A stretch of DNA of 64,000 nt, from NCBI RefSeq assembly GCF_006345805.1, contig NC_043008.1:21700001-21764000 (forward strand). The letters run 5' to 3'. The notes beneath the pieces were generated by a model. It did not search any database and was not told the DNA's origin. It was given only the letters and a program-made list of their open reading frames with translations. The position numbers and the translations under genes were made by a program. How positions within the stretch are numbered: position 1 is the stretch's first letter; every line of letters begins with the position of its first letter. Shown one piece after another: positions 1-64,000 of this stretch. Source of the DNA: Octopus sinensis (lineage: Eukaryota).

Positions 1-250
1 AAGAAGCCCGTCGTATATACGTATATGTATATGTGTGTGTTTGTGTGTTTGTGTTTGTCCCCCACCCCAACATCGCTTGACAGCCGATGCTGGTGTGTTT
101 ACGTCCCTGTAACGTAGCGGTTCGGCAAAAGAGACCGATAGATTAAGTACTAGGCTTACAAAGAATAAGTCCTGGGTTCGGTGTACTCGACAAAAGGCGG
201 TGCTCCAGCATGGCCACAGTCAAATGACTGAAACAAGCAAAAGAGTAAAG
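1..250 (+). mobile_element. SINE family B, 3' half (internal microsatellite plus ...ctgaaacaagyaaaagag tail)
   Basis: Matches the 3' part of the full-length copies at 22845-23258 and 38455-38865. Confidence 0.85.
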
Positions 251-1190
251 TGTATATATAATTGATGACATTATTCTTTGCTCATCTTGGATACTGGTTT
301 TCACAATTTTGTGAATTAACGAACTAATCTTCAGGTGTGCACGCACTTTTAAAAGCTTCCAATATATTTTTCATAACAAGATATTAAGAAAAGATTTATA
401 TCAATTCTTTCCAACATCTATTTTAGCAAATAATCACCACTCAATTCTCGAACTTAAAAGATTATACTGTAACAAGAAATATCTTTTCGTGTCAATCAGC
501 TAGACATTATGTTAGTATTACACTTTTAATGCTATAATTGGAAAAAAAATCGACAGACTTTATTAAATACAGCTACCTAGGATTTTCCTGGTCGAAAAAA
601 TAATCATTTATTTCGCCATTTTTCAAGCTGAGAACAACACCATTTGTTAGTTATTTTATCTTTCAGTAATTTATCATATTATATATGAAATATAGATGTT
701 GTGTGATTAGTAATTGTCTAGAAGCTAAATCCTCCTTCGACATGAAAATATGTATACAAAGTAGTTTTGCTCTAATATTTAATTACTTTATCGATATCTT
801 TGTTGAACCGCTATGTTACGAGGGTGTATACAAAGATTCACACAAAGACATACACGTACATACACACACACACACATACAAAGATTCGCACAAGCACATA
901 CACATACACACACATGTATATATACACAGTGGACTTCCATACAGTTTCTGTCTACTAGATTCATTCACAAGTCATCGAGGGTCCCAGGGCTATTGTAGAA
1001 AATACTTGCTCGAGGTGCCGCGCAGTGGGACTGAAACCAAAACCTCGTGGTTGCAAGGCAAGCTTCTTTACCATACACCCAACAGGTAACTGTGCTCATC
1101 TGATAATTATTTCATCGACCCTGAATGGATGAGAGGCAAAATCGATCTCGGAAGCATTTAAACACAGAACGCAAAATCAGCTAAAATACC

Positions 1191-1420
1191 TATTTCTTTA
1201 CTACCCACAAGGGTCTAAACACTGAGGGGACAAACAAGGACTGACAAACAGATTAAGTCGATTATATCGACCCCAGTGCGTAACTGGTACTTTATTTATC
1301 GAGCCCGAAAGGATGAAAGGCAAAGTCGACCTCGGCGGAATTTGAGCTCAGAACGTAACGGCAGACGAAATACGGCTACGCATTTCGCCCGGCGCGCTAA
1401 CGTTTCTGCCAGCTCGCCTT
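1191..1420 (-). mobile_element. SINE family A (tRNA-like head), near full length
   Basis: Reverse complement of ggcgagctggcagaaacgttagc...gttctgagctcaaattccgccgaggtcgactttgcc...aagaaata; many copies in the window. Confidence 0.9.
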
Positions 1421-1524
1421 ATATGTATGTTTGTATTATGTATGCATGCATGTATGTACGCATGTATGTATGTATGTATGTATGTATGTATGTATGTATG
1501 TATTTATGTATGTATGTATGCGTG

Positions 1525-1836
1525 CATGAACTCAAAAGTCATCTTCGTAGTCATAAAGCGAGACAGATGAGTGACAACCTGGCCACTGGTGGTGGTGTAA
1601 CACACCATACTAATCATATCTGTCGGGCATGTGAAAGAGAGTGTAATTCGGCAGGAGGACTTAAACGACATGTAAAGGTACATGAAGCCCAGTTACAACT
1701 ACAGCCGGCTATTACCGGTAAAGGTTTTAGTTGCCAATTTTGTACAAGACATTGTAGATCTTTACCTGGGCTAAAAAGTCACATCCGATCACAGCCCCAG
1801 TAACAGTTAAGCTTCGTGCAATGGCCATACTCGATA
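1525..1836 (+). mobile_element. 5'-truncated LINE 3' end encoding C2H2 zinc fingers (RTE-clade-like ORF2 C-terminus)
   Basis: Translates to LKSHLRSH...CRACERECNSAGGLKRHVKVH...CQFCTRHCRSLPGLKSHIRSQ*; no TGEKP linkers; short 3' UTR followed by a (TATG)n tail. Confidence 0.75.
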
Positions 1837-1904
1837 AATGTATGTATGTATGTATGTATGTATGTATGTATGTATGTATGTATGTATGTATGTATGTATG
1901 TATG

Positions 1905-2090
1905 TTTTGTCTTATGTATGTATTCTCATGCATATAGTTGCATGTCTAAAGATGCTCATATATACTTAAATGATAACCTTCTGGAAATCTGGAAAGCTTT
2001 ACAGATTTTTACAGTTCCAGTGATTGCCTGGATCTGTAGTCTTCGAATCAACTTTCTCTCTTCTGGTTTTGAGAAGACAAATTAGTGTTA
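1905..2090 (-). mobile_element. Probable 3' end of a restriction-like-endonuclease (R2/R4/NeSL-type) LINE
   Basis: Minus strand reads FSKPEERKLIRRLQIQAITGTVKICKAFQ, resembling the C-terminal LQ...GT..I motif of RLE-type LINEs; flanked by (TATG)n. Confidence 0.5.
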
Positions 2091-2895
2091 GTATGTATGT
2101 ATGCATGTATGCATGCAAATATATAATGCAGTGAAAGGTATCAGTAGAAATTGTGAATTAATACAAGTAGCTGTTTGTTTCATAATTCAATACTCATGAC
2201 TGTGGCTCCCAGAAAACTGGCCTCCGTGAAATATCTTCAATTTTAATTTGTATCCATTTACCACAATTTATTCCTGTTTTCCGATTCCTGACTTTGTGGC
2301 TTCCTCATCTGTTGTTCCAATTAGTGTGTTTGACAAGATGAAACAAACGTGTAAAAAGAAAAAAATTATTTTGGTGAAAAGCGAAACGTTTCGAAATCAG
2401 AAATTTTACAGATGATGCGAAATAATTAACGTTAAATATAAATTTATAGTTCAAACGCCCATAGTAGTTCTAACACAACCAAACCTACTGCATTAAGGAA
2501 TGCTTTTAGAAGACTTATTCAACCAGCAATGTTAATTTGCGGATGCAGTTCAAAAACCTCAGTAACACGCACACACACTTGCATAAATTTCAGAAAATAT
2601 AAAACTCTGAAGAGTTGCCATATCATCAGCATTAAGCCTAAGATGTATTTACCTATCGTTTCGCAAATTTCAACCACAACGCAATATTCTACAGTTACAT
2701 TACAAATCTGTAAGCCAAGCAGAATGCTAAAGATTTCGTAGCATGAATAATGAAATTAACTTACAATGTCCGAATATGCTTGATGCACGTTCGAACTGGG
2801 GAACAAGCTACTCACTGCGTTTTGTCACGGAGAATATATCTCGCTTGTTGATAAATGGTGTGTAACACAACTTGATCAGCTCGCAGCGCCACCTA

Positions 2896-3046
2896 CCTAG
2901 ACTGTAAGAAGTTAACCCTAACCCTAGCTCTAACCCTAGACTGTAATATGTTAACCCTAACCCTAACCCTAACCCTAGACTGTAAGATGTTAACTCTAAC
3001 CCTAACCCTAACCCTAGACTGTAAAATGTTAACCCTAACCCTAAAC
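2896..3046 (-). repeat. 39-bp minisatellite containing telomeric (TTAGGG)3 blocks
   Basis: Units starting cctagactgtaa at 2896, 2935, 2974 and 3013; the first three carry about three CCCTAA hexamers, the last is truncated. Confidence 0.9.
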
Positions 3047-3471
3047 CCCTCCGTAATGAAATTAACGCCCGAATTGCCGATTAAAACAAGTTCTTACTAC
3101 TAAACATGAACTGAAATTTCCTTCTGATATGGAGAAACAAAAGGACGATCTAGTTTGAAACTCTCAGAGTGAAGAAGAGATAAATTGAAGCAATTAACGG
3201 TATAACCGCAGCTTCGAAGCTGAAACAATTTAAGAATTTAAAGATTTCAGAAAAAAATTAATTTGTCACGCTTAGGGTAAGACGTTCATATTTGTTGGTA
3301 GGCATGGTGAAAATGTCAAAGATATTTTCGTCGTATAAGAACTCCCCAGTTAAGCATAATATATATTCACAGTGAATATATTAGATTGGCGCTCAAGGAA
3401 AGTTTAATATGGAACAAATGTGTGTTCGACGTTTCAAACATGGCTGTTCGTCAGAAAGAGGAAAAAGTCAA

Positions 3472-3546
3472 GAGAGAAGGTAAAGAATAGTCCGAGAGAA
3501 GCTAAAGAATATTCCGAAAGAAGGTAAAGAATAGTCCGAGAGAAGC
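3472..3546. repeat. 22-bp tandem repeat, about 3.4 copies
   Basis: gagagaaggtaaagaatagtcc units at 3472, 3494, 3516 and 3538 (partial). Confidence 0.85.
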
Positions 3547-4067
3547 ATAATAATTGGAAAGTTTACTAATAGAAAATGTGCTAGAAATTTGGTCGCTAGT
3601 ATTTGCATAATTGCAAGGGGTGACGTAAAAGAAATGATTCAATTTTAGTGGTTTTATACTCTGAATGTTAAACACAATGTTACCCTAATCATTAAACAGA
3701 ACATTTATTTCCCCAATCCCTCTTTTTGTGATTATACAAATTCTTACGGCAAAAATCCTTCGTAACACTTTTTCTTCATGTAAAAGCAGCGAATTGGAAT
3801 TGTTACAGTATATATTCGCCATATTTGTTCTTACTTGAAAAAATTTAGAAGTTATTTAGTTGTTTGCGTTTTCTCTTTATAGATTTACTCTATAGCTGGT
3901 GATTATTAATATTAGTAGTATTACATCGGCCTAGGTCGACTTTGCCTTTTATCGTTTCGGTGCCAATGAAAATAAGTACCAGTTACGTACTGGGTTTCGA
4001 TGTTATTAACTTGTCACCTGCCCTAAAATTTTTGCTTATAACAGAAATGATTATATTTAGTATTACC

Positions 4068-4212
4068 TATCATCATGATCATCATCACCATCACCATCAT
4101 CATCATCACCATCATGATCATGATGATGATGATGATCATCATCATCATCACCATCATCACCATCATCATCATCATCATCATCATCATCACCATCACCATC
4201 ATCACCACCACC

Positions 4213-4246
<34 letters not shown>

Positions 4247-4254
4247 TCAACACC

Positions 4255-4300
<46 letters not shown>

Positions 4301-4436
4301 CCACCACCACCACCACCACCATCATCACCATCACCATCATCATCATCACCATCATGATCATGATGATGATGATGATCATCATCATCATCACCATCATCAT
4401 CATCTTCGTCATCATCATCATCATCACCATCATCAC

Positions 4437-4468
<32 letters not shown>

Positions 4469-4483
4469 CCACCACCACCACAC

Positions 4484-4515
<32 letters not shown>

Positions 4516-4522
4516 CCACACC

Positions 4523-4556
<34 letters not shown>

Positions 4557-4690
4557 TCAACACCACCACCACCACTACCATCATCACCATCACCATCACA
4601 TCATCACCATCATGATCATGATGATGATGATGATGATCATCATCATCACCATCATGATCATGATGATGATGATGATCATCACATCATCAC

Positions 4691-4722
<32 letters not shown>

Positions 4723-4772
4723 CCATCATCACCATCATCATCATCATCATCATCATCACCATCATCACCACC

Positions 4773-4803
<31 letters not shown>

Positions 4804-4820
4804 CCATCATCACCACCACC

Positions 4821-4854
<34 letters not shown>

Positions 4855-4967
4855 CCACCAACCCCACCACACCACCACCATCATCACCATCACCATCATC
4901 ATCATCACCATCATGATCATGATGATGATGATCATCATCATCATCATCACCATCATCATCATCTTCG

Positions 4968-5000
<33 letters not shown>

Positions 5001-5439
5001 CCATCATCACCATCACCATCACCCTCATCATCATCATCATCATCATCATCATCACCATCATCATCACCACCACCACCACCACCACCATCATCACCATCAC
5101 CATCATCATCATCACCATCATCATCACCATCATGATGATGATGATCATCATCATCATCATCACATCATCATCATCATCATCATCATCATCACCATCATCA
5201 CCATCACCATCATCATCATCACCATCATGATCATGATGATGATGATATCATCATCATCATCACCATCACCATCACCCTCATCATCATCATCATCATCATC
5301 ACCATCATCACCACCACCACCACCACACATCATCATCATCACCATCATCACACCACCACCACCACCACCACACCATCATCATCATCACCACCAACCACCA
5401 CCACCACACCACCATCATCATCATCACCATCATCACACC

Positions 5440-5485
<46 letters not shown>

Positions 5486-5655
5486 CCACCACCCTCACCA
5501 CCACCATCATCACCATCACCATCATCATCATCACCATCATGATCATGATGATGATGATCATCATCATCATCATCACCATCATCATCATCTTCGTCATCAT
5601 CATCATCATCACCATCATCACCATCATCATCATCATCATCATCATCACCATCATC

Positions 5656-5701
<46 letters not shown>

Positions 5702-5709
5702 CCACCACC

Positions 5710-5743
<34 letters not shown>

Positions 5744-6113
5744 TCAACACCACCACCACCACTACCATCATCACCATCACCATCATCATCATCACCATCA
5801 TGATCATGATGATGATGATGATGATCATCATCATCACCATCATGATCATGATGATGATGATGATCATCATCATCATCACCATCATCACATCATCATCATC
5901 ATCATCATCATCACCATCATCACCATCATCATCATCATCATCATCATCACCATCATCACCACCACACCACACCACCACCATCATCATCATCATCACCATC
6001 ATCACCACCACCACCACCACCCACCACCATCATCATCATCATCACCACCAACCCCACCACCACCACCATCATCATCATCACCATCACCCTCATCATCATC
6101 ATCATCATCATCA
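4068..6113. repeat. ~2-kb (CAT)/(CAC)/(GAT) trinucleotide array with higher-order repeats
   Basis: Recurring landmarks: cttcgt at 4404, 4963 and 5589, and catgatcatgatg blocks. Confidence 0.95.
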
Positions 6114-6549
6114 TTTGCGCGTTGGAAAAATGCTCCAAGGCATTTTTTTTATCTGCCTTTACGTTCTTAGTTCAAATTCCGCCGTGAAGGACTTTACCTC
6201 CCATTCTTTTAGAGCTGATAAAGTAAGTACCAGTTAAGTACTGGGGGTCAATGTGATCAACTTACCTTTCCCACCAAATTTCAGGTTTTATGCCTATAGT
6301 AGAAAAGATTATTGTCGTCGTCGTCGTCGTTGTTGTTGTTGTTGCTGCTGTGGTGGTGTTTTGTAGTTAATGAAAATTATAATTACTAGAAACGAAACAA
6401 AATGCTGGAAACAATTTTTATGGAAGTTAATGTAATTATTATTATTATTATTGTTAATGTCATCATCGTCGTCGTCATCATCATTATAATCATTATTAGT
6501 AATACAATCAATTAAAATGTTAGAAGCAAAAATGTCAGAGGCGGTTATT

Positions 6550-6865
6550 TATGATCATGATCATCATAATCATCAGCATCATCACCGTTAGCACAATCAT
6601 CATCATCATCATCATCATCCTCCTCCTTGACATCATCACCATCACCACCACCATCCTCATCATCACCGCCACCACCATCATCATCACTACCACCACCACC
6701 ACCACCATCTTCACCACCACCACCATCATCATCACCACCACCACCACCACCATCCTCCTTCTCCTTCTCCTCATCATCACCACAACCACTACTACCACCA
6801 CCATCCTCATCATCATCACCACCACCACCATCATCATCACCACCACCACCACCATCATCATCACC

Positions 6866-6939
<74 letters not shown>

Positions 6940-6945
6940 TACCCT
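6550..6945. repeat. (CAT/CAC/CCT) trinucleotide low-complexity tract
   Basis: Direct reading of the sequence. Confidence 0.9.
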
Positions 6946-7469
6946 CCTCTAGGTGGATCAAGAAATGAAAAATAAAATTACCTCAAGACATTGAGAAACA
7001 TCTAAAAATAAATGAACTCCATACCATTAATTCTCAAGAAATTTTTCCATTTTCACGAGTATTTTCGCTTATCTTTTCTCTGGAATTCAAACCTTTATAT
7101 AGCCTATAAATATATATATACATATATATATATATAACCGATCGGGCCTTCAACTGATTGTAAACGAGAATATTCTTATATCAATTGGAATATATATTGC
7201 ATTGTTAAGATCTGCAAAGCAAGAAGCTTCTCCTACCCATTGACAATCATTCCTGCTTATCACCTATATAGTGATTTTATTTAGCTTCAGAATGGAAGAT
7301 GTAAAAATATGAAAGAAGAATGCCGATAAGGTTTTTTTGGAATAGGTGTCGAGGAAAAAGCTTTAAGATGTCCGCTCCTATTACGAAAATACGACGTTGA
7401 GAGAAAGAGAGAAAAACAAAGAGGATAATAGATACTTCTGTTAATACAAACGTGGTGTGCGTATGTATG

Positions 7470-7611
7470 CATATATGTATATATAATTATGTATATGCAT
7501 ATATAAGTATATAAGTATTTCTATATCTCTCCCTTTATATGTATATATATATGTATATATAAATAATATATTAATATATAATATATAAGAATATATATAT
7601 ATGTATATTGA

Positions 7612-7645
<34 letters not shown>

Positions 7646-7870
7646 ATATATACACACACACACATATATAAATATATATATATATACATAAATATATGTG
7701 TATATATATATATGCATATACATTTATATATACATATATATATATTTATATATATGTATTTATACATATATATATAAATTTATAGATATATATATATCTA
7801 TTTATATATAGATATATATTTGTATATATATATATATATATATGTACAGATATATATATATATATGTTTC
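7470..7870. repeat. (TA)n/(TG)n compound microsatellite
   Basis: Direct reading of the sequence. Confidence 0.9.
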
Positions 7871-8371
7871 TCTCTATATAAAGACACACACACACACACA
7901 GACATATGTTATTAACCTTGCAAGGGAGAAATAGTTCTCCCTCCCTCGCTCACTTTCTCTTTTTCTCTGCATATATATTTATACATACATATATGCAGAG
8001 AGAAAGAGAAAGTGAGCGAGGGAGTGAGAACTATTTCTCCCTTGCAAGGTTAATAACATACACCGAATCTAATGCACGTCTTTGTAAGGAAATACATCAT
8101 CCGCCATAATTTATTAGAATTACAATTGTTTTCGCTAGTAATTCAGTGATTCGATGTCCCATGGAGAGGGCAAGAACACATTTATTGCAACATAAAATTC
8201 TACAAATACAGGACTCAGAAATATGAGTTTATAAGACTATTCTATGGAAAAGAGATTTCCTTTAATTCATTTAGACAAACATTTCTAAACATATCATTTC
8301 GAATTTATCTTTATTTCAAGAATGAAGTTTGCAAGGGAAATGCTAACTTCGTTTTAATAACGCACGTTTTG

Positions 8372-9125
8372 AAGGCGGAGAACAATCGGAAACGTTAACA
8401 CACCGGGGAAAATGCTTGGCGGTGTGTCTGAGTTCAAATCCGGCTGAGGTCGATATGTCTCTCATCCTTTCGGGGTGGATAAAATAAGCACCAACTGGAC
8501 ACTGAGGTCCATGTAACCGACTTAGTAATTGCTAAAATTTGGAACAAATAATACACATTTTTAAGACGGTGAGCTGGCATAAACGTTAGCACGCCGGGCG
8601 AAATGCTTAGAGGTATTTCGTCTGCCGTTACGTTCTGAGTTCAAATTCCCCCGAGGTCGATTAAATAAGTACCAGGTACTTACTGGGGTCGATGTGATCG
8701 ACTTAATCCGTTTGTCTGTCCTTGTTTGTCCTCTCTGTGTTTAGCCCCTTGTGGGTAGTTAAGAAATAGGTATGTCTGAGTTCAATTCCCGCTGAGGTCG
8801 AATTGCCTTTCATCCTTTCGGAGTTGATAAAATAAGCACCAACGGGACACTGAGGTCCATGTAACAGACTTAGTAATTGCCAAAATTTGAAACAAATAAT
8901 ACACATTCTTAAGGCGGGGATCTGGCAGAATCTTTAGCACTCTGAGCAAAATGCTTGGCGGCATGTCGTCCGTCTTTATGTTCTGAGTTCAAATTCCGCT
9001 GAAGTCGTTTTCCTTTAAATCCTTTCGGGGTTTGATAAAATAACTACCAGTCGTGCATTGGTGCTGATGTAATCGACTTACCCCCACCCTGAAAATGCTG
9101 GCCTTGTGTTAAACTTTGAAACCAA
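8372..9125 (+). mobile_element. Head-to-tail cluster of about four SINE family A copies, including a local duplication
   Basis: Repeated gttctgagttcaaattcc...catcctttcggggt blocks; 8433-8602 is similar to 8773-8912. Confidence 0.8.
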
Positions 9126-9754
9126 GAATATGAAGTAGTGTATGCACGCACGTGTGTGTGTGTGCTTGCGTGTGTGTGTGCTTGCGTGTGTGTGCTTGCG
9201 TGTGTGTGCGCGCTCACACACACACATACACACACAGAGTATTACATACACATAATGTAAGGCACATGCACATATCGACGAAATGACAGAATCGTTGGAG
9301 TCGCGGGGAAGAATTATCTAACGGTAATTTTTGCGGCCTTCTACGTTCTGAGTTCAAATCTCGCCGAAGATTCTTCCAGAACCAATAAAATCAAGTACAA
9401 ATTAAGCACAAAATCTGATGACATCGACAAACCACCTTCCTTCAAGATTTGCTGGCCTTGCTCCCAAATTAGATATACTTTTCAATTATCGTTACGCCCT
9501 GTACTGACCTTCTGGGTCAAATAAGTGTCCGTAGCAAAGGAGGTCGAATAACTCATGTCTCTACGCCATCGGAGCGGACTAATAATGTTAAGTATAAGCT
9601 TGCTGAGTTTTCACAACAGGCTGTGACTACCGATATAGCAAATTAATTGTGCGTTCCTTCAATTAGGGTTATCTATTTCTGTCTCTCAATCTCTCCCTTT
9701 CTCACATATATATCCCTCTGTCTGTATGTCTGTTTGTCTGTTTGTCTCTCTCTC

Positions 9755-9854
9755 NNNNNNNNNNNNNNNNNNNNNNNNNNNNNNNNNNNNNNNNNNNNNN
9801 NNNNNNNNNNNNNNNNNNNNNNNNNNNNNNNNNNNNNNNNNNNNNNNNNNNNNN
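9755..9854. other. Assembly gap (100 N)
   Basis: Run of exactly 100 N, typical of an unknown-size scaffold gap. Confidence 0.99.
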
Positions 9855-9933
9855 GAGTGGATGCTCTAAAATTCTTGGCTTTGGGATTAAGAAAATATAG
9901 AAGGATTAGTTAATTATGATTTTTATTCAACAT

Positions 9934-10205
9934 ATAGGTGCAGGAGTGGCTGTGTGGTAAGTAGCTTGTTTACCAACCACATGATTCCGGGTTCGGTCCC
10001 ACTGAGTGGCACCTTGGGCAAGTGTCTTCTACCATAGCCTCGGGCCGACCAAAGCCTTGTGAGTGGATTTGATAGACGGAAACTGAAAGAAGCCCGTCGT
10101 ATATATGTGTATATATATATGTATATATATGTGTGCGTGTATGTTTTTGTGTCTGTGTTTGTGCCCCTAGCATTGCTTAACAACCGATGCTGGTATGTTT
10201 ATGTC
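9934..10205 (+). mobile_element. SINE family B, 5' portion
   Basis: gcaggagtggctgtgtggtaag...ggttcggtccc (A/B-box-like head), then ccttgggcaagtgtctt core. Confidence 0.85.
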
Positions 10206-10397
10206 CCCTCTTTTTTTTAAAGCCTTGTACTTATTCTATCAATCTTGTCTTGCCGAACCGCCAGCTAAAGGAGCCATAAGCACCTAACAACGGTTATCAT
10301 TCAGTAGTGGGAGACAAACACAAAGGTGTATACACACACACACATACACACATACACATACATACACGCGCGCACATCCGTACATGCATACATGCAC

Positions 10398-10428
<31 letters not shown>

Positions 10429-10589
10429 GGCATAGGAGTGTGTGTGTGTTAAGTAGCTTGCTTACCAACCACATGGTTCCAGGTTCAATCCTACTGCGTG
10501 GCACCTTGGGTAAGTGTCTTCTATATAGCCTCGGGACGATCAAAGCCTTGTAAGGGAAATTGGTAGACAGAAAGAGAAAGACGCCTGTC

Positions 10590-10628
<39 letters not shown>

Positions 10629-10784
10629 GTGAAATAGAAAGATGAATAATCATGTAGTAGATTAATCAAAAGTTTAACCGATACCTTAGTAGCAAAAATC
10701 ACAGCAGTAAACAGCACGGCTGGAGGTACAACCATCTGGCGTTGCAACCGTGCGTTGGTGCGGATAATTAAATTAAAACATTAT

Positions 10785-11322
10785 TGGTGAATTGAAGAAA
10801 TGGAGCTGAACGCAGATTGAACAGAAATCGTTTTATTTCATTCTACACGTGTTTCGAAAGGCACAAATTACCAAAATCCGATTGAATAATGGGACCATAT
10901 TGTGTCTTTCTCTTCAGGAAGAAAAAAGGAAATCCGTTGGAAAAAAAAAACAGAACAGAGGCGGAGCAAAAAAATCGAACTAAGCTCCTAAAGAGCCCAT
11001 GGCGAAACTGTTTATCAGTGTATGTGAGAACCGGTGACTGAGAATTCAACGGGTTTGAATTCTTCAGCCACCGGTTCTCAACATACACTGATAAACAGTT
11101 TCGCCATGGGCTCTTAGGAGCTTAGTTCGATTTGTTTTTGCTCCGCCTCTTTCTGTTTTTGTTTTTCCAACGGATTTCCTTTTTTCTTCCTGAAGAGAAA
11201 GACACAATATGGTCCCATTATTCAATCGGATTTTGGTAATTTGTGCCTTTCGAAACACGTGTAGAATGAAATAAAACGATTTCTGTTCAATCTGCGTTCA
11301 GCTCCATTTCTTCAATTCACCA
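10785..11322. repeat. Near-perfect 538-bp palindrome (fold-back element)
   Basis: Arm 10785-11049 is the reverse complement of 11055-11322, with a 5-nt spacer (cgggt). Confidence 0.95.
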
Positions 11323-11323
11323 G

Positions 11324-11386
<63 letters not shown>

Positions 11387-11715
11387 CATGTGTGTATGCT
11401 TGTGTGCGTCTGTGTTTATTCCGCCAACATCGCTTGACGACCGATGCTGGTTTGTTTACGTCCCAGTAACATTAGCGGTTGGGCAAAAACTACCGATAGA
11501 GATAAGTACTAGGCATACAAGAATAAGTCCTGGGTTTGATTTGTTCGACTAAAGGCGGTGTTCCAGCATGGCCGCAGTGAAATTACTGAAACAATTAAAA
11601 GAATAACAGAATAAAACAGATATAAACTCACACGTGTGTATGTGTGTGTGTTTGTGTATTGCATTTCAAACCAGAGTTTTTGTGGTAAAACAAACTAAGA
11701 AAGTTTTTTGTATTA

Positions 11716-11756
<41 letters not shown>

Positions 11757-11758
11757 CC

Positions 11759-11819
<61 letters not shown>

Positions 11820-11828
<9 letters not shown>

Positions 11829-12003
11829 GATCGTTAGCTCTACACAAATTTTTTCTCTCCTTGTTTTTTTCTCTGTATCTTTCTGTCGAAGAGCGTAGGC
11901 TCGAAACGTAAAAGACTTTTCTATTACTGAGCGCTATACTAATGCATTTGTTAGTTTGTACTCCACCTGCCTTCGTCTTTTGTTTATTTTCGTAACCTTC
12001 CCT
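11820..12003 (+). mobile_element. Short Penelope-like (pLTR-type) element with a hammerhead-like motif
   Basis: Family shared with the copies at 35350-35550 and 52375-52580; flanked by (CT)n and (TA)n. Confidence 0.65.
11878..11915 (+). ncRNA. Minimal type I hammerhead-like motif (A6U variant)
   Basis: TCTTT-CTGTCGA-A-GAGC(GTAG)GCTC-GAAAC-GTA-AAAGA; stems I and II pair fully. Confidence 0.55.
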
Positions 12004-12909
12004 TTATATATATATATATATATTATATATATTATATATATTATATATAATATATATATATATATATATATGTGTATAACGGACTTCTGTTAGTTTCCGT
12101 TCACCCAATCCACTCACAAGCTTTGACAGGCCAAAGTGCCGCGCAGTGGCACTTAAGTCGGATGCTATAAACTTTCTTTGCCGTGATGCAATACATACGT
12201 TTTGTACATCACTCTAAGTCATCAATTAGCTTCTTGGTGTTGTTGTTGAAGTTGTTGTTCCTTTTATTATCGGTTTTGTTTAGCCCCAGGTCAGCCTGTA
12301 TCGAGAACCACAGTCGGATGTTTTCTAAAGCATTACCCACCCAGGTACAGCACCTCATACTATTTTCAACCAATATATTTTTTCTCATTATTCTTTCTAG
12401 TCAAAAGTGTGAAAGAGATTTGACTGCTATTTCTAGCATGGCATGCAATCATTTAGAGGTAGCCTCGTTAGTCCGTCTCATCAAATCGTAAGAGATTTTG
12501 GCGTGATCTTTATGGATCAGTTACTACTTCAACGTGAGTGAATCTTTGACATTTTCGCATTGAAAAGGTCGATAGCAAAAGAAACTCTTTACAAGAAGGC
12601 TCCACCGAGACAGAAGAATTTCTTTTGGAAGTTGTTTCTTATTTTTTGTTCTTTTATATTTGTCTTGTTGTTGTTGTTTGTTGTTGTTCTTTTGTTTGGT
12701 GTTTACGGCTGGAAGTATGTTCGTGAAGGATATTGCATAATGGCTTGGTATCTGCATATGAGAAGCGACATAAAATACATTCAGAACAGCAATGTGTATG
12801 AAATGTATAAATAGGCAAGATAGAGATGAGGGGTTGGGCGTTGGACGTAAGCCTGTATTTGTTTTGGTATCTATGTGTGTGTGTGTGTGTTTGTGTGTTG
12901 TGTGGTGTG

Positions 12910-12961
<52 letters not shown>

Positions 12962-13127
12962 ATTGTTTTATATATATATATACATCTTTATATGTATACA
13001 TATACATATAGAAATATTTATAATATGTATGCATATATATATAATATATATTATATATATAATATATATATTATAAATATTTCTATATGTATATGTGTAT
13101 ATATATGTATATATATATATATATATA

Positions 13128-13330
13128 TAGGCACAGGAGTGGCTTTCTGGTAAGAAGCTTGCTTACCAACCACATGGTTCCCTGGTTCTGTTCCACTGCG
13201 TAGCAACTTGGGCAAGTGTCTTCTACTATAGCCACGGGCTGACAAAAGCCTTGTGAGTGGATTTGGTAAATGGAAACTGAAAGAAGCCCGTCGCATATAT
13301 GTGTATATATGTATGTGTGTGTGCGTGTGT
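13128..13330 (+). mobile_element. SINE family B, 5' portion
   Basis: Similarity to family B head and core. Confidence 0.85.
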
Positions 13331-13799
13331 GTCTGTGTCTGGCAGACAAATGCCCATAACACTGTTCTTTTTGTTCCTTCTCGAGCCATGCCGGGCTCAT
13401 AAGGGCCGGTTTCCCGGTAGCATTGGCATATAGGTTCCCCATCTATACGGGACGCCAGTCCGTCGCAGCTGAATTACTAGATGCAGGAGAAAGGAGTAAG
13501 AGAAATAACAGTAGCTAGATTTAATACCTAAATTGCATGCGACATTATAACTTACATAGGAAATATTTCTCGAAAATTACATTGTTTTAGATAACAGTCT
13601 TTATACTTCTCGTTAAAAATATGAACATCTCTGTCGTACTCTGCTGTCGCAAACGACTGATGAAGGAGCCGTAATTTCTTGTTACTCTATATTGATTGAA
13701 TATTCATGCTATACATCAGCTCAGTCCCTCCACCAAACTGATGCCTGTACAGGATCACAGTAAGTGCCACAGGTCAGATGTCCAAGTCTACGGCTCAAA

Positions 13800-13888
13800 A
13801 GCACAAGAAGCTCGCTGGTCTGGGAATCGAAACCACGATGTTGGTATCGTGAGCGCAACGTCCTAACCAGGAAGCCATGCGCCTCCAC
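13800..13888 (-). mobile_element. SINE family C tRNA-derived head
   Basis: Minus strand gtggaggcgcatggcttcctggttagg...gtggtttcgattcccagacc; related to the copy at 18625-18930. Confidence 0.7.
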
Positions 13889-14202
13889 TTAAAGATTCCT
13901 AAGATGTGAATTTGATCGTTTGAAATAAGATGACAAATAGAAGCTGAGCAATGAAATTCACAAGTTTTTTAGGTGGGTTTTTGCATTTATGATATTTTGC
14001 TTTGTATATTACTCTTTACGCTTTTACTTGTTTCAGTCATTTGACTGCGGCCATGCTGAAGCATCGCCTTTAGTCGAGCAAATCGACCCCGGGACTTATT
14101 CTTTGTAAGCCCAGTACTTATTCTATCGGTCTCTTTTGCCGAACCGCTATGTGACGGGGTTTAATCCCTCAAATTTCTGGCCTTGTGACTTTAGTAGAAA
14201 AG

Positions 14203-14261
<59 letters not shown>

Positions 14262-14536
14262 TACTTGTTTAATTTTATTTTCTTTATGCTTTCTTTATGC
14301 TTTATGCTTTCTCTTCTTCATGAAGTGAAACATTGAAATGGTGTTGGAGATTAAGCTTTGCTGGTTTTATTAACAGGCGCTTGACAACATTATCTGGTGT
14401 GTGTGTATGAGTGTGTGTACAGTGTGTGTGTGTATGTGTGTGTGCGTGCGCGTACATTCACACATATGTATGCATGTACGTCTGTATGTATGTAATATAT
14501 ATATAATATGTGTAACATATATATAATTTATAATAT

Positions 14537-14606
<70 letters not shown>

Positions 14607-14733
14607 GCAGTCAAATCATTCCTGGTGGCCATTTATAAAGTTTAAATTCTGATGGCTGTCAAATTAATCCTTCAAATAATGTTACTTTAGGCATTCTGGA
14701 ATATATTAGGAGACACACACACGTGTGCATATG

Positions 14734-14782
<49 letters not shown>

Positions 14783-15296
14783 ACGTATAGGTAAACAATG
14801 CAAGGTTCTAATCTTACGCAATTCCAGATAAGATTGTTCACATGCATTAATAAACAACTTTACTTTCTAACTGGAGAGTGTGTATACGTCTTTATGTGTG
14901 TAAAAGAGAGAGAAAGAGATAGAGAGAGGATGGGAGACAAATAATGTGATATACGAAGAGAAAAATGGAGAGCGAGAAATAAACTGTATTGAAGATAGCT
15001 TGAACAATATGTCTTATATAGACTCGAAAGGTTTCAGGTAATAATAATATGCAGATATTTATTTCATAGAACGACAAAGAAATGAATATTTAATGCTTGT
15101 CCTATATTTCTTCCGAACGAAATATTGAAATTTAACATATGGTATCTCAGGAGATAAATTCTATCCATTGTATGGTTGCCTATAAAGACCGGTGAGTGAC
15201 TTAAGATACAATGGGCAATAGATTCCGTTTTGATGAGAATGCAATATGCATATGCAATCATACATACATACACTCATGCACACACGCAAACACACA

Positions 15297-15327
<31 letters not shown>

Positions 15328-15583
15328 TACATATATTATATATAATACATATATATATACATATCTATACATGCATATATATATATATATATACATATAT
15401 ATTTACATATATATATATATATATAATATATATACATATATACATATATATATATACATATATATATATAAGTATGTATATATACATATATATATATATA
15501 GATATATACATACATATATGTATACATATATATATATGTATATATAATATATATATAGATATATACATACATATATATTATAC

Positions 15584-15616
<33 letters not shown>

Positions 15617-15864
15617 CATATATATACATATATACATATATATATACATATATACATATTATATATATATATATATACATATATATACATATATACATAT
15701 ATATACAAATATACATATATATTATATATAGTATATATACATATATTATAACATATATACAAATATACATATATACATATATATATATATTATATATATA
15801 CATATATATACATATATACAATATATATACATATATATATATATATACATATATACATATATGT

Positions 15865-15901
<37 letters not shown>
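15297..15901. repeat. ~600-bp (TA)n/(TACA)n microsatellite
   Basis: Direct reading of the sequence. Confidence 0.95.
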
Positions 15902-16141
15902 TGAGTCCAACTCATGCTAGCATGGAAAGCGGACGTTAAACGATGACGATGATGATGATGATGATATATACATTATATATATATATGTATATATAATATA
16001 TGTAGGTTTATATACATGTATAAACGCATATATATATATATGTATATATATATATGTATTTTCATACATACACACATATATATGTATGTGTGTATGTTAT
16101 ATATGCATATAAGTATTTATATTATATTTATATATGTGTAC

Positions 16142-16190
<49 letters not shown>

Positions 16191-16975
16191 AGTGTGTGTG
16201 TGTGTGTACATATATGTGGGCGCGCGTGTGTGTGTGTATTCGTGTGTATATATGTGTATATATTAAATGTCATATACCTACGAACCTACTTGTATAGATG
16301 CTGGCTAAATGACACAAGATACCTATAAAGTGTTTTATTGTCTCCGAGATAAAAGTTATACGAAATCTATTAACAGCCACGAGTTAATAGAATGTTTGAT
16401 TGCTGGAGATGTCTTTGAGGTCACAGTCTTTGATACGTATGTCCATCTTGGAATCACTTCATACTCGCTGATGCAATCCACCGAACTGTGCGTTAAGACC
16501 AGGAATCATTAATGAAGCAGGATTCCTTTGATAGGAGACTTTTACAGCTGAAGTGTTCTCTAGCAGTAACTATATCGCTTCCCCACTCCACCATATAAAA
16601 ACGTATCATTTAGCCTTTGTCATTTGCTTCCGTCAGTCATTAGACAACAGCCATTCTGGGAAACCGCGTTGAAGAATTTTCAGTCGAACGAATCGACCGC
16701 GGTACTTGATTTGTTTTAATGCCTGATATGTATTCTATCTGTCGCTTTCGCCGAACCGCTAATCTACGGGAGCGTAAGCGTACCGACACCGGTTGTTAAG
16801 CGGTGCTAGAAAAGAAACACAGACGAAAGACATATATATTTACAATGGGTTTCTTTCAGTTTCCGTCCACCAAATCCACTCACAAGGCCTTGGTTGGCCT
16901 GAGACTATAGTAAAATACTCTTGCCTAAGGTGCCACGCAGTGGTACTGAACCCAGAACCATGCTCTAAAGAAGCA

Positions 16976-17297
16976 AACATAGAGGGGACAAACAAGGACA
17001 GACAAAGGGATTAAGTCGATTAAATCAACCCCAATGCGTAACTGGTACGTATTTAATTGACCCCGAAAGGATGAAAGGCAAAGTCGACCTCGGCGGAATT
17101 TGAACTCAGAACGTAACGGCAGACGAAATACCTATTTCTTTACTACCCAGAAGGGGCTAAACACAGAGAGGACAAACAAAGACAAAGGGATTAAGTCGAT
17201 TACATCGACCCCAGTGCGTAACTGGTACTTAATTTATCGACCCCGAAAGGATGAAAGGCAAAGTCGACCTCGGCAGAATTTGAACTCAGAACGTAAC
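16976..17297 (-). mobile_element. Tandem dimer of SINE family A 3' portions
   Basis: Two copies joined at cagacgaaatacc|tatttctttac. Confidence 0.85.
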
Positions 17298-17530
17298 GTT
17301 CTTATTTTTGTCTACCCCGAAAGGTTGAAAAGTAACGTTTACTTTGGTGAGGTTTGATCTCAGGACGCAGCGAATCGGAATGAATACAGTGGGACATTTT
17401 ATCCGATACTCTAATGGTTCTGTTAATTCGCCGTTTTATTAAGGGCGTTGGGATTACATTATCTAACAGCAGAGCGTAATTTGAGAAGGATGTGGTCACT
17501 ATTTCTAGCAAGTCAGATAACGGTTTAGAG

Positions 17531-17786
17531 TAGTGGTTCTGACCCTTGGAGGCGGGGTGGCTTATGGCCCTTGCGGGTTCATATAAGATTTTGTTAAAAA
17601 TTTATGTGCTGTAAATCGGTTATACTTCTGAAAAGAGAAAAATATTTTAACATATATTTTTAATGCAATTCCTAAAATTAATTACAAAAATGTAAGATTT
17701 TTTAGAACATCAAATGGCTGTGGGGATTCCTCGATTAAAATAGGAACCAAAAAGGTTCATAGGTAAAAAATAGTTGAGAACCACTG
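17531..17786. mobile_element. hAT (Charlie-type) MITE
   Basis: TIRs tagtggttct / agaaccactg; flanking 8-mers gtttagag and gttcaaag (6/8 match) are consistent with a decayed TSD. Confidence 0.7.
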
Positions 17787-18624
17787 GTTCAAAGATTGAA
17801 TCCTTAGTTCGGTGTTTATATCGGTAGTTCTTGCTGGTCGAACGAGAGCGCCGACATTTGAGTAGAAGACTTAAGTTCTGGTCTGTTTTAAAATATTAAG
17901 TGCTTTTACGCAATCCATTGTCTTGTAAACATTTGCACAGACATCCGGCCTGTTGATAATTTCCTCTTCTCCTCCCCCACTAACAGTCTGCACGCTCTCC
18001 TTTAAAGAAGAGGTGATTTGTTATTTACTGATCTTACCGCATCTAAGTTTGTCAATTTTAATGCGCTACGTAAATACTACAAACAGTTATACACATATGC
18101 GCTGTTGTTATTGATTTATTCTCCCTTAATCTAAGAATGTGGTTCAACACAGATTAAAATTAACATCAAGAGGAGATAACCGTCTTCCTTTCAACATCAA
18201 ATTGCTGTATTTTATGGCTGAGGTATAAACTGTTTCGAGATCGCTATCTCCTGTTTACACACCACACTTACGCATTCTATATTCTATAACAAAATAGCCC
18301 ATAACCGTTTTCCTTCCACACTCCACCCACATTCCAAGCGGAGATAATTGTCTTCTATTAAACCTACAAGCTGTTGCATACTAGAACATAGATTTTAACA
18401 CCAGGAGATAGCTTTCTTCAGTATTTCACGTTCTGGTTTTCCGTAACACAAAATTAACTGGTGTCATCTGTCAACAACCCCAGAATATCGGATTCCATGA
18501 CAAAGATTCACATCAATACAAAGAGTAGATAACCACCTCCCTTCAGCAGCACTCCACAACGTTGTGCAACTAACGATTTAGATGTGTATATATATATATG
18601 ATGTAGATATATATATATATATAG

Positions 18625-18930
18625 TTGTTGTTTATTCCTTCTCGAGCTATGTCTGGCTCATAAGAGCCGGTTTCTCGATTTCCTTGGCGTATAGGTTCCC
18701 CACCTGGACGACACGCCGGTCCGTCGCAGGCGAGCTGCAAGATGCAGGACAAAAGAGTGAGAGAAAGTTGTGGCAAAAGAGTCAGCAGAAGTTCGCCATT
18801 ACCTTCTGCCGGAGCCGCGTGGAGCTTAGGTATTTCACTCATTAACACACACATCGCCCGGTCTGAGATTCGAACCCGCGATCCCTCGACCGCGTGTCCG
18901 GTGCTCTAACCACTAGGCCATGTGCCTCCA
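18625..18930 (-). mobile_element. SINE family C, full length, with clear tRNA-derived head
   Basis: A box TGGCCTAGTGG and B box GGTTCGAATC on the minus strand; (AAC)n-like tail. Confidence 0.85.
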
Positions 18931-19015
18931 CGATATAGTTGCTAAAAAGACTCGTAGTTTTGAATAATCCACGATAGACGAAATTAAAATATGTGCTGAT
19001 ATTATCTGCTAAACA

Positions 19016-19710
19016 AAGGCGGTGAGCTGGCAGAATCGTTAGCACGCCGGGCGAAATGCTTAGCCGTATTTCGTCTGCCGTTACGTTTTGAGTTCAAATT
19101 TCGCCGAGGTCGACTTTACCTTTCATCCTTTCGGGATCGATAAAATTAGTACCAGTTATGCACTAGGGTCGATATAATCGACTTAATTCCTTCCCCAAAA
19201 TTTAAGGCCTTGTGCTTCCAGTAGAAATGACTTTACCTGCTTAATAAAGAGACAATATAAAATTAGACGTTAGATTCAAATTTGAAGTTAAAATTAAACA
19301 TCGTTGGCGCATCAGACAAGATACTCAGCCGTATATCTTCCGACTCATTATGTTCTGAGTTCAAATTCCTATGAGGACATCTTGGCCTTTCATCCTCTCA
19401 AAGTCGGTAAAAAGAAAGTACTAACGAAGTACTGGGATCGATATAATCGACTTACTGCTTTCCTTAAAATTTGCTGGTCTTCACCACAACTGGAAACCAG
19501 GAAGCGAACAAGTAGAATGTTTAAGTCGGTCGGGCGAAACGCTACGCGACGTTTCGTCTGGTTTACGTTCAGAGTTCAAATTCCGCTGAGGTCGATTTTG
19601 CCTTTTATTCTTTCACGATCGACTAAATAAGTACCAGTTGAGCAAAGGGGTCGATGTAATCAATCAATCCTCTCCTCGAATATTTCAGGCGTATCCCTAT
19701 AGTAGAAAGA
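19016..19710 (+). mobile_element. Three consecutive SINE family A copies of differing age
   Basis: Heads near 19018, 19305 and 19515. Confidence 0.8.
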
Positions 19711-19902
19711 ATTACAATTAGAGAAGAGCTGTGGATTGGCAGAAGAACCGTTAAGGGCGTTGCAAAAAGGGTCTTTTACGTTCTGGTTTTAGATCTCATT
19801 GATAATTTGAAGACTATTAAAAGGCTGCAAGACGCAACGAAAATTTTAGGAAAATAAAAATAAGAAATAAGTGGAAATTTTACCGGTGAGTGTGTTACAT
19901 TA

Positions 19903-20297
19903 TCTTTATATATAAAAGTGAAGTTGTGTGTCTGTCTCCTACGATTTAGATTCCTAACTACTCCCACATTTTGCGGTGCAGTTTAACCAAAACCGGGTAT
20001 CTTATAGTCGTGATTCATATCGAGCCCTTCTGGGTATTAGCACGCGTCTACGATGAGTCTACGATTTTAAAAATAATTTACCATCATTTTTTCCATTTTA
20101 ATGCATTTTTTCGCTATTATATAAGGGAAGTAACTCTCTTAAAATGTCTACGATGAGTCAACGATTTAAAAAACAATTTACCATAATTTTTTTTCCATTT
20201 TTAATGCATTTTTTGCTATTTTTTGGCTATAACTCTCTAAAAATGCTTTATAGTTATTTCCCTTACAAACCCGAGCAACGCTAGGCGATACTGCTAG
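19903..20297 (+). mobile_element. Non-autonomous Helitron
   Basis: A|TC 5' end, 3' cccgagcaacgctagg hairpin-like motif then CTAG|T; internal ~100-bp duplication. Confidence 0.85.
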
Positions 20298-21250
20298 TAA
20301 AGTATAAAAAGAAAATGACTCTCCCCAGACACAACAGAATATGCTTCAATACACGAACTCATATAAAGGATCTTGCAAACCATAATCCAAAAACGAAATA
20401 GGATCATTTCAAGTTTTGTCGATAACGTAGGATGCCAGTCAAATATTGGTATCAATGCAATCGACTGAACGCCAACTCCCACAGTTCGGTTTTACTACCA
20501 TTTATTTCGTGAAATGATTTTATTCATGGGTTCATTTCGTAAAGATATTTTTGTGGACGTCTACCAAATTACAGGGAGAAAATATTTGTTTTTGATTTTT
20601 TATTAGAAAATTTATATAATTTTTAAGTATTGCTTCTTACTAGTTTACTAGTTTTGTTATTCAAGTCTGCTCTTATTTTGGAATAGCAGAAAGAGCTGTT
20701 ATCCGTAAATGTGGTGGCAGAACAAATACTCATAAAAATCTTGAAAAATTTTCAGAAAAAAAATAGCAAATATAAACAAATAAATAAAACAGATAAACAA
20801 TAAAATAAATGTAATCGTAAATTTAGACGCAACAAACACATTAACAAGCGACAAGGAAAACGAAGATATTTCTCATAACGTTGATGGTAAGGAAAACAGC
20901 AATAGTTTTCTTTTAACAATACCAGAAACGTATAGCGAAATTTCCAAATATTGCGGTTTAGAATTATAATTTAGTTTAACAATAGATGACATTTACTTCG
21001 TACGTGTTTCATTTAAATTTGAAAGATTTTCTTCCTACTAGTTTGGCTAGAATGTTTGTCTTAATCTTTTATATATTCATATATTTTATTTTATTTTTTA
21101 TCTATATTTTTAGTTCGGTGATAGTTAAATATTATTTCTGAAAAGAACATTTATTCGTCTGGTGCCCGATGACGGAAAGAAATACACTTGATTCTCGCTC
21201 TCTCTCACTTTCTCGCTCACTCACTCTCACTCCCTCTCTCTGTCTGTCTT

Positions 21251-21340
<90 letters not shown>

Positions 21341-21528
21341 CATACATACATTAAATACATTTTAAGAAGCTCGCTTTACAACCATGTGACTACAGATTCA
21401 GTTCCTGGGCGCAACACCTTAGGCAAGTATCTTCTACTATATCCGCAAACTGAAGAATGCTTTATGAGGGAAGCTAGTAGACCTATATCAGCCCCAAATC
21501 AGCAAATATCTAGAACATAATTTTTACC

Positions 21529-21750
21529 TATTTCTTTACTGCCCACAAGAGGCTACACACACAGAGGACAAACAAGGACAAACAAACGGATTAAGTCGAT
21601 TACATTGACCACAGTGCGTAACTGGTACTTAATTTATCGACCCCGAAAGGATGAAAGGCAAAGTCGACCTCGGCGGAATTTGAACTCAGAACGTAGCGGC
21701 AGACGAAATAACGCTAAGCATTTCGCCCGGCGTGCTAACGTTTCTGCCAG
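21529..21750 (-). mobile_element. SINE family A
   Basis: Close match to the other family A copies. Confidence 0.9.
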
Positions 21751-22844
21751 CCAAATAACAACAAGTTTAAAATCTCTTTATACTATTCAAATTGCTTATC
21801 GAGCAATGAACATCTAGGGGGAACCATAGACGTACAAGCTTTATTCAAATTCTCTGGTGAAAATCGAAGTAGAAGAGAAACAAGTTTCTATGTTAACAAA
21901 ACCATGACATGCCTGACCGATACCCACCACCTACCTTACAAATGACAACAAGAAAAACCCTAAATAACAACAACAGGAAATGACCAGCCAAAGCATACCA
22001 TCTTTTGGGAGAAAAAAGTTGACATACCCACTCACTAAGGGTTTAAACACTGGAGTGTACTTTTGACCTTTATAGTGTCAAAGCAAAAGGATTAACTCAA
22101 TAATATCAAAAGCAACAAAAATGCTGTTACACCTTGTGCCCACCTAAAAAGGGAGAAAGACTAATAGGCTTGTTTACAAAGTTCTACATGCATGAATGAA
22201 TTTAAACAATAACATAACACCAAATTTAATCAATGAAAATTTTTCCAGAATATCTTTCCATGACAACCAGCCATAAAAACCTAATTATCACCACACTTGA
22301 ACCTACACACGCAAAGATAATTTTAGCTCAACAGAGGCTACATAAAAGCAAGACTAACACTAATGCGTCGCAGTCTGGCGACAACTTAGATGACCGAAAC
22401 TTCGAAGTCACTCTCAACAACATTCTTTCTCACAGTGGGACTGAACCCGGAACCGTGTGGTTCCGGGTTCAGTCCCACTGCGTGGCACCTTGGGCAAGTG
22501 CCTTCTACTGTAACCTCGGACCAACCAAAGCCTTGTGAGTGGATTTGGTAGACAGAAACTGAAAGAAGCCCGTCGTATATATATATATATACAAGGACAG
22601 ACGAAGGGATTGAGTCGATTATATCGCCCCCAGTGCGAATCTGGTACTTTATTTATCGACCCCGGAAGAATGAAAGGCAAAGTTGACCTCGGCGGAGTTT
22701 GAACTCAGAACGTAACGACAGACGAAATACCGCTAAGCATTTCGCCCGGCGCGGTATTTCGTCTGTCGTTACGTTCTGAGTTCAAATTCCGCCGAGGTCA
22801 ACTTTGCCTTTCATCCTTTCGGGGTCGATGCACTTACACACATA

Positions 22845-23258
22845 TAGGCGTAGGAGTGGCTGTGTGGTTGGTAGATTGCTTACAAACTACATGGTTCCGG
22901 GTTCAGTCCCACTGCGAGAAACCTTGAGCAACTGTCTTCTACTATAGCCTCGGGCCGACCAAAGCTTTGTGAGTAGATTTAGTAGACGGAAACTGAACGA
23001 AGCCCGTCGTATATATGTATATATATATATATGTGTGTGTGTGTATATATTGTGTGTCTGTGTTTGTTCTCCCCCCACAACATTGCTTGATAACCGATGC
23101 TGGCGTGTTTACGTCCCCGTCACTTAGCGGTTCGGCAAAAATAGTTCGATAGAATAAGTACTAGGCTTACAAAGAATAAATCCTGGGGTCGACTTGCTCG
23201 ACTGAAGGCAGTGCTCCAGCATGGCCACATTCAACTGACTGAAACAAGTAAAAGAGTA
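22845..23258 (+). mobile_element. SINE family B, full length (~410 bp)
   Basis: tRNA-like head, core, internal (TA)(TG) microsatellite and aaaagag tail. Confidence 0.9.
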
Positions 23259-25309
23259 TATATAGATATGCTTTTATATGTAAGGGAGACGAGGAGGGAA
23301 AATCTTCATAGCAACACGTAGTAAAAGATAACGTCTTGCAAAAACTGAGTGGTACTTCTTTTTAAAATGGTTTGAACATCGATTAGCAATGTACTCTAAT
23401 ATCAAACTAGATAAAAGTTCAATATATTTTTGTTAGATATGAATAGACACGGTTCATCATCAGGCGAGCCACTCAACTTAACATATCCCGGGTAACCTTT
23501 CATTGGGTGTGTCACTCAGAAAATAGCGTGGGCCGCAAATTGCCCATGACTGCCTTAGATACTAAAACAATTTCGTTATTTTGAGATTCATAATGATATA
23601 TATAACGCATGGAAAGATCGCTGAAGATTATTTTCCTTTTTGTTTGATACAAATTTGTAAAAAAAATCAGATATTTATTCGGATTTTCTTTTAATAATTC
23701 ACCATTTCCTATTTCTATAATTATTCTATGATCAGGCTGAAATGAATTTGAGAGCAAGTAGCTAAAATATCTAATGAGATTTATTCCGCTATTTTTTATG
23801 TTTTGAACAACAATGGCTCTAAGTCAATCAGCGATTATAATGGAAAGATATAAATTTTTAAATACGATTGAATGCTTCACAATTCTAACATTTATGAAAC
23901 GTTCCTGCTTTCTGACCTTTCTGAGTTTATTTCTAGTTGTTAGTACAAAAGAATATCTCAAAAAATATTCTATATAAACAATATAAAATATACCAAACCA
24001 GTCAATAGTGATTGAGAGTCACGCTGTCTGACTGAAAGAATATAAATCTACCATAATTCGGTCTGAGGATTTCTATAAGGAAACAGTTTATGAATATCTC
24101 ATAAAGACTTTATTTTCTTTCTATGAGATTGTTTCACATATTCTACATATATGGAGAATTCGTAGAAAATATATCCAAGCGATTATCTCCATTTCTATAT
24201 GTGACATTCTGAAAATTACTATTACACGTTCACATTAGACATCCTTGATAGTTTTTCTCATGGTTTTTAATTTGTTGTAATCATTTAACAATTCCTTATA
24301 TTTTTCGAAAATTGAATCGTTTAGTCATTCCATAGCTTCTACATCTAATTTTTTGCTAACATCTTCCTCTCATTTGCTATGTTATTATCTGCTGCGCATC
24401 CCTAGGTATTATTTCATATATATATAACATCAGTGATAAATGTACGTCTGAAGACTCAAGAAAAAGTAACTGCAGCAATGGTTGCTAGTTTTTAAATTAT
24501 TCGAATATATGAATGTACACACACACACACACACACACACACAAGTAAGTCTGAATATATGGTCATAGCTATATATATATATATAACTACATACTGTCTC
24601 TCATACGTGCATATACAAAGATATGTGTGTGCATGTGTGTATATGTGTATGCGCGTGTGGAGAGAGAGAGAGAGAGGGAGCGAGAGAGAAAGATTGTGTG
24701 GTACAACGAGAGACAAGCAGACAGACCGACTGACAGGCTATCAGACAGACACAGAAAGAAAGACACAGGGAAAGAAAATATCCCCTGTGTGAAGGAGGTT
24801 CGAGTTGGCACATACTTAAACATACGTCTCCCTAACAAGCATTATAACCATTGTTAAAAGCGAAAGACTTTACACTTGAACACCGTTTCCCAATTTTGCT
24901 CTACCTTACTCTTAACACAAAAGAAACTGCATCAAAAGCTTAAAAGACGATCGATAAACGTGTATTGTTTTTTTTTACCATGGGTTCTACAGGTTCTTCC
25001 CAGATGACAGAACTACACGTTGTTTCATACAAGTAAAGATATATTATCCCATATCATTACAATCCTTCACAAAATCTCAGGGTATTGTTTACATCTATTT
25101 GTCGTGCTTCAATTTCTTATCTCAAATTGTTTTTCTTCGGTGTGTATGTTGTCTACTGCATATATTTGAATGGTAAGTGTAGTCTATGGCATTTTTATTT
25201 GGAATGTTGTGCGTCGCTTTGTTCTTTGCATTTGTTTGGTATTTGTATGAAAATGTCTTGAGGTGTGTCTCAAAAAATTATCTCATTAATGCTGCACTAA
25301 CACTTATAT

Positions 25310-25339
25310 ATATATAGATATGTATATATAGATATATGA

Positions 25340-25372
<33 letters not shown>

Positions 25373-25380
25373 TAGATATA

Positions 25381-25416
<36 letters not shown>

Positions 25417-25503
25417 CATACATATATATATATACAATTATATATATATATATATTAATGTCTATACATATATATGTGCCTGTATAAATTTATATATATG
25501 TAT

Positions 25504-25537
<34 letters not shown>

Positions 25538-25841
25538 GTGTGTGTGTGTGTGTATAGATTTATACATATGTATACATACATATATATATGTATATATATT
25601 CATGTCTATACATATGTATATAGATATATACATATGTATACTTATATATACATATATATATGTATATAAATGTATATATATGCAGATATAGGTATATATA
25701 TATATATGCGGGTGGGGTGTAAATCTATATAGACACATATATCTATATCTATCTATCTCTCTCTTTATATATATACATATACATATATCAATATATGTAT
25801 ACGTATGTGTATGTATATATATATATATATATCTATATACA

Positions 25842-25883
<42 letters not shown>

Positions 25884-25965
25884 ATTTATTTATATATATA
25901 TATGTCTGTATATAGATATATACATGTCTATATGTGTATGTGTCTGTGTATGTGTCTGTGTGTGC
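25310..25965. repeat. (TA)/(CA)/(TG) compound microsatellite
   Basis: Direct reading of the sequence. Confidence 0.9.
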
Positions 25966-27098
25966 GTTTATGAAGACTGTATTTACATATAAAATTGTAT
26001 TTTAGCTGCAAACTAAATTATTTTTGAAAGCTCTATCGTTTGATCTTAGGAATCGTAAGAATAATGAGGAAAGAAGAGAAAAATATCTGAACATCCACAC
26101 ACATACGTGTGTGTGTGTGTGGTGTGTGTGTGTGTGTGTGTGTGCATGTGTATGTGTTCGTGTGTGTACATATATCTTCAGAGAAAAGTGCAGATAAATT
26201 AATGAGTGAGGAGAATTCTAACATATAGCGAAGATGTGAGTAATAAATGAATATATATATTTCGTATATATATTATGAACATAAAAATAAACGTTAATAT
26301 TTAGAATGACAAAGCTACTTACAAGATTTACTTGAAAAATTCATAATATTCATATCGATGGAATATTTGGAGATGTGGCGTTGGTAGAATCGTTAGCACA
26401 CCGGGCAACTACTTCTCACCATTTTGTCCGTCTTTACGTCTCGAGTTCAAAATCCGACCGGATCGACTTTGCCTTTCATCCTTTCAGTATCGATAGAATA
26501 AGTACCAGTTGAATACTGGTGGTCGATTTAATCGACTTACATCCTCCCCAAATTGTTGGACTGGTTCGAAAATTCGAAAACGATATTATTAGTACATTTA
26601 AGGCAAAATGCTTAGCAGTATTTCATCTCCCTTTATATCTCGTGTTGAAATTTAACCGAAGTCAGCTTTGCCTTTTATCCTTTCGGGGTCGATAAAATGA
26701 CCATTGGGGTCTATAATAATCTACTTACCCAACTCTTAGAATTGCTGGAAATGAGCCAAAATTTAAAATCAAAATTATTTCTCTCAGGCTGATTTTTCTT
26801 TTTTTTTTCTTTTTAGAAAGAGAACAGGTTTTCGTTTGACGACAGGGTGTGACGATCAAATGCATAACCTTTATCCTTTAAATTCCATACGTTATATTTC
26901 ATACTTGTATGTTTCTTGCTTTTAGCCATCTTAAATTACTTTCTGTTTTATTTACAAATCCATTCCTTTTCTAGATGATATTTTACTGCATCGAAACTCT
27001 TTGAAGAGACAAAACTAACTATTTCTTTGTTCTTTGTTCTAGTTCAACTGTACTGAATATTCTACAACTCAGTATTACATCAATATTAATAATGGTTA

Positions 27099-27330
27099 TG
27101 GCGGCGAGCTGGTAGAGTCGTTAGCACGCCGGGCGAAATTCTTAGCGGTATTTCGTCTGTTGCTACGTTCTGAGTTCAAATTCCGCCGAGGTCGACTTTG
27201 CTTTTCATCCTTTCGGGTTCGATAAATTAAGTACCAGTTACGCACTGGGATCGATGTAATCGACTTAATCCGTTTGTCTGATCTTGTTTGTCCCTTCTAT
27301 GTTTAGCCCCTTGTGGGTAGTAAAAGAAAG
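27099..27330 (+). mobile_element. SINE family A, full length
   Basis: Close match to the other family A copies. Confidence 0.9.
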
Positions 27331-27540
27331 AGGTATGGTTAGATATTTTCATATCACGAAAGCAACATGTAAGAAAGACGCCATAATTCACCGGCAGAAT
27401 TCATATAATACGACCCACTGTATATTGATGTTGTTTGTCTTCCCAATGATTATTATGCATTTCCTATGTATATATAATGCACACGCGCGCACACATAAAC
27501 ACGCGCACGCACAAATCTTCTTGTGAGGTATTTTAATTAG

Positions 27541-28306
27541 GGATGAAAGGCAAAGTCGACCTCAGCGGAATTTGAACTCACAACGTAACGGCAGACGAAA
27601 TACCGCTAAGCATTTCGCCCGGCGTATTAACGACTCTGTCAGCTCGCTGTCTTTCAAAGAATTCACTTTCACCGGGCAACATCTTCGTCTATTTTGTCTA
27701 AAATCTCCATTTTGGTATTTATGGCAAAGTTTCATTACTACTGTCTCTTTCTTTTTATCCCCTATTTACTTTTCTCTCCCGCTTTTTCTTTCTTTCTCCT
27801 TCAAACATTGTTTCTGTGTTATGATAATGATCTATCTTAATTTTTCTTTTTGTATTGACTCCCTTATTTCTTTACTACCCACAAGGGGCTAAACATAGAG
27901 GGGACAAACGAGGACAGACAAACGGATTAAGTCGATTACATCGACCCCCAGTGCGTAACTGGTACTTAATTTATCGACCCCGAAAGGATGAAAGGCAAAG
28001 TCGACCTCAGCGGAATTTGAACTCAGAACGTAACGGCAGATGAAATACCGCTAAGCATTTCGCCCGGCGTACTAACGACTCTGCCAGCTCGCTGTCTTCC
28101 AAAGAATTCACTTCCACCGGGCAACATCTTCGTCTATTTTGTCTAAAATCTCTATTTTGGTATTTATGGCAAAGTTTTCTTACTACTGTCTCTTTATTTT
28201 TACCCCCTATATACTTTTCTCTCCTGCTTTTTCTTTCTCCTTCAAACATTGTTTCTGTGTTATGATAATGATCTATCTTAATTTTTCTTCTTGTATTGAC
28301 TCCCGT
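27541..28306. repeat. Tandem direct duplication (partial SINE plus ~215 bp unique DNA), period ~446 bp
   Basis: 27541-27865 is similar to 27987-28306. Confidence 0.9.
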
Positions 28307-30012
28307 TTCTCTGTTCTGCTTCGCTTTTATTTTCTTCATAAGGTAACGCTGATCGTTCCTTTTAGGACGTAATTTTCTTCCTTCTCTCCTTGTCATATAT
28401 TCCAATCAATAACTAATAGGTAAATATTGTACTTGAAATAAAAAAAAACTCTTTATTAAAATACTGAAAAACAATTCAACATACAAAACGATCCGCAATA
28501 CATTTCATAATTCACACATTTATAGTAAATTTATTTACAATGTTCAGGACTTGACCAGTCGTCGGAAAATATAGACAGATGGGGAGCGAGGTCGAAAATG
28601 TCGAACCAGAAAACAAAAAATTACAATTTTAAAAAAGAAACAGATAAAGAGAGAGGCATAGAAGACAAGCAACAAACCAATACTAACACGCAGCAAAAGT
28701 AAAGGGAGAAAGTGGTAAAGGAAAGAGAGGCACAATTGCAAGAGAACTTTACCATGATAGTTGTTAACTTTACACAGGATCTCCGAAGTACCACTGAATG
28801 TTTTGCATCGGAACTTCATGAAATAATTTCATACCACGAAAGATCCCATGGCTAACAAATTTTATCTGAAACATCCTTACCATAACTTATATTGATTTCT
28901 TATAAATGCTTGTCATTATAGCTATGAATAAGGCGTTTTTATACCGAAATAGCTGCATATGTTATTTGCCAGCAGCATATAAAATTTACTGTACAGATTT
29001 GATAATAATTATTAATTTCATTATGTTAATCATAATTCTAATAATGCTCTCCCAGAGGAGATGCCAAATTTATCTTCCGGTCCGTTTAATTTGAATTAAA
29101 GAACATATATATGTTACATACAGTCACATTGGTTCCTTGAGTCACTACTACTTATCCGCTTTCAGAGTTTACTATCAGTATTTCACATTTCAAATCATGC
29201 AGGAAAAAATTCTCGTTTAGTTAACCTGCACATATGAATAACAAGATGGCAAAAGCACAATATTAACATACTGTCATTCATCTCTTCAAACCACAGTTTT
29301 AATTCACTTCTAATGAATACTTACAAACATCATTATCTATATCTTGAGAGCACAAACATAAAATTAAATTTACTTTTTTTCTTATATATAATTAACATAC
29401 CATTATCAGTAACGCGAGATGTTCTCCTTCTGAATAATAGGATAAAAGCAACACTTATGTGTCAATATTACACTGTTATTATCAGAAAACATACTTTGAA
29501 CACTACTTATATATAAAATTCTTATACTAAATTAAAGTTCCTTGTAATTCATATGGTTACTATTTGTATGTTTAATAATCTCTTGATATTATAAAGCAAC
29601 CTCTTGCTTTTCTTTTTTCTTTACATCTTAGCAATATCTGTCAGGTTTATGTTTGATGATTCTTGTTTAATATAGAAATATACAACCAGATTCTTAATCA
29701 TAAACAATCTGATTATTGTTGGGTAAGGCTAACAGGATTCATATTAAATTTGTATCTGAATCCATGTTAAGACCCTTCCCTACAATTCTCTTCAGCGAGA
29801 ACACACTATTTCTCGGCGGCTGGCTTTTATAATGCAATTCTGTCAATCGCATTACAAATCAAAAAACAGCAATATATGTGTGTGTGTGTATGTGTGTGTA
29901 TACATATGTATAACAAACGATGGATAGGTGTCGATTCACTACAGCTGTTTCCAACGAATCTTTATATCATTATAAAAAACTGTTTTCTTCAGATGAATAC
30001 ATGAAACACAGT

Positions 30013-30103
30013 ACTAGGAACATTTAAAAACATTTAAAATCCACGGCATGTTCATATTTTATGAACATGCCGCGGATTTTAAATGCTCTTAAATGTTCCT
30101 AGT
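30013..30103. repeat. 91-bp hairpin (43-bp arms)
   Basis: actaggaacatttaa...catgttcat, loop atttt, atgaacatg...ttaaatgttcctagt; 3 mismatches. Confidence 0.9.
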
Positions 30104-30606
30104 AGTCTCCCATAAAAAAATCTTCCATAAACGGACTTGTGCCTCGCAGGGGAACTTTCTAGGTGCAATCCCATGGTTATTCATGACCGAAGGGGGTTTT
30201 TACTCTTTTGAAGTTGACTTCAATCTAATAAACCTCACCAGGCTCTTTCTTTATTATCCTTTTCCTTCTTACACACCATCATCACCAATCTTTTAGCCAA
30301 CCTTTTAAATGATCTATTCGTTTAATCTGCTTCTTGACCTTTAAATTTATAGCTTCTTTACCAGCTGTTCATTCCATCTTCTACGCGCTACTCTTTGCTA
30401 AAACATTCCTCCCCATATAAATATAAATGTATATATATATATATATCTACAATGTAAATGTATTTCTATTTCTATGTCTTGTTATATTTGTACTATATTA
30501 ATGTATAATATCATTGCTATTGTGTAATGGTTTAATAAAGTATTGATTGGGTATTATCAGATGGTTGATGATTGATTTAGATATATTTCTCCATTTTCTC
30601 ATTTTG

Positions 30607-30637
<31 letters not shown>

Positions 30638-30971
30638 CTTTATAAATAAGGGTAATATCGATATTTAAATCTCGATATTATCAAGTGGCCAGCATGGGAA
30701 AAATACCATACAAAGGTAATAATTTTTTACAACTAAAAATAAGGGTGTCTGGGAGATACCACCATGCCAAAATAGCAGTCAAAACCCTGACTCTAAAAAC
30801 CACGTTAAATGTTCATATCGTACCATGAGATAAGACAGAGGGACAAAATAGACTAGCAAAAAATATTATTGAATAATTCAAGATCCATGATTTCTAGCTT
30901 TGATTTAAATAACATTTGCCGTCATCGGTTGAATATATCAAAGTACATAAATACAGATATATATATATTTA

Positions 30972-32070
30972 CCGGTAGAAATACCCGGCGTTGCCCGGGT
31001 TTAAGAAAATAATAAAATTTAAAAACGCTTAATAGATTACGTAAGTCTCAACTGCTAGTGGCACAGTGCAGGCGTCTCTCCAGGCCACTTCCTTTCTTTA
31101 CAATGTATGCACTCAGTTGTCATTGTCCCAATGGAAACTCTTGTGTTATCTGCATAATGAACTGCTGGATCATAATTGAAAGCTGTTTCATGACTTTGCT
31201 TTTCTGAGCTGTTGTAACTGCTCTTCGGTCTGCAGTGAAGATCCTATTCCTTGTCAGCCGTACATACCTCTGTTCATCACTTTGAGATGCTCTGGCTTTT
31301 GTAGTGCCTAGTCCGTTCGTTTCTTGGTGTGCTTCCCTTTCTGCAGCTGTCTCTCTTTTCCTGGACAGAGACATTTTTTTGGCTGACCTTGACATTGTAG
31401 ACAAATTTGACACTTTCCTTCTAGGCATGGTTATATACACGGGGGCAGAAGATAATAAACAATGAAAATAATTTGATAACGGAAATTATGTTTCTTTATA
31501 CGACCGGCAGAATGTAAATAAGAAATTTTTACGGAAAATAAAGAACTGTACGGTTTGGAGCAAAATTTCTCACTCAATGAATCAAAGAGCCAGTATCGAA
31601 GTAACCAGAAAAAAACCCCATCAACAATAGAAAAACAGGATCTAGTTAAATTGAATCACAAAATTATCCCCCTTTAATTTTGCTCAAATTGCTTTCAATT
31701 TAGGTGTATCGATGCAACTCTGAATTTTTATTACGATCAACCAATTACTTTATCTCGTAAATTAAAGAATCTGATGTTACTTGGAATTCAAGTTGGGAAA
31801 ATTTGGGTAATTTTAGCCAATCAACAGACAGCGAGATATTAACAGCCTGTTACCATGACAACTGCACGTTGTGTTGTGTTTCACTTCACTCCCACGTTGT
31901 GTTGTGTTTATTCTTCACACCACGATATTTGCTTCACCCGCGTGTTTTGTTTTAATAAAAATTTATATTTATCAATTTATTGTAGATACTTTGTTGTAAA
32001 TACTTTTCTACAATTGTCTTAATATTTTACATATTATACATGTATTTTTCATATATATTTTATATATATT
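30972..32070 (-). mobile_element. Internally deleted Helitron retaining the RepHel N-terminus
   Basis: Minus strand encodes AFNYDPAVHYADNTRVSIGTMTTECIHCKERKWPGETP (Helitron N-terminal CxxC motif) after a frameshift; 3' hairpin cccgggcaacgccggg. Confidence 0.85.
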
Positions 32071-32509
32071 TCGTGAAGGTTTGCTGTGTTTGCAGTCGTT
32101 GCAACGAATGCCTTTCAGTTCAAACCCAGGTCAGGCCGGAATAAGCCATTCTGTGTTTTAATTAAAAATGTAGGACAACATTATTTAATTTATCCTTCAT
32201 TTTTAAATGTTGGAACACAGTGTGAGAGAGATTTGGCTGTTGTTTCTAGAGAATTGAACAACCACAGAGAGATTACCTCATTGACTCATTTGCTGATAAT
32301 TATAAGTAAACAAAAACTAAAGGAAATGGATCTTCATCTGTTTCTAGAATGATCATTCCTGATGTATAAGCAACTGATCTCATTACACATTCAACTGGTA
32401 CTTATTTTATCGACCCTCAAAGGATGAAAGGCAAAGGTAACATAGGTAGAATTTGAACTCAGAATGTAAAACAATGTGCACAGATCTTTGGAACAATTCA
32501 GAATGATCT

Positions 32510-33120
32510 GCTTACGTTGAGCTATTTTACATTTTTTTCCAATTGGGAAGAGCTGTCAGTATCTGTTCATGTGTCTGACTTGTTTGAGCTAATCGACGTG
32601 TAGCTAGGTGACCATGTTAAAGAATTTTGGGATTCATTGTACTTGTTCCAAGATTTTCGCAGACTCTTTCTGTGTATACTGTTAGACACTTTAGTTGTTG
32701 GCATCCTTTTGTTTCGGGAGACAATGGAGTTGCGTATAAACTAATCCAGTCTGGTTTTTACATTTCATGTCCTCTCCCCTTTTGCGCAGACCTGGACTAG
32801 ATGTAAGAAAATCCTGGGTAGCCCAATCGTCAGGATTCCTCTCTCAACCTTGCTGACGTAGTCCAAAGGAGTGCAGAGCATTACGTTTGGCACCAGCTTG
32901 GTTGCAGGAGCTGCCGAAAGAGTGTCGAATAGAACACCAAACCGCCTACAAAGCTCCACTCCGGATTTTTTTGGAGGTTGTCTCCTTTCCGTAACCCTGG
33001 ATAGGGGCCGATACCGGGTACTGTCAGCCAAAGCCAGCTGAGCCCTGAACTCGTGTCAGGCAGGGTCGTCACACCCTGAAGTAGTGAAGAAAATCGCTAC
33101 CCATTACTTAAGACACTTTA
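32510..33120 (-). mobile_element. RTE-like LINE 5' region (5' UTR and decayed ORF start)
   Basis: GC-rich block cggcagctcctgcaaccaagctggtgccaaacgtaatgctc...gattgggctaccc resembles RTE 5' UTRs; recognised by recall only. Confidence 0.5.
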
Positions 33121-33799
33121 GTAACGTCTTAAAATATGATGTATGGTTCCTTGCTCCGTTCCTACATTTTATGACAATGAAGGTTCTAGTTGATCTCATC
33201 AACAGAACAGCCTGCTCATGAACGTAATGTGCAAGTGGCTGAGTACTCCAGACGCACGTACCTATAACGTAGTTCTCAGTGCGTTGCAGCGTGACACAAA
33301 AGATGCCAAAGCTGGCCCTTTAAATTACAGGTACAACTAAGTTTTGTCCGCTGAGTGAACTGGGGCAGCGGGAAATGAAATGACTTCCTCAAACATACAA
33401 AGCGCCGCCGTAAATCGAACTTACGTCCTTACATACGCTAGCCGAATACCCAAACCACTAATCCACGCGACTTCAGGAAATGAATAAATGAAAATGGAGC
33501 ACTATGCTTATTATTACATATGCATATAAAAGACGTGTATATAAGATATGTCTATAAGGTATATTAAATATGCATCAATGAAACCAGAAATCATGTATGG
33601 AACACATGTAGATAATATCAACATCTAACTCACATATGACTTCAATCTATACAAATGCGTTTATACCAATGCTTTGTTGGTATCGTATTTATGCATAGTC
33701 ATCAATCTTGTCTCTTTGACTTTTTTTATTCCTATATAATGAGATACATACATATATGCATACATGCATACATACATCATACATACATACATACATACA

Positions 33800-33830
<31 letters not shown>

Positions 33831-34898
33831 GTGTGTGTATGTACATACATATGCATTTATATGAATACATGAATATACGTGTACACAGGTACACACATAT
33901 TCCTGTATATACATGCATATCTTTTCAAAAATTTATATATATATAAATATATTTGAGCATGTATACCTATCCATGAATATATATACACATGCACATATAG
34001 TTCTGAGCACTACATGCATGTATGTACATATATGTATATGTATCATATTTACATATGTAACTTTATATATTTGTAAATATATGTATATATATATATACAT
34101 CTATACATATGTATAATTTACATATGTAATGTATAATTTACATATGTAATGTATAGATGTTTTGTATATATATATATATATATATATATATGAATACAAA
34201 TATTTATTCATTGATATTTATATGATGCATATGTTTATATACATACGTATCAGGTTTATAAATGTAACGTATGATATTTATATGTGTACATATGTGTGTG
34301 TATTTGTAAATACACAATGGTATATTCCCCATGCTTTGTAACAGACACATACATGCATACGTATGTCCATGTTTGTGTGTGTATGTTGGTGAGTGTATGC
34401 GTACATGCAAACACTTATTAATTTATCTAGAAGAAGATACTTTTGTCACACAATACGCACCAGAATATTCCAACACACACACTCACTCACGCATATACTC
34501 ACACATATATACACAACAAATAAAGTAAGACATACCTATCGTACCACACGAGTATCACAGTTACCTATGCACTTCGCACATCGATACAGGCACACAAGTT
34601 ACAGTAACACCTATACACGCTTTAGAAGTACTTTCATTGCTTTACGTGATAAAGATATCCTTAATCAGATTTGTAGTAAATGTTCTGAGCACTATCAAAC
34701 CTAGTCAACGCATTAGAACCAGCCGAAATTCGCTTGTTGTTTACTCTGATCAGCTACTTCAAAACTAATATGATACGTGTATTCGTGTTTGTGTGTATAG
34801 ACACACACACACACACACACACACAACGCACGCACACACCACACACACACACCACACAACCCACACACACACACACACCACACACGCACACACACACG

Positions 34899-34930
<32 letters not shown>

Positions 34931-34936
34931 CACACG

Positions 34937-34967
<31 letters not shown>

Positions 34968-35014
34968 CTACACATACATAGACACAAATGCGCACGCACG
35001 TATATATATGACCT

Positions 35015-35220
35015 CGTGTGTACCGTTGGCGATTTTTTTTCTTCTGTCTTCCCTTCCCTGGATATTTCCTTCTCCTATGTTTCCGACGAAGAGCTCCGCT
35101 CGAAACGTTAAACCCTCCTTCTTTCCTTCTTTCCAGAGCGTCCAACAATACTATATTTGTTCCACGTCCTCGTGTTGTTGTGTTTTTTTTATTGTGCTTT
35201 CTTGTTTGGATTAACTTTAT
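35015..35220 (+). mobile_element. Short Penelope-like element with hammerhead motif
   Basis: Pyrimidine-rich body with a central GAAGAGC...GCTCGAAACGTT motif; (TA)n flanks. Confidence 0.65.
35079..35113 (+). ncRNA. Minimal type I hammerhead ribozyme motif
   Basis: GTTT-CCGACGA-A-GAGC(TCC)GCTC-GAAAC-GTT-AAAC; core matches CUGANGA except U4C; palindromic ACGU stem III. Confidence 0.65.
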
Positions 35221-35304
35221 ATATTATATATTATATATACGTTTAAATATTTGTTGTGCAAGATTTTTTATTGCTAAACTGGCAAAATGACCATTCCGAA
35301 ATAT

Positions 35305-35348
<44 letters not shown>

Positions 35349-35349
35349 A

Positions 35350-35550
35350 TAATATAGGGAGAATTCACAAAAAAGCAAAAGTCGAAGGTAGGTAGTGTAG
35401 AAACAAACAGATATATTAGTATAACGCTCGGGAATTGAAAAAGTCTTTAACGTTTCGGGCCTTCGCTCTTCCACGGAAAGGAACACACAAAGAAACAAAG
35501 AGAGAAACAAGTAGAGAAAAATGTGTGTAGTGGCAAGCGATCTATCATGG
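35350..35550 (-). mobile_element. Short Penelope-like element with degenerate hammerhead motif (35445-35480)
   Basis: Minus strand CTTT-CCGTGGA-A-GAGC(GAAG)GCCC-GAAAC-GTT-AAAG. Confidence 0.6.
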
Positions 35551-35919
35551 CGAATATATATGCATGTGTATATACATTCATGGATAGGTATGCATGCACA
35601 CATATATATATATAAATTTATAAAAAGATATGCATGTATATACAGGATTATGTGTGTGTGTACACGTATATTAGATATATGTGTCTACGTCCACACACAT
35701 TTACAAATACTTTGATAGACACACATACGCATAAAAATAAAACGGTATACTTCTGTTGATTTTACCAACCGGTTTCCTACAGAGAGGTCGGTAGAAAGCG
35801 TATGGGAACAATATGTCTGAAAACATATCATTGAGCTATGAATGGTCTTTTCGCAAGCGTTTTCTCGTCGTAATGCTTCATTCGCTACAAAAATGGAATC
35901 AATCCCTTACAGCCTGTTC

Positions 35920-35996
<77 letters not shown>

Positions 35997-36289
35997 AACA
36001 ATTTACATTTAGATATAACTGGGGTACTTATGTGTACACATTACTCTTACTTCTGCTTGTAAGTATTTCATTTATTTCTTATCGTATTTTCTACTGAAGA
36101 GGGAAAAATCCATAGGATTAATCCCGAAATTGATTCAATATAGAAATAACGAATTAAAAAAAATTCTGTTAGCTTGCTTTCCTCGATTTCAGCACGACGT
36201 GTATTTAAAGTGAATGTATATTGTAATGTGGTGTTCTCAGCATATTGGCATAGAAATATTTTTTCTTTGCTCTTGTTTATAAATTGTTT

Positions 36290-37970
36290 ATAATTTTCAC
36301 CTTAAAAAGTATTTTGATATGCTGCGACTTTTGATGAAATTTTTTCCGGAAATGTTGTTATCCTATATTAATAGTAAATATATATATATAACAACAGCAT
36401 ATAACATATAGTTTTTATGTGCTAAGATTGATCAACCTGAAATTATGTAGCCGGAGGTGCAGAAAACAGTGTTATATGAAATATGTGTGGCCATTCATAT
36501 TTCGAACGCGATGATATTCTCGGGAGTATTTCCACAAGGAAAGGTTTTCCAATGTCCGAGAGTAAATGAACGTGTTAAATATAATGTGTGCGCGTGCGCG
36601 CACACACACACACACACGCACGCACACACACACATACACATATATATAAGTGAGAGATATGGCCCTTCTCTTTGTCTCATAGTATTTAGTTATGTCCCGT
36701 TTTACATTCTTAATTCACTTCCTACATAGGATCGTTTTCCTTTTAATTATTTTGATGTCGCTAAATATGTACCAGTTACATATTGGGATTAATTTATTGG
36801 ACTATCCCCTAACCACCTTTAACTTTCCTTTTGGACAGAGGGAAAATTCCAAGAGTGAAGACTTTCTAGGATGAAGGATTTGGTGTAGCAGTGTGTGTGT
36901 GTGTAGGGCCTGGTTATGAAACGTAATATGGGTGATGAGATGACAAAAAACGAACGTGTCAGTTGTTCTTAGAAGAATTGTTACTTCTAAGCGGACTTCA
37001 GACAGCTCAGAGGAGTCTAGTTGAAGGAATAGAGTTTAATATATAAGTGGTAATAAAGCAGTAAGCTGGTGGAAACTGTAGTGCGCCGGACAAAAACATT
37101 AGTGGCATTTCGTCCGTCTTTTCGTTCTGAGTTCAAATTTCGCTGAGGGTGACTTTACCTATTCAGCCTTTCGGAGGGTCGATAAAATAAGTACAAGTTG
37201 AGCGGTCGATGTAATCAACTAGATCTTATTCCAAAATTGCTGGCCTTGTACCGAAATTTGAAGCCAATATATAACTGGCGTTTGTTTTATGAACTTAGGG
37301 GAGTTAGAAGGCGTTTATGGTGTGTCAATAATAGGTCAGACACTTTTTCTTTTTTCCTGCTACATTTTCCTGCTAGTCCCAGATACCACTGAAATGACGT
37401 GAATGTCTGCTTTGATTGAACTTGACCAAAAGCTGTCTAGAACAACATATAGGTTATGTTCCCAATTTAAATATTTTATATAATGTAGCATTTGTGTCTA
37501 CGTAAACCAATATTTATATTGTAACAGTAAAATATGAATCGATGAAATTCTGGGTGGATATTCTTACAGTGGAGGCTGAGGTTCCCAAGTGGAAAATGAG
37601 TCATTGTTCACGATGTTGCCGTGTTTCCCCATCACATTGAAGTTTCAGTACACCAGAGACAGCAATACTACTCCAATGTTGTATTGCAAGAAAAGTTCAA
37701 TATAGTTTCTCATCTTCCTAACTTTTCTCTATTTCTCTCTTTTTTTTGTTGCATAACTTCTATTGTGTCTATATAGATATTTGGAGATGCGAGTTGCTAA
37801 GTGAACATCTGTGTAGCTGTGCCATAGTTGCAGTTTAAAAATAAAAACCATTGCATGACTCTCTTTTTATAGATTACAACAAAGAGCTTTTCGTATATTG
37901 CCAAGGAAAACTAACGCTAATAAAGCCTATTTTTCTTCCTGCCGTTAGCAGTCAAGAAATCTCAGGTAAA
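36290..37970 (+). repeat. Source segment (blocks A 36290-37368 and B 37373-37970) of a local inverted duplication
   Basis: Near-identical reverse-complement copies at 38879-39849 and 39870-40468. Confidence 0.95.
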
Positions 37971-38454
37971 GGGTAATGACTCGAAACAACTGAAACGTCA
38001 CAACATATGCGTGTCAGAGTTGATGAGACACTCAACTAAGCTAATTGTTTTTTAAAGCCCATGATTTAGGTTCGCTTTCTCGATGGTAAAGGGTTTTTGG
38101 GTCGGTCTGATAGTAAATTGTTATTGAAAGATAATATAATTTACTGTTTTAAGGGTCGTTAACGTCGGATGAAAAGCTAACTGAGCAGTTACAACGACAT
38201 TTTAACGAGATTTAGCTTCATCAGGGTCATATGTGAAGGTCAACCCTACGAACACTTGAGATCCAGAGGGGGAAGAGTAGTACTTTATTGCAAGGTCCAT
38301 TAACAATCCGTTGCTGTCATCAATTAAGTTGCCTAAACCTGTCATTAATCTCTGCTAGCACTATACTGGAATCGAATAAAACGGCAATATTTTAAAATAA
38401 ACACGTACACACACACACATACACAAACACCGACACGTACAAATATATACACGA

Positions 38455-38865
38455 GATATTATATATACTCTACTTTTTTACTTGTTTCAGTCATTTGACT
38501 GCGGTCATGCTGGAGCACCGCCTTTAATCGAGCAACACGACCTCGGGACTTATTCTTTGTAAGCCCAGTACTTATTCTATCGGTCTTTTTTGCCGAACCA
38601 CTAAGTGACGGGGACATAAACACACTAGCATCGGTTGTCAAGCGATGTTGGGGGGACAAGCAGAGACATACAAACATACACGCACATATATATATACATA
38701 TATACGACGGGCTTCTTTCAGTTTCCGTCTACCAAATCCACTCACAAGGCTTTGGTCGGCCCGAGGCTATAGTAGAAGACACTTGCCCAAGGTGCCATGC
38801 AGTGGGACTGAACTCGGAACCATGTGGCTGGTAAACAAGCTACTTACCACACAGCTACTCCTGCA
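38455..38865 (-). mobile_element. SINE family B, full length
   Basis: Reverse complement of the family B pattern. Confidence 0.9.
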
Positions 38866-38878
38866 TATATCTTAAGCA

Positions 38879-40468
38879 AAAATGTAGCAGGAAAAAAGAA
38901 AAAGTGTCTGACCTATTGTATTACAATATTCATTTACACACCATAAACGCCTTCTAACTCCCCTAAGTTCATAAAACAATAGGTAAAGTCACCCTCAGCG
39001 AAATTTGAACTCAGAACGAAAAGACGGACGAAATGCCACTAATGTTTTTGTCCGGCGCACTAGTTTCCACCAGCTTACTGCTTTATTACCACTTATATAT
39101 TAAACTCTATTCCTTCAACTAGACTCCTCTGAGCTGTCTGGAGTCCGCTTAGAAGTAGCAATTCTTCTAAGCACAACTGACACGCTCGTTTTTTTCTCAT
39201 CTCATCACCCATATTACGTTTCATAACCAGGCCCTACACACACACACACTGCTACACCAAATCCTTCATCCTAGAAAGTCTTCACTCTTGGAATTTTCTC
39301 TCTGTTCAAAAGGAAAGTTAAAGGTGGTTAGGGGATAGTCCAATAAATTAATCCCAATATGTAACTGGTACATATTTAGCGACATCAAAATAATTAAAAG
39401 GAAAACGATCCTATGTAGGAAGTGAATTAAGAATGTAAAACGGGACATAACTAAATACTATGAGACAAAGAGAAGGGCCATATCTCTCACTTATATATAT
39501 GTGTATGTGTGTGTGTGCGTGCGTGTGTGTGTGTGTGTGCGCGCACGCGCACACATTATATTTAACACGTTCATTTACTCTCGGACATTGGAAAACCTTT
39601 CCTTGTGGAAATACTCCCGAGAATATCATCACGTTCGAAATATGAATGGCCACACATATTTCATATAACACTGTTTTCTGCATCTCCGGCTACATAATTT
39701 CAGGTTGATCAATCTTAGCACATAAAAACTATATGTTATATGCTGTTGTTATATATATATATTTACTACTAATATAGGATAAAAAATTTCCGGAAAAAAT
39801 TTCATCAAAAGTCGCAGCATATCAAAATACTTTTTAAGGTGAAAATTATGCGCGCGCACACATTATATTTTTACCTGAGATTTCTTGACTGCTAACGGCA
39901 GGAAGAAAAATAGGCTTTGTTAGCGTTAGTTTTCCTTGGCAATAGACGAAAAGCTCTTTGTTGTAATCTATAAAAAGAGAGTCATGCAATGGTTTTTATT
40001 TTTAAACTGCAACTGTGGCACAACTACACAGATGTTCACTTAGCAACTCGCATCTCCAAATATCTATATAGACACAATAGAAGTTATGCAACAAAAAAAA
40101 GGAGAGAAATAGAGAAAAGTTAGGAAGATGAGAAACTATATTGAACTTTTCTTGCAATACAACATTGGAGTAGTATTGCTGTCTCTGGTGTACTGAAACT
40201 TCAATGTGATGGGGAAACACGGCGACATCGTGAACAATGACTCATTTTCCACTTGGGAACCTCAGCCTCCACTGTAAGAATATCCACCCAGAATTTCATC
40301 GATTCATATTTTACTGTTACAATATAAATATTGGTTTACGTAGACACAAATGCTACATTATATAAAATATTTAAATTGGGAACATAACCTATATGTTGTT
40401 CTAGACAGCTTTTGGTCAAATTCAATCAAAGCAGACATTCACGTCATTTCAGTGGTATCTGGGACTAG
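38879..40468 (-). repeat. Inverted, circularly permuted copy (B then A) of 36290-37970
   Basis: Block order and junction were read directly from the sequence. Confidence 0.95.
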
Positions 40469-40614
40469 ATAATCTGCGAAAATACAAATCACGCTTATTG
40501 GGGTTTTCTTCCTTACCCTATACTTCCTTATCACTGTTAAGATTTCTGATCCTCGAGCAGTGCTTAGTCGGCGGTGCTTGTTCTGTTACAAGCATCAAGG
40601 GCATATGTAGTCCC

Positions 40615-40827
40615 TTTCAAAATTGTGTGGTAAGAAGCTTGCTTCCCAACTACGTGGTTCTAGAAGTTCGGTCTCACCGCGTAGCATCTTGGGCAAGTGT
40701 CTTCTGCGATAGCCTCAGGCCGACCAAAATTTGTAATTGGATTTGGTAGACGGAAACTGAAAGAATCCCATCGTATGCATATATATACATATATATCATA
40801 TGTGTGTGTATCTGTATAAATATATAT

Positions 40828-40902
<75 letters not shown>

Positions 40903-41100
40903 TATATATATATACATACATGTATGTATATTGTATGTGTTAATCTGTATGTATATATACATTTGTGTCTGTGTTTGTGTTTGTCCCCACACCATCGCTT
41001 GACAACCTAGCAATTCGGCAAAAGGGACAGGTAGAATAAGTACTAGGCCTACAAAGAATAAGTCCCGGGGTCAAATGACTGTAAAATGTAAAAGAATAAA
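40615..41100 (+). mobile_element. SINE family B, degenerate
   Basis: Head, core, microsatellite and partial tail. Confidence 0.75.
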
Positions 41101-41244
41101 GAATATTATCTGGTATTCTCATCTCCATAGGCTGCTCTATATTTCTACCTCTCTTCCTCCTCCTCTCCCTCCCTCTCTTTCTCTCTTCCTCTTTTTCTGT
41201 TGCTGTCTCGCTTTTCTTTGGTCGACTTACAAATTTCAATGCAG

Positions 41245-41274
41245 ATTCCAATTGAAGAATTTTCCTTAATTCCG
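41245..41274 (+). other. Possible 30-nt micro-exon (IPIEEFSLIP)
   Basis: Long polypyrimidine tract, tgcag| acceptor and CCG|gtaatt donor; only one frame is open. Confidence 0.25.
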
Positions 41275-41648
41275 GTAATTCACCTACTTATCAATTCCGT
41301 GATCCTTTTATATCAGGAATTCGTCTTCACCTTTCCTAAATGACTCTTGCTATCGTTTGAACTTAAACACTTTTATTTTTCTTTACTTTTCAGTTTCTTT
41401 TATCATCTCTGTTTCCTTCTTCTAGTTTGATAACTTTCCTGGGTCCCAGCGAGCTGTCTTAAAATCCCAATGAAATCAGCTTTGGCATGCGTCCATTTAG
41501 GCTTCGGTAAATATAAGACTGGTTCAATCTTAATACTCTCCGCTCTCAATTAAGCTGTTACACTGTGGATGTTCCACTGGGCCAAGAGTAAGAGTGGCGA
41601 AGAGGTTACTGTGCTTGGCCGTGATTGCATGGAGACATGCAGCAATTA

Positions 41649-41649
<1 letters not shown>

Positions 41650-41683
<34 letters not shown>

Positions 41684-41686
41684 TTG

Positions 41687-41760
<74 letters not shown>

Positions 41761-41980
41761 TGTTGTAGTAGTAGTAAGCAGAAGATGAAAGATTGAATTC
41801 AAGTGAAAGAAAAAGAAAACCGAATGGGGAGAAAAACAAAAAAGATAACGCGATGAAAATTCAGAGCAGGAGGCGCATGAAGAAGGAGGAGGAGGAGGAG
41901 GAGAAGAAGAAGAAGAAAGAGGAGGAGGAGGAGAAGAAGAAGAAGAAGAAGAAAGAGGAGGAGAAGAAAGAGGAGAAGAA
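41650..41980. repeat. (TAG)n and (GAA/GAG)n microsatellites
   Basis: Direct reading of the sequence. Confidence 0.9.
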
Positions 41981-42566
41981 GAGTTTAGACAAACGACACA
42001 AGTAGAGTGCTTGATGCAATCTAACGATGACATTCCCGGCGAAACTTCAACGACACTCTCAACAAAATTGTGTGTGTGTGCGCTTGTGTCTGAGTGTGTA
42101 TGTATGTACCGATGTACATTATTCACGTTCAGTAGAATCTCAATAACAAAAAGAACATTTGATATCATCCAAAAAGGATTTAGTCGGTATTTTATATCTC
42201 TACCTGTGATAGATTCATTTTCACAAACGCAACATTGAAAAAAGTTCCAAATAATACCAAATATAAATATTGAAATTGTTTCTTTGTATATTGTATACTA
42301 TCGATACATCTCTTGATAGATCACTGCAAATACTAAATTTATTTATAGTTATATTTTATGCTTACCTATGAATAGTGATGGTATATTGTGATATATACCA
42401 AACTCTCGGCTTAAAATAAAGCGTCGATTTCCTCGTTTCTACAATTCCGAGCGGAAAACAGAAAATTCCTTTTAACTCAAAATTCTCTGCAGTTCAACAG
42501 TTTGTCAGAAAACATGTAACGTTATTCATATATATATATGCATATCTATCTATCTATCTATCTATA

Positions 42567-42614
<48 letters not shown>

Positions 42615-42657
42615 ATCTATCTATCTATACATATATATATATATTTATATATATATT

Positions 42658-42688
<31 letters not shown>

Positions 42689-43428
42689 TATATATATATG
42701 TATATTTATATATATATATATATATATATTTATTATATATATATGTATATATATATTTATATATATATATATGTATATGTATATATTATATATATAAAGA
42801 TACACGCGTATATATATATATATATATACATACATACACACACAACACACACACAAGCGCACAAACACACACACACACGTATATAATGTAGGTATTCTTG
42901 TATGCCTTTTTATGCATTTATATATATATATATATTTATGTATATTGATTCAATATGCGTTGATCTTAAATTCTTTATATGTGTCAATATTTCTATTGAT
43001 ATTCTATCAATAACGTTATGTGGTTTACTTCTGACCAATATGACAACATTGTAAAATAAATGCTGAGTTCTAAAGCACAATAAAAAACTGAGAGTAAGAA
43101 TCTAATACGTTTCGTTAATAGCGAGTCCCTTGAAACTACGGTTACAGAGATCACAGTAAAAGATCACGCTTTTATGTAACTTGTCAACAAGTCAGCTTTT
43201 TGGAACCATTCCATTAGGAAGCTACACACTCAAATGGAGCTGATGCTATTGTTGTTGCTGATGTTAATTCGAGAGAAGTATTTTGCTGCTATTTCTAGCT
43301 GGGCAAATAACTACGCAGACTTAATCCTCGTTGACGGAAACTCAGCTGTGAGAATTCAAAGAATACTAGTCCTCATTCAATAGTCAGAAATTCGCAAAAG
43401 AACGCAGGAAGCTATATTTCGTAACTAA

Positions 43429-43820
43429 TCTTTCTATATATAAAACTGAAGTTGTCTGTGTATTGCAGGTTTGGTAGGCTTCAACTAACACTATCTCCTC
43501 CGAGACCCTGCAGCGCATGTTGACCAAAATTAAGAGTATGATAGAAGAAGGCTTGCTCTTCCTTCCGTATAAGAGAAAATTCAAATCGGACCATGTTAAC
43601 ACCAAAAATTATTTACATCATAAAGGTGCTTTTTTTCTATGAAAATCCTTGTTTTTTACGATTTCCTTACTGATGTGTCGCCATTTTTCGGTGTATTTCA
43701 ACCAGAAAAATGCTCACATAAAGAGTATAACAAGCTACATGATGCAAAATGTTTACTTTTCAAAAATTCTAATTCTAAAGGGTCGAAACAAACCCGAGCA
43801 ACGCCGGGCAATACTGCTAG
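43429..43820 (+). mobile_element. Non-autonomous Helitron
   Basis: A|TC 5' end, cccgagcaacgccggg hairpin, CTAG|T 3' end; termini shared with 19903-20297. Confidence 0.85.
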
Positions 43821-44605
43821 TAATGATAGAAGCTAATTTGAATTGGTTTCTTTTGTATTGTGCTTTATATCAATCAATTCTTCGAAAGTAGAACTGCGTG
43901 TCGTAATTATAGAATAACGACTTTTGTAGCTCGTTCGATCTGGTTTATTTACTCGATAGAAAAGGAAACATATCATAGATAAGGCACAAATAATTTTTAT
44001 TCAAAAGCTGAAGGTTCTGGCTACGTGAACAAATTATTTCAAGTAATTTAATTAATCTCAAATCGAAGGGAAAAACTATGAAATCATTCAATGCTGAGAA
44101 AAAATTATGGAATCATTAATAAAAACAAAGTTCTTAATTGCTTCTTCGTTATTCTTCCTCGGGTTTTTTATGGCGATTTGAATACTTTGAGGAATGGTTT
44201 TCAGTTATAAGAATAGGAATCCCAATCAAAATGTTCCAAATTTCTCGAATAGTTGTTGACAGAATTGTGCATTACTTTATATTTTTAAATATCCACCATA
44301 CAATTTCAGTCCTTTCTCAGATCTGCCGTCTTTGCTTGCGATGTCATTAAATTGATATGATTTTCCTCAAGTAACATTTTAACGTTCATTGCTTTCTGTT
44401 AGAGTCATTACGATCCTGAGAAATGACTTTATAATCGCCAAACCTATTTTCTATCGATAGAATGAGAAAAACCTGTCAAATGTCTATGTACGCCTATTTA
44501 CTGCCTGGCAAATGAACGCCACCCACTCTTAGGAAATCGTAGAAGCACTGTCGTGATATACGGTGTCTTTGGCGTTAAAACCTGATGGAGTTCATCCCTT
44601 TCTAG

Positions 44606-44819
44606 ATTTCATCGCTGCTATTTTCTTCCGGAAAAATATATAAAAGAGTTAAAATTACGTGCGCCTGAACCTTGGCAAACCAATTCCAGCAAGGAAGAAG
44701 AGCAGAGATGTTCAAGCAGTTCACTACTTTACAATTTTATGACTTTAGCGGTGTCCACTGTACTACAAGTATTCGGACTTGGCCTAAAACTAAAAGATAC
44801 CTTCCTTCCTTCTTACTAG
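44606..44819 (+). other. Possible coding exon (FHRCYFLPEKYIKELKLRAPEPW...)
   Basis: ttcatccctttctag| acceptor followed by 70 open codons of non-repetitive composition; protein not recognised. Confidence 0.3.
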
Positions 44820-45184
44820 TTTAGAAGAGCATAAAAATGGTTGAGTGTGATGAAGTTTTTCCTATGAGTAACCAGAGTTACACATGCACTAAATCTAATC
44901 GATGGAATTGATCTTTAAATTTTATGTTTGATTTAAAAGGAAATAAGTTCATGTGCCTAACAAAGCTGAAGTTTAAACTGGTTAAATGTATAAACGATAA
45001 TGAACGCAAAAACTTTGTTGTCTAAGCATCATATTGGATAAATATTTGATTAGTTTATATATCTCGTCACATAGCACTTCACGATACAAACACATTTCTA
45101 CATATTGTTCGCAATTTGACGAAACATTGGAAATTGGAATATCTTGTCACTAATATAAATACACACACATACGCACGCACACAA

Positions 45185-45500
<316 letters not shown>

Positions 45501-46085
45501 TAACCAAGCAAAAAAAATGAAAGAAAACAAATTAAACTTCAGACAGGTTCTCCTCCCACCTCTCTTCCCAAATGCCACTTTTCAGAAGGATATAATTAAG
45601 CATTGATTGGCAAAGGAAATTACTTTTGTGACGAAGTAAAGCGATTAAGCAAACGCAAATAGTGAAACAAAACCACTGCAAAAAAAATAAATTAAAGAAC
45701 ATGGCACGAAAAGTATGATAATTGTTACATAAAATACAACAGCAACAACAACAATCACAACAATAGCGGCAACAACAACAACAATTGCAGTAAGAGAAAT
45801 TCAATGAAAAATAAGTTAGAATTAATGAAAGGTAGTTAAACGATACTATTCAAATGGAAACGGTTCGGTTTTTTTTTTTTTTTTTTAATTATTTTAATTT
45901 TATACCTTGCAAAAACGATTAAAGCATGACTTGACTGAAAATCCAGCGTCATTCCTCGTATAACCTTTGAATAGGTCATGATGTAATTCTCATTGCGATT
46001 CACAGAAGAGGTGTGTCTTTGAAATTCTTCAATTCTTCAGAATCTCTTGTTCAGACTCTGCAAGTTGCGTTTCGTTCGTGTAGCG

Positions 46086-46116
<31 letters not shown>

Positions 46117-46188
46117 GTATTACTATTACTACTACTATTACCACCACCACTGCCACCACCAACTCCAACACCAACACTACTACTACTT

Positions 46189-46219
<31 letters not shown>

Positions 46220-46624
46220 TATACCAACACCAACACTACTACTACTACTACTACTACTACTGCTACTGCTACTGCTGCTGCTGCTACTAGATGCATGATC
46301 AAAACTGATGCTACTAGCATACCGAACCAAGATTTCTGCAATTACAACCGAAACCACCACTACCACTAACAACAAAACCACCACCTCTCCTCCTCCTCCT
46401 CTCCCTCCTCCTCTCCCTCCTCCTCTCCCTCCTCCTCCTACTATTTCTACTACGTAATTTATCGAACCCGAAAGGATGAAAGGCAAAGTCGACCCCGGCG
46501 GAATTTGAACTCAGAACGTAAAGACAGACGAAATACTGCTAAGCAGTTCGCCCGGCTTGCTAACATTTCTGCCAGCTCGCCGCCTTAATAATGATAATAA
46601 TAATAATAATAATAATAATTAAAA

Positions 46625-47167
46625 TGCCCTGATGCAGTACCAGGCAGTGGCTCTCATGGCTTCTGATCTTAACTGATTGGAAGTGTTACATGTACATTGT
46701 TTTGTCTGGTATAAAAGATGGGCTACAGCAAATATTCTGCTTAATACCACAGATTGCTTGTCAGTTGTTTGGCCTTAACCAGTTGAGCATGTCCCTTAGT
46801 GGCTGACGATATGTGCATCTGATCACGAGCAGAAGTATGGGGGAGCATCATGGCCATGGTTGAGAGGGATTCTTGGGGTTTGAATAATTCACCTCTGGAA
46901 ACATAGGTGTTTCGTTCAACATCCTAAAGCAACCCTTATTCAGGGACCTTTTGAGCAGGATGGGCTACTCAACCTGAAGAAAATTCTAACTGGGCCCACC
47001 TGCAAGGTCATGTGCTGTTTATCTTGAATGAGATCACCATGTCGCGCACATATGGTTGTGATGCATGTCCTGGTGTACCTTTATCAGACGGGTAGTCATG
47101 ATGGGTTATTGGGCTTCGTATATTTTACCCCAGTGTCACTTTGATGGCATGAACTGCTCTCTCACTC

Positions 47168-47168
<1 letters not shown>
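46625..47168. mobile_element. ~545-bp (AAT)n-flanked non-autonomous element, copy 1
   Basis: Starts tgccctgatgcagtacc, ends ctctctcactca; (AAT)n on both sides. Confidence 0.8.
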
Positions 47169-47219
<51 letters not shown>

Positions 47220-47322
47220 GATACATACCACCACCACCACCACCACCACCACCACTACTACTACTACTGCTGTTGCTGCTGCTGCTGCTGCTACTACTAC
47301 TACTATTACAACTACAACAACT

Positions 47323-47355
<33 letters not shown>

Positions 47356-47356
47356 G

Positions 47357-47837
47357 TGCCCTGATACAGTACCAAGCAGTGGCTCTCGTGGCTTCTGATG
47401 CTCAATACCACAGATTTGCTTGTCAGCTGTTTGACCATAACCAGTTGAGCATGTCCCTTAGTGGCTGACGATATGTGCATTTCTGATCACGAGCAGAAGT
47501 AATGGGGGAGCATCATAGTCATGTGTTGAAAGGAATTCTTTGGGGTTTGGATAATTCACCTTTGGAAACATGGGTGCTTCGTTCAACATCGTTAAACAAC
47601 CCTTATTCAGGGATCTTTTGAGCTGGATGGGCTACTCGACCTGAAGAAAATTTTAATTGGGCTCCACCTGCAAGGTCATGCGCTATTCATCTTGATATGA
47701 GATCGCTATGTCGCGCACATATGGTTGGGATGCATGTATGGTGTACCCTTATCAGACGGGTAGTCATGATGGGTATACTGGGCTACGTCTATTTGACCCC
47801 AGTTTCACTTTGATAGCATGCACTGCTCTCTCACTCA
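47357..47837. mobile_element. (AAT)n-flanked element, copy 2 (internal deletion)
   Basis: Same termini as copy 1; roughly 65-70 bp missing after gcttctgat. Confidence 0.8.
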
Positions 47838-48007
47838 ATGAAAATAATGATAATTCATTTTCCAGGAAAAGATAAATGAATAATGAACAGCTACCTACTA
47901 AAACGCAGATTTTTCTCAGTTTATAGTAATTTACGATGTGAAAAATGAATTCTGATTGGACGTAGTTTAAGACAACTAAATACGTCAGTGGTTTACAGGG
48001 CCTTACC

Positions 48008-48239
48008 TATTTCTTTATTACCCACAAGGGGCTAAACACAGAGGGGACAAACAAGGACAGACATAGGTATTAAGTCGATTACATCGACTCCAGTGCGTAA
48101 CTGGTACTTAATTTATCGACCCCGAAAGGATGAAAGGCAAAGTCGACCTCGGCAGAATTTGAACTCACAACGTAACGCAGACGAAATACCGCTAAGCATT
48201 TCGCCCGGCGTGCTAACGTTTCTGCCAGCTTGCCGCCTT
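48008..48239 (-). mobile_element. SINE family A with 20-bp target-site duplication
   Basis: gtggtttacagggccttacc (47988-48007) and gtggtttacagggctttacc (48240-48259). Confidence 0.92.
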
Positions 48240-48889
48240 GTGGTTTACAGGGCTTTACCGTGTAGGAAAAGATTGACGAGAAACATGTATTGCTTAATGA
48301 TCCAGTCAGATGTTTTATAGTAGATTTAGTGAGTCTCCTAATACGGCTGGCGATACAGAATTGTTATGAAGAAGAACACGGATATCTGTTGGCTGTTGAT
48401 AAACAAAATATTTATTCTCTTCTTAAAGAAAAATGTTGTTGTTACTACGAACTACCGAACACCGAGAGTTTGAATATTATTGCGCTTGGATTGTTGTGAT
48501 AGTAGCGGGAGTCAAAGTATTAGGTGGTGGTCGACGTCCTGTCTGCCCTCTGTTTGCCATTCTGTTGTCAGCCTGGGTAAGCTGCGGTCCGCTGTCTATT
48601 CGCCATTTTGTCTGTGTTGTCTAAGTAGCTATGGTGTGCTGAATTTATTGTGATTAGTATTAGAAAGAAGCGCTCCACAAGATGAAATAGTTGTTGGAGC
48701 CACTTCCACGGCATGTCTTGAGTCGTCAGATGTTTTTCGATTACATGGACAATATTCTAGAGAATCATAACATCGTATTTAGTGATCTGACTGCTAAATA
48801 TTCCTGGTTTAGAGCAATGGAAGATTAGTCAATATTAGATATGAGAAATCACATGCTACATGCATACACACATCCATACATACATTAAT

Positions 48890-48924
<35 letters not shown>

Positions 48925-49242
48925 CATACATACATATATATATGTGTATATATATGTATGTATGTATTTATGTATGTATGTATGTATGTATATATATATA
49001 TATATATAAGGATACAAGAACGAAATACGTATATTTAGAAGATAAATACATATACCTATTTACTGCCTGGCAAATGAACGCCACCCACTCTTAGGAGTTA
49101 CATATATTGGCAAATAAATTTACATTTACATGGCGCATAAAAATACTGGAGTGTAAGAAAAGAACGCATAGTTTTTTTTAACTCGACAGCCGTTTCTGGG
49201 AGCTTGGAATTACGTGCTATTCATAATGTTCACAATGTACAG

Positions 49243-49302
49243 ATGGAGTATACAACAAGCCATGGATAGGCAAAAAGCAGGGTGTCGCATATGGACATTA
49301 CC
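49243..49302 (+). other. Possible 60-nt symmetric exon
   Basis: tacag| acceptor and CC|gtacgt donor; open as DGVYNKPWIGKKQGVAYGHY or WSIQQAMDRQKAGCRIWTL. Confidence 0.25.
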
Positions 49303-49994
49303 GTACGTCTAGTTTCCTTCATCAGAAAGAAAAATTGTCAAACAAGATGATCTCGCAGCTGCTGCTGTTGTAATAATGTATATGAGCTCAGCAGCAACAA
49401 TGGTAGAAGCGATTGTTAACTGTTTTGTATGTCCTGAGATTTCATTAAAAATATCTTTAAAATATTATTGTATCCTGTTGATATCTTACTAAATACTAAA
49501 CACTGGCTTAATTGGGTTTTGGTATTTACATTAAGTTCAGAACAGTTTCAAATTTCGCTTGCATTGTTTATGCAGTAATATTGAAACTTCATATTTCTCT
49601 TATATTTTTCAATAATTGAATTGAGACCGACATTTTGCTATTTCGCGTTCTGTCATGGCCGATATCATAAATCTTAATGCACCGCTGTTAACCTATCTAC
49701 CAGGTCATCTTTGTATGTCAATCAAACTGTCTAACTGGATGACAGACTCGTTGTCTCTCTTTTTCTTTCTTTTGTGTATTATGTTTCTCTCTTTCCTTTT
49801 TGATTTGTTCATTCGCTCAAGGTGTCTTCCATTTTCTTCTCTTTCTTACTTACTCTCTCCCAATATATGTATATAAATATATATATACATATATATATAT
49901 ATGTGTGTGTGTGAGTGTGTGTGTATACACATACATATAAATAGATGTGTGTATTGTTCTCTTGTTAACAATTAACAATAAATTCCATTTTTTA

Positions 49995-50018
49995 TATACA
50001 TATATATGTAATATATAA

Positions 50019-50058
<40 letters not shown>

Positions 50059-50089
50059 ATATATATATACATATATATATTATATATAC

Positions 50090-50131
<42 letters not shown>

Positions 50132-50317
50132 CATATGTGTATATATATATATATATATAATATATACATATACATATATATATATATATACATATGTGTA
50201 TATATATATATATATATTATATATATTACATATACATATGTGTATATATATATATACATATACATATGTATATATATATATACATATACATATGTATATA
50301 TATATATATACATATAC

Positions 50318-50399
<82 letters not shown>

Positions 50400-50433
50400 T
50401 TATATTATATATATATATTATATATATGTATAC

Positions 50434-50470
<37 letters not shown>

Positions 50471-50530
50471 TATGTATATATATATATATATATATATAGA
50501 TAGATATATATAGATATATATATCCATATA
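49995..50530. repeat. ~530-bp (TA)n-rich microsatellite
   Basis: Direct reading of the sequence. Confidence 0.95.
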
Positions 50531-51172
50531 TATGGCTGTGTGGTAAGAAGTTTGCTTCTGGACTACGTGGTTCAGGGTTCAGTCCAACTGCGTGGCACCT
50601 TAGTAATCAGAAAATATTAAATTTTTGGGCAAATAGTTACTTGCACATTGGCATAGTAGTGCAAACGCATAAACGATTTCAATTAATTTAAACATATTTA
50701 ACAACTAGTTTCTGAAATCGGTTTTGGGATTATTCCGAAAACTTCTCTTTTTAGTCGACCATTGTATGTCACACTCCGTATAGGCGTTTGGCCGGATCCT
50801 GGGAGAGGATCCCGACCACCGTTGCCTCTCACCTGCGCGATCACTCCTAATGTGAAAGGTGATTGAAGAAGTCGATTAATATGACCTCAAGAAATCAGTC
50901 AATGTTAACAACACATCAATGGCTCGCGTCTCAAGAAAAGCAAACACCACCATCTCATATGCTACCAGAATTGCCAGATACAAACAACATCATATACACA
51001 GTACAAGTCTGTAGCTAACGTACTTCTCGCTTTGATCAACATAGGCAACAATTTTGTAGTTCTATTTCTCCTTAGTAGCAACATATCGAGGTTTGATTCT
51101 AAAAAAACATTATTTTTAACGCATACTAAAAAATGTTCCGGAGCCATTAATGTGTATGTTTATATGTGTGTA

Positions 51173-51216
<44 letters not shown>

Positions 51217-52333
51217 AATATATGCACACACATTTATATATATTATATATATATATTTATGTATATATATATATATATATTATATATATATATAATATAT
51301 ATATATATTATATATATATACTTTGATACTTTGATAAGTTTCGGCCATTATTGGCCAGGCCATGTCTAACTTAATAGCACCACTATATACATATATATAC
51401 ACACACATCAAAAAAACATATATATATACATGTGTGTATGTGTATGTATATATGTATGTGTGTATCTATGTATGTGCGTGTATGTTTGTATGTATATGTA
51501 TATGCATATATATATATATATATATACCTATGTATGTGTATGTATACATGTGTATGTATGCATGTGTGTAATGTATGTATGTATGTATGTATGTATGTAT
51601 GTATGTATGTGTGTATATATGTCTGTGTATATAAGTATGTATGTGTGTATTATGTATGTATGTTTGTATGTATGTATGTTAGTCTGTTCTTATACATGTA
51701 AACCGCTTGTTCTTATTAGGATTTTCCATATTTACGTAAGTCGCTTCCAATTTGTTTTGTACAGTAAAGGTCCGAGAAACAGCAAGGATTTAGAGACTTG
51801 TTGATGAAGAATTAAGGAATTGTATTACTCCAAACATACCACAACAGTTTCAAACAAACGTTGGAAGAGAAGCTTAAAATATAAGTTAAAACCAGAGCAT
51901 ATTCACGTTTCTAATACAGCATAAGTACACACACACACACACACAGATAGACAGGCAGGCAGGTGGGCAGATAGACACACATACAGGTATATAGATACAT
52001 TGAAATAATATTAATCTATAATATAAATTTGACATGGGCGATCGTTGTATTCTTTCTTGTCTTAAGGTTCCCAGACAAACGGCTGGGTGGATTCGCGTGA
52101 AAAATGGTACACATGTGGAGACGGGTACATAAATTGGAATGCGGTTTGCATTTTTTCCTAGCCCCTATAGTTACCGAAAAAAAATGATTAAAACTTTTCT
52201 ATTGGAATTCCCCTGTTTGTTCCGCCAAAATGATAAGGTTGAGAAACGCTGTTATAGATTATATCTAACGGAAAACGATCACAGCCACATCATCCAAACA
52301 GACCGGGTGAAACCGAGCCTAACTGCTAGTCTG

Positions 52334-52374
<41 letters not shown>

Positions 52375-52378
<4 letters not shown>

Positions 52379-52580
52379 AAGAGTTTACGAAAAAAAACTA
52401 AAGACAAAGACAGGTGGTATACAAAACAAACAGATGTATTAGTATAACGCTCAGGAATAGAAAAAGTCTTTTATGTTTCGAGCCTACGCTCTTCTACACA
52501 AAGGGACACAGAAAGAACAAGGAGAGAAAGAAACAAGGAGAGAAAAAATGTATGTAGTGGCTAACTATCTATCATGGCGA
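52375..52580 (-). mobile_element. Short Penelope-like element with degenerate hammerhead motif (52468-52503)
   Basis: Minus strand CTTT-GTGTAGA-A-GAGC(GTAG)GCTC-GAAAC-ATA-AAAG; (TA)n on both flanks. Confidence 0.6.
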
Positions 52581-54279
52581 CTATATATATATATATATAT
52601 ATCATTGTAAATATATTATGTATTTTCATCGGAATGTACTTCGGATTTGTTTCCATCGATGTAAACATAATATAAAGAAATAAACAAACACATTTGTATT
52701 GATATGAATTAAGTACATTACCTATATCACGCCGTTATGCCGAGAAAATATCGAACTCTATATTCAAATGCGTTGAATTCTTTCATCAATAGTGTTGTCT
52801 TAAAGTGGCTGCTGAATTAGTTGAGGTTTCTATACAATTGTTGCAGAATAGATTTATTTGGCAATACGATTGCAGAACGACTAAGAAAATCGCTCTCACT
52901 GAAAATGGGGGTACGACTGAATATCACCGGCTCTCATTTATATTTCTTATGAAAGATTGTATTTTAATGGAACGTACATTTATTAAACTCTGATAAGATT
53001 GGCTTTTTCTAACTGCACATGGAGCCTATTTTCAAGCACATGACTGAGAGCCAGCGAGGATTGAATTAATTGAACATTAATGCAATGAAAAACGGATTCT
53101 TCATCTGATATTCTGACACTCGATCAACTCTCTCCTAAATGTGATGCATTTGAGGTGTAAATAATGTTTAATACCTTAATATTGGACACCTCTCTCTCTC
53201 TCAATCTATCTATCTATCTATCTATCTTTCTCTCTCTCTCTCTATCTATCTTTCTCTCTCTCTCTCTCTATTTATCTATCTATCTGACACACGTCTGCTT
53301 TCCCTCTTTCGCTCTCTTTATCGTTATCCTCATCTTCAGTAGCACTATGTTAAATTACCTCCATTAAAATGAAGTACTTCAAATCAGAATCTCTTGATTC
53401 TACGACATCTGAGTATCGGAGCCTGGTCACGTATTAGGGCTCTCTGAAAGCTGACAATATTCTCGTATACATCAAATTTTACTTAATTAATCAGTATAAA
53501 TGTTGTCCGTGAGAAATAATACCTAATACTACTGTAATATAGTCGTAAGCTTTCATTGACTTCGTTTCCACTCTACCTTTCATATAGTTTTTAGTAGTTT
53601 CAATTTATACAACGCATAAGAACATTTCAAGTCGCTTTACGTTTATGATAGTCTACATCAAGATCAATCAACGCAGAATTAAGAACAAAGTCCGATGAAT
53701 TTATATATGGCTTCAGTTACGTGATACGGCTATCATTAGATGAACTGGTAACTAGAAAACTGAGCACCATACAAGAAAGTGTAGCTCTGCTTTCATTATC
53801 AATTCAATTTATCAACCTAGTTCAAATACCGACATTAGTTTCCTTTGATGATGCTATAGCTATAGATTAAAATGGCCTTTACCAATTTCTTTGTTTCTTT
53901 TCACTCGAACGTACGTGCACACACTCACTCACTCTCTCTTTCTTACACCTTTGCTTTTAATTCTCTCCTTTTATCTCTCTCTCTCTCTTTCTTTCTTTCT
54001 GGTCCTACGTGTCGTTCGTGTATATGTGGTTTGTGTGTGTGTATTTATGTGCGTGTGTGTATGTGTTTGGGATTTCGAGTATAAGAGCCTAAGTGTATCT
54101 AGGAGCGATTTCTCTGTCGTCCCTACTGCTCTATCAATTTCAGATTTCCATATCGTATGACATTAATCTTATCAAAATGAAATATGTCAAGATATTTGTA
54201 AGTCTATCACCGAAGAAATATGCGTCAGAATCATTGCAATAAATCCTAATGACTAGGGCGAAATGTAAAACGCTTTCAG

Positions 54280-54383
54280 AAGAGAATTCGTTTACTTTCA
54301 TTACACCTCTGCTACTCGACATGAGACCTTTAATGAAACCTTCGGAGCAAATGAACAAATTACACGTTACGCGAAAGTGAAAG
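54280..54383 (+). other. Possible coding exon (REFVYFHYTSATRHETFNETFGANEQITRYAKVK)
   Basis: ctttcag| acceptor just after an in-frame stop, AAG|gtatcg donor; the frame stays open to 54580. Confidence 0.3.
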
Positions 54384-54614
54384 GTATCGCGTTCATTATG
54401 TTTAAGAAGAGGAAGGACGAGAATTTACAAGTTTTATTGAAAATTCCGAAACTACTGGAAAAAGGAGAAACGAACTATGTGACAATGGTTATTGTAGTAA
54501 GAAGCAGTGTGTCAGCATATAGAGCTGTCTCCAACTCGAAGATATGGTTCGAATACTTGCAACGGAGCGGTTATCGCTGACGATACCTAAGACTCAAGGT
54601 AGATATTTAATCGC

Positions 54615-54800
54615 GTGATATTTAATCGTCTGTCATCCATCAGTATATGGTGACACAATCAATGTTTTCACCAGCTGCGGTAGTTGCAGGACGTCCAAAC
54701 CTTGGATCATCTCCAAGACTCGAGCTTCCCCTTCTGAATTCGATGCCCAGTTTTGCATCCCTTTTCTTGTCTGTGCCAAATAACGGTATTCTACTTGTTA
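54615..54800 (-). pseudogene. Mariner transposase N-terminal relic
   Basis: Minus strand reads EFRRGSSSLGDDPRFGRPATTAAGENI...DDRRL, matching the mariner EDxPRSGRP / DRRxT region. Confidence 0.75.
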
Positions 54801-54823
54801 TGTTTACGCTTGATAAATGATTT

Positions 54824-55597
54824 GGATCCTTACCTTTTGATCGACAGATTTAAAAAGTAATTTCTTGTAACTAAACACTCTCAAACTTCGTATATTTGTA
54901 GAATGTGTCACATAAAACATCTTTTGCTCTTGGCGTTGTTGAGAAAATTCTGTATTTTGGAAGTTATTTTTTGTTAAAGTTGTCGTATTTCGGTAATTTC
55001 AACCAATGAATGACGTGTATTCAGCTGAATAAAATTACTGCCGTTGTTTGTCAACAACAACAATCGGCGGTGTATATTTCGTTTGTCACTGTTATTTATG
55101 ACACCGTTCGTGCGTTTGTACTGGTTTTAGCTTTAAGGTTTAAGGGTTAGGGTTAGGGTTTTAAGGTTAGGGTTAGGGTTTTAGAGTTAGGGTTAAGGTT
55201 AGGGTTTTAGGGTTAGAGTTACGGAAAAGAATGAAAATGAAGCACGAACGATTAAGGTGGTGCCATGAAGTAAACATGTTTCAGATACACTCATTTATTC
55301 ATACAAACGTAACTGAGATGAAATATGTCATAAATAACAGTGGCAAAGGAAATATACACAGCCGGAGGTTGTTGTTGACAAACAACAGCAGTAATTTTAA
55401 AATTGCGTCATTGATTGGTTGAAATTACCGAAATACGACAACTTTAACAAGAAATAACTTCCAAAATACAGAATTTTCTCAACAACGCCAAGAGTAAAAT
55501 ATATTTTATGTGACACATTCTACAAATATACGAAGTTTGAACGTGTTTAGTTACAAATAATTATTTTTTAAATCTGTCAATCAAAATGTAAAGATCC
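54824..55597. mobile_element. 774-bp MITE with ~275-bp TIRs and an internal telomeric tract
   Basis: TIRs about 54824-55100 and 55325-55597; flanks aatgattt / gatgattt (7/8); (TTAGGG)n-like tract at 55135-55220. Confidence 0.85.
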
Positions 55598-56309
55598 GAT
55601 GATTTGCTGGGAATGTCCCACCAGTATTCCTTGTGTTGATGTTTATGAATGTATCCAGTAACAGGGGGACTCCTTACATTTATTCCAGGACAGGTTTTTT
55701 TCCGAATGGCATTGTTTTTACGACAACGTCATGTCGTATAGGGAGATGATGCATTGATGACATTTTTGAGCAGCTGCCAATCACATGCGTGATGTCTTCC
55801 ACAGAAATGTGACGCAATTTACATTTTCGGATGCATCATGGAGCCCCAAACGCTTCACTGTTCCTTTGTTTATTGTGTATACATATGTATGTATGTATGT
55901 GTGTATACATGTATGTATTTGTGTATGTATGTATATAATTTTGCGTTTCTCTGTTTAAATCACGGTTATAGATGCCTATTTTCAACTGAGACGTTTTTCA
56001 AATATGCCGCGGCTTCTCTCATCACCCGTAGACCAGTTTGGTTCCCAGTCCACTGCAGGCCACATAGAACATAGCACATGTATCTACAAGCTTTTATTCA
56101 AAATTTAATCGGACAATATATTCTATACGCATATGAATCTCGTTAATTTCTACATGTACTTCACATGTGGTGTATATATATATATATAAGAGCAAAACGC
56201 CCTCCGTCCAATGGACGGTGCTGGGTTGTCAAACATTTAAACCAAATTTTCTCAAAACAACTTGTCCGACCGTCCCATAGGCCTCCCCCTTTGAGAAACA
56301 CTGATTTAA

Positions 56310-56692
<383 letters not shown>

Positions 56693-56747
56693 GTATGTAT
56701 ATATATATATATAATATATATATATATATGTATGTATATATATATAT

Positions 56748-56792
<45 letters not shown>

Positions 56793-57746
56793 GTGTGTAT
56801 TTGTGGTGAGTGTGTGTATGTATGAGTATGTGTTTGCGTAAATGTACCCACTGTTGTTTTAAGCAGAGATGTTTAGATTCGAATTTTTGTGCAAACATGT
56901 AAATAGATATATGTCTGTATTTATTTGTTTAGTTTCGTTTAATCTCCCCTTCCTTTCTATTCATTGGGTAACATTTAAAACAGTATAAGAAGTTTCTTTT
57001 ATGTTTTATGTTCCAATGTTTTATACGTTCTCGTTTTTTTTAAGACATCAAACGGTTATTTAATTTAACATAAACACATGAAAAAAGTGTCTCGAGTATA
57101 TTTAAAAATATAATCTAAGCGTTGACATTCTGAGATGCAATTACTCACTAGCCATGAATGCTAGTAGTTCTTAAAGATATACTGATATGTCAATTTGAAA
57201 AATTGCCTGTCCTAACGTAAGCGCACACATATATATGCATAAACTTATATGTGCGTGTGTGTGTGTATCATAACGAATGCGTCTATACGCAATGCAAAAC
57301 CAAAAGCGAAATATTCAGTTGTCATTAACTGTGACTGACGGTACGTGACACCGACATTGCTAGAAATACGAGTTAAAATAAAAACCTTAGCTGCAATGAA
57401 GCACTGTTCCATATACTGACAGGGGAGATAACTACCCCACAGCGAGCGAGATCACTACACTAGTCTAGTTTCGCTTAAAATTAAAACTCGTCAGAGGTGA
57501 CTACTCTATCGCTGGATGGTTTGACTAAATCCCGACTGTCAGTATATAATATTTACCGTATGAATCTATGACTGATTCACAAAAATGGTAATGTGAAAAT
57601 TACAAAACTAACAAAAGCGGCTATACAAAATATATATGTACAAGCATATACACATTTATATATATTGGCAAATAAATTTACCTTTACATGGAGCATAAAA
57701 ATACTGAAGTGTAAGGAAAGAATGCATAGTTTTTAATTTAACTCGA

Positions 57747-58800
57747 CAGAGCAACCTCGGTTCTCGACCATAATTTGTTCTAAAAGCGAATTGTTCGAGA
57801 ACCGACATTGTTTCCCCTTACAATTCATGTGAAAGAGATTAATTTGTTTCCAAGCACCAGATGAATGCTTATTTACATGCTTACAGTATATATTTTAGTA
57901 TAAAAATGTTTATTCAAACTGTAAATAGCACACAAAAGTGTGTTATTTCTTAGAACGGGAGTTCCCTTCCATAAAAACTTCTGGCAAGTGTCTTTCCGGG
58001 GCCCTATTCTGTCTCTTTGACTCAGCTAAATATTTTTCTGGGGTTACTTTTCTTTTTTCTTTCAGTAAAAACCTGTTCAATGTTAGTTATTTATGTCTGC
58101 GTTGTAAAATGTTTTCTAAAATGAGACATGACATTATTATTGAAAAGGTTTACTGCTCTATTTGCTAGCACTGTTTGAGGGTTATATTTTCCCACAAAAC
58201 TTTGCACATCACTCTATTTAACACAAATTTCTTTGATTAAAGAATTTGGGACATCCTCCTTTCCTTCCTCCTCCTCAGAAGACATTTTCACAGCCAAAGT
58301 ATTTTGCTGTTCATTTTGAAGGTATTACAAGCTCTTCGATGGTAAGCTCAATATCTTCATGTCGACATCCAAGCCCATAGTTTTTTCCCATAGTGACAAT
58401 ATCATCAACAATAGCAATTTCCTCGACAACATCAGTAGTTGTAGCTGTCTCAAACCCTCTCATAGTCTCGTTCTGGTACACAGTCTGGCCAAAGTTTCCT
58501 CCTCACTGAATTCATGGTTCTGTAACTCATTTGGTTCCATGCATTATCTATAAGATTAACACAATTCAGGAATATCGAAGTGATTTTCCAAAATTCTCTG
58601 AGAATTAACTGAGTGTCATTAGTGACTTGAAAACGCTTTCGAAACAGGGCTTTTATGTAAAGTTTCTTAGTTTTGCAATGACCTGTTTTTCCATTGGTTG
58701 TAATAGAGGAGTTGTGTTATGTGGCAGGTATTTGACCTGAATAAAATCAAACTCTTCAAGTAGGATATCCTCCAACCTGGAGGGTGAACGGAGGCATTTT
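57747..58800 (-). mobile_element. Tigger/pogo transposon remnant (DDE_1 transposase C-terminal half plus terminus)
   Basis: Minus strand reads QVKYLPHNTTPLLQPMEKQV...LREFWK...LWPDCV...EGNSRSKK* with frameshifts; Tigger-like end at 57747. Confidence 0.85.
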
Positions 58801-58804
58801 AAAA

Positions 58805-59775
58805 ACTTTTATCAGTGGCCTGCATATAAAATTAGACCTATTAAGGTGAAATCATATATATGATTACAATTAAGGGCATAGAAATATTCCAGCCTCTATG
58901 CTGAAAATAGATACTACATCGTCCAACAACTTTAAAAGCCATCACAAAGTTATACACGTTTTAAAACCTAAGGTGCAAGCTAGCGGAAAATTCATAACAA
59001 TATTGATAGCTCTGGATTGATCAATTTCTGAATTTGCCCAAATGCTTTTCCTCGTCAGCAGAGCACACTTAAAGGAAATAAATGAGATATTCATACATAC
59101 CCACAGGAAAGCAAACGCAAAGCTATTACTACATATAAATACCACAGATTCATCCAACATTGAATTTCGTAGCTTACCTCTTCACATGTGTATCTGATCA
59201 TTGTAGCACGTAAGTGATTATACCGTCCCGAAGTCAATAAAAAATTTTCAATTATAATAATCAAGGATAAAATTTTTATATTCAAATTTTATAAGTAGTC
59301 AGTATATAAAAATTCTAGCTTATATGCTGAAAATTCTAGCCTATATGCTGAAAATCTAGGAAGCAAGCTACGGAAAATTCATAACAATATAGATAAGTTT
59401 GGATTGATCAATTTCTGGATTTGCCCAATGGCTTTTCTTCGTCACCTTAATAAGTCTATTTTTATATACTAGCCACTGATAAAATTTTATCAGTGGCCAG
59501 CATATAAGCTTTGCGTTTGCTTTCCTGTGGGTGTGTATAAATATTTCATTTATTTCCCACGGTATGTCTTGCTGATGAGGAAAAATTATTAGACTAATCC
59601 AGAAATTGATCAATCCAAGGCTAACTGTTGTATAATTTTATGAATTTCTGTGAGACTGCTCCCTCGATTTCAACTTGTGTGTACTATAAAAGTTATAATT
59701 TTATAAGTTATAAGTGATTTGATGATTTAGCGTCTATTTTCAGCATAGCATAATATTTCCTGCCCCATTTAATTA
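58805..59775. repeat. Nested fold-back / inverted-repeat element
   Basis: 58868-59123 is inverted at 59508-59775; partial direct copy at 59368-59447; perfect 26-bp palindrome at 59472-59497. Confidence 0.75.
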
Positions 59776-60348
59776 TAATTGTATTTTATACTATTATAAA
59801 TCTCTAGATAGATAGATAAAGTTTTGATTCACTGTGTGTGTGTGCGTGTGTACATATAGCGATGCAAGTACTCATGTAGTACCCTCGTGTATATATACAT
59901 ATATGTATATATGTATATGTATATATATATATGTATATATATATATATGTATATATTTTATTAATTTGCTTGTACGACTGATATTCGCTTGCCACCTGTG
60001 ATGGTATTTTAATACCATCCGTCTTATATATATATATATATATATATACATTTATATATATACTGTAATCCCTCACCACATCACGGGGAACCTTCTCACT
60101 TTTCAAAAGAACGTTTCTCCAGCGTTCACTATTTTCCTCTAGTTCTGTTCTAACGACCCTCCATGCTTGTTTTCGTTCGGTTTTCTTGTATGTCTTCACT
60201 GTCATGCTTTTGTTCTCAACTTTGACCCTCTATAAATCCTAAATATTATTTTAGAAATCATGGGAGCAACTGTCTTTGGTGACTGATATTGTCGAAATGA
60301 GGAGACAATATGTGACTACTGATAAGCAAGCTACTTACCACACAACCA

Positions 60349-60395
<47 letters not shown>

Positions 60396-60612
60396 TATTA
60401 GCGGCGAAAGCCACCAAACTGCAGTATTTACCAATTGCATCTCCACTGCTGGACATTTTTCTTCTTTACTGATATTATGCTTTTCCGCCTTCCCCAACTC
60501 TACGTCTATACAGGATTCCGTCTCGAGTCAAATACGGTTTTGTGTTTTTCTACCGTTAATGCCCCTTAAGTAAGTTATATAGAATGCTATTATACACACA
60601 CACACAAACATG

Positions 60613-60713
<101 letters not shown>

Positions 60714-63110
60714 TTAGATCTGAAAGAGGGCGAGAAAGAGGTAGAGTACGCGAGAAAGTGAGAAGAAGAGAGAGAGAAAGACTTGGTGGTTTTACCAGCG
60801 TTTAGTATCTTCAGCGTAAGTACAATCTCATTACTTACACTGAAATGTTGGTGTTCGAATCGCTAAATAAATATACAGAAGTTTTTGTTTGTATAGAAAA
60901 TGGTAGAAAGATATGGAAAACGAGGGAAAGAGATGCATAATTGTCATGAACCACCAGAATGATAGATGATAGTTTTGCAGACTCATTAATCTTTAATGTT
61001 TGCGAATATGTATACAAAGTAATGTAACAAAATATGCTGAGAGTATCGGTGTTTGTTCGGGATTTATATTATTTTCCAATTCCCAAGAATGGCAGATAAT
61101 TCTGGAATTTCATGCCGGTTTCTAATTTGAGATTTCTGATTTTAATTAAACTTAACCCGTCATACGCAATCGAATATTAATTGATTGCTTGTTTCGTGCG
61201 TTTATTAATTATTTTTAGGGCCTTTCTGATCTGGAGCTGATATAGAACTAGACATCCGCTCGGCTTCTACACACTTGTCCCAACAGAACAGAAATGATGT
61301 AACTCTTGGAAGGAGACAGACAGACAACCGCCCCAGTAGACAACTGGTACTAATTTTCGCTTGGGTAGACAGAATCAGCGTAAAATGAATTGCCTTGTTC
61401 AAGGATATAACGTGATGCACTGTCTAGGAATTTAACCTACAACATAAAAATTGTGAGACCAAAATCCTAACCACTCAGTCAAGCGCTTAATTTGACGAGA
61501 GAAATCTGCATATTAAAAAAAAACAAGACATTGACAATGTTTTATCTAGAAAACTTCATCTCAGCACAGGAAGGTAAGATAATATTCTTCAATTTTGTAA
61601 GACTGCTTATAGAAATATACAAAACTGTAGTTGTTGTGCTAATTGTTTTTAATGTATCTCTATTAGCAATGCCTGTAGAAATACCGTGTTTATTTTGAAA
61701 AATACAATTCTGTTGCAAGTTTATAGAGAATTTGCAAAATAATTACTTTTATAATTGTATTTTTTTACTGGAGCGCTTGATGCTTTAGACAGTGCAAATT
61801 CCACGTATTTAGAACTGAACTGGAAGAAACAACTATTTTTTGTCACGTATTTGTAATCTCATTCGTCTTGGGAGTTTCTGTCTATTATCTGCATAACTTG
61901 CGCCTCGATAACTTTAGACAAGGGCGAGATCAAAAATCAATCACTTCCGAAAACACCATGTGGGTATAGATAGCTTTTCTCTCCCACAGAATTGAGCTCA
62001 ACACTAATGAGTGAAATGAGTGAAAGAACCCCCAGATTAATTCTATCGTGTTTTCTTTTGTCCTCAAGAGAAAACTAAACCAATCGGCGGTACCTTCTCA
62101 AGGTTGACTAGTTCTGTTACTGAAAGTAAAGTGCATTGGTTACTATGATGTTATACAAATTGCCGACATCTTGGTTGAATACACTCATACAGCAGCCTTA
62201 TTAGAATTTTTATGGAAGCGCTAAACTTCTTTTCCGCCAAAATATTTTGAGCCATTTAAGAGTAGAAAAGCGGAATCATAAAAGCACCATTGTATGTGTG
62301 CCGCAGGTTACGGAATACCGAATCGACGTTTACATATTTAGTATTCTAGCAAAGTAGACACTCAATGTTTCCCATTGAGTAACAGACATTATTAATAAAA
62401 GAATGAACGAAGAACAGTAACCACAGAATTTTTTATTAGAATATTCTATTCGGAATATTGCAAAACTTTTGTTTCCATCGAAATATATATGTTATTTTCG
62501 TTTTTTCTTCTTTTCTTTTTTTTTAATTTTTGAATTCATCCGCTTTTTTTTACATTACATTTTATTTCGTTTTCAATAAAAGAAAACAAGAATATTTTGT
62601 TTGGCAAGAGAATTTTATTTTTGATTATTTAAATATTAATTTTCCATCAAACAAGATATTCAACTTTATTCTGACACTATTTTAAATCATGTTTCCGTTT
62701 ATGGGAGAATAATCACAGTTGTCACAAAAGAAACAGAAATAAAAGATGAACAGTGCGCTAGCAAAACACTATAATTAGCAGACCGTCATAGTCTTTTCCA
62801 ATAGAAAGACGACACGAAAAACGAAATTAATGAAATATTAATCCGTTCTTCTCCTTCTCGCACGCGCCAACTTTCTCTTCCTCAGTTCCTTTCTCAGTAT
62901 CTATCCTCGTCTTTCATGAGATTGCCGTTCTTAAAATTTCTTTATTTTTATTTCCGTTCTACATTTCTTGAATGCTTTATTTCTTTCTAAATCATTCTAA
63001 GTTTCTTTATTTCGTCTCTCTGTGTCTGTTTGCTGTCATATATTCATGCATACAAACACACACACACACACACAGACAGACAGACACACACACACACACA
63101 CACACATACA

Positions 63111-63152
<42 letters not shown>

Positions 63153-64000
63153 TATATACACACACACACATACACAGATGATTAGAGTCAGTTAATGATT
63201 CACTCTGTGGCCACTAGCATTGCAACCGCGTGTGCTCCTTCGGGGAATGGCGAATTGAACGGAAAGGAAGTGGTGTATCGGTGAAACACGTTAAGCTGAT
63301 TCTCGGTAGTCGAGAGTCATAATGTCAATGTTAGTTTCGCAGACCACTATATAGTGTCGTTATTGGCTGCATCTGCTGCTGTGTAGGAGAGAGAAAGAGA
63401 CAGAGTACTGAGATCTGTCATGCGATTTTTAGATTAGCTACTCTGTAAAGCTTATTGCGTGACACTGCTCCACAAAGTAGGAAGTTACCAAGAAAAGAGC
63501 TCCGTTGACGGCAAAGACTAAAACTTCAAATCTCTTGGACAGCAAATTTACTAGCTTTTTAAATATATGGAACGTTTCAGTGAAACGTAATCTGCACTTC
63601 TGCCCTCCTTTGATATATATATAATAGTTCCGTGCACGACATACATCTGCGTTTAATAAAGTCGATTATATTCCAGTATTGGGCTCTGTCAAGTGATTCT
63701 AGAGCATCCCTGGACGTTTCGGTTTCTCAATTCATGTGATTTTGAATGTACAGACTAAATACATGGTAACTATTACATGGCAACATTAGAGTAATATTTA
63801 TGGTATACACTATTGCACTCCAATAGGTAATAAGTTCAAATATTCGATCAATGTTTTGTTCTATTTCTGCACTGGGTACTTCATTCTGCATTGGTTTGTT
63901 TTACCTAGATCCCGGTTTTACCTAGATCTAGTCGGTTTAGGAACAATATCCGTGCAAGACAAGCTGTATGTTCCCAAAGAGGATATTTACGTCTTATCCA

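What the first reader, a model, noticed from the sequence alone, without database searches (positions are those of the whole stretch)
36290..40468. Circularly permuted inverted duplication: footprint of a circular-DNA intermediate
Seen: the source is A(36290-37368)-B(37373-37970). The copy read on the minus strand is B then A, with the original outer ends joined (39849/39870) and the opening point at 37369-37372 (cctg lost). No TSD is visible. Known: permuted duplicates are the signature of circle-mediated translocation. Inference: a ~1.7-kb eccDNA excised or copied, reopened and re-integrated about 0.9 kb away.
Basis: partly seen in the sequence, partly recalled or inferred. Interest (0 to 1): 0.75.

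Follow-up and report, generated by a model that had tools for sequence, protein, structure and literature searches.

The report
Permuted inverted local duplication, octopus DNA
A 1.7-kb stretch of non-coding octopus DNA has a slightly diverged second copy 0.9 kb away that is flipped and "rotated" as if it had passed through a ring. This is a clean small example of a known kind of rearrangement scar, and the sequence alone cannot prove that a DNA circle existed.

Summary
Segment 36290-37970 (A 36290-37368, B 37373-37970) recurs inverted at 38879-40468 in the order B then A. The copy is exactly one unit long: only 4 nt (cctg, 37369-37372) are missing at the opening point. Identity is 98.3-98.8%, and the differences are mostly transitions, so this is true divergence rather than assembly noise.

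- The B-end/A-start joint is not a plain join. It holds a 20-nt patch (39850-39869) copied 19/20 from inside A (36578-36597), which is a repair scar and marks the right-hand copy as the derived one.
- The copy lacks 120 nt of an internal SINE and carries 14 extra nt.
- The copy lies in the roughly 163-nt spacer of a head-to-head SINE pair that folds into a strong hairpin.

No transposon features, genes or RNA families are involved. The host is an Octopus-type genome.

A unit-length circular intermediate is the simplest history (confidence about 0.45). The same three junctions also arise from three other routes: a local copy-and-paste template-switching event, capture of two adjacent fragments, or tandem duplication followed by inversion and a recombination flip. 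No other allele could be retrieved to decide. I rate it a new member of a known kind, of modest interest.

The parts
36290..37368 (+). Block A of the source unit (1079 nt)
   Evidence: Matches rc 38879-39849; 12 substitutions plus indels
36578..36597 (+). Template of the 20-nt junction patch, inside A (its twin in the copy is 39543-39562)
   Evidence: 19/20 match to 39850-39869; the only matches in the window; 0.01 expected by chance at up to 3 mismatches
37055..37267 (+). Dispersed SINE-like repeat (SINE2) inside A, whole in the source
   Evidence: Matches many window copies, e.g. 19016-19213, 27930-28074, 48073-48239
37162..37281 (+). 120 nt present in the source but deleted from the copy; removes the 3' half of SINE2; flanked by 2-nt TT microhomology
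   Evidence: Global alignment
37352..37377 (+). 13-nt tandem duplication TTTTCCTGCTACA/TTTTCCTGCTAGT that contains the opening point
   Evidence: Read; repeat-coverage statistics
37369..37372 (+). Opening point: cctg, present in the source and absent from the copy
   Evidence: Junction views
37373..37970 (+). Block B of the source unit (598 nt)
   Evidence: 98.8% match to rc 39870-40468; 6 substitutions and 1 indel
37971..38459 (.). Unique spacer between source and copy
   Evidence: No other match in the window
38460..38870 (-). Old SINE1 copy, about 84-86% identical to its longer relatives in the window. Its 5' end is 8 nt from the copy (38871-38878 is unique flank). Left arm of the head-to-head SINE pair.
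38879..39849 (-). Copy of block A (971 nt), inverted
38918..38931 (-). 14 nt present only in the copy; no local template found
39850..39869 (-). 20-nt templated patch at the B-end/A-start fusion joint
39870..40468 (-). Copy of block B (599 nt), inverted
40469..40623 (.). Unique right flank of the insertion; inferred to have been contiguous with 38878 before the event
   Evidence: No other match; no short shared words with the local region
40624..41115 (+). Second, degenerate SINE1 copy, head-to-head with 38460-38870. Right arm of the hairpin-prone pair.
   Evidence: 81% over 190 nt plus further blocks; hairpin fold

Best explanation
A single rearrangement, recent at about 1.2% divergence, made one extra copy of the 1,681-bp non-coding segment 36290-37970. 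Its two outer ends were joined head-to-tail by error-prone end joining, which left a 20-nt patch copied from 288 nt inside the segment. That join gives a ring one unit long. The ring was then opened at 37369-37372, with 4 nt lost, and was ligated or copied in reverse orientation into a break 908 nt downstream. That break lay in the roughly 163-nt spacer between two head-to-head SINEs, which form a hairpin-prone site. Later the copy lost 120 nt and gained 14 nt. Shown: the structure, the exact unit length, the templated patch, the near-absence of microhomology at the two outer junctions (0-1 nt) with no target duplication, and the SINE-pair context. Inferred: the ring itself, the order of events, the break at the hairpin, and the donor being a sister chromatid or an extra replicated copy, since the source is intact.
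For: Order flip with both blocks in the same orientation. The copy's ends map 4 nt apart in the source, so it is exactly one unit. For two independently copied pieces from a 2-4 kb neighbourhood, that adjacency would occur by chance about 0.2-0.5% of the time (my estimate). A and B are equally diverged (12/956 and 6/598 substitutions), which fits one event. The fusion joint carries a 19/20 templated patch, the kind of scar polymerase-theta-type end joining leaves (PMC4912351, PMC5068794, listed). This marks B-patch-A as the new junction and the left copy as the source. No single inversion of an ABAB array gives the observed order (enumerated by hand). The circle signature is an accepted reading of such flips in human and cattle duplications (PMC7450558). 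The transition/transversion count of 13:5 and the absence of adapters argue against an artefact.
Against: A free circle has no reason to land 908 nt from its origin, although a scan limited to one window can only see local copies. The source is intact, so the ring cannot be a simple excision from this chromatid. The three pieces B, patch and A all come from one strand of one 1.7-kb stretch, which is equally typical of serial template switching. The opening point lies in a 13-nt tandem repeat, which could itself be a repair scar and so blurs polarity. No circle, empty site or other allele was observed.
Confidence: 0.45

Rival explanations
1. Local copy-and-paste repair without a closed circle (MMBIR/FoSTeS-type, a 'local n-jump'). 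A 3' end from a break or stalled fork at 38878 invades the nearby + strand. It copies A backwards from 37368 to 36290, makes a 20-nt detour inside A, and re-primes at 37970. It then copies B backwards until it runs into the place where it started (37373), and returns to 40469.
For: The copy is 908 nt from its source and inverted, and the source is retained, so this is a copy and not a cut. All three pieces are templated from the same strand and the same 1.7 kb. The target lies in a hairpin-prone SINE pair that could stall a fork. Local multi-junction copy-number gains with inverted junctions are a described class (PMC7025897).
Against: The 4-nt adjacency of the entry and exit points needs the extra assumption that synthesis stops at its own starting duplex. 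Otherwise it is a coincidence of about 0.2-0.5%. Microhomology at the two outer junctions is 0-1 nt. No further short templated pieces were found at them.
Confidence: 0.2
2. Three ordinary steps. (1) Tandem duplication gives A-B-patch-A-B. (2) The stretch [B-patch-A-B-spacer] is inverted. (3) Homologous recombination between the now inverted A arms flips [rc spacer-rcB] back. The end product is exactly A-B-spacer-rcA-patch-rcB.
For: By my own derivation the end product and all three novel junctions are identical to what is observed. The B-end/A-start joint with a templated patch is also the typical junction of a small tandem duplication. This route explains the local position and the intact source.
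Against: It needs three independent rearrangements in 4 kb within a short time, because A and B are equally diverged. No intermediate was seen.
Confidence: 0.12
3. Clustered breakage. A sister chromatid broke at 36290, 37370 and 37970. The two adjacent fragments A and B were then captured together in a break at 38878/40469 and happened to ligate in the permuted order.
For: It uses the same four breaks and three joins as the circle model. The adjacency of A-end and B-start comes for free because it is one break. Permuted same-orientation arrangements are 2 of the 8 possible. Capture of DNA fragments at breaks is documented (for example PMC11372161, listed).
Against: It requires four breaks within 4.2 kb on two chromatids, and gives the observed type of order only 25% of the time. 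The templated patch implies synthesis-dependent joining rather than simple ligation.
Confidence: 0.1
4. Assembly artefact: a chimeric or palindromic read, or a misplaced haplotype copy.
For: The window comes from a scaffolded, repeat-rich assembly with an N gap at 9755-9854. Raw reads are not available here.
Against: A missed-adapter palindrome would give rcB-rcA, not rcA-rcB. The copies differ by 18 substitutions (13 transitions) and three larger indels. No adapter sequence was found. The gap is 26 kb away. The joint carries a biologically typical templated patch.
Confidence: 0.07
5. A-B is a non-autonomous mobile element that moves through a circular form (tyrosine-recombinase, IS-like or rolling-circle type) and integrated twice.
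For: Only the circular permutation itself.
Against: There are no terminal inverted or direct repeats, no target duplication and no recombinase or any other credible ORF. No other copy exists in 64 kb or in a 34-kb Octopus vulgaris locus, apart from the embedded SINE. No protein homologue was found.
Confidence: 0.03

Closest known systems
Circle-mediated segmental duplications and translocations (cattle KIT colour-sidedness alleles; 16 human 'cSDPs', Chicote et al. 2020, PMC7450558)
   Same: Block order flips from A-B to B-A, with the outer ends fused and a single opening point. Breakpoints show no homology, only short indels or 0-2 nt microhomology. Breakpoints lie next to interspersed repeats, and there are two copies only (searches compared).
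   Different: This case is about 1.7 kb instead of tens to hundreds of kb. The copy is 0.9 kb from the donor rather than distant or on another chromosome. The fusion joint has a 20-nt templated patch rather than 0-2 nt. No gene is involved. The host is a mollusc.
Polymerase-theta-type (alt-EJ / SD-MMEJ) templated insertions at repair junctions (PMC4912351, PMC5068794, PMC5728401)
   Same: A short insert at a non-homologous joint is copied, with slippage, from sequence near one of the joined ends.
   Different: The template lies 288 nt from the joined end, which by my own recollection is further than usual. Flanking microhomology is at best 1-3 nt (a run of A). Enzyme dependence cannot be tested.
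Local n-jumps and templated-insertion events in cancer genomes, and germline FoSTeS/MMBIR complex duplications (PMC7025897)
   Same: Three clustered junctions lie within 4.2 kb. Copy number goes from one to two. The junctions are inverted, the result is a single phased derivative, and the source is retained.
   Different: Those events do not in general give an exact one-unit circular permutation.
Small eccDNA / microDNA of animal cells (reviews PMC9527254, PMC11879418)
   Same: The size is in the range reported for eccDNA, the origin is non-coding, and the circle junction is made by end joining.
   Different: Germline re-integration of such small circles is rarely documented, and here the circle is only inferred.

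Membership tests
Circle-mediated (circularly permuted) duplication | Block order flipped A-B to B-A with both blocks in the same relative orientation | tested here: met
Circle-mediated (circularly permuted) duplication | Donor's outer ends fused in the copy (fusion point) | tested here: met
   37970 is joined to 36290 through a 20-nt patch at 39850-39869
Circle-mediated (circularly permuted) duplication | Single opening point: the copy's ends map to adjacent donor positions (exact unit length) | tested here: met
   The ends map to 37368 and 37373; 4 nt are lost
Circle-mediated (circularly permuted) duplication | No extended homology at breakpoints; only microhomology or short indels | tested here: met
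   0-1 nt at the two outer junctions, no TSD; no shared repeats across the breakpoints
Circle-mediated (circularly permuted) duplication | Ancestral empty site in an outgroup, or physical detection of the circle | not testable with these tools
   No other allele could be retrieved. The one Octopus vulgaris locus fetched is not syntenic.
Templated-insertion (alt-EJ/TMEJ) junction | Insert matches nearby sequence far better than chance | tested here: met
   19/20 match; 0.01 matches expected in the window at up to 3 mismatches
Templated-insertion (alt-EJ/TMEJ) junction | Priming and resolving microhomologies flank the insert | tested here: inconclusive
   Left boundary is ambiguous within a run of A. 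Right boundary has 1 nt (A), or 4 nt if a GC-repeat slippage is allowed.
Transposable element with a circular intermediate | Defined termini (TIR/LTR/hairpin), target-site duplication, recombinase ORF or multiple copies | tested here: not met
   Only the window and one 34-kb locus could be searched for copies.
MMBIR/FoSTeS complex rearrangement | Several template switches within one locale, with microhomology at the junctions | tested here: inconclusive
   Three local junctions and a short templated piece fit. Microhomology of 0-1 nt at two junctions, and the exact unit length, are not predicted.
Palindromic or chimeric read artefact | True palindrome order (A B rcB rcA), near-identical arms, adapter remnant | tested here: not met
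   The order is rcA-rcB, substitution divergence is 1.2% with ts:tv 13:5, and no adapters were found

The most novel reading that the evidence does not exclude
This is a fixed germline re-insertion of a small (1.7-kb) extrachromosomal circle in a cephalopod, resolved to the base pair, including a polymerase-theta-type templated patch at the circle junction. If so, small eccDNA would be an under-counted source of short dispersed and local duplications in animal genomes, detectable genome-wide as unit-length permuted copies.
Probability: 0.4. Interest if true: 0.45.

Novelty: new member of a known kind. Interest (0 to 1): 0.3.

Why it matters
If the ring reading is right, this locus is a very small, fully resolved example of circle-mediated duplication outside mammals and yeast. 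The joint preserves how the ring was closed, through a templated repair patch. That would make 'unit-length permuted copy' a usable search key for asking how often small eccDNA returns to animal germlines. The locus has no gene, RNA or regulatory feature that I could detect. Its value is therefore as a mutational footprint, not as a functional element. As a side effect it creates 0.6-1.0 kb inverted repeats in a crossed (non-nested) arrangement, which may be a future source of local instability.

Tried and rejected
- **Other alleles or species:** An exact look-up of the 90-aa ORF in the copy of A found nothing on record. A homology search with the equivalent ORF in source block A returned no hit. 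A metagenome scan with a 28-mer from B returned 0 matches. The only external sequence obtained, Octopus vulgaris OX597815.1:81.02 Mb (L001), shares SINEs with the window but is not syntenic.
- **RNA genes:** Rfam gave only sub-threshold hits to microsatellite-like miRNA families, and no tRNAs were found.
- **Coding potential:** ORFs in A and B are short and partly microsatellite-encoded. The window as a whole has no convincing gene.
- **Transposon reading:** There are no termini, no TSD and no other copies.
- **SINE-mediated retro-event or circular RNA template:** The fusion joint is not at splice sites and carries a DNA-templated patch. The SINE is much older than the duplication (84-86% versus 98.8% identity) and is separated from the copy by 8 nt of unique flank.
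- **Simple inversion of ABAB:** Every single inversion places A next to rcA, or leaves B-B adjacent, which is not the observed order.
- **Sequencing adapters at junctions:** None found.
- **Further templated snippets at the outer junctions, or a template for the 14-nt insert:** None found.
- **Literature search for the SINE sequence:** No hit.

Full report
**Observation.**
- 36290-37163 is the reverse complement of 38978-39849 (98.3% over 875 columns).
- 37282-37368 matches rc 38879-38979.
- 37373-37970 is the reverse complement of 39870-40468 (98.8% over 599 columns).

This is the only long repeat pair above 92% identity in the whole window. On the + strand the order is A, B, a 908-nt spacer, rcA, rcB. 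Read on the minus strand, the copy is therefore B followed by A. The copy's two outer ends correspond to source positions 37368 and 37373. The copy is thus exactly one unit long, minus the four bases cctg. No target-site duplication is present.

**Corrections to the description.**
1. The 'joined outer ends' are separated by 20 nt (39850-39869). This patch matches 19/20 a sequence inside A (36578-36597, and its twin 39543-39562). Those are the only matches in 64 kb, against 0.01 expected at up to three mismatches.
2. The copy of A lacks 120 nt (37162-37281). This is the 3' half of a dispersed SINE-like repeat that is whole in the source, and the deletion is flanked by a 2-nt TT microhomology.
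3. The copy carries 14 extra nt at 38918-38931, for which no template was found.

**Real or artefact.**
- The two copies differ by 18 substitutions, 13 of them transitions, in about 1,554 aligned columns (1.2%).
- A and B are equally diverged, at 12/956 and 6/598.
- That spectrum, the three larger indels, the absence of adapter sequence and the 26-kb distance from the only N gap argue against a chimeric-read or haplotype artefact.
- A missed-adapter palindrome would also give rcB-rcA, not rcA-rcB.
- Raw reads were not available, so a residual doubt remains.

**Context.** The window is repeat-rich non-coding DNA of an Octopus-type genome.
- A zinc-finger-like ORF at 1519-1800 is 90% identical to an unnamed Octopus vulgaris protein.
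- The O. vulgaris locus fetched shares the window's SINE families at 85-93% but is not syntenic.
- Nothing in A, B or the spacer looks coding.
- Rfam gives only sub-threshold microsatellite-type hits, and there are no tRNAs.
- A-B has no terminal repeats and no other copy in the window.

**The insertion site.**
- The copy lies 8 nt from the 5' end of an old SINE (38460-38870, minus strand, about 84-86% identical to its longer relatives).
- A second, degenerate SINE of the same family starts 155 nt to the right, in the opposite orientation (40624-41115).
- Removing the copy leaves a head-to-head SINE pair with a roughly 163-nt spacer.
- As single-stranded DNA this reconstructed site folds into a long hairpin (-152.9 kcal/mol, z = -16.5). 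It has 164 pairs between the two arms, and the insertion point lies in the apical domain.
- That such a site was break- or stall-prone is my inference.

**Polarity.** The 20-nt patch is what error-prone end joining or template switching leaves at a new junction (PMC4912351, PMC5068794). B-patch-A is therefore the derived joint and the left copy is the source. The intact SINE in the source is consistent with this but not decisive.

One caveat applies. The opening point lies in the second unit of a 13-nt tandem repeat (TTTTCCTGCTACA / TTTTCCTGCTAGT, 37352-37377). Only 5% of A-B lies in repeats of that kind. This may be chance, a slipped-structure break site, or itself a repair scar. The much stronger statistics of the 20-nt patch decide the polarity for me.

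**Mechanism.** The exact unit length is the key fact. If A and B had been copied independently from the neighbourhood, their ends would fall within 4 nt of each other only about 0.2-0.5% of the time (my estimate). A ring one unit long, closed by joining 37970 to 36290 and reopened at 37369-37372, gives it automatically. This is the accepted reading of A-B to B-A flips in cattle and human segmental duplications (PMC7450558). I enumerated the single inversions of an ABAB array, and none gives the observed order.

The sequence cannot show that a closed circle existed. Three other histories yield the same three junctions:
1. **A local copy-and-paste excursion.** A 3' end at 38878 copies A backwards, detours 20 nt, re-primes at 37970 and stops where it began. 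This explains the 908-nt distance, the inverted orientation and the intact source. It resembles the 'local n-jumps' of PMC7025897. It needs an ad hoc stop rule.
2. **Joint capture of two adjacent fragments from a shattered sister chromatid.** This gives a permuted order in 2 of 8 arrangements.
3. **A three-step route.** Tandem duplication to A-B-patch-A-B, then inversion of [B-patch-A-B-spacer], then a homologous flip between the inverted A arms reproduces the structure exactly. It needs three separate events.

A free eccDNA also has no reason to land 908 nt from home, although a window-limited scan can only notice local copies. I put the ring at 0.45, local replicative copying at 0.20, the three-step route at 0.12, fragment capture at 0.10, artefact at 0.07 and a mobile element at 0.03.

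**Comparison and novelty.** The locus meets every sequence-level criterion of circle-mediated duplication: order flip, fusion point, single opening point, and no homology at the breakpoints. The decisive criteria, an ancestral empty site and a physical circle, are not testable here. It differs from the published cases in four ways:
- It is about 1.7 kb rather than tens to hundreds of kb.
- It is local and inverted.
- It lies in a mollusc.
- Its closing joint carries a 20-nt templated patch.

It is a new member of a known kind, with no detectable functional content. Interest is modest (0.3). It would rise if a genome-wide search showed many such unit-length permuted copies.

Noticed in passing
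window 38640-38878 + 40469-40830 (reconstructed empty site): Two SINE1 copies lie head-to-head with a roughly 163-nt spacer. As ssDNA the site folds into a long hairpin (-152.9 kcal/mol, z -16.5). The duplicated copy sits in its apical domain.
   Followed up: partly
window 37352-37377: A 13-nt tandem duplication (11/13 identical) lies exactly at the point where the unit was opened. Its significance is unclear (p about 0.014-0.05).
   Followed up: partly
window 3942-6240: About 2.3 kb of CAT/CAC-type trinucleotide arrays with extreme GC skew (-0.84). They give long His/Ile/Thr/Ser-run pseudo-ORFs.
   Followed up: no
window 9755-9854: A run of 100 N, which is an assembly gap. A SINE1 copy starts just after it, at 9919.
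   Followed up: no
window 27541-27863 and 27986-28304: A 94% identical direct repeat 445 nt apart in a SINE2-rich stretch. It may be a small local duplication.
   Followed up: no
window 1519-1800: An ORF fragment with two C2H2-like zinc-finger motifs is 90% identical to an unnamed Octopus vulgaris protein. It is probably a repeat-derived paralogue, because its locus (L001) is not syntenic.
   Followed up: partly
window 41650-41780 and 41884-41980: Long (GTA)n and (GAG/GAA)n microsatellites lie just right of the second SINE.
   Followed up: no
window 36290-37163 / 38978-39849 and 37373-37970 / 39870-40468: The two inverted-repeat pairs are crossed (A B ... A' B'), not nested. A transcript or single strand therefore could not pair both fully at once, which is an unusual topology for a long inverted repeat.
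   Followed up: no
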